From Amoeboaphelidium protococcarum X5 (lineage: Eukaryota > Fungi > Aphelidiomycota): a stretch of 64,000 bases of DNA. Under the pieces are notes generated by a model. It was given only the letters and a program-made list of their open reading frames with translations, was not told the origin of the DNA and searched no databases. The stretch lies in NCBI GenBank assembly GCA_023515725.1, contig JALDTO010000275.1, forward strand, positions 21,250 through 85,249. The letters are read 5' to 3'. Shown piece after piece: positions 1 through 64,000 of this stretch. The position numbers were made by a program, and so were the translations under genes. Numbering within the stretch: position 1 is the stretch's first letter; every line of letters starts with the position of its first letter.

Positions 1-622
1 GTAGATTTAGATTTAGGACAAGTTTATGAACGAGTCTGTAGTGTAACTGAACGAGTTCTTTAGCGCTGATGCTATGAAGGTTTTATATGAGTAGATACAT
101 AAAGCTGCTCTGTATAAGCCAATTACTTTGGATGTTAGTAGATCAAAGTATCACTTGTTCGATCCACAATCAGCCGCTGGTTAATCTGTAAAATCGATTG
201 AGTAGTATTTTAAGGATGATAGTTTTATTGAAACTCTGTAGAAGCTTTCGGGCTTGTAGATTCTTAAAGACACTGTTAATGTGGAATATAAAGTGTTCTG
301 CATTGAAAACTATTAAATGATTGATAGTAGTAAAATGTCAACTGGGGACTGTCTCGATCTATACTATTTTGTGGATTGCTCTGACAATGAACATCTTTCA
401 GGTGATAGCGAAAACGCTTCTTCCGATAATACAAGCTGTACAGTGGTTTATGTTAGTGGAGAACAAACGTTAGTTCAGTTGTGCCCTCCTAGTAATACGT
501 TAGTTCTTGTGTACAATACGGGTGTCGAGTAGGACTTTGTGAGGCTGATAAAGAATAAGTCATCCGCCGTTGTATTTAAAGCCACTTATGTGTTGTAAGA
601 AGATGACGACGACGAAGAATGA
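1..622 (+). CDS. C-terminal part (5' truncated by window) of a probable OGFOD1/Tpa1 prolyl hydroxylase (Ofd1 C-terminal domain)
   Basis: Frame starting at nt 2 is open to TGA 620-622 with TAR=Gln. Ends ...TVVYVSGEQTLVQLCPPSNTLVLVYNTGVEQDFVRLIKN..., resembling the Ofd1_CTDD pattern LLTVxPxxNSLALVYR..FVK. Confidence 0.55.
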
Positions 623-671
623 TATCTAGTATATAAATGCTAAACGAATCCATAAAAGAGATATAATTTAT

Positions 672-2402
672 TCACATCACTTGGTATTTATGCTTCCATA
701 TCCATCGCATGTACGCGTCAGGAACTTGGTATCCAAGGGAGAAAGCTTTTCTAAAATACTTGGCCGCCATCACCTTGTCCCTCTTGACATCATTCGGAAT
801 TAGATTCTTCATAGACTTATCATGCAGATATCCTTGGGCTAATGTAAAGCAATATGAGGCCTTAGGCATGGTGGAGTGATCAGCTATACATTCCAAGTAA
901 TCCCAGTGGATAGACTTGAGACCATCAGGTAGTCCCGCGGCATCTCTATGAATCAGTAGTTGAAGATCGCTTTCATTAAGCAGATTCTCATTCTGCAATT
1001 CGACCATAGAGCGGTACCAATACTCTAGTGAGATGAGACTGAGAATGTCGTCATTAAGAGCAAGTCGGCGGATATCATTTTCCCATAGCATCCAACTTTA
1101 GTACTACTTTAGCGACACCACAAGAAACTAGGCCAAATCATAAGATCCGCATATACTACAAGCAATCTCTACAAGCAAAAGCGCAATCTAGTTTGAAGAT
1201 TTAACACTGCTCCGTTACCCAGAAATGGAAGACTCGACGTATTCTTGCAAAAACACAGAGTCAGCCTTTCTATGATTCATGAACTCTTCAGATATCTACT
1301 AGGTGATGTCCTTGATATTGAATGTATGATAGTATAGCGATTTGGGATCTCCAAGAACTGATTACAGAGATGAGCCAGTCTCTAACATGATCAACGCCTT
1401 TAGGATTAGTGATCGAGCAACTGGCAGTTTGTGTTGCCTTTAGATCGAAGCAATAGGCGATGACTGTTTAGCATTATCCATTTAAATGCTATTTCTGCTT
1501 GATCCCATCACACCGTACGCCACTACATTATCGGATACTTATGCGACGGGCAGATCACTCACTCCACTTAAATTAAACTGACGCGAGTCTAGCGACAAGG
1601 TTCGCGTCTTACCGCGTCCGTCTACCGATGGATTAGTTACGCTGAATATCGACTCCACCACAGACCATCTTCTTTCCCTATTGACAGACAACGTACGCGT
1701 CAACTCTTTCTTTTAAGAATGATTGAGGCTGCTATCGCCATTAGAAAGCGTAAAAGAGTGACTGTGATGACGACGATGACCAGACTGCTTCTTTATGGAA
1801 TTACTTCTTTTCAGCGACAATGAACTCCCAGCACTGTTCAAGCTGTCATCGGCAGTAGTATCAACAAGACCGAGTACCTGAGAAAGTTTTCGCCTGGACC
1901 TGACATCAATATTATCATTGGTAGATATCAAGCTTTAATCTGCCTTACCAGTGTTATACGGTGAGGATGACTAAACATCTTTAGACACGCTCTACTGCCT
2001 CCAGAGATTTCTAAACTGCTGAGTAATAGTTGTGGACTATCTCGCCCGAATCTTTCCCTGCGGACAATCCTCTTCATGCGGCTGCGACAAGAGCGACATG
2101 AAACTTGATTTTCTCTACTTACGGGCGTCCTTCTTCATATGGGCAAAATAATCATTTCGCAGGTGCTCAAGTGCCAGGGAGACGACTTGGCTCAGAGGGA
2201 GAGTGAAATTCTGCCATTCTTCATTCAGATTGATCTTATAAGGAATCTTATTCTTCTGTGAGCCGCCTCCGTTGTCTTCACCGCTATCAGCAGTTGTGTA
2301 AAATGTGGTTGATTTACTATGATTTATTTTCCGTATAGGCTGCCCATTCGCGCCCATAAATTACTCTCCATCCTCCAAAATTGTGTCAATGTACGTCATC
2401 AT
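672..2402 (-). CDS. SEL1-repeat protein, fungal Dsf2/Nif1-like (576 aa)
   Basis: ORF-track pieces 2115-2357, 1713-1931 and 672-1091 share a frame and join under TAR=Gln. ATG at 2402, TGA at 674-672. C-terminus RDKVMAAKYFRKAFSLGY..WIWKHKY resembles the fungal Dsf2/Nif1 ending. Confidence 0.65.
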
Positions 2403-2815
2403 ATATACACACTATATAATTCTTTTATAAATTTAAATTAATAGACACGAAAAATATTATAAATGGATAATGAATGTGAGAGACAATTGAAGAATCAACA
2501 ACGAAATTCACACGACGCATCATCCCTTGTTTTTGGTGTTCCTTTGGTGTTAAAGTTCGCAATGTTACATGCCACTCGATCACACGACTTTGCACATGAC
2601 GAATCAACGATAAGCCTGCTTGTAGTAAAGAATTTCTTGTTACAGTAAAGCCCAAGTGTAGTCTTTAATTTTGAATTCGTTTAAATGCGGATATAATATT
2701 GTATATTAAAGGATAACGATTTTGGATCTATTGATCGCAAGCTTTAGGTAACACAAAAGTCGACAAGTATCAATGAAAAGCCAATTCATTCAATAAAAGA
2801 TACAATTTCTCACTC

Positions 2816-4295
2816 TCAATTCATTAGCTCCCTTAGCCTGGAGCCAACTTCGTTTATATGAGGCCTATCGGTCGCATCGGCAGCCCACATCTCCTAGATA
2901 AGCGAGGCCAATTTAGGTGGACACTTTCTGTGAGTGGGAAGACTTGGTCGAAAGTTCTACTTGCCCACGCGCTCATATATCTAAAAGTCAGACATTTCAT
3001 TAAACGGGTAATCCTGTGCCCAAGTCATAATTTCCCAGAAAATGAGGCCACAGCTGTACACATCAACCTTCTCATCGTATTGAGGATCATTCTACCACAT
3101 CTCCGGTGCCTGCCAGTTGATAGTCCCTACTACACTATGCATCAACAAACCACGCATATTCTTACCATTGCCATACAAAATCTTGGCAAGTCCGAAATCT
3201 GCAATCTTGGCACGGTGGTTAGAGTCAATCAAAATGTTTATAGATTTGAGATCGCGATGGATCACCACTGGTCTTCTTCCGTGTAGATAACTCAAACCGA
3301 ATGCAATATCATACATCAGCTAAAGCTACCTCTGCAACGCCTCTCCTTGATTATGCGGAAGTTTCTGAGATCTCATATAGTCAGACAAGTCTCCATACTC
3401 ACAAAATTCGGTCACTACGCACAGCTTAGAATAAGGCAAAGCAGGTGATTATTATTTATGACCGCTACGTGGTGTCTACATGATTTTACTGATCCCAATT
3501 AGCCGGACGATATTATCATGTCGCAACTGCTGTAGTAACTACGCCTCTCGTTCAATCTCTTCAAGGTCGGCATTCTTCAACACTTCAACATTGATAATAC
3601 CAACAGCTACATCTTCACCATTTAATACGCCTCTGTAGACATCTTTATAGCCACCTTTAGCCAGGTGATTACCCATTTAGATGGCTTCAAAGGGTATTTC
3701 GCCATTTTCATTCAGCTAAACCGGAGAATTGAATCGACTGCTTGTCGACGCGTCCGCATCAAATACCAGATGACCTGGAGACGAGGACTGTGACTTTTTC
3801 TAAGAGCCAGTCGAATCGGAGGCTGCTTAATACGGTGTCTGAGGTCTCGAGGCTTGAGGAGATAGAAATGAAATCAGAGTGAGATCAGGAATTGATCCAA
3901 TGTACTGCAAAGCTTCTGGCGGTAAAGCAAACTTGCGCCAGTTGAGAAGAGCCTCTACCAAGTCACCTTTCTTGCAATTACCACTGTTTAATCCTCGAGT
4001 CTCACACATAGTAACCAGCCTAGCTTTGGTCATTCTCCCGAGCGTCTGAGCATCCTCTTTATCCAGATACCAGTCATTCAATTTAGTTGCAGGTGATATC
4101 GCCGCAGCTTACGATGATGATGATGATGTAGCTTATTGAACATGCCTCCTCAGTTGTTTCAAACGCGTCGGAGTCGTTTGAATCTAAACGTGTAATTTGC
4201 CTTTATAGTTTTATCGTCTAGTCTTCTACACACACACACACGGATATATAAATGATATCTTGAATCATATTACTACTGTAATTTGCACTTACCAT
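2816..4295 (-). CDS. TKL-group protein kinase with N-terminal SAP-like motif; exons 4293-4295 and 2816-4225 (470 aa)
   Basis: Motifs [45 protein letters not shown]. The ATG is followed directly by a GTAAGT...TGTAG intron (4226-4292) that restores frame. SAP-like segment [33 protein letters not shown]. Confidence 0.88.
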
Positions 4296-4664
4296 TTATC
4301 GCAAGGTGTATTTAGAATTATAAGAAAAGTTGTCTAAAGAGAATGAACTAAATGAAGGATGTGTTTGATTTGAACGAAATTGTATTTTTAGCCTCAATCC
4401 AATTGGATTTCTCAATGAAACGGTAACTTTCAATCATGTATGATGACAAATATGTAGTCAAAAGTTATGGAATTGAGGCGATTTTGTTGAATAACAATTT
4501 AAAGTTATTTAAACGCGTTAATAAACTCTATAACTAGTTTGAAATATAGCCAATAGTTCATCACGAATCTCGTTTGTATTCTCGTCCTCTCATGCTTCTC
4601 CCTTCACATTTCTTGCCACCTTCTTAGAACTTTAAAGCAATAATCATCTTCAATAGTCATAATA

Positions 4665-6026
4665 ATGAGTCTAAAAAACTTGGTGAATAATGTAGTTAAA
4701 ACAGTCTAAAGTGGGGATAGAATCTACATGCATTCAGTAGCCTCATTCCCGTAAATGCTCATGAATGCATTGGCGGATCGTGCCCGCTAAGAGCCAGATT
4801 TGACCAATCTAAAATTTATTCATCTGCACATTGAGGGACAGTTGCCATTTGAAGAAGATGAGCAGCTGCGAAAGTAGGGCGAGAGTGTACATCTATTCGT
4901 TGGACATGGCTCACGTAAGTATGTTAATTAAGGCGTCGGTTCGTACCTTCCCTGCTTCCTCTCTGATATTCCGATGCTGTTTCAGACTCGCACCGTACCG
5001 ATCGACTGGGCATTCCTCAATGTGTCTCCACCTGACAGGCATGGCTATTGCTCTCTTGGTCCAGAGGTTTGTGCCGCGCTCAGTGCCGCTCAAGTTGCGC
5101 GTAAAGGAGTTATAGCTCTGATAAATCCCGCGGTTCCTCGCTGCTTGGGTAATTCGTTCATTCACATGTCCTAGATTACGCATCCGGTAGATTTGCAGCA
5201 GGAATCACTGCCTCTTGCGTGTGTTGAGCATCATGAGCAAAAATCTTCTGATTATGTGCATTAGACTGGAGAAAGTAGTAAGGATGTACAGTCCGTGTAG
5301 TAGAGAATTGGATCTATACTCAGTACTCTGATACCGGACCGGGCTTGTTTGCAGGTAGGAATTGGATCTGTCCCCGATGCTGTGCTATAAGCTTTGGGTG
5401 GACATTAGGATTTGGGTCTTCACTCTGAGATGATTAGTGACGGCGTTATGCAGTTGATGCAAAAAGGTGTTATAACTAATAGGTTCAAATCTATCCAGCC
5501 GGGAAAGTCGGTAACTTCATTCATGCTAGGCAGTTAATCACTATATGATTTTGCGCATGATAATCCAGCCATACACATGGACAGCGCCGCAATGACTAAT
5601 AATCCTAGAATTATTGCATAGAACGATCGTGTCGTGGCGATTAACAGTGCTATCGAAGTTGACATTACAGGCCAGGTGTGCGCCGACAGTATTGGCAAGA
5701 AGTTCATTAGTGGCGTAGGTGGTCAGTTGGATTTTGAACGCGGTGCAGCACTATCTAACGGAGGAATGCCTGTGATATGTCTGCCATCTCTGAAAATCAC
5801 CAAACAAGGCCCCGCATCATCCATAGTGTCCACCCTTCCCGGTGGGAGCGGAGTCACAACTACGCGGTACCACTCTCACTGGATAGTGACTGAGAATGGT
5901 GCCGTGAACCTGTGGGGACTTACGATGCCAGAACGTGCACGTAAACTTATCTTTATCGCACATCAATCAGCTCAAGAGGAGCTGGCTGCTGCTGCATATG
6001 AACGGTACAAATTACTTATTAACTGA
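4665..6026 (+). CDS. Acetyl-CoA hydrolase/CoA-transferase, 4-hydroxybutyrate CoA-transferase/ASCT-1B-like (453 aa)
   Basis: Motifs VSPPDRHGYCSLG, LQVGIGSVPDAV, DLGLHSEMISDG, AINSAIEVDITGQV, ISGVGGQLDF, IVTENG in one frame under TAR=Gln. Confidence 0.92.
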
Positions 6027-6464
6027 CATTGATAATTGCGTTTCTTCAATGTTAAAATTTTACATGGACTGGTTGAATACCTGCCAAAAACACGCCTGTG
6101 ATGTTACAAATCAAATTCCACCACGTTTAGAGTCATGACGGAAGCTAAACATTTCTAACCTTACAATACTTGATAAATCAGAAAACAGTAGTGTCAATTT
6201 CAATGTGTTAAATGGAGTAATAGAAAATTTAGGAAATTGAATTATCTGCGCAAGATTAAAACCATCTGGTAAATTCTGATAGCACTATTGACTCTGTCGA
6301 GATGCCTCAATCTAACAATCAAAATGAGGTACACTTGAAATCGCAGTAGGCAACAACCTTTGCGCGCTGGAGTCTGAGTATTTTCAGTTTAGAATATAAT
6401 ACTGAATTACTAAGTATATTTCTTAGCCAGCCAATTAAGTAAAAAATTCAATTAGTATGCAAAA

Positions 6465-7757
6465 TCACTCTGCAGAGATATCAACATCACTGCGGACTGT
6501 ATAGTAGTCATTCAGATATTAAGTGAGCATTTAGCGGATGCCGTCATTTGAAGTCGCCTCAATGGCTTCCCAAACAATGGCGGGCGGGAATCGGATCAAC
6601 GAGATCAAATTCTGAACATTTGCTTACACTCCATAATAAGATTACCTTAGCAAAGCAGTATTACATTCAATACTTTCTTTAGCTCCGTGTTACTTCAGAA
6701 ATTCAAAGATGGCACTATTACCTCTTTTAGCTGCTTCTATCAAAGCACTGTCCATAGCCTACTGCGACAAACTATCCCGATAAGACTAGATCAAGTAACG
6801 AACCACTGGAAATTATTCACTGGAACCAGACGCATTAATCAAACAGGCGTCACCATGTTGATATAAGTCCAGGCCATACTAAACGAGTATTCGAAATGTC
6901 TAATAATTCGCTTACTGGGCGATCAATGGAGGTGAACATCTGTTAACATTCGCTCCATAACTTAGCAATATTCGGATTATTGGTAGATTACTAGTGTAAC
7001 TAGCTCTACGTAATGCGAACCCATTACCGGTTTCTATTGATGCACCTTGAAGCAGATACTTTTCCATATCCTTAATATTGAAGGAAATCACACTTTCTTC
7101 AAATTACCTATTCAGTTCACTCAATACATTAGCCGCATTTAAAGCACCGCTGGCATCACAGCGCGTTTAAATATCAGAAAACTCCTCTGCAAACTCCTCC
7201 TTTATTCTAATATCCAGTGACAAGATCCATTCTACAGCTTCACTATTGCAAACCATTTACTTGCGCTTCAAAGGAAATCTAAGTACCTTATAGTCAGCGC
7301 CCGGTAGTTGAATGATGGTACGTATTATCATCGCGTTAACATCTTTGCCATTGATGTCAGGCAGACCAGGACGCGTTTAAATTTACCCAAAACCAAACGC
7401 TCTATCAACAGCCAGCATTAGTTTGTAATTCAACAAATTACTTTCATAAGTCTTGCCTACTAAGGATACGATAAACGGACTCTACGCGCTTGCAATTGCA
7501 TACTCCAGCGAATAAAAACCATATCTTTGCAAATTAGGCAAATCATTCACAAGCTCACCAGCACGGACATCAGATACTTTACGTAAGAGGTGACTACTCA
7601 ATCTGGTATTGCGCAGAGTATCAGCATCTAGCCAATTGCCAATGATTTCGAAAGCATCATCAGGTAAGGATCTCGCAGCCTTAGCAGTATTGGACGTGCA
7701 AGCAATCAGAGGCAATACAACTAAAAAGCAACAGTAGCAGCTGAATATAATCCTCAT
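6465..7757 (-). CDS. Putative secreted F-box-like + ankyrin-repeat protein, copy 1 (430 aa)
   Basis: Hydrophobic N-terminus MRIIFSCYCCFLVVLPLIAC; F-box-like SLPDDAFEIIGNWLDADTLRNTRLSSHLLRKVS; ankyrin-like ALRRAS..NLPIIRILLSYGANVN and ALIEAAKRGNSAIFEFLKQHGA; TGA at 6467-6465; paralog at 28473. Confidence 0.75.
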
Positions 7758-8078
7758 TAAAGAATAAGAATCGCAGATAATGAGACCAAAATACGTCAAA
7801 TAAGAGTAAAATATAATTTGATAAAGCTGCAGGAGAAAGCGACTGAGGTATTTAAAAACTCTCACGTTTGACTCCTGAGTGATCACAACCCCTTTCGTAA
7901 ATTACTTCATGTTCTATGTACAGTATAAAAAAAATAAGATCGTGAAAATTGTTCGCAACTATAGAGGGCGGGGCTCGATTTACGTTTTCATTGTCGGCTC
8001 TTGGTTGTACTCGTAATACATTTTATTCTGCTTTAACATCAACATTGCGTCTACTTCCTATCTGTAATATTAAATTTT

Positions 8079-9632
8079 ATGGCACTGCATATCCCCTTCT
8101 TTGGCCGACTGTCAGTGTCTGATTACTAGCGACTGTTCTTCACCTGGACCTTCTTGGTGGTGAATAGTATCATCGAATTAATTCTGTCTGTAATTCCTGT
8201 TTAGCTTGGGAGTAATCTACTATCAAAGTGGTATTAGCGATTGTATAAGCACCTGTTTGGCGAAGTCAAAGACAAGGATTTTGACTCCTTTAAGGCTGCA
8301 AAGTAATAACATCCTATTGCCCTTGCTTAAAGTGTCCCAGAGTTGTGTAATTACTTTGGATATCGCTGCGACGAATTTACCACTCGTACCAGCGATGGAT
8401 TTTATCTTGTGGCGCATCGTATATTCAAGGGAGACAGACGATCTATTAGTGGTAGTCCGGTGCTATTGCAACATGGTTTCATGATGAACTCTGAAGTCTG
8501 GGTATGTCATCCTGAGCACAATCTGGCACTTGCACTTGTCGAGGCTGGTTATGATGTCTGGCTGGGAAATGTGCGCGGTAACAAATATTCATGTAAGCAT
8601 TTCCGCCTGAATACCACAGATATCAAGTATTGGGATTTCTCATTGGATGAACATGCGTTGATTGATCTACCTGCCACAGTTGATCTGGTGCTCTCTGTTA
8701 CTGGCAGATCTAGTCTGTCTTACATTGGATTCTCTCAAGGTACCACTATATGTTTTGCTGCTCTGAGTTCACTACCGTAGTTTAGAAGTAAAATCAATTT
8801 ATTCATCGCCTTGGCACCTTCGATGACTCCGCATGGATTGACAAATAAGTTTGTATAATCTGCTGCGAGATCTTCTCCAGAGTTGATCTACCTGCTGTTT
8901 GGAAGGCGTTCTCTACTTTCGTCTGCTCTTATGTACTCTTAATTATGTCCACCTGCGATGCTTAGATTCCTGGTAGATACTGCTTGCAACATTTTGTTTG
9001 CGTGGAACTTTATCTCGATGAGTAATGCCACCAAGGAGGTTGTTTATACAAAGATTTATAGCCTATGCAGTGTCAAGTTGATGGTGCATTGGTTCTAATT
9101 GATTGGTAATAGCAAATTTTAGATGTATGATGATCTTGGGGCTTCCAACATGTACAAGTAGAACACTGATAGTGGTAAAGATGGAAAGACTGGTAATTCT
9201 GCTAATGGATACAATTTGAATGGTGTCTCCGTTCCTCAATATCCCACAAAGTAGATCCAAGACGTTCCAATTGCTGTATTTTATGGTGGCATTGACTCTC
9301 TATTAAATATGCGCGGTCTATTGGAAGGTTTAAATGCTGGCAATATTCATGCTCCTGTGTACAGAGATAACACTGCCAAAAATGTTACAGTGAATGGAAA
9401 TGCTTTGAATACCGTGGATGAACAGAGTCACGTTATATTTGACTCTTCAACTGGCAAGAAATTGCTGGACAAAGATTCTCCACTTGTCTATTTGAAGTGT
9501 ATCCACCACTATGAACATTTATGCTTCCTCTGGGCTGATGATCTCGCTTAGAACGTGTCTCCAGATGTAATGAAGCTCCTAAAGAAGTACAACTAAACGT
9601 CTGATAATGTTGAAACATTGCCAGGTAATTGA
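8079..9632 (+). CDS. Acid lipase/sterol esterase, fungal Tgl1/Yeh-like (517 aa)
   Basis: Motifs TSDGFYL, PVLLQHG, GYDVWLGNVRGNKYS, YWDFSLDE, GFSQG nucleophile, YEHLCFLW; N-terminal hydrophobic segment. Confidence 0.92.
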
Positions 9633-10070
9633 AATTATTATTCGATCGATGAAAATTTTGCCTCTCCGTACTGATTGTCTATACCTTTATTCGCTTAACT
9701 TTGTGTATATTTGAGTAGAACAATACCTTTCTTATTCGATTTAAGGACAGCTCGCCAAGTGTAGATGATGATCATTTTTAAGAACGAGTTTCCTGAACCA
9801 CATTCCAACCTTTGCTTCAATTCACTCTTACACTCCGAAATGAGGCGTAAATGGGAACCATAGCAACTCAGTTTCGAGAAATAGCATTTAATGGTGGTGC
9901 AATCATGAGGATGCTTAAAAATATCTCGGCCAAATGGCTCCATTTGGGCCCCATTTGCACTCCTCAACTTTACTCCTTGAAACAACAACTCTAACTATAA
10001 TACCGCGTATATATCGCTACTAATCCAGAGTAAACTAATAATAACTTTGAAAGCTAAACCAATTACCAGT

Positions 10071-10898
10071 ATGATTGCATTACGTATCAAGTCTGCCATT
10101 AAGCGCGTAACCAAGTTTGCCAAGCGCGTGTTTGGCTCGAAGAAGGCTCAAGTTGCTAAGCAAGAGCAGCCGTCTTTTGAAGATATCATGTCTGTTGTTC
10201 TGAACCGTCCGTCTCTTTCTCCATCTTATGCTGCCAAGTCTCCAGTGATGATGGTGAAGCAAGATTCTTTGTTGAAGTCTGAAGTTCAAGGTCCAAGAAG
10301 AATGCCTGTATTTAAGAGTGCCTCTGTTTCAAGCCCTGCTGTGTCCTACCCTTCTGACAATCTGGTGAGTCCGACTGTTGCTCTAATTGCAGAGTATCCT
10401 ACTCCGTCTGCTTCAGTTATCTCTGCAGATGAAGTGTCTGATGTGATGTAGGTCTCTGGCTCTGCTAATCAGTTTGAGTCCACTCAGTCTCGCCGCTCCA
10501 GTCTTGAGCATGAAGTCAAGGAGGCTGATGCGAAGAAGGCTAAAAATAGCCCAACTGAAGCACCTGCTGTAGTTGATGTGACTGAGCAGCGTAAGAAGGA
10601 GATAGATGAAGCCATCAAAGAGGTGGCTGCTGTTGGAGCTAGTCAAGATATCTAGCAGGAAATTGAACTTGCTTTCCAAAGATTGAAGAAGACAATAGAA
10701 GAGGTTGAGAAGAATTAGGCCTTAAGAGTGGCAAAGCGCGTCAAGAGGGGCCAGCACATTAACTTTATCGATGGTATTGAGAAAGCTAAAGTTATGTCTA
10801 TTGAAGAGTATAATGCTACTCGTCGTATTTAGTAGTAGAAGTAGTGCGCATTATGTAATTGTAAGTAGTAGTTGAATTAAGTATTGACTAGTAATTGA
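10071..10898 (+). CDS. Hypothetical protein (about 275 aa): basic N-terminus, S/P-rich middle, coiled-coil; 3' end uncertain
   Basis: Open under TAR=Gln from ATG 10071 to TGA 10896-10898. A GTAAGT at 10861 could shift the end. Confidence 0.6.
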
Positions 10899-11241
10899 GC
10901 ATGGAGATTATGGCTTTTATGATAGCCTATCCAGTTGCACTTGTACAAATTGTTGAAATTGAAGATAATGATGAGATTTAAAGTTTGAATAGATGATATG
11001 AGTTAAGCTTTTAGTTTTAATTTTAACTCTTTTAGCATTTAACATTGACAAAGCGTTTGAGGTGATGAACAGTTTGGAATATTCAATGGAGAAATTTAAA
11101 AAAGCTTGAACTAATAATATTATAATCTATTAGTAGTTTCATTTATATAGTAATAATGCAGAATAAAAAATCGACAGACGACTTAAAGTTGTCCAACGCA
11201 AAAACTTCTGCACATACTACTGATAAAACAACAGGATGATC

Positions 11242-12559
11242 TCAAATACTACCAGCAAGCTTTGACAGCACCGCCTTTAATCTGTCTCTACGGAACTGCA
11301 ATTGTTATCTCTCAGCTTAAATGTTGAAGTCCTCCATCAAGTACTCATCCACTTGACTTTGTGAGAATTCTGCCACTGCCTTGATCAAAACCTTCTACAA
11401 GCGCTTTGGAAAGCTTTAAACCAAGTGATAATCTAGGGCCAAACAGATGTTATCGACGTATCGTTTGTAGGCAGTACGCCAATAAGAACCGACAATAGCC
11501 ATCACTTCTATTGCTTCAAGATCATCTTTAGATTCTTCGACCGGTGTAGTCTTTTCAGTATAAGTTCTATACGCACTGTCATAAATTTTTTCAACTTTGT
11601 CGGGAAACAGCTTCTCTTTCAACACCTTGACTTCCTCCGTTCTTAATTTGGTGATATAATGATCATTCAGCGTTATAAAGCAATTCAACTCCGCTTCAAA
11701 CATCTGACAGCAAGCCAACTCACACTCTTTACCCACCCTGTCCAGGAAACTAACACTCAAATCCATAATAGCTTGGCCAAATTCTTCAAATCTACCAGCT
11801 ATTTCCGTTACAGTGTCCTGAAGCTTATCCTTGATAAACACGAGCAATTACTCTTAGCATTCTTCAACGGGAGAGTGCCAATCCTCGATACAAGAAGTCA
11901 GAAGCTTTCTAATAACACTTTCAGGTAGCAGTCCAGGCAAGACACGACCTTTAGAACTGGCAATCTGCTGCTTCACCGACTCTAATGTCAAGCAAGATCC
12001 AGGTAAAGATGCTTTGCCATTTTTGTCAACAAATTCATCATCTTCAGAAATTGCACACCCAGACTTGAAGAATTCGTTTTTCAACCAAAGTTTCGTATTG
12101 CGAATCTCCGTACGAAGTACCTTGAACATCTCTAACTCCTCATTCCAGAACTGCTCACCTTCCACACCAGAACATATCTACTTCATTTCCTGGCAAACAG
12201 AGCCCGCTAAAGCAATCAACTCAGCAACGGAATTCTCCAGCTACTGGGAAGTGGGTCACCCGCCTATTGCAGAGCTTAACAGTTCGGCATGCGCCACATA
12301 AACATTGAGCCCTCCCGAAGTTAATCAGTCGGATGTTGATGCAGCATGCGCTCAAACAGTAAGATGCAGCCTTGGCCCGTAGACAGCCAACCCGTAGGAT
12401 GTCAAGGCAATAGGCCGAACACGATAAACACAAACTACATATACACACAAATAACTCTGCGTAGAAAATCTGCTTTAAACTTACCGCTGCATGCTTATTA
12501 ATCTATCTATAAACCAAATCTTTAGAATAGCCATTCAAAGCAGTTAACCAGAAGACCAT
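11242..12559 (-). CDS. Mx/dynamin-like stalk + GED protein without GTPase domain; exons 12485-12559 and 11242-12240 (or -12243) (about 358 aa)
   Basis: Middle-domain motif SKGRVLPGLLPESVIRKLL..W, ITLNDHY, GED motif EVMAIVGSYWRTAYKRYVDNICLALDYHLV and MEDFNIQAERQQL. An in-frame TGA at 12256 is removed by a phase-0 GTAAGT...AG intron. Confidence 0.7.
12255..12425 (-). ncRNA. Candidate structured RNA element inside the long intron; class and strand unresolved
   Basis: Several exact complementary pairs: 12262-12270/12407-12415, 12282-12288/12414-12420, 12305-12310/12350-12355, 12372-12376/12386-12390. GC-richer than the flanks. Confidence 0.3.
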
Positions 12560-12994
12560 TGTATATAATCCGATAAATAATGAGATTCTACTTGTACAGA
12601 TACGAGATCAAAAGCAGAGAAGAAAGCGGCTGGCGATATCAAACTTTTATTGAGACTGATACATCACACTGAACACTCATCACAACCAGTTGTTACACAC
12701 GCGAATCACAAAGTGACGTGGTCAACAGGCACAAATCATAGCAGACACACACATAATACAAACACTTTTAATGGACGTATTCATAAAAAACTTTATTCGT
12801 TAAGAATAATATAAGTCCTTTATAGTCTATTAGCACACTAATGATTATAAGGCGTGGACGGGTCAAAATTCAGTTAATCTCAAGTGACAAAGAGATCGCG
12901 TTATTTGCTAAAGCTATCTCAACTTGAACGCGACGTCTATCTCTTTTGCTTTTACATCACCCAACACACGAGCAATTGTAATCGATTATCAAAA

Positions 12995-13273
12995 ATGAAT
13001 ATGTTTGGCGCGGCTTAGAATTAATAAATGCAGTAGATACGTATGGCGCAGGCTGAAATGGAATTAGAAATGATGACTGATACATTTAATCATATTCTGT
13101 GGACGTGTCATAAAAAGTGCATCCCACCCAAGTATCATGAAGGCGATCTGAACAAGGGCGAGGCTGTATGCATTGATCGCTGCGTGGTTAAATACATGAC
13201 TTCCTTTTAGAAAATTGGTAAACTTATGAACGACATGGGCTAATAACGGATGCAATAAGAATAATAATAGTGA
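12995..13273 (+). CDS. TIM10: Mitochondrial small Tim chaperone Tim10 (92 aa); absent from ORF track
   Basis: AEMELEMMTDTFN..CHKKC..YHEGDLNKGEAVCIDRCVVKY twin CX3C motif; ends TAA TAA TAG TGA. Confidence 0.93.
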
Positions 13274-13512
13274 TGGTCTATAAATATATTGATCGTTCCT
13301 GTGATATTTGGCTTAATTTATATCTTGAGAGCCATTGTCTTACGGTATTTAGCGTGTGTCACTATTGTTTCTCTCTCATTTGATCGCGACGCGCTGCTTG
13401 AAAACTTCTCAACCGGAAAATTCTTTTTCTTGCCGTGATAACTAACACTCAGCAGTGATTTTAATATATTCTACAGTATACTGAACGCTTTACTTTATCT
13501 ACAATTTTAGAA

Positions 13513-15159
13513 ATGGAAACATTAGTGGTATTGTTGAGAACTATTTCAAGAATGTTCTATGCACCAAAGCAGGTGATAGCGTTGGATCTTCTGTCTTAGA
13601 ATCTGGCTAACAGCGAACATCCGGAGGGAGTGGGTAGCAATGGTGTTGTGCCTGAAGAGGAATTGGCTTTCATAATGCGGATGCCCGTGAGCCAACTACG
13701 GCGACTGCTGGCCAAGTGTAGGAGCGAAGGATTGATCAAGGTGGAGTAGAGGAGCTATGCAAGATAGAGCTAGTATGAGCCGAAATTCCAAGGTTAAAAG
13801 TAGAAATTCTCTCATCGCTCTTACTATTACGTGGACTATTAGGCACTGTATGCCCTGGTGAAGTACAAAGTTTGGAAAATTACATCTCATCTCAGGTAGA
13901 ATCCAACGATTGCGCTGAATAATAAATAATCACAAGGAGGTAAATCTTAGCCAGCCAATTCTACACTGATCAGTTCTCGCGGTGGATCATCAGAGAAGGA
14001 TGTCATGTATGAGTGTCCGAAATGCAAAATGTAATTCAGTATGGTGGAAGCGACTAAATATATACAACCACCCAATTATCTCTTTATATGTCCTTATCAT
14101 CGTGAGGATGAACAGAATGAGCTACAGCTGATCCAGGCGCGCGTTGATGCAGCACTATCAGAATCTGGATACTTGAAGCAATGGTCCGAGCTGATGAACA
14201 GTATGGGTATTGTAAATATGCTCAAATCTTTGGAGGGATATGTTATACCTCGACCGAACTTGGATAAAGAGATTGCGCGTATTATCAAGAAGCGTGAGTT
14301 GGCGGAAGCTTAGATGTTGAAGTAGAAGGGTATCTCTGGTGCATAATTTTAGGCTGGTGATGGGCGCAGAGGTAGCAAAGGAGGAGTTGTTGTGTTGGAT
14401 TCTGATGCGTCAGGTGACAAGTAGATGTAAGGTGGTGATGATGGTGGTGTTCAAGTTGAAATTTAGAATGGAGACGAGTTGATGATTGGCGATAATTAAT
14501 AGCTGACAGCAAAGGAACTGGCTGATAAAGAAAAGGTTAGAATGCAGAATATCATGCCGTTCTGGCACTAAAAATCAACTGTATCTGGTGCTGATGAGTT
14601 GCGTAATGCATAGAATGATAAATAGAAGAAATAGTTATAGTAGTAGTAGTAGTAATTCTAAAGCAAAGATGGAGTCAGATCGGCAATGGACGAGTATGGT
14701 ACCACTGTGGGGACACAGGTTGGTGCTCCTGCTAGCACATTCTTTGGTGAAGGTGATTATGTCACTGGAATGGGTGAGCAAAGTCAGGAGTAGGATATAA
14801 TGAATTTCTATGAACAGTATTATGCATCTCAGTTGAGATCTTCCTCAGATCATGGCAGTGAAGATGAGCATGAAGCAGATGTGTCGGCCACAATGAAGAA
14901 TGGTGTTACCTGTGGTACAGCAGTCAATGTAGAAGAGTTTAATGATGATAATGAAGAAGATGACGATGAAGAGTTTGAAGAAGTTGATGTGGATGCTCAA
15001 CTGCTAGCTCTTAATAATGAACCGATGCTGCCTACTAAAAGGGCTCTTGAATCTGATTAGGATGATTTTAATGAAAGTTAAACTGATGGATTTTTAGCTA
15101 AGAAGTCGAAGCAAGTGCAGGACTCTGAATTTGAAGACGAAAGCTTTGAAGCTGTATGA
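13513..15159 (+). CDS. TFA1: General transcription factor TFIIE alpha subunit (548 aa)
   Basis: N-terminal LLRTISRMFY..EEELA, YYYVDY..VKYKV, zinc ribbon YECPKC..FICP, NIMPFWHQKSTVSG, acidic tail. Confidence 0.85.
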
Positions 15160-15346
15160 TCAGTTATGCATAAGCTCAATCACAAAAGTGAAAGTTGCGT
15201 AATCTACTGCATATTTGAAGTATCTGCAAAATTCATTCTATTCTTACTTCTTATCATCATTTATTACTGCAAATTTAACTTAATGTCATCCTAGTTCACC
15301 TTTTTGTAATCATCCCTAATCATTGTCATTATCATAGAGTTCTGTA

Positions 15347-16918
15347 TCATATGCCTTGCTTGGTCAAAAATTTGACAAATCTCTTGGCATAGGCAGATGG
15401 ACTGGCACACGATATTCCACTACCTTTAATCGTTCCATAAATCACTCGCTCACCTCTCTTCTTCACATTGTAACTTGAGAATATATCAATAATCTTGCCA
15501 TTAAAGTAGCCAGACATTTCACTGTATCCGCACAGGAAGGAGTAATCAGTGAGATTGTGCTCCTGCAAGAATTCGACGTCTTTCATCAATTGCAGACGCC
15601 ACTCAACTTTATTATTATTCTGCAATGGTAGCGTTAACTGGAGTCCCATGCTGAGGAAGTCTTGGTCTTTATATACAGTCTCATCGGGCTTCTTGAATCT
15701 ACCCACAGAGCTACCTTTGAGATCGAAAACCATATCGTAGCTTTGTTCACTAGGAGAGCCAAGAGCGTTCTTCATTACGATATAATGGCGAGGGAAAATC
15801 TCATCCTGGTGAGCAATCTTGATCAGTGCCACGTACTCAACCAGTAAAGAACCAAGATTGTTGTCCACATATTGTAGATAATCAGGCAAAACTTACTTGA
15901 TGGTCTTCAGTTCTAATGCAGTTACAGACTTGGCGATAAACTTCTTATCAGATGTCCACAGTAGATGACAACCAGATTTTCCGGCGCTAGTCACTTTCAA
16001 AGGGCCTTGGAAGGATTCATACAGATCTTGAAGGTAGACGCGTTCTGTCCAGATGTGATAGGCGAATAAACTGGCATAGTACACTTTGATATCAGTTGTG
16101 CCAGTTTAGGTATTCATTTGGTATTCTAGCTAGTCGCGGTCATTCACCATAGGCAGAGATTTCAAATTGTCAAGTTCATAAATTGCTTTTCTCAGAGCAG
16201 GGATCACATGAGGTGGTAAACTGGCGGTGTTGTCTGCTATGGACTCGGATTGCACCATTGGGAGCATTGTTTATTCAAGCGGTGCAGTCTAAGTTCCCAT
16301 ATCACACTTGATCACTTAAGGAGTATATACAGGAGGTAAACTCTATGCACTATTGACCAAATGTCCATTTGCAGTACTCTCTATTACCGTCACGTCCTGA
16401 GAAGATGTGGCAAGGCTATTTTTAAGATCCATACCGCTCATCTTAAAAATAGCCTTACTGATTGAGGAGCCACGCGATATCAAAGACACAAACTTGGATG
16501 TGGAAGAAGACACTGATGGACGGTGAGATTTGCTCACTTCTTGCGAAGGCTGTAGGAAGCTTTATCTTGTAACAACTATAGTGGCATCAGATGATTGAGA
16601 GGCAGTCCTTGTTCTCGACATTGCATCACCAGCAGTAACAGCGGGTGTTGGGCCTTCCCACAGTGTCATCACATTTGACTTGGTGATCTACTGACTACCC
16701 GCGGTGTATGCTTGAGTATTAGACACATTCATTGCAGTAGGATCACTGGTATAGCAGCAAGGGTAATCTTCTTTCAGCTAATTTTGTTTGGATGTTGACG
16801 CAATCGCTCCTTCTTTCTTCACGCGCGCGCGACCAAGTGAAACAATAACTTTCTTCTTGAATTTCTGAAACATGCTCTTTAAAGTTGACGCCTGTTGAGG
16901 TGCAACTTCAGTGGTCAT
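15347..16918 (-). CDS. Phosphatidylinositol-phosphate kinase (PIP5K fold) with compact catalytic domain (523 aa)
   Basis: SAGKSG..TSDKKFIAKSV, FDLKGS, DVEFLQEHNLTDYSFL, IIDIF, ISCASPSAYAKRF. Confidence 0.88.
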
Positions 16919-17387
16919 ATAACAAACTTGAATTTAATTTTTATTGTTGATTTACTTCTTTTTAAATGTCTATCTATACTTGTATAGAGACTATATGTTT
17001 TATCGCTTTCGAGATTTTGTTGTGTTGTTGATGGAAGAGATGAGTACTTTTGTCTGGGTTATTTTTAAGATTGATAAAGTGTTGAATTATCATAATCTAT
17101 CATTGGCCCATAATTTAACGTAAGCCACACTTTTAAATTCATAAGTTATGAGAGGTGATAATTACGAAAGGGCAATACAAATTGGTGTTCTGGTTGGACC
17201 TACATCTTTTACGTACGTACAGTACTAGTTTGCATGCATCATCCTTAATGTCGCGAACTTTGTAAATCGTTATAACGACAACTGCATGGCTGCACTATGC
17301 AAGATCAATGACTGCAAACCATCATTTAATTATAAGCCATTTCAAAACGCGATAAAATTAAAACGATCAAGTATGAACCATTTTTAT

Positions 17388-19859
17388 TCATTCCAAGTCA
17401 ACTTTAACAATTCTTAGTGAGTAATCGTCAGAGGAGATAGCCAATTTTAATGGTAAAGTTCCGCTTTCAATTGGTCTCCATTTAACAGAAGTGACGCTTT
17501 TCTTGGGACAATCAGATTCTGTTAATCTCTTCGCAATCTTCCATTCATTGATTTTATCGCAACCAGCGCAAAATATCTCGATAGTACCATCTTCATACCC
17601 GACGGCAGCGATTAACTTTCCGTCACACGAACTGCCATAAACATCCACAGACATTGGAACTTTGGCAACTTTCACGGTCTGAATACATTGCCACAAATTA
17701 GTGGTGGAATCCAAAGACCACACTTTAAGGCTCTTGTCACGCGCTATAGTCATAAACTCAGTGTTGGTCGGCAGCCAACTGCAATCCCAAATCATTCGAG
17801 AGTGAGCATTCTGGCATACTTGCTGTACACTGTAAGAATTGAACGCGTGTTCGTACACTGTCCATTGTCTGTCTCTTCCCACAGTTACTATAAATCTATC
17901 ATCGGGACTGAACTGAATACTGCACACAGTCTATTTATGAGTTTTAAAAGATTCCAAGCGTTTAATCTTTCCACTAACACCATCTATTCGCCACAAGATC
18001 AGAGAGCCACTCTTTGTATCAACATCATTCAGAGATGCACGACATACATTTGCACTCATCATGTATGCATAATTGTTGGCGACTGCTAGCGTATATAAAT
18101 CATCCCCATGTGCATATAACTTGTCAATTTCAGTCCACAACGTAATTGATGACAAATGATTCTCCATAGGTATGATGGCAGATTCACTTTAAAACTCGTC
18201 TAGATGCGAAAGATCATCCTTGTTCTCAATATTAGCTTTATTGGACAATCCAAGCGCTGGAAGGGTTGAGGCCTTCTGCACCTCCCAGAAATCCTAATGA
18301 GATTCTGCAGCATTGGACACCGTAGATGGAAGAGATTTAAGTGACATGAGCTTCTTACACAGTGGAGATGCCTCAAATACTCTAATCACCTTCTCTCCCT
18401 CAGAGCAAGAGACAAACCTCAATCCATCCTGAGTGGTAAACGCTGCACGAAGCAGAGGATATCCATGTATTTGTGGACGATTCAACTCTAGCCAGCGAGG
18501 AGTGCCATCAACTTTAACTTCTGTCCAAATTCTAGTAGTTTTATCCAGGGAGGTTGATAAAAGCATCTGTCCATCATGACTCCATGTGCATCCTTTTACA
18601 GAATCAAAGTGACCCGTCTGGGCAGGCAAAGTCGTCCACTTACTGTCGTCAATCTCCCTGCCCATTTCCAATTGCCAAAATTACACAGCTCCTGCATAGG
18701 ATTATCCAAGAAGAAGCAATCCATCTTCACGATGCAACACATGTGCCCAATAGAATCCACAAGAACCTGCACCGCCATTACCACTCGCGGAAGGACTATT
18801 AACTGTGTTGGCACCAGAATCACCGCCAATATTGCCATTCAAAGCCATAGACAGATCATAGAATCTGTTTAAAATCTACCAAGACGCGTCACTATCCATT
18901 GAATCCCTTCCCCAGAGACATATCGATTTATCAGCAGACGCGGACACCAGGTAATCAACTTGGTTGTAACTAAACCATCTAACAGAATGGACCCAATCTT
19001 CATGCCCAGAAAGTACTGCATCAAGTTGCACTTATAAAACTCTATCCTGATCAAGATTAGCTTCATATAATTTAGTTGCTAGCTGAGACTCTAATTTCTA
19101 TTGCAGCAATGACTGATTCTACTAGCGATTGCGACGATCAGATTAACTACAAATCTTAATCTTGAACAGTTTGATGTACTTATCTAACGAAGCTGTAGCT
19201 AACATCCATTAGTTATTATCACCCGAAGATAAAGACTTTAATTCCATATCCTTGATCCAGTCTGAATGAGCTGGCAATGATAGAATCATCTTCACTTGAG
19301 ATTAATTAGACGCGTCAACATCAAGACATAGAACAGTTAGCTTAGAATCTGTAGTAGCGGCAAGAATTAACAGCTTCTATAAGCAGTCGCCATCACAAAG
19401 AGGTAGTACTTAAACGCAAGTAGCTACTTTGCCTTTATCAAGCTTGTATTGGACTTGGTTCGCAGCGATACTCTATTGTGATGGAGAAAATTACAAAATC
19501 ATAAGCATTCCATCGCTAAAGGACACCGCAATCCAGTATTGATCATCATCACCATTCACTCCACACACTGAGATATTCAAAATAGATGTTCCATCACGTC
19601 GTGTTGAGTGCAATAGCTAACCATTAAGAGTGCAAATATTAAATTAGCCACTAGAGTCTCCAGCACTATAAAGATCACGAGATATCCATTTCAATGCAGT
19701 GATCATTGAGAAAGAAGGCACTATCAACTAAACTGGATCCGACATGACGTCCTAGCCAGTATTCTTCACATAAATATTCACATCAGACGCGTAAATTAAT
19801 TGGCCCAACTCATTAACGCTAGACACATTAGGCTTCTATTAGATTGCTGCTTTGAGCAT
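17388..19859 (-). CDS. ELP2: Elongator complex subunit 2, WD40 (823 aa)
   Basis: AHSDWI, GHEDWVHSVRW, GHFDSV, RPQIHGY, EKVIRVF, LPALGLSNKA, TLWTEIDKLYAHG, AHSRMIWDCSW. Confidence 0.93.
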
Positions 19860-20029
19860 TTTTGCAATTTTTCTATTGTGATTTCTTCAATGCAGGAAAG
19901 TGAAAGGGATTAGCTGTAAGGAGACCGATTCGTAAAAAAGTTAACCATTGAGCTGATAAAGATATATTTCAAAAGGAAAGATTAAAATGTTCAAACTAAT
20001 ACAATATATTTTTGGCCTTACAGGACTTT

Positions 20030-21934
20030 TCAAATGGAACTTATTTCTTGCACAACTTAATTCTCCTTATCATCACCATCGCTCAGTAATCGTCGCCTCT
20101 TGGGGGAATGACTTTCGAGTTCAACCAGATCAGTGTCACTCAATACTCCTTCACTATTCTCGTCAACTTCACCGGCGCTTCTATCACTGAGGGACTCTTT
20201 ACGTGATGAGGATTGTTATTAATTGAACATTTCATCATCACCATCATCATTATATTCCATTTTTTACTATCCTTGTGAGTCTGCAGTTGGCTCTTCGAGA
20301 TCGTCGCCTAAAACAGCGACTGCGCTATGATCAACAATCATGCTCTCTCTAGGATCAGGGGAGTGGAGCATGTCAGCCTGAGTGAATTCAGTATCTAAAG
20401 CATTCGGCTCCAAGTCCAGAGAAGATATACTGCCAGTGTCTTCAGCAGTAGGAGATGTCTCTACGTCTTGCATACCACGACTGTAATCATTATCATCAGT
20501 CTTGTCATCTTCATCCTGCATCTATTTGATAGAGTCATCATCGACACTCATGACCATAGAATCACGCACGTACTTGTGCTCTTCAGGAGGCGCGGATCGA
20601 GAGGCCATTGCACCTACTGCAGCAGCTCCGGCTAAACCAGCTACCGCGGCACCTGCAGCTACAGGAGCATTTGATTTAACTGCGTCAGAGCCTGCAACAG
20701 AAGCATCTTAAGACAGCATTTCCTGAGTCACAGACTATTCAGCACCGCCACTCAGAGCATCTTCGTCCTCAGCAAACGCTAAAGAGGCCAACGCCGTTTC
20801 CTTGTCATTATCGTCAAATTCCATTGATGTGATACGAGAATTATTATCAGAATTAGTTGTCAGATTTTTCCCGTTATCGGCCATCACCTCTTCACCTTTA
20901 GCTCTTTCAGATGAGGATGGACTGATGATAGGAGGAGGTGGGATAACAAGTGGCGGCTCTTACGACGATCTATACATTTCAGACTAATTCTATTACTACT
21001 AGCTAGACTGTTCATCATCACCATCATCATCGCCATTAGAGCGTCTTCTACCGGCCATGGCAGCTGCTCCAATAGCACCGGCTGCTACACCAGCGGCCGC
21101 ACCAGCTCCGACGCCAAATCCGGATCCAGCTGCAGATTCTCCAGTAGAGGGAAGAGCTTTGTCCATGTACGAGATGGCCTATGACGCGTCAGGTCTGTAA
21201 TACTACTGCTATTGTAAAGACCGAGGGTAGACTTCGGGTGCGCCCATGTTACCGTTGCCTGCTCCATAACCAGCAGCAGGTGCAGATTAACCATAGCCAC
21301 CTTCTACATCATCGTCATCATCAGTCTTATCGTGTCTTCGCGACAATTTTCTCAAGATGACAAACGCGACTATACTAGCAACGAGGGCGGCAATTACAAT
21401 TCCAGCGATAGCACCAGGCGTCAAATTTGGACCTTGCGATGAACTGCCATCTGACTGATTATCTGATGGTCTATTCGTCGGGCTTGACGTGGAGGTTGTC
21501 CTTGTTCTTGTTGATGAGGAGGAGGATGGAGATGCACTGGAAGATGCAGTCGGAGAGGGGGAGCTACTAGAAGTAGGTGACTCTGGCGAGGATGGAGGCT
21601 GTTGGCCCTGAGGGATATTCGGCGGAGTCTTGCCAGGATTTTACGCGAGCCATTGATCTAAATATGGATCAGGCGGAGGTGCGGCTTATACAGGCGGATT
21701 GAGCGGCTATCCAGAGAAAAATGCAGCCTATCCCACCTGGCCTACAGAGCCAACGCTGCCAGGATCATCGGGGCCTAATGTACCAGCAGGCCGTCCAGGA
21801 GTGGCGCCTACATTAGGAGTAGCGGGCACAATATTTTGTGGCGTTGAAACAACGTTAATCACGAGTATTTCTATCAATTAAATCGCTACAATCAGATTGA
21901 ATAATTTCCTTTGTTTCAAATTCCAAATTATCAT
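20030..21934 (-). CDS. Type I membrane protein with P/S/T-rich ectodomain, Mid2/Wsc-sensor-like architecture (634 aa)
   Basis: Hydrophobic N-terminus, P/S/T-rich stalk, TM LTPGAIAGIVIAALVASIVAFVIL followed by RKLSRR, long acidic tail; TGA at 20032-20030. Confidence 0.7.
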
Positions 21935-22416
21935 GATTGTTTCAATGTTTTCTGCTTTCAATAGTTTTTACAATGTATACGAATTCCCAATATATCAATA
22001 TCAGTATTGAAAGATACTATTATAGAGAATAAATGATAAGATAATATATCTATCTAAGAAAAGACTGTTAATAAAGTCACGTTAGACAAAAGAGTCATGA
22101 AATCCTAGTCTCGTGTAACTGTTCCTCCCATTCGACCAATCAGAACGTCCACACAAGTGACTTTGTGATCTCCGTCTGCTGATTGGCCATCCGAATGACT
22201 TTTCTTGGCTGATTAGGCCCCTCATTCGAGAGAATTTTGATTTGTTCAGTAGATCTAACAAAGTACTGGCATGGTGCTTGTGTATCTAAAAGTATATGAA
22301 GGTTAACCGTGATATTTGTAATTAAACATTGTTTTTCGACCATTGCACTGGTTTATGGACTGCTGGTAAGACATCTCTTGATCTTCTAACCATTTTTGTT
22401 ACACCAAATTATCAAA

Positions 22417-23241
22417 ATGATCAAAACATTGAATCAAATTCCTTCTCATATCATTCGCCCGTATTACGTTACGCAGCCTTTGCGTGAACGGACTCTTAAT
22501 CTCAAGAATGCGACAGATATAGTAAAATTGCGTGAGTCTTGCGTTATAGCTAGAGATACTCTAGATCATTTGAAGAAGTTTGTTGTACCGGGTACTTCAA
22601 CGTTTTAGATTGACGCGATGGCAAGAGAGTATATCACGCGTCAGAACGCTTATCCTTCTCCGCTCATGTACAACAAATTCCCAGGTAGTGTTTGTACAAG
22701 TGTAAATGAAGTTGCTGTCCATGGTATACCATCTGAAGATATTATTCTGCAAGACGGTGATGTGATTTCTATTGATGTTACTGTCTTTAAAAATGGATTT
22801 CATGGTGATACATGTGCAACTTTTACTGTTGGCAAATGCTCAGAAGATTCTAAATAATTTGTATAAAAGTCGCGTATGTGTACTATGGATGCCATCAAAA
22901 ATATTGAGGTGAATGGCCCTCTGAATAGAATAGGATTAGCTATCGATCGGTTTTGTTCAGCCAACTCAGTTACTAGTCTTTAAGCATTCTACGGTCATGG
23001 AATAGGAGCTGATTTTCACGAGCTTCCGTATGTCTCTCATTTCACAGATCAGGATTGTAATGATGTAGTTCGTGAAGGTATGGTATTCACAGTGGAACCT
23101 GTGATAACACGGTCCACGTCGCAAGATTTAGAAATGTGGGAAGACGAGTGGACTATCGCTACTGCAGATGGGCAGATTTGTGCATAGACTGAGCATACCG
23201 TGGCCATTACTCACAATGGAGTTGAAATTTTGACTTTATGA
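22417..23241 (+). CDS. Methionine aminopeptidase type 1 lacking N-terminal zinc finger, MAP1D-like (274 aa)
   Basis: IPSHIIRPYY, AYPSPL, CTSVNEVAVHGIP, DVT, GFHGDT, GHGIG, FTVEP, AQTEH with the Q encoded by TAG at 23185. Confidence 0.92.
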
Positions 23242-23551
23242 ATGACCATTTTATTGATCACTACTGCATTTTTGTTTACAATGAAGAAGATTTGCAGTAT
23301 ACATTTTATGCGGCAAATAAAGCTCTTTGTGGTGAACTAGAAGTCGAAGGCTGTCGAGATTATGGACTGAAAATTGTTGCCCATTCAAGCTTTTCTGACT
23401 TTCATGTTTCTGACAATCACATAATTATCTTGCGTCGTACCGTATTAAGAGGGAAATTCAATTTTTTTTGAAACGAGCGGCGCGCTCGTCCTTTCTTTCT
23501 TCTCTCCTCTAAACTTTAAAATCCGCCCGCCACTATAGTCAACACGCGCAC

Positions 23552-26500
23552 ATGGAGAATTAATTCAGTGCTATGAATAGTGGAGGTTAGAGTAGTAGTA
23601 CTGGCGATGGAAAGTCTATGAAAGCTGTGGATAAAACTGTGAATGCTAGTTTGCCTGGTGCTGGTGTTTAAAAGAGCACTGATGGTATTGAGAATGTATT
23701 CAGGAGTAGTAGTGAACCTGTGTAAAGCCGTGCCACCCCGTCTTAATAAGGGAATTAGTAGCAGTAGTAATAGTAACAGTCGTAGTCTTAGAAGTAGTAG
23801 CATTAGCAAAAGTTATAGGAATAGCCACCTTCAGGATCATCAAAGTTGAATGCTAGTGATTTTTTGGCTAATTTGAAGAGGAATGCCTTTAACAGTCCTA
23901 TAGTCTCTGCCAGTGTTGTGTAGAGTGCCGTTCAGTAGACATCGGTGTCAGCTTTTAGTTCTGTTGTGAAGTCTAGTTAGTCAACTGCATTGAAAAAGTC
24001 CTCCAGTATGAAGAGTGATCTGCCGAGGTCTGTTCCTCTTTCCTCTCCTTCACCTGCATACCATAAAGAGACAGTGACCGCATAGCTGAATATTATGAGT
24101 GAAAAGGTGGTTAGAAAGGTGTCCACAGAGTCTTTGTAGAGTGAGGAGGACACATAGCCGCATTTGAGACTGAGCAATGTACGTCCTTAGTTGTAAGAAG
24201 TTCATTAAACATCTGGAAAGTAACAGCATTATCATCATCATCTACAGCAGCGTTAGAGCGCGTCGAAGTTGGGCACTCAGTATCCTTAAATGATGCCTCC
24301 CGCTGTCACTAATCGTCCTACTTGTCCACCTAATGATTAGTCAAAGTAGCGTTTAAAGCCTATTTCTTCTGCAAATGCGGCAGACTAATCGGTAGATGTC
24401 ATAACTATTGATACTAGCTCGGATAGGAGTTCTGAGATGCTGCCGTCATTGAGTTCTATTCTATGTCCTCAGCGTCCAAGACTGCCTCCTATGGTATAGT
24501 CCAACAGTTAGGCTGCGACCAAGTAGGCAAGTACGTAGTAGTAGTAACAGTAGTAGTCATCTTCATAGCAAAGAAGATCGAATGCGGAGTTGACACGATC
24601 TGGAATAAGTGTTAGGTAGTACAGTGTACCTCAATTTGACACTTCTTTGACTTCACCTGATGTTACCTCGCCTGATGTAGTTATTCGTTAGTACAGTAAG
24701 CCTTCGTAAGAAGTATAGTCATCTTAGATTTCGGAGTCTGCATCTTCTTAGCAATAAACAGGAAGTTAGGTACGTTCGTCTCAAGCGCCAGTTTAATAAG
24801 CTCCGTCAGCTACTCCTGTTATTGAAAGTGCTGTCTAGTCTAATAATTCTCCATAGTAAAAGTATTAATAGCCGTAATCGCTTGATTCGTCTCAGGAACA
24901 GTCTTAAAGAGCAGTTCAGTAGCCGCTATAGAAGGAGTAGAATGAGCTGAATCATGGTGTGAATGTGGACAAGCCATAGAAGGATACCATGCTCTTGAAG
25001 CAATCTACTATTCCAACAGTTCAAGCTCCGATTGTTTAGGATTAGAAATCGCAGTTGATCAAGTTGAAGACTCCAAAGAAGCGCAAGCCTGCAAGTGAAC
25101 TTTTAAAAGATTTGAAAAATAGCCCGAAGAGTATTCTGAAGAGCAGTTCTAAGCGTTAGAACAAGTATAATTTGGTGGATCCGGATGGAGGTAGAACGAA
25201 GTTGTAGAAGATTGTTAGAAGATCCGCTATTGATGAGCTCTAGTAAGCTCTTCTCGGACCTGATAATACCCACTTTGATGTGGATGTTACTCTGTCTGAT
25301 TCGGATAACTCTAACTGCTTCCACTTTGCGTTGTATAGGGGCAATGCTAGAATCTTGGAATTTCTTATTGAATACTAGGAGTGCAAGAGTAGTAAGATGA
25401 TAAGCACACTTATGGACGAGATTTGGAAAACTCCATCAGTGTTGAAATCCAATCATAAATGGGATCTCGACTATAGTTTAGCCTTCAGTTTGCACCAGCG
25501 TGCATTTGGTAGCGGTGATAGTCCAATGCATGATCTCATAAACGGACTTTATGACGTAATTTGCCGAGCTGTTGAAGATACTGATAGTTTGCGTAGAGGC
25601 TTCACTTCTGATGATTTGCAATTTGAGGAGTGTTGTCGCTTAATTCTGAGCAAAGGTTATAATGTGCAACTTAAGAACAAAAATGGGCAGAATCCTGTCT
25701 AATTGATGGACTTTTATGGAGATTTGTTGAAGAAGCACAATGATTATCTCTTTCAAAATAGAACATTTGGTGCTGTGAACTAGCTGATCTCTCAGTGGAC
25801 TATGGTCTCTACGTTGTTACACAATTACCAGAGCTTGCTTAGTGGATTTACTGATGCTCCCCCACCGTCTTTGATGAATCTCTTACCTGTGTCTAGTGTG
25901 GAGAATAAGATTGAGTATTTGAATTAGATAATTCGATGTGGATTGGATCTACGGTCTGCAGACTCTGACGGCAATAATATCTTTCACATTGCGGTGGCTG
26001 CATTTGATGTGGAGCTGGTAATGTATCTGTGCTGTATATCAAATCCTATTAAAACTACTCCGATGAAGCTGTTTTCCTCTTTGTAGAGACTGCTGAAGAC
26101 TATGAGCATTGAGCCGGATAGGAATTTGTACCGTTACGACGCCAAATTGGAACTCATTTCTACCTGTAATGCAGATGGCGATTCTCCATTTCATACTCTG
26201 ATTCGTGCTGTTAATTGTGCCTCAAAAAAGTCTACCATCTCTAGCCAGTTGTAAGATAGGGTACTTTTTCTTATATAGATACTGCTAGTATTTGGACTAG
26301 ATTTTATGGTTCAGAATAGAAGGGGATAAACTGCTTTGGAGACATGCGAAGATACTCAGTTGAAATCTGTTATTGCAGACTTTTATGGCAGATACTTGGA
26401 TTCCAATGACACAGAAGGTGCTTAGAGTGAATAATTGAAGTAAGAGGAACCAGTTACTAGGCGTCAGTCGGCACAGAGAGCCGGCAAGATTGCGGCATCC

Positions 26501-28018
26501 CAGTCTTTGTCTTCTATCGCTTCGTCTAACTAAGTATCTCCGAAAGTATCCTCCTCGTCCTCTTTATAATCCGCTTCTTCAAAGGCTCCGCGTGCTAATA
26601 CCGATGATTAATCAGAGTCTATAAATGATGCACCTAAAGTGCGTGGTAAAAGGAAAAGGAGATTAGCGGCATCTTCATCAGGTGTTTCTACTGAAAATCG
26701 CAAGGATCGCGCTCGATCTATTGAATCTTCCAGTTCGGTCGCTACATCTGTAACGAATGCGTCCAGAACGAAGACTCCTACTGGTGGATTCCCTAAAGGC
26801 TTACATCCATTCTCTAAGGATGGTCATGGGAGGACAAAGTTGTAGATGAAGGCACGTGCTGGTATACTGAATGACGTGTAGAAATTGATAGAGCTGAGTG
26901 CGGATGTGAATGCTCGCGATCACGCTGGTTATACTCCACTTTCTGAAGCAGTGAACAATGGTCACTATGAAGTGGTGAAGGTTCTACTTGAGAATGGTGC
27001 TGATGTTAATAATCACGGCTTGGATGGCGAGACGGCTTTGCATGAGGCCGTAAAAAGATTGGATGTGGATATCATCAGTCTTCTTCTGCAGTATGGAGGA
27101 GATCCATTCTCAACTAATCACTAGGGGTAGATTGCTGTTGATTTTCTGAAAGTTGCTAGTCCACTGGCGCCATTGAAGAAGCACAAGGATGCAGTCGTCA
27201 ATTAAATTAGGGAGATTCTTGATTAGTACACTGAGAATTCAATCATGCCAATGACTAGGTAGAGAAAGAGACGCTTGACGGCTGAATCGAGTGATTCTGT
27301 TTTCAAGTCTTATTCGCCTTCTAAGAAACACCAGATTGTTAAAGACAAAGAGGAATCTCAAGAGAGCATGCAGAAGTCAGTCGATAAAGTTGCATCGTAG
27401 AAGAAGGCGTCTCCTGTTAAAGCGGAACCTGTTAAAGTTGAATAAAAAGATAGTGCTACTGAAGCACTTGCTGCCCTTAAAAGCATATAACCCGTTGCAG
27501 CAGTGAGCGTAAAAACTGAATTTGTTAATTCACGCAAGGATTCTGCTGCATCTTTGGCTAATTCTTCTGTTGGATCGTCTCAGAATTTGGCATTAGCGTC
27601 TCAGCAATAAGTTGCCATAGATGAGCAACTTCTTCCTTTGGTACTTTTTTCCAACCCAGAATTGTCTGGTGAACTGCTTGTAGTTGACGATTATCTGGCA
27701 AAAGTCCTTGGGTTTAATAGTACTAGCAAGATGTATCTGAAATTGGGCAAGTCTGCATTCATTCGCGATTAGCTTAGAAGTAAAAGAATTGCTGTGAGTG
27801 GCACAATGGCCTAATAACTCTTACAAATTCCCGGTAATGCTCAATGGACCAGGTATCTGGAGAGTGGTGCATAGCTTACTCAGAAATGTCATTTTATCCC
27901 CTATTCGCTGTTTTAAGATGAACTGCTGCCGTACTACGTGGAACTGACCGATATGGACCCGTTGGATGTTTCTTCAATGTTGGATGATTCTTGCATGACT
28001 GAGGTTAAATTGAATTGA
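23552..28018 (+). CDS. Large ankyrin-repeat protein with Q/S-rich N-terminus, Hos4/ANKRD11-type repeats (1488 aa)
   Basis: ORF-track fragments at 25397, 26639 and 26885 share a frame with ATG 23552 and TGA 28016. Repeats DHAGYTPLSEAVNNGHYEVVKVLLENGADVN and GETALHEA. Confidence 0.8.
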
Positions 28019-28472
28019 TATATTCGTTGTAAAAATTTACATATATAATTTTGTTTCGCTGTATTTTTATTGATTGACAATATCGCATGGCACCATCATC
28101 ATCAAAGCATTAGCGATTTGTTGGATGAAGAATCGTATTGGATAAGTGATGACGAATGTAGATATTTTTTGGCAAATGACATTACTATGGGCATTGGGCT
28201 GGTCCAACAGCTATTGCATTTTTCGCTACAACTCCGATCTTTAATCTGTATCAAAACATTTAATCATAACTTAGGTATATTTAAATGATTGAATAAGTAT
28301 TAACTAGAACAAATATCGGTACAGGAGATTCACAGGGGCCTCGTGTAAAGTAGTCAATCAATCTACAATTTAGGGACACCACTTTTCTAACTGTTTTCCC
28401 TATAAACTGTGATATCACTTAAGCTAGTCAGGCGTGATTATAACCGGCAAACATATAGTGTTATTGTATTTC

Positions 28473-29789
28473 ATGAAGATTTGTTATTTATCAAGATACC
28501 TGCTCTCTTGTGCTGTCTTGCCTTTGCTTTCTTGCGCGTCAGATGTTGTCTAGGGACTAAGCGATTTAAATGCTGATGCTTTACAGAATATACTGAACAA
28601 TTTGGAAGTTTCTACTCTGCGTAATACCAGATTGAGTAGTCGCCTATTACGTAAGGTATCTGATGTCCGTGCGGGTGTGCTTGTGAATGATTCGCCTAAT
28701 CTGCAACGATATGGTTTTTATTCGCTAGAGTATGCAATTGCAAGCGAGTACAGTCCGTTTATCGTATCCTTAGTAGGCAAGACTTATGAAAATAATCTTT
28801 TGAATTACAAACTAATGCTGGCTGTTGATAGAGCGTTTGGCGTTGGGTAAATTTAAACGCGTCCTGGTCTGCCTGGCATCAACAGCAAAGATATTAACGC
28901 GTTGATAATACGTACCATCATTCATTTACCGGGCGCTGACTATAAAGTTCTTCGATTTCCATTGAAGCGCTAGTATATGCGTTGCAAAATCGACATTGTA
29001 GATTGGATCTTGTCACTGGATAATAGGCTGGCAGAGGAGTTTGCAGATGAGTTTGCAGATGAGTATGCAGATATCTAGTCGCGTTGTTCGAATGATCGTA
29101 GCGATACATCTTCACCAGCCAACATTCTAAATGAGCTGAATAGAAAATTTAAAAAAAGCATCCGTCTGCTCAATATTTCGGATATGGAGTAGTATATACT
29201 TCAAGGTGCATCCATTGATTTTGAGTAAGGGTTCGCTCTATATAGTGCAAGCTGTTTGAAAAGTAATGTGCAAATGGTCCGAGTGCTGCTTAACTATGGA
29301 GCCAATGTAAATATATGTTTACCGGCATGGGTCGCGCAGTAATGCGACTTGGAAACTTTTTAACTACATATAAAGTATGGCTTGGATTTGAATAAATATG
29401 GGGACGACCTTCTAGTAGAAGCGTCTCGTTACGTTTTTTAAATACCAGTGGTCCGCTATTTATTTGAGTCGCATCGTGATAGTTTGTCTCAATAAGGAAT
29501 GGAGCGTGCTCTGGCTAGTGCAGCCGTTTAATCTAATAGTTTGACTGTTGAGTTATTGAAGAGTTTTGGAGTTCATGAAGGTATTGAATGTTAGAATGCC
29601 TTGATTTAATAAGCTCATTAAGGGTAGGAATTGGTAGTTGCGGGTTTGCTTATATAGCTCCGTTTTCCGCTCGCCACTGTGTGGAATGCCATTCAAGTGA
29701 CTGAAGATAACGACATGCGCTAAATGCTCACTTAATACTTGAATGATCATTTTTCAGTTCGCAGTGATGTTGATATCTTGGCGGAATGA
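28473..29789 (+). CDS. Putative secreted F-box-like + ankyrin-repeat protein, copy 2 (438 aa)
   Basis: MKICYLSRYLLSCAVLPLLSCA; DLNADALQNILNNLEVSTLRNTRLSSRLLRKVS; NVQMVRVLLNYGANVN; colinear with the 6465-7757 protein through to VRSDVDIxAE-TGA. Confidence 0.75.
29037..29072 (+). repeat. Three tandem 12-nt units (GAGTTTGCAGAT-like) encoding EFAD-EFAD-EYAD
   Basis: Read directly from sequence; the paralog has only two units (EFAE-EFSD). Confidence 0.75.
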
Positions 29790-29903
29790 TTTTTAATTGA
29801 CATGGTACCTAATAAAATGGTGTCCCTATCGATTAAGTTGAATATTTTGTCACTGGATATTTTTACTTATTTATTACTTCTATAACAATCATATCGAGGC
29901 AGT

Positions 29904-31892
29904 ATGAGCGATCGCGTGCATCATGCCAGAAACTCAATCATAAGTCTATCAGACTGGTCTACGTCTAGTATTATGCGATATCTTTCAGGCACAATGAATG
30001 ATGGTGGAGATGAATATGCTGATTGTTAATGCGATGAGTAATTATAGTAGAATGATCGACAAAGAGATGCTGGGTAAACTCTAAATATAGAGCGCGTCGA
30101 TCCATCGCTTGGCATTTAATTCGCTGTGTTGGGATACTGGAATGACGTGTTGGGGCCTTCTGTTTTATGGCAATGGTAATCTAATACTGTTGATGTAATG
30201 TAATAATCACCTGGCAGCGATCGTTGCATTGACGGAGATTATTAAACTTGGATCAGGAATTTACTTCACATCGCTCTTAGTGGGTCACATCTAGAAAGTA
30301 GTAGTGGTGCTGATAATACTGCGGGCATTGATGAAGTGTAGGAGAATATCGCAACTTTGGACTAGTTATCACGCGTCAAAATAATTAAAGTTGGAGAAGA
30401 TTAGCAGGTGTTTATTTGCATCGTTTTTTATTGTTAAATGAATGTGTCTATGGATGGCTAAACATCTCTCCCATAAGCAGAGAGTAGTTCCAAGTAACTG
30501 GTAGCGCAATGTCTTTGCTTCTCTTTATTACCTTTTATCATGTCCTCCGACTATTAATAGAAACTATTTATCTAATGCGCGGAGAAGGCAGCATAATCTT
30601 TACAGTTCATGCAACGTGTCGACCCTGCTACTTTACATTCTACCGGAGATGTAGAATTATCATCGTCTTATATTCGAGCCTCATCTGATGTACTGTAATC
30701 CCTGTTTGATTAGTTATAAACCGTACAGAGATAGAAGTAGTTGGTCCAATCGCTGTAGAATAGTATAAAGTAATTGCCTAAGGCCTTCTTATGTAAGTGC
30801 TTTACTGCCGCGATGATGTATGACCGATTGCCAATAGTGATAATAATGAGCGATGACTAGACAGATGCTCAAGGTTTGGCTTTGATGATTAGCTAGTTGA
30901 CTGGTTCTTTGATTCTAAATCTCGACCCTGCTGTGTATAAGTAAGGTGTATACTATCGAATTCAGGTGACATCTCAGGTACCTGATATTTTGAGGGAACG
31001 CTAATGTGTACGAATCAATCTTTCAAAATTGTCTATTGAAGTTCCTGTGAATATTAATAAAAGTCTCGAAAGTACTGAATAGTCGAGTGTGAATTCCCTA
31101 GTGTTATAAGGGCTTACACCGAGTGACCAAGTGGGGCACCCGTTAGTTATATTTGAAGGCTTCAATGTGGTTTCTATATTGGTTGCTCTTTTGGTTGAAC
31201 GTTGTTATGGAGAAATCTTGCTTAATTGGAGTAACGTTACAGATAAATTTCAATAGCGTCTGGAGTGCAAACGCGTCATGCTAAATGAGTATTTGGATTG
31301 CCTACTTGCGTAATAGAGTACCGATTTGACTATGAAGAGCAATTTACACTCAAGTTCTGGTTATAAGGAGAATTCTATACAAAAGTATTAATAAAAATAA
31401 TAATAATTATAGTCTCGTCAATCCAATGTTCCCCAGTTTATGAAGAATCTGTGGTAAAGTGGCGATAGTCTTCAGAGATCTTAGTAGCCGGTCGATTGTG
31501 CTGATCTGATGGAGAAGCTTCAAAGTATTGTCTTTAGTTATGATACTTTAGCTCTTCAACTGCATAAGTAGAAATTAAAATCACGATAGAGTTATCATCA
31601 TACGAGCACGTTGCAGGCAAGGTAACTTCTTACCAAGACTAGTCGCGCGTCGTCACACATTGGTGGTCATCATTTAAACCTCAGTGGATATAACTCTAAC
31701 AGGACATCGCCTGTATTTGGCTAATAGAAACAAGCCAAGTTGAACTAGAGCTAGACAAATTAAGAAGTATTCGATGAAATTGTGAATGATCCTGATTTCG
31801 CTATACTGATATGTTCTGATGATAGTTCAAAAAGTGGAAGCCTTAATAAAAAGTATATCAAAGAGAAGATAAGACAGGTATTGTAAATATGA
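29904..31892 (+). CDS. C9orf72-like (longin/DENN) protein (662 aa); absent from ORF track
   Basis: 2-kb frame with no TGA seen. FAVLGYWNDVLGPSVLWQW matches the C9orf72 N-terminal pattern FAYWDNILGPRVRHIW; also RVKIIKV..FICIVF and VLQGL. Confidence 0.6.
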
Positions 31893-31958
31893 TTATATAT
31901 TCAATATGTACTCACTATAATCTTATTATAATCTTCATGTGCAAAAGTTTAATAAATT

Positions 31959-34900
31959 TCAGCGACCATTACTGGAGACAGTCTTGAAAGCGTTAATAGC
32001 CTCTTGAATACCTTTATACACTACTCCTCTGAAGCGATAGCCCACATTGATACAAGTGATAGTCTCTGATAAAACATTATGGCCAGATCCCAGCTTGTAG
32101 ATCAGGTACAACTTTCCCGGCTTATCATTAGCTAGACACATGAAATAAGGCACACGTTAAGGATTAATCTGAATCTCCTGTTCAACCAACACTTCGACAT
32201 CATCACGAGACATGGCGCGATACTTTGGATGTTTCTATGCCGCCTGTAGATTTCTCACCATCGGATTAATGTAGAAAGATTTAATTTCATCCAAGTCTGA
32301 AAACTTTTCATTCTCAATCCACAGCTCCTTGCCAAGACCATAATCGCTCTCTTTACGTCGCTCTTTGATATCCACATGCTGATAAATACCTTCACCCACC
32401 TTCCAACTCAGCACCAGATTATCCTTACCTCTACTAGAAGGGCGAAAGACGCAATCACCGACCGGACGATTCCTGAGATAATCCTGACATTCACGGTAGG
32501 AGAAGTTAAAGAACAGAGGATGTTTAATGGTTCTCTTCAGCTGTTCATTGGTAGGACGAGCTTTGTTCAGTAAATTCAAATCTTTCGCTTCAGCATTAAC
32601 GTCAAAATACTCGTCGCGTTTGATTTGACGATAGCGCTCAAATTTATCAGCAACTTCGAACACTTGCACATTCACCTAAAACTTATCCTTTTCAATACTA
32701 ATAATCTTCACTCTGTATGTCTAACCCTCTTTAAAATGCTCCTACGGCCTTTAAGCAAAAGAGCCCATTGCCTAATTGGTCATATACCCATCTACTCCAT
32801 TCGCCAATTTAAATGTAGCAAATTAGTCCTTCACTCTAAATGCCATTGCAGGCAAAACCATTCCAATGCGGAGACTCTAATCAGATTCCCCAGTAAGTAT
32901 GGTAAACAGCTCATCCTGACTCGGCGGACTAAAAGGTTATCGAGGATCTCTGTACGGACGCTTGAGCTCTTTTCTAATGAGCTCTAGCCTGGCAGTCATG
33001 ACGACACCACGCTCTTGCTTCAGCACATCAGCATACTCGTCCAGTCTGAGAGCGGACAAAGACTTGAGCGCTTCTTAATCGTGCATAAAATCAGCCACTG
33101 TCTAATCAGTTGAACTGTCAACATACTCCCTACCAAGAGCATCAAACACAATCTTCCGCGCCACCCCGTAGTCTTCAGGATGTATGCGAGTGCTGTCCAA
33201 AACTTCGCCTTAAATCGCAGCTCTCTATCTCTTGTTACCCCGCCTATTATCATACTCTTCGTCATCATCATCTTACTGGAACTTGAAAAAGGAACAGCAA
33301 TTCTGAAAGACGACTGATGCTAGTTTTACAACACTAACCAGCTCAACACGATTATTCAGCAGGCCACCATTCGCAACGATTCTCTATACGATCATTTACG
33401 CCTTCCTTGGGCCCAATCCGCAAACGAATTGCAATAAACTCAGAGCAGTGCTTCTCTCGATCACAGCGTTCACATCTACACCGACATCATTTACCATGGA
33501 GATCATACATCTCTCCATGCGCTTGTACAGCTAGTCTTTGGGCATAAGATCTTGCATAACATGCAACGGCAGATATAAAGCATCCTTGTCTGCATTGAAC
33601 ATCGCTGCGTACTCAGACAACGGATCAATAACATATCGCCCAATACCAACACAATATCTCAGCACAGGAGGATAGATGGGAAACTCTTTCTCTGCGCGCG
33701 ACGAAGACTGATAGATTCTGGCAGTCTCATCTTTGGTGTAATAGACAGGCACTCGGATTCCCTATGCTTGCAATGTTCTAAATATATTCTCGTACAAGAA
33801 CCTCGTCTAGATACTCCATCCGCTGATAGCCAGCGCTGCAAGTTGGCCGTCAGCTACCAACTCTTCCACATATTCGACTAGCTTGATCAGATCCTGTTTC
33901 TGTGCTTCTTGATTTCTGCTGTGAATTGCACTAAGTTTTATATGACCTTGAACTGAGCCATCTTCCAAGACGAATGCTGCAAAGGCTGCAGTGCTAAAAT
34001 CACCATCTCCACAAGATACGGCCAGGACGCCTCTCTTAGCAGCAATAAGACGTCTTCTTTCATTCTAAGCCGAGGAAGAAGGCATCTAATAATTACTTCC
34101 TCTGATAAACGCCTAGTGGGGCTGCATCTTCAAACTTTTCATAAACTAATTCTCAATCTTGTCCAGAATAAAAAGGATGGATTTTTATCGATGCTACTCA
34201 ATTATCCACGCCTTTGCCGACTATAACTGAAGCTACATAGCTTCCTAAAGGACCTTTCGACGCTCCTGATTAAATAGATCGCTGTAGCTACTATACCCAT
34301 TACTCAAGTACAATCGACAATACTGGTCAAATGTAGATTGAACATCACATTCAATCTTATATGTAACCAAACCTTCAGAGGTAGCTTTCATAATCCACAA
34401 AAACTGCATTTCGTCAATCTTACCAACTGGCTTTTCGCGCAAATACTTGAACGCATAATAATCATGCTACTCATCAATATCAATCTTGCCCTTCTCGGTG
34501 GCGTAGACATTGATGATGGCACTCTTACCCAGCAACTGGCGCATTGAACTACGAAAGGAGAGTTCAGTTGAAATTTCTCTAGCCATCAAAAATCTTGTGG
34601 CTCTCATAACACTGTCGGTAGTGAGCAATTCATCACTCAGATACTACTCTGCCAACTACCTGATATCGACATCCAGATCTTGTGGCTAAATACTAGGATA
34701 CTAATCTTCTATATTTCGAGCAAATTCATGGCTCTTCAACGCAATCTAACTAGCAAACTACTAAAGATTATTTTCCAAAGCCACTGTATAAGCATCTCTC
34801 TACACTGGCCGCTTAATACCTTAACTTGTGGAGGAGTCCATCTGTTTATCATATTACACTTTCTGCTACTTGAATTCCTCCATCTGCTTGCGATATCTTG

Positions 34901-36338
34901 TCTGCAAATAGTCTGTCATATCTCTAACTGCATCAAGACTTTGGATCTTGGACAACTCGGATTCCAAATTAATATCCATGGCCACATGCTACCATCGACG
35001 GAGGGCATTCTTCCTCTTTTCAACCTCAACGTACTGCTCATGAAGATCCAACACTGTCCAAATCTCGCTGTCACTTAGTTAACTCGAATACTGATCCGAT
35101 CTATGTCTTTGGATAAACGGTACCTCAAAGAGTTATCGCACCATCAACTCAAGCACGTTCTCTATACAATCAAGCAGAGGCTGGTCATACAACTCTGCCG
35201 ACTTCTGTCCTTATTCTTGACGCAATTCACACAGTCGCACTGCAATCCATGAAGATTCGGTCTTCAAGTCGGCATCATTCTACTCACTAAAACAACCAGA
35301 CAGTTGATACCTCTCCGGCATATCAACCTGACGGATACGATCATCTCTGGCCGTGAACATTTTTTCTGCAACTTCAGCAGGCTCATAAACATCCTCAAGC
35401 TTTGACTTCTCGCCACGTCCTCGTGACTGTCTCTAAATCTGTTTCTGTAAAGTATCACCGTTCTACTCAGCCATGTCATCGTCATCTTCTTCTTACTCTC
35501 CATATTACTGCTCCGCATCTTCATCGTCAGACTGTTAAGAAGGACCTAGCGCGTAAGCATACTCTTCACCATCACCAAACATATCCTACACTTCAGCCCA
35601 GTCCTCTACTGACAATCCCAACTACTAAGCGACAGAGGAAGTCTTTTTCTACTTTGATCTAACTGGACCTGTTGACTACTACTTGGCACTCTACTTAAAT
35701 CTTTAAGAGGTAGCGCCACTACCCTGCTCTCTAGTTATAAGCCCTTCGAAACCATCTGAATCCTCCTCTTCACCCTCTTCATCTTTTAACAGTTCCTGCT
35801 CTTCATTGGCACTAAACTTCATAACTTTCGCCTTCTTGGCCATTTGATCGTTCTGAGCACTGGCATTATGTTACGGCCCTGCTTCATCATCTTCATCAGA
35901 AAACAGATTGTTCAAATCGCCCTTATTATTTGATGATAACGATGATTTATTCTATACCGGGCTTCCTTTATTTCCAGTATCTTCAGCATCGCCATTATTA
36001 CCGGTAATCTCACGCATTCGCTTCAATCTGCGCAACTCATTTCGATTACTACTGGAGTTCTTTAATCCGTAATTTTCGGCAATCAAATCCAAATCATCCT
36101 CATCCAAATCTTCGCCATCTTCATCACTCTAAGCAGATTTATCGTCAGCGATTTGCTCCTCTCTTTTATCTCCCGCATTGTCTTCTGATAATTATTATTG
36201 TTGTTGACCACTGCCACTATTATCCTCGTTTACAACCTCCATCGAGTCTGCCATAGAATCGCTTGAAGATCCTAAATTCTTCAATTACTATAACTCTTAT
36301 TGCCCTTGCTACTCTATTCCATCGTTTTCTAAATCCAT
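31959..36338 (-). CDS. SPT6: Transcription elongation factor/histone chaperone Spt6 (1459 aa)
   Basis: LDEDDLDLIAEN, DMPERYQL, EVPFI, DETARIY, LQFVCGLGPRKA, LDDTRIHPEDY, tandem SH2 IKHPLF..FRPSSRG. Confidence 0.95.
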
Positions 36339-36912
36339 AGTGAAGTAATTACTGAGATAAAAAGAATCTAAACCAAAATGTATTGATAGAAAAGAAGATG
36401 GAGAAAGGTGAGAGGGAAGAATTGAAAAAGAGAGAGAAATCAACACGCTTTTTGTACAGTGAGCGACAATGCGCGTTATATTTTGCTAGTAAAGTAAAGC
36501 AAATATTTAGCTCTTTAGGTGGAGATCTACTTACAACATTGAGGTCATTTTGAGCCTGGCTGCCATATTCTGCAACTGTACGCGGTCTGTTTAAAACGAG
36601 TAATTCGAGCATGCATGTTAGAGCCTGATCTAGGTAGGCGAAGTTTTCAAAGTTGAGAGCTCTGCGTCACATTTTACATTAAACCTCCAAATAAATAAGT
36701 GCTAACTACAATACAGTAATTGGTCGACAATTCCCTCATTTTAGATGAAATATTGCAGCGTCTGATCGAGAACAGGAAGTCGCGTGAGCCTTCTTGTTTC
36801 AGGCGACCATTACCGCAGTACAAGTATTATTTTACTGATCAAGAATCTTTGGGAATAAACCGACTCTATTTTTTTTTGAAGCACTTTAATTTAAATTACA
36901 CGTAAATACAGA

Positions 36913-37764
36913 ATGGATTTATATAATGCAAGATTGTAAAGAATCAAGGACATCTTATCGTAAATAAACGCAGTGTCAGCAGATGTTGCTGAGCTCTTTG
37001 CTGCAGACATGGTGGACGTGGTCATTCCTGAAGGGCATGATGAGAGTGATTATCTGATACAAAGGGCTTTTGAGCGTGGAATACGAACGGGAAAATTGCC
37101 TGGAAATAGTCATATTCCTGCATAAATCACTGAGTAAGTGCAATGTACTAGTCTTGGCGCGTTGTACTAAGGACTGTATGGAAAACGCGCCTCGAAACAA
37201 ATCCACGTTGTTAAATCATCTCAAGATTTGAAACAACTTCATGCGGTGATTGAACAGCTGCGAAAATTGGCTGATGGCAATACTTTGTTATTTCACGGAG
37301 TGGTTAATGGTACTGTGGTCACCAAGATGATGACGAATCGCATTCAGTACGTTGGGCGCGACACTGATAATCTCAATGAACTTGGTGATGGGATTTATTG
37401 TGCATACGACTTTGACTTTGTTTACAGACACATCTCATAGTACACCAGTGGCGGATAGGCAATATTGGTATTCAACTGGAGTGCAGTGGACAGTCTGTCC
37501 AGCTTCTATGTCCACGGCGATGAATGGAAGAAAGTGGTCAAGTAAAACATCTGCTTATATGATAGCAAGAAAATGCAATAACTTGGCTATCCACCAGATT
37601 TGGCGGAATAGTATGATGTTGTTCAGGGATAAGTTACCAGAAATTATAAGGCCATACAGTCTTGTGCTGAGCCAATCAATAGTTCTGTCACTCAGGTTGT
37701 TGTGCTGAGGGATCAAGACAAGATTCTAATTCCTCGTCTATTGGCTGTTATCTTCATTGTGTGA
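36913..37764 (+). CDS. DUF3990-like / ADP-ribosyltransferase-fold protein (283 aa)
   Basis: LLFHG, ELGDGIYC, WKKVV, YDVVQG and terminal QVVV occur in the order typical of DUF3990-type ART domains. Confidence 0.55.
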
Positions 37765-38496
37765 ATTATGAATATGGCGGGTACTAGTAACAATTATTGA
37801 AATCATCAAACTTTTTTCATTACTTGAAATCTTCTCCGTTGCATATATCATAATAGAATGTTGAGATAGCCATTCTCAGAGTCCATAGACGCTCTGTGGT
37901 CAAAGTATGTAGAAACCATCAAAGCAGTTCGCATTTTAAACAAAGTGTATGTTTTAACAAAGTGCTGCATCAGACATGAGACATGGTTCAGCATACACAA
38001 GTAAAAGGTGCGGAATGTACTCACAAGTAGATGGATACGATTGCGTCAACTGTTTCTCCCGAGTGCGAACAGAAAACAGAACCTGACTGCACATCAGGGA
38101 AACGTCGCCGCGTTGCAAGCGCGCACCTACCGCACGCGAGATAAAATGTAAAAGCGCGCGTGAGTCGGAAAGCTCAACCCACCGACGGGGCCCACGCCTC
38201 CTGGAAAATCGAGATATGATTCATCGGCGCTTTTCTGAGCGATCACTGTCCATCGCCGCCGCCCATCTTCGTATTCATCTCTCCTCAGCTGTTGCTTCTA
38301 TCTGTTGCTCTTTATATCGGCATCTTTCTCAGTCATCATCGTTTATTTATATTCAGGGAAAGACTGAGAGTCTAGAATCTGGTAAATATAGATATACTCT
38401 GCATCTGTTATCGTTTGTGTTTCTTTCAGCATCTGTATTTCGTCATTTAATCTATTCTATTTATCTGCCTACATTAGTATATATTTATTACTGAGA

Positions 38497-41400
38497 ATGA
38501 CGTCTCGCTTCAATGATCATCATCATCCTCATGGAAAGTCGGTGAAAAATGGAGTAATCGGAGATATTAGCGATTCTTTTAAAGAGTCTCGCCATGCAGT
38601 GTCCTCGCAACCTCAGTACGGTAAAGCTATTGGTAATAGTTAGGCGTATAGTCTCCCTATGAATAGTAGCGTCATCCCTGGCGGCGATTAGCAATGGTAG
38701 TAGTAGTAGTAGCAGCATGGTGGAACGCTGCACTTGAATGGTCAATAGATGTCATCATCTGCATCTTCTGTTGGGATCATGGCATCTAATGGCGGCTATC
38801 ATTTATAGTCCTCATCAATGACCATTGGTGGTGGTGGTGGTATCATTGATATCGGTGCTAGAATGTCTTAAGGGGACTCTATGCTGAATGATGGTTTTAT
38901 TGGAGTTGGGCTTCATGGAACTGCAGGCACATAGATGATGTCTACGAATTCGTTGTCTCATAGCGGTCTCAACAATGGTAATAATAATCATAATAGTAGA
39001 CCTGTTGTGTAAGTCAATCCTCCTTAACAGTAGTCACAGCCATAGCTTCATTTTGATGGACAACAACTACCTCTTCCCCCTAACGCTAACAGCTACAATA
39101 GCACTAGCAATATCTATAAAACTTTCACGCCACACAGTATGTCATACAATCCATATGTAACGTCTCACCCGATATCTGCATAGTCGACATAGTCGTCGTC
39201 GCCCATTGTGTATGGTTCAGGATCGCAGTCGTAGTAGTAGTAGCAGTATATGCGATAAGGATCCGTATAATAGTAGTAGTAGTAACAGTCACTTAATGAT
39301 GGTCAGTAGTCGTATTACTCTAACCACGCGAGCTATGTCAGTTCTTAGTAGCAGTATTCTTCACTTCGCGCGTAAACTGGAGATGCTGGATCATCTAACT
39401 ATGGTGTATCTGTTGCTAGTGGGCTTTACCGACCGCGTACTTCAAGTTCTTTATAATCTTAGCAGCAGTAGTAGTAGTCTTAGCCTCCGTAGATGGTTGA
39501 AGGGAGTGAAGAGTATAACGCGTAGATGGCTACGGTGCCTGAATTCATCAAGAAGATTTACAAAATGCTGGAGAGTAAAGTGTACTAGAACATCATAGAT
39601 TGGACTTCTACGGGGGAATCATTTATAGTTAAGGATCCCAATGAACTGGCCAAGATGGTATTGCCCAATGTGTTTAAACATTCAAATTTCGCATCCTTTG
39701 TACGCCAATTGAACAAGTATGATTTTCATAAGGTTAAGAATGGGGAGGATTTAAAGTTGTACAATGGCATGGCGTGGGAGTTTAATCATCCCAACTTCAA
39801 GAAGGGGCGGATCGATATTCTGCATAAGGTTAGGAGAAAGTCATAAAAGAAGATTGGTGGCGGTACTTCGATGGGTAAAGACGACTAGGACGGCATGGAC
39901 GATAATATTGGTGGCAGTACTGTGCATATAGGCAATAGTAATGGTAATGAGATGTCAAGGAAATCATCAGAAGATTTTGCAGAGGTGGAAGTGCCCAAGA
40001 GTGCCAATCCGGTTTCGTTAGAATCCTCTGATTTTCAGCTGAAAGTGGATAATCTTCTTGAATGTCAGTAGATTGTAACGTCCTAACTGCAGAGTATTAC
40101 AAATAGTTACTAGCTGATGTAGAACGAGGTTGGTCTTCTTAAAAAGGCAATATCGTCCTAATGCTTGCTGATGACCCAGATGGCTGAGGTGATTATTAGC
40201 GGGGCTCAGTAGAAGTAGCTGACTGTCTCTGACAAGATGCTAACTTCATTGATTAATTTCCTGTCTTCTTCTTCTTCTAATAGTGGTCAATTTGGTGTAC
40301 TCCCTTAAGAGAATGGTGGTATCAATCAGTAGGGGTAGTAGCAGCAGTAATAGATTCAGTCCGGTCTCATGTAGCCTATTCCAGCGACTGCTAATTTTGG
40401 TAATGATGGGGTGCCCGTTAATCTAGTGGCCAATTTAGTCGCTGATGCTCAGATTAGACTGCAAATGTAATAGCAGTAAAAATCCCAGCAGCAGAATGAG
40501 TAAAATGGTAACAGCTAGTAAACTTCTGGCCATGGTGCATCTGCAAATGCCGGCAAATCTGGCAATTACCATAATCACCACCATCATTAGCAATAAACTA
40601 GTGCTTAGTAAAAGCTCTCTCAGTCACATAAGAGGGAACATTCTTGGACCTCGGCGCCTAAAGTTCTGCTGGTCGAAGATGATCCTACTTGTAGGACTCT
40701 GTCTTCAAAGTTGTTGTAAATTTTTGGCTGTAAATTCGATGTTGTCACTGACGGGCTTGCTGCTGTCAACAAGATGAATTTTGACAAGTATGATCTAGTT
40801 TTGATGGACATTATGATGCCGACTCTGGACGGTGTATCTGCGACTCATCACATCAGACAATTTGACAAACTCACTCCGATCATCTCAATGACTGGAAATA
40901 CAACTGAACGTGACTTGAAGGTCTATCTCAACACTGGAATGACTGACATTCTACCCAAGCCTTTCTCAAAGGCCTCGCTGCTTGACATTCTGGAGAGATA
41001 CTGTAGCCATTTAGTCTCTGCCAAGTTTGAGGAGAACTTTAAGAATAATCCAATGCTTTTTGATTAGAACTCGTTGTTTAGTTCGTTGCGTAGTAATCCT
41101 AATCCGTTTGATTCACTCACCTCCTTGTACTTGGGCAATATCAGTATTGATGGTAGTATTTTGACTTTGGAAGATGATGAACAGAATGGTGTCAAGAGCG
41201 GTGATAATAAAGATAGGGATAGATCTTTATCTGAGCTCACCTCCACTTCATTGTCGTAGCTGTTGTCTACTGTTAAAGGGTTTAATGTATTGCCGTCTAG
41301 CGGTGGTGCGACTAATCCTCCGTCACTCACTAACACTGTTACTTCCGAGTCTGAACCCAAGATTATAGAGCTGAAAGACGATGTTTTGATGGATTAATAA

Positions 41401-41721
41401 TAAACTCATGATGCTGATTTGGAGGCGGATATGGCGTTGGACCAGCTGGCGTCTAATTAGAAGGGGAATCGTAGTAGTGGCTCACATAGATCCAATTCAT
41501 CTGGTAGTCAGCATAGTGCGAAATCTTCCACTGGTAAGCGCCCCATTGACGATAGTGGTGAAGTTGAAAGAAGTATGGGGAAGAGGAGTAGCTCTGCAAT
41601 ACAGTACTCAGAGTAATAGCCAGGCTTATAAAGTGTCAAAGGACAAGTTTAATTTACAAATGGCAGCAGTGCGGCAAATTTAAAAGCTAATAGTCACAAG
41701 AGAAAAAAGACTAGTACGTGA
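38497..41721 (+). CDS. SKN7: HSF-type DNA-binding + receiver-domain response regulator, Skn7/Prr1 (1074 aa)
   Basis: HSF domain FIKKIYKML..FKHSNFASFVRQLNKYDFHKV..WEF; receiver domain VLLVEDD..YDLVLMDIMMP..PIISMT..LPKPF. Confidence 0.92.
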
Positions 41722-41809
41722 TGAAAACAATAATAAGTAAGAGTCAATAAAATCATTCTATTGAATACATTATTTTTATTTGAACACATCACCTACCTGC
41801 TTTCATCGA

Positions 41810-42635
41810 TCAATCTAGCAACTCTGCAATCTTATATAAATGTTCAAGTATTGCCTCCTTGATAGCTGGTAGTGTAAACGCGTTCATAGTACTGGACTTG
41901 GAAGTTTATATCGCGACCAAGACATACTACACACATCTCAAGACAATATTATTATTTTAGTCTTTGATACATTCAATAATAACCTTACGTGTTGTTCAAT
42001 GATGAATAAACAGTAGAGACACGAGTCACCACTCATATAAGCAGATAGAATGTTGGCATTCTTACTTGAGGTGAATAAATCTCCTACACATCTTATTACT
42101 ATTACAAGCAATGTCATAACACTGAGTGAGAGAAGAATCAATACTCACCTATCAACTTCGATGCATGATACCATTAATGAACCAGATCGGTATCAGGCAT
42201 GCACATATTGATGCTGGCAGACTATTTATTGGTGGCAGTAGACGACGTGGTATCACTCACAGTTGCCACACGGTCAGAATCTCGAGTGTTTGAACTCTTA
42301 GCGGTGCTCTTTCGCTCCGTGTTGCCCTTTTTAGGCCCGTGATATGATTTGAACTTTTCAACAACTGCACTCAATTACTGAGCCTTGTTAACGCCACCAT
42401 CTTTGCGCCTGTCTGCGGGTTGTTATTGTACAGACTATTTCCCCACCAGATCTGATCCGAGTGATCCGCAGCTAATGCCCACATTGTCACTTCCCTCCAC
42501 AGCAGGTGGCAGTGAAAGAACTGTGCGAATCAGCGACTTGACATCCAAACAGATTTACTCAAGCTGCTTCTTCTTAAGAGGGGCTAATTTGTATTACTTC
42601 TTCTTGGAACTTGGTCCAAAACAGCTCGAGAACAT
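41810..42635 (-). CDS. Hypothetical protein, possible roadblock/longin-like C-terminal domain; introns 42084-42148 and 41927-41988 (232 aa)
   Basis: ATG at 42635. Two GT..TGTAG introns (65 and 62 nt) remove in-frame TGAs and give a continuous ORF ending AIKEAILEHLYKIAELLD-TGA. Confidence 0.6.
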
Positions 42636-42859
42636 TAGAATAAGATATATAAGTATCTGCGCAATTATATCAAAATATTAAACTAAAGCGATACAACTAT
42701 AGCAATAATTGCCGAGACAATGACTCTGGACAGTACTGTAATGAAGGTGAGAATTTTCGACTTGAAACAGCAGAACAAATTCGGCGATAAATATTCTTTA
42801 GATTCTTTGCTCGCTTTCGAACAACAAGGACGCGTTCAGTGCAGGTAATACAACTAGTG

Positions 42860-44425
42860 ATGCAGAAATCATATATAATGTTTAATCGCGGACTGTTAGC
42901 AAATTAGTTATGGCTGCTGGTCTTAGTGTTAACAAGCAGCGTATAGTCCAATGTTTATCGACATAATTACAAGTATGCGCTAAAGTAGCCGTACACATAC
43001 CAGAAGGATCACAGCATGCCGTTCTATACCGCCCATGGAAGTGCTTAGGTATCTCATGAAGTTGTGCGACTCACCAACTAGGGAATGAGCGATAACAGAG
43101 GTATGATTTGGTCTAAGCAGCCTTATAAGTTACAGGGCGAGTAATCTAGTGTTGAATATGGATTCCGCGTCAACATCTCTGTCAGTGTTGGTGGCACGGA
43201 TCAGACGGCTGGTAAAGGATTCGCTCTATTCATGACCAGTTCGCGTCCAAGTTATATTGCTGATTAAAACTTGCCTGATGGTGCGAATTTGGGTAACTTT
43301 TTTGCTGGTCATTCTCATAATGAGCCGGTCGATGGTGTAGTTGTGGTGTTCAGTTCTGTGGCTAGCGAAGGTGGTGGAAGTCGCAATATGCCGTTTGTGT
43401 ACGCTCTGGCACTTAATCAGGCTTACCTGTCTTTGCATTCGGAAGATGAACTTATCAGAAAGTACAGTCTTGGTGGATGCTACAACTAGTATAGAAATGT
43501 AGGTCAGCAGCAGAGTAAGGTGTACGTGGACTATCGGAATGATGTGTTTAGTGTTTACATTGGTGATCAAGCACAACCGTGCGTGTTCAACTCCAAAGTC
43601 TCAGAAAAGATTGATTTTAGGAAATTGTTATCCAGTGATGGTGTCTATCTGGGTCTTGGTGCATCTACTATGCCAGTTTCGGGTGATCAACATGACCTGC
43701 ACTCTATTGACGTCTTCGATTTTTTTGAGCCTATTGTGGATGCTGAACCGGTGGATCATCACAAGAAACATGTCTTGACTGAGGATGATAATAGGCTCTT
43801 TGATGAAATTCATCACAAGATTGAGAATCTCAGACATCATCAAGATGGTGACGCTGTGCATTCTTCATAGACAACAGATCAACCGATTGGTATAGGATCA
43901 GCATCTATGGAGAAGTTGGTGAACAGCGTACGCGAAGTTGAATTCCGTATTCTGAACAAGTTGGATGACGTTCTCACTAGGCTGAATGTTGGTAATGGTG
44001 ATGGTTCACAGTAGCCTATTGCTGGTGCAGGAAGTGGCGATGGCGGTCTGTCTACTAAAGTTGACCATCTTGAGTAGATGACCAGCCAGGTGTTGAGTCT
44101 GTTGCAACAAATGGCCAATTACTTGACCCACTAATAGAATGAAGCAGGAGGTGGCGCGTAATCAAAGGAAGACTTGCGCCAGTTGTAGAATCAACTCCAT
44201 TAACTTCACTCCACCGTCTCAGATTCCAAGCAGAAGATGGATCAAGTACATTAGTAGATCAATGATCCGCTGCACAGACGCCACTGGTTCAATGAATCAA
44301 GCTTCTGGTACGGTTTGGCACTGTTCATCATTGCCCAACTGGTCCTCACTTTTATGTATGGAAGGTTTATGCGTGGCCCAGTGGAACAGAACAAGAAATT
44401 TCTGTAAGCTAATCCATTCATCTGA
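42860..44425 (+). CDS. L-type lectin cargo receptor, ERGIC-53/Emp47-like (521 aa; alternative start 42878)
   Basis: Signal peptide, YKYALKQPY, VRLT..RGMIWSK, GKGFALF, YLGLGAST..DQHD, coiled-coil, C-terminal TM followed by KKFL. Confidence 0.85.
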
Positions 44426-45119
44426 TTACCACAATAATCAGCGTGTCTATCTATATACAATATTCTTACTTTTATTTTTGTAGTTGAACACTGTACTGTG
44501 AGTCTTAGGTGAATAAAATTTAAATCTTTATTTATACTGATTTTACATCCTAGACTAACATTGTTTATATACTGTGGATGGGTCTATTGATGAGGTTCGA
44601 TACATTCACGCGCTCTTGCAGGTATATCTCTCGTTAAAGCAGTTATACAGTAGAATTCCCGCGTAGAATAACTCCAAATTCAATAGATGCAGAAATATAC
44701 ATAGACTGTTAATTCATGATAATTATATCTTGAGAGTATGTACTCCATAGACACCAAGCCAGACAGTATACCAGACGGACACCGTGACTTTACGTGTATG
44801 CGCCGCTTTTGTTTCAGCGGCTTGCCTTCTGGCAGTGATCGCTCTTCCTCACAGTCAGTCAGTCAGTCAGCCAAACGTCGTCGCTCTCTGTGTCATTTTG
44901 TTTTTCTCCAGTTCCGTCCGTCTTTGTTCTGTTCGCCCGTTCGTTCGTTTCGTTCGTTCATTCTTCAGTCTTTACTTCATTACTTTTACTGTACTCCAGG
45001 GTATAGATTGACAATTCAGGCGTCTGTCTATTCTTCACTCTTAGTATTCCTCCAATTTGAACATTTCCGACTCTTAAAAACTATTATTTTGAACTATTGT
45101 AATAAAGGAAAGTGAAAAT

Positions 45120-46385
45120 ATGAGCAGATTACCGCCTGTTGTGATGGATAATGGTACTGGGTATACCAAGTTGGGATATGCTGGAAACAATGACCCGCAA
45201 TTTATTATCCCGTCAGCGATTGCTGTGAAGGAGAGTGGTGGAGGTGCTCAAGCCTCCGCTGCCGGTAAGACTGGTAATGTTAAAAAGGGAATTGAAGATT
45301 TGGACTTTTACATTGGAGATGAAGCGTTCGCTAATCAGAAGACCTACTCCCTTTAGTATCCGATTCGCCATGGTCAGATTGAGAACTGGGACTGGATGGA
45401 GAGATACTGGGAGTAGAGTATCTTCAAGTACATGCGCTGTGAACCGGAAGACCATGCTTTCCTTCTCACTGAACCGCCTTTGAATGCTCCTGAGAATAGG
45501 GAGTACACTGCGGAGATCTTCTTTGAGAGTTTCAATGTTCCCGGTTTGTATATTGCTGTGTAGGCAGTTCTGGCTCTGGCCGCCTCTTGGACTTCGAGCA
45601 AGGTGTCTGACCAGACTCTGACTGGTTGTGTCATCGATAGTGGTGATGGTGTTACGCACGTTATTCCTGTGGCTGAAGGTTATGTCATTGGCTCTGCTCT
45701 AAAGCACATACCAATCGCCGGTCGTGACATCACATACTTTGTGCAATAACTGTTGCGTGAGCGTGAGAATAGTATTCCACCTGAAGAGTCTTTGGAAGTG
45801 GCCAAGCGCATCAAGGAAATGTACAGCTACGTGTGTCCAGACATTGTGAAAGAGTTCAAGAAGTTTGATGCTGAGCCGGATAAGTATTTCAAGAAGTATG
45901 TGGGACACCATTCTGTGACAAAGAAGCCGTATGAAGTGGATGTTGGATATGAGCGTTTCCTTGGTCCAGAGATCTTCTTCAGTCCGGAGATTGCCAGTGC
46001 TGATTTCTTGACTCCACTCGGTGATGTGGTGGACTAGACCATTCAGAACAGTCCGATTGATACTCGTCGTGGTTTGTACCGTAATGTTGTGCTGTCTGGT
46101 GGTTCTACGATGTACAAAGATTTTAGCAGAAGATTACAGCGTGATATCAAGCGCCTGGTAGATGCCCGTCAGAAGAGAAGCGAATCGCTGCAGACGCAGA
46201 TCAAGGCCAAGCCGATGGAGGTGAACGTGATTTCGCACAAGAAGCAGCGCTATGCCGTGTGGTTTGGTGGCTCTCTACTGGCAGACACTCCCGAGTTCTA
46301 CAGCTACTGTCATACAAAGGCTGATTATGAAGAGTATGGTCCGTCTATTTGTAGATACAATCGTGTTCTTGGTGGCATTTAGTGA
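45120..46385 (+). CDS. ARP3: Actin-related protein 3 (421 aa)
   Basis: [46 protein letters not shown] (Q = TAG at 45561), [20 protein letters not shown]; ends TAG TGA. Confidence 0.98.
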
Positions 46386-46654
46386 GCGGTATTGGTCGGT
46401 TTGTGCATACGTGGTGTTGGTGGTGGTAGGTAAGATTATGAGTAAGTGAGTGAGTGAGTGGAGCGTCCGGTTATTATAAAAACGAACTATTTTTTGTAAA
46501 TTTACTTTATTTTTCTTACTGATTATTAATACTATATTAAAATCTCGATTACAGATTATTGTTGTATTGCCACCTCTACTCTTCTTTTACTACAGTTGCT
46601 CTCCGTTAAAACACAAGTCTAGCAAAGAATTGTTCTATGCTGCCAGACAATCAC

Positions 46655-48799
46655 TCATTCAATGTCAACTGGTACATTCAATTGTACAATATCCACACCT
46701 TCAGTGTAGTATGATCCAATATATGCACCGATAGTCAGGTATATGTCTACATTCAGTTTACCTACTGCGGCGGACAGCATTGCAGATATTGAAGACGCAT
46801 TGACAGAAATCGCAACTGGAATATTAGGGCTTAGCACCAAAGTATTCGGAGGAACACATATAAGAGATTCCAAGATTGGTAGCTTATCATTTGCATCTTC
46901 GTCATCAACATCCAGCTAGAACATGCTTCCACTATTCGCCGTCTCATAACCATCCATATCAGAGGCATTGCTGATAGTTGGATTACGCACAAGTTTTCTC
47001 TATTATAACACGTCTTTACTAAAGCTAGTGCTTACTGCTGCATTTAATGTCTCTTCACTCAGCTAGGATTACTGATGGTATTGCAGCTACTTTGGCTAAT
47101 CTCTGCGCTCCAAAATCTTTTCAATTCCAGTCTTATTCTTCATCCATCTATCCCGTCGTACATCAGCATCCAGAGTGCCAATCTTCATCCCTGGCTACAG
47201 CTGACTACCGAAACTATTGGTCTTGGTAGTCTGAGTATATCCCGTGGATCTAGATTGCGATCGACCCATTCCATCCACACTATCACTACTACCCAATCTG
47301 GGAATAGAAGACTTGCGCGCGAAACCTTTAGACAGTGGTTATTACTAAGACTATTACTCTGATAGTTGTAAATCCTACTCTTCCAACTTTTACTACTACT
47401 AAGATGAAGATGACTAAGACAAATACATTTCCCCTTTGGCCCAGATTATACTCACAGTGTCATGGAAAGGCTACTGGATCACAACAGCAGAATCGACAGT
47501 GCCCAGACTGGATAATCCTCTACCCACAAGATTGCCTACAGGATTCTTAAAAGTGTCCCAGAGACGAAGTTTACAGCGAGTGATCAGCTTACTGTCAACA
47601 TCGCTTAATGGTGGCATAACTGAAGGTATAACCAAAGACGGAAACACTGGTGACAGATAATCAAGGCCGTATTGTGGGAAGTCCATCAATGAACTCTAGC
47701 TTCCCATCATGATCACCTCAGATGCAACACCATTAATGTGATTAGACAAGAGCTTCAGTGCTGGCTTATACCCAGGTGGTGGGTGAAAGAGGCATTTGGC
47801 ATTTAGTTAATTCCATCCAGGTAGAAGCTGCATCTTGGCAATAATCACGCTACCAATGACCGGCCCATACTACAAATCTGATCCATAATCATTGAACTCG
47901 CTATCATCCTGACCACCATCACTATACTCATCTCCCATATCATCAACATTATCATAATCACCACCTCCATCCTCATCCTAAGACATGAGAAGATTTCTAT
48001 CAATATGAATCTCAAACATGACTTTACCCAATGACATTGAACAAGCAGATGGATTATAAATTTCAACTTTCGTATCCAACTCCAAATGTTAAGTGGTTCC
48101 CTTCTTCACCTGGACGCTCTGAATGACATTTTCAGTCAATCCATGCATACCATCCATCACAATGTTGGATGGATTGAATTTAAGTGAGTATACTGGCAGC
48201 AGACCGAATACATACAGATCCACTTGGCACTTTAGATCAACATAGGCATGACTAGATGTCAGTAACTAACGGCAAAAATGTATAAATTCTAATCGATTCT
48301 TAACGTTGACGATCAGATTATTTTACGTGATAGAAAATCCTTCAGATGGTGATGAAGATGCGCCCAGAGGAACATGGACTGGATTCATGGCAAGCGTCGC
48401 CATACAGAGATCATCATCAGTGATAGATTGCGGCGATGACAACCCATTTAACATCTTTTATTAACCATCATCATCAGCTTGGTACATGGCAGGAGAAGCG
48501 ATAACAACTGCATCTAAATCATTACTGCCAGAAGCGCCCTGTCTATTATAAAACATCTACCCGGGCCGTCTAAACTTGACTATACAGCTGATCCACGACG
48601 GCACGTTAAGCATTGTAGCCTGCAGATCCACATTCACCTAGCCATCTTATCTGAAATTGTAGAAGGCCAACTGCTTGATCCTGAGTCCAATTCTATTCAT
48701 TATAATCTAAGATATCCATTTCACAACTATGATTGTAAGTGCAGGTATACCAATTGAAGCCAGTACCACATACAGAACAACATTAGTGTTGGAGAGCAT
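46655..48799 (-). CDS. Membrane-anchored DUF3712/Tag1-like (LEA_2-related) protein (714 aa)
   Basis: N-terminal TM; MDGMHGL, VEIYNPSACSMSLGKVMFEI, IGSVIIAKMQLLPGWN; fragments share one frame to TGA 46657-46655. Confidence 0.6.
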
Positions 48800-49618
48800 C
48801 TTGAGTCTATTACGAATGAAAGTTTGCACTATACGGACCAAATTTCCTCGCGTAGACAGTTGTAAATTCTGCTTGGACAGTAGTTATTACGAAGACATAT
48901 ATAGCAAAATTTCAAGTGAAAGCTTACTTACTCCAACAATCCTATATTCTATTGTATAACCGACACAGAAATTGCAGTCAACGGTGAGCCGTGGGAGATA
49001 GACAGCGTGAGTGATGAGACGCAGAAGGAATGAAGCAGCGAGCGTTGACCGTTTCAAGGCGCGTGCATTTCACCCGTTAAATGTACCGTAGAATTTTCAA
49101 CCCTGTGAATGATTGATGATTCAAGTGATTTTAATGTTAGACATTCCACCTTGTGATTTAATATTAGCAATAGATGCTTATTTCAAACCATAAGAGTCTG
49201 GTCTGGACGGTACTGTGAAATTCAAAACCTTAAAGTTCTTTTTTGGAGTTTTGATTAGTCTTTTAATCGTTACTTTTGAATGCAATTGCGGTGCTTATGC
49301 AATATCTTAAAACCTAAGGTACATTTCCCATAAAGACCTTTTTTCGAATCATTGTCATCTGGTACATTAGGATATCAATTTCTTGTGTAATACAGCTATT
49401 TAAGCACTAGAACGCGTTCAGAGTGTTTTAGTATATAGCGGAAAAGCTTGGCTAGTCCTGTGGATTAAACGGGAAATGTCAGATTCAAGTTTGAAACTCA
49501 GATCAAAGGGGTAGGAAAAGTGTCTAGTATTTTCCGTATGACCATGAATTTTAATTGTACAAGATATCATTTCCTTTTTTTAAAAAGATAACTATTTAAT
49601 CCTGAAATTGTTGATCTG

Positions 49619-64000: not shown

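Follow-up and report, generated by a model that had tools for sequence, protein, structure and literature searches.

Signal-peptide F-box-ankyrin proteins of Amoeboaphelidium protococcarum as candidate effectors directed at the SCF ligases of the algal host

Two genes in a 64,000-nucleotide stretch of the Amoeboaphelidium protococcarum X5 genome (the window), here called A and B, encode proteins which are best explained as a species-restricted pair consisting of an ER-type signal sequence, a divergent F-box, a helical linker and an ankyrin solenoid (Table 1). They are well-founded effector candidates and not demonstrated effectors. The earlier note on this DNA had read them as an effector family of an algal parasitoid that hijacks the SCF ligases of the host, and we regard secreted SCF-hijacking effectors as a possible but tentative reading. 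To our knowledge, next to nothing has been established about the molecular means by which aphelids, the sister lineage of fungi and a pest in mass cultures of algae, overpower their hosts. The sole dual RNA-seq study of the infection, from 2021, names candidate effectors by similarity to bacterial entries alone (PMC8657485). A signal-peptide F-box-ankyrin protein is a concrete and cheaply testable hypothesis on aphelid infection. If true, no other aphelid effector would have been defined mechanistically before this pair, and SCF mimicry, found in bacteria, poxviruses and one insect, would also occur in a protist related to fungi, with ordinary ER secretion as the route.

Table 1. Features of genes A and B, with positions in the window
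Feature	Position	Strand	Basis or remarks
Gene A coding sequence	6465..7757	-	430 aa, terminated by TGA at 6465-6467; one exon with 21 in-frame TAA/TAG read as Gln; product identical to P0001
Transcript-like extent of gene A	6435..7816	-	~30 nt past the stop, 47-59 nt before the ATG
Signal-peptide-like leader of A, residues 1-22	7692..7757	-	M-R, 18 apolar residues, C-T-S, then polar stretch
Divergent F-box-like segment of A, residues 28-75	7533..7676	-	Genome F-box profile, Skp1 docking; without Pfam hit
F-box motif of A as quoted earlier, residues 31-61	7575-7667	-	
Near-identical tract of A and B, codons 46-166 of A	7260..7622	-	dS 0.195 vs 0.9-1.5 elsewhere
All-helical middle region of A, residues 76-227	7077..7532	-	AF2 pLDDT below 50-60
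Ankyrin-repeat solenoid of A, residues 228-418	6504..7076	-	Pfam, AF2, Foldseek; about six helix pairs
Gene B coding sequence	28473..29789	+	438 aa + TGA; equals P0129
Signal-peptide-like leader of B, residues 1-23	28473..28541	+	M-K, apolar core, C-A-S, then Asp
F-box-like segment of B, residues 29-76	28557..28700	+	PF00646 21.4 bits, model positions 1-36
C-terminal ankyrin-repeat region of B	29178..29750	+	Pfam Ank 21.3 bits on piece 29229-29339; alignment with A

The coordinates, strands and genetic code (table 6) of both genes had been given correctly before. Both open reading frames are intact and intron-less if TAA and TAG are read as Gln, with 20–21 such codons in frame per gene and TGA terminating both, and their products are 61% identical. 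The previous assignment of the DNA to an algal parasitoid with a UAR = Gln code is supported. The aligned contigs contained no joints in gene A, showing that it consists of a single exon. P0003 (NCBI MP228_009017), the orthologue of B, is 97% identical to the gene B product. The proposed order of leader, F-box-like segment and ankyrin repeats was confirmed in both genes, weakly for the F-box and solidly for the ankyrin part. An open reading frame at 29790-31892, which follows in frame after the TGA of gene B, was rejected as coding (56 TAA/TAG in 700 codons, noise-like content).

The C-terminal ankyrin repeats are solid. Among the models of the ankyrin Pfam clan (including PF12796 and PF00023), A matched Ank_2 with 38.0 bits (cut-off 27.3), Ank with 29.0 (21.1), Ank_4 with 25.3 (22.7) and Ank_3 with 22.8 (22.3), and P0003 reached 24.7 bits with Ank_2. 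In the stop-free pieces of A a single ankyrin repeat was detected by Pfam; the further repeats were scored on full-length P0001. AF2 predicted residues ~220-420 of A with a pLDDT of 80-95, and Foldseek with the C-terminal half returned DARPins and ankyrins as top matches with a probability of 1.00 (e.g. 4o60, TMt 0.64-0.66). The middle region of A possibly consists of degenerate ankyrin-like repeats: those of the 2138-aa protein P0002 were matched in seven stretches by residues 24-81 of a 98-aa piece of B, which correspond to about residues 50-107 in A.

For residues ~28-65, four tests point to an F-box beyond chance, each of them weak and all of them concordant: Pfam on B, hhalign, ESM neighbours and Skp1 docking. 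The F-box reading of residues about 29-65 in the earlier note is thereby retained as a prediction. With the PF00646 cut-off of 20.5 bits, the segment scored alone reached 21.4 bits in the B piece and 21.7 bits in P0003 (residues 25-110), while in full-length context P0003 scored 18.8 bits, under the cut-off; the site in B has a genome-wide E of 0.004. An hhalign profile built from 12 F-boxes that Pfam detects in this genome aligned with residues ~26-62 over 37 columns in register (score 16.5-17.1, P 0.003-0.004), and all other windows of the protein gave P >= 0.058. The ESM feature neighbours of B residues 25-76 were F-box clusters throughout, with a top score of 0.90. The segment has the 40-50-residue layout of an F-box, with the L-P, spaced hydrophobics and three helices ahead of a repeat domain; in A the helices were predicted by AF2 with low confidence at residues 33-42, 45-50 and 55-65, and in B the L-P is replaced by L-N. 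A search with PF12937 detected neither A nor B, and a comparison of the segment profile with PDB sequences gave only a chance match to a metallo-beta-lactamase-fold protein (E 0.71). The AF2 model of full-length A, from an alignment of three sequences, had a pLDDT below 50 for residues 1-141 and yielded no usable F-box model, and the N-terminal 111 residues of P0003 had a mean pLDDT of 37. Since the N-terminal ~140 residues do not reach a pLDDT of 50 whether folded alone or as part of the whole protein, the F-box was not confirmed at the level of the fold.

It might also be possible that the proteins are secreted or ER-luminal ankyrin proteins with no SCF function, whose "F-box" would be a degenerate remnant or simply cap a long ankyrin-like solenoid at its N-terminus. 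The leader would then work, and any action would be plain binding via the ankyrin repeats, as in the secreted ankyrin effectors of plasmodiophorids (PMC12503489). Full-length A has no match to the Pfam F-box at E <= 10, the ESM neighbours of its residues 25-125 are ankyrin clusters, and A and B differ most strongly in the first half of the F-box motif (dN 0.63); these observations and the match of B to P0002 are in line with such a protein. However, the four tests, which are independent, favour an F-box here and at no other place along the protein, and Pfam ankyrin models leave residues 25-110 of A unmatched. Moreover, the motif lies in the canonical place before the repeats, as it does in two F-box-ankyrin genes of the same genome that have no leader (G000:C249:77.3-79.0 kb and G000:C244:322.2-323.1 kb, each with a second copy). 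These genes share the domain order, since their F-box lies in the first ~20 residues and ankyrin repeats follow, and differ from A and B in their clear Pfam scores for F-box and Ank_2 and in the missing hydrophobic leader; the order F-box then ankyrin is thus native to this genome. We consider an ankyrin protein of this kind unlikely.

The predicted F-box segment appears compatible with Skp1, namely with the aphelid's own Skp1 (P0005), as weakly shown by modelling. The predicted complex scored 0.59, 0.58 and 0.59, compared with 0.02 for the best control, which falls into the band of weak support: of 78 solved complexes 51 reached the docking mark, as did 2 of 108 mismatches, and scores of 0.60 or below comprised only 5 solved complexes plus all 4 mismatches that passed. 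The runs agreed in at least 73% of the contacts, with a partner pLDDT of 57. The score may stem from known Skp1-F-box complexes that the model has memorized.

By inspection, the leaders of A and B would be classical signal peptides with n-, h- and c-regions. Both start with Met and a basic residue, followed by 14-18 apolar residues and a small-x-small site, which is the Sec-type layout of a basic n-region, an apolar h-region and small residues at -3/-1 as far as inspection and hydropathy can tell. The signal-peptide-like start reported previously was thus found again by these two means. The 10-residue Kyte-Doolittle maxima of 3.05 and 2.51 are within the top four of the 28 long open reading frames of the window. 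Hydrophobicity of the leader is kept in B, P0125 and P0003 while its sequence diverges (dN/dS ~1), in copies with a synonymous divergence near 1 elsewhere, and among the 44 Pfam-detected F-box loci of the genome, B is the only one with a Met-initiated hydrophobic leader directly upstream. A mitochondrial presequence was rejected by inspection, the N-terminus being an unbroken apolar stretch and not amphipathic and basic.

The earlier note had argued that a signal peptide is pointless on an F-box protein unless the protein reaches another cell, which overlooks N-terminal membrane anchoring. A and B might be endogenous SCF receptors of the aphelid with the Cys-rich hydrophobic N-terminus as an uncleaved anchor, possibly S-acylated, in the ER, the phagosome or another organelle, so that the domains face the aphelid cytosol and its own Skp1. 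The apolar core of A, with 18 residues and four Cys, exceeds the 7-15 residues of the h-region of a cleavable Sec-type signal peptide and suits such an anchor, as do the Skp1 used in the docking and the presence of F-box-ankyrin receptors in the genome. Moderate purifying selection and a small family would fit a housekeeping regulator. The core of B, on the other hand, comprises ~14 apolar residues after Arg8 and is followed by three acidic and no basic residues. According to the positive-inside rule, the textbook basis for reading topology, this acidic flank places the N-terminus inside and the remainder across the membrane, with the C-terminal part outside the cytosol. The small-x-small site directly after the core in both copies also argues against an anchor, and the absence of homologues from other aphelids and fungi would be unusual for a core regulator. 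Parasite genes for ubiquitin-mediated proteolysis and for the phagosome rise together during infection (PMC8657485), which again favours an endogenous role. Overall we judge a membrane-anchored receptor to be rather improbable; A and B would even then have an unusual F-box topology.

Gene A appears to be expressed. None of the three outcomes that the earlier note had named as refuting was thus observed. In three runs that carry the label of another organism (X9, X10 and X12), contigs cover gene bodies only, including 6435-7816, and the intergenic DNA at 6056-6423 is bare, whereas it is covered in the DNA run X1. The RNA nature of the three runs was read from the coverage pattern alone, and their coverage would fit RNA prepared from infected cultures. 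B-like variant contigs occur in the RNA-like runs as well. The contigs end at 7804-7816 and no ATG lies between these ends and 7757, which backs the start codon of A at 7757. A longer version of gene A, a 541-aa open reading frame from an ATG at 8090, was rejected because the RNA-like contigs end at 7816; in addition, a TGA lies 20 codons before the Met of B, and the upstream stretches share no similarity. At the P0004 locus, a first exon consisting of the start codon only was sought, and no ATG was found within about 480 nt upstream. A soluble cytosolic ankyrin protein, with the hydrophobic N-terminus left unused owing to another start or as a non-functional extension, is very improbable: two loci of strain MP228 are indeed annotated from the internal Met114 as 317-aa proteins lacking leader and F-box, but these models can be traced to a deletion that shifts the frame and to the loss of a start codon and not to a different gene structure, the first ATG lies inside the RNA-like contigs with none upstream, and four full-length copies have kept both the leader and the F-box segment in frame.

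For the secreted SCF-hijacking effector, the following course can be envisaged. The trophont is brought inside the algal cell, where it engulfs the cytoplasm (PMC6299283). The leader would route the protein into the secretory pathway of this wall-less trophont feeding inside the algal cell, and the exported protein would reach the algal cytoplasm; a protein secreted by the trophont may end up either in the algal cytosol or in the food vacuole. The F-box would then dock on the SCF ligase of the alga through its Skp1, which is highly conserved, and the ankyrin solenoid, the diverged part of the two copies, would recruit algal targets for ubiquitination. ER entry, leader cleavage, export, access to the host cytosol and any host target are inferred only. 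That aphelids export F-box receptor mimics via the trophont secretory pathway and thereby reprogram the SCF ligases of green algae is a somewhat doubtful extension.

Similar architectures occur in other parasites. Legionella pneumophila AnkB carries an N-terminal F-box and ankyrin repeats and recruits host Skp1/SCF. Poxvirus ANK/PRANC proteins, from a parasite of eukaryotic cells, combine ankyrin repeats with an F-box-like Skp1-binding motif. In PRANC proteins this motif is C-terminal, after the repeats, whereas the motif of A precedes them; A thus lacks the PRANC arrangement. Being synthesized in the cytosol of the host, these poxvirus proteins carry no signal peptide. The GALA/RipG proteins of Ralstonia likewise recruit host Skp1/SCF with an N-terminal F-box and a repeat domain (LRR in RipG) (PMC4617103). 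Bacteria deliver AnkB and GALA/RipG through type IV or type III secretion systems, whereas the leader of A and B is of the eukaryotic ER type, and no sequence relationship of A and B to AnkB or GALA/RipG was detected. The SSGP-71 proteins of the Hessian fly (Mayetiola destructor) have a classical signal peptide, an N-terminal F-box and a repeat domain, bind host Skp and are proposed to act as mimics of the host's own F-box proteins (PMC4617103). They form a very large, fast-diversifying family with LRR repeats and shown binding of host Skp, whereas A and B are two ankyrin genes under purifying selection with a predicted Skp1 docking. Plasmodiophorids are, like aphelids, intracellular protist parasites of photosynthetic hosts with predicted secreted ankyrin proteins (e.g. 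PbANK1); of the more than 40 members, 17 have a SKP1/BTB/POZ domain linked to ubiquitination (PMC12503489). Their family is expanded and the linked domain is Skp1/BTB/POZ-like and not an F-box, and no homology of A and B to these effectors was found.

When this genome was searched with the F-box profile A2, the piece of B and P0004, nothing besides A and B came up, so the family proposed earlier is a pair in this assembly. An expanded or fast-evolving effector family is not supported. Homologues were not found in other aphelids or fungi, and the N-terminal piece of B retrieved only its own cluster and P0002 from 1.84 billion representatives. Such a lineage restriction is typical of effectors. 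Family expansion and diversifying selection, which are frequent and non-obligatory effector traits, were not seen. In strain MP228 two of four loci are degraded, an A-type copy with a 25-nt deletion inside the F-box and a copy at the B position that has lost its start codon, suggesting that the gene family is partly dispensable in that strain. Outside the leader, dN/dS is 0.31-0.39, showing that both genes are under purifying selection and giving no sign of an arms race or of diversifying selection. In codons 46-166 of A the low dS coincides with a low dN, which indicates a gene-conversion tract, and the assembly graphs of DNA and RNA-like runs alike break in this tract.

In the window, TGA-only ORFs of up to 1,500-1,700 codons carry 80-100 in-frame TAA/TAG codons, thus the UAR=Gln code is genuine here, in agreement with the reassignment known for Amoeboaphelidium protococcarum (PMC5304391). 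Under the standard or bacterial code gene A is interrupted by 21 TAA/TAG codons; with TAA and TAG read as Gln it forms a single ORF of 430 amino acids ending in TGA, and gene B one of 438 amino acids. The translations are exactly identical to the products P0001 (A) and P0129 (B), which share 61% identity over their full length. A TGA is located 20 codons 5' of the first Met of gene B; the frame of gene A is open upstream to an ATG at 8090, and this extra stretch is without counterpart in B.

The ankyrin-like repeats described in the earlier note were confirmed, and their prediction in A is solid. Full-length A scored in Pfam with Ank_2 (38.0 bits, cut-off 27.3), Ank (29.0), Ank_4 (25.3) and Ank_3 (22.8), AF2 modelled residues ~220-420 as about six helix pairs at pLDDT 80-95, and Foldseek against the PDB retrieved DARPins and ankyrins with probability 1.00 (e.g. 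4o60, TMt 0.64-0.66). An Ank_2 match of 58.9 bits is also located at 26852-27112, within a large gene with low-complexity regions and no leader just upstream of gene B (23552-28018, plus strand); no relation of this gene to A or B was detected.

The segment in front of the repeats is on balance probably a genuine, Skp1-competent F-box, with evidence that is weak overall but concordant. Gene A gave no Pfam F-box match even at E <= 10, whereas the segment of B and its orthologue, scored alone, reached 21.4-21.7 bits for PF00646 (cut-off 20.5), falling to 18.8 bits within the full-length protein; PF12937 found neither A nor B. In the genome-wide PF00646 scan the B site had an E of 0.004, and the other entries were ordinary F-box genes. 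AF2 gave the N-terminal 140 residues a pLDDT <50 in both jobs, and a profile of the segment found no F-box protein among solved structures. The ESM neighbours of A 25-125 were ankyrin clusters, and residues 24-81 of a 98-residue piece of B (~50-107 of A) are similar, too, to the ankyrin-like repeat unit of P0002, a protein of 2138 amino acids. These results would also fit a secreted ankyrin protein in which the N-terminal motif has lost its engagement of Skp1, but this is rather unlikely in view of the observations that favour the F-box. A profile of 12 Pfam-positive F-boxes from the same genome, slid with hhalign along the alignment of four full-length members, scored only windows over residues ~26-62 (16.5-17.1, P 0.003-0.004), with 37 aligned columns and L-P aligned to L-P; all remaining windows had P >= 0.058. 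The family-named language-model neighbours of B 25-76 alone were all F-box clusters (top 0.90, a lead only), and the position directly N-terminal to the repeat domain is canonical. In ESMFold docking on the aphelid's own Skp1 (P0005), A 24-112 scored 0.59/0.58/0.59, which lies in a weak band, against 0.02 for the best control, with at least 73% contact agreement between runs and a partner pLDDT of 57 (33-38 in controls). Of 78 solved complexes 51 attained the docking mark, as did 2 of 108 mismatched pairs, and scores <=0.60 comprised just five solved complexes, yet all four mismatches that passed. The predicted complex, obtained for A and aphelid Skp1 only, lends weak support to Skp1 binding, and a familiar complex type may score because the model has learnt it. 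Two distinct Skp1 paralogues are present in the aphelid, each as a pair of copies, and the docking used the first. Two further genes of the genome encode an F-box followed by ankyrin repeats; both score clearly in Pfam, lack a hydrophobic leader and have a second copy on C98.

Both proteins begin with Met and a basic residue, followed in A by 18 uncharged, mostly apolar residues and in B by ~14 after Arg8; the leaders have a V-L-P-L core in common and end with C-T-S or C-A-S, after which a polar stretch begins. Their ten-residue Kyte-Doolittle maxima are 3.05 (A) and 2.51 (B), and just two others among the 28 long ORFs in the window exceed 2.5. The long ORF at 42860-44425(+) also has a signal-peptide-like N-terminus, with an apolar run after a basic start and a maximum of 2.55. 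Between A and B, dN/dS of the leader codons is near 1 and hydrophobicity is retained, and such conservation of hydrophobicity during sequence drift is typical of signal peptides. A plain cytosolic protein is very improbable. By inspection and hydropathy the signal-peptide-like N-terminus of the earlier note holds, but cleavage and anchoring are both possible from sequence, above all in A. An endogenous receptor held at the membrane by an uncleaved N-terminal anchor is rather unlikely, to the same degree as the secreted ankyrin protein without Skp1 engagement. Three acidic residues and no basic residue come after the core of B, which by the positive-inside rule would favour translocation of the remaining protein. 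Of 44 F-box loci that Pfam detects in the genome, B alone is directly preceded by a hydrophobic leader that starts with Met, so that leader plus F-box is exceptional and not a general habit of the genome's recognisable F-box genes; in the L030/L032 pair a hydrophobic stretch, probably UTR, is located 66 residues upstream. Just after the leader of A, residues 29-33 (R-S-L-P-D, window 7659-7673) fit the Plasmodium PEXEL pattern RxLx[EQD]. This match shares its L-P with the F-box, is conserved in the intact A-type protein P0125 of strain MP228, is absent from B and is probably a coincidence.

The best single reading, held tentatively, is the SCF-hijacking effector proposed in the earlier note; the A/B pair counts as a candidate effector only. 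From its cyst the aphelid delivers an amoeboid trophont with no wall into the algal cell, and the trophont engulfs the cytoplasm there (PMC6299283), thus an ordinarily secreted protein could come into contact with algal cytoplasm with no need for a dedicated translocon. On this reading the protein would exit the trophont through the normal secretory pathway, its divergent F-box would dock on algal Skp1 and the ankyrin solenoid would select targets. Skp1 is a strongly conserved protein: the aphelid sequence shares 59-70% identity with the fungal, other opisthokont, amoebozoan and plant Skp1 compared. AnkB and the poxvirus ANK/PRANC proteins, the latter with the reverse domain order, are among the functionally nearest cases. 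Functionally near A and B are also Hessian-fly SSGP-71, with signal peptide, F-box and LRR and binding host Skp, bacterial GALA/RipG (both PMC4617103) and plasmodiophorid secreted ankyrin effectors, some with a SKP1/BTB/POZ domain (PMC12503489). No literature linking aphelids with F-box effectors was found in the library searched.

An effector family, as had been claimed, is not what the genome-wide count returned, which is two genes: searches of the 23.6-Mb assembly (window at C273:21250-85249) found no members beyond A and B. A comparison with 1.84 billion representatives and 5.8 billion clustered proteins gave relatives from A. protococcarum only, and NCBI names the closest relatives of A and B, as well as the genome's Skp1, as being from this species. 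In strain MP228 (GCA_023515745.1) four loci are spread over two syntenic regions, and each region has one intact and one degraded copy, thus one intact gene of each type was retained. The degraded copy P0004 is annotated from Met114, with leader and F-box stretch still in frame and the ATG lost; P0127 is frameshifted by a 25-nt deletion within the F-box. The P0004 locus is a chimera with a B-like leader and an A-like F-box start.

Across most of the gene the A/B comparison gives a dS of 0.9-1.5, and dN/dS outside the leader is 0.31-0.39, indicating from these rates that both genes are old, functional and under purifying selection; no arms-race signature was found in dN/dS. Over codons 46-166 dS is 0.195, which identifies a tract of gene conversion between the paralogues, and DNA and RNA-like assemblies both break at the tract edges. 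Most of the assembly's F-box, ankyrin and Skp1 loci come as two nearly identical copies on separate contigs, as a duplicated or hybrid genome would show; the A/B region is without a second copy in its own assembly.

Coordinates of the A/B genes, their copies in strain MP228 and related loci
Feature	Location	Strand	Remarks
Gene A	window 6465-7757	minus	P0001
Gene B	window 28473-29789	plus	P0129
Gene-conversion tract	gene A 7260-7622, gene B 28608-28970		codons 46-166
MP228 region	1.41-Mb contig		intact A-type P0125, B-position copy P0004
MP228 region	2.83-Mb contig		intact B-type P0003, A-position copy P0127
MP228 stretches	L022:2560-3010 and L015:3380-4000
F-box-ankyrin gene	G000:C249:77348-79012		L020 ORF 1349-3013
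F-box-ankyrin gene	G000:C244:322259-323143	minus	L021 ORF 1259-2143
Skp1 paralogue 1	G000:C57:299016-299486 / C249
Skp1 paralogue 2	G000:C205:216152-216616 / C245

Contigs from public runs were placed on window 4400-9900. The DNA run X1 covers all of it; in runs X9, X10 and X12 coverage is confined to gene bodies (4615-5952, 6435-7816 and 7956-9735), with depth zero at 6056-6423. These three runs are filed under another organism label, their kind is not on record and their RNA status is taken from this coverage pattern, which is the one expected from RNA, thus gene A looks transcribed. Its 5' end would then be located 47-59 nt upstream of ATG 7757 with no ATG in between, and no joints, hence no introns, were seen in gene A in the placed contigs. 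Short variant contigs with 12-13 differences across 7452-7641 represent the B paralogue, therefore gene B seems to be transcribed as well. The contigs give no ranking of expression level or stage. The three runs could derive from the 2021 dual RNA-seq study on infection of Graesiella emersonii by A. protococcarum, a study that mentions neither F-box nor ankyrin (PMC8657485).

The genes next to gene A, at 4615-5952 and 7956-9512, show 1.2-1.9% divergence from the window in the RNA-like runs (25-26 of ~1320 and 15-17 of ~1400 letters); for gene A it is just 1-2 letters per ~950-1020. This may reflect different subgenomes, a recent sweep or introgression. A 2013 biofilm metagenome contains 84% of the words of the gene A stretch, and freshwater and wastewater metagenomes contain small shares (runs X5, X13 and X15), which suggests that A. 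protococcarum or close strains live in these habitats.
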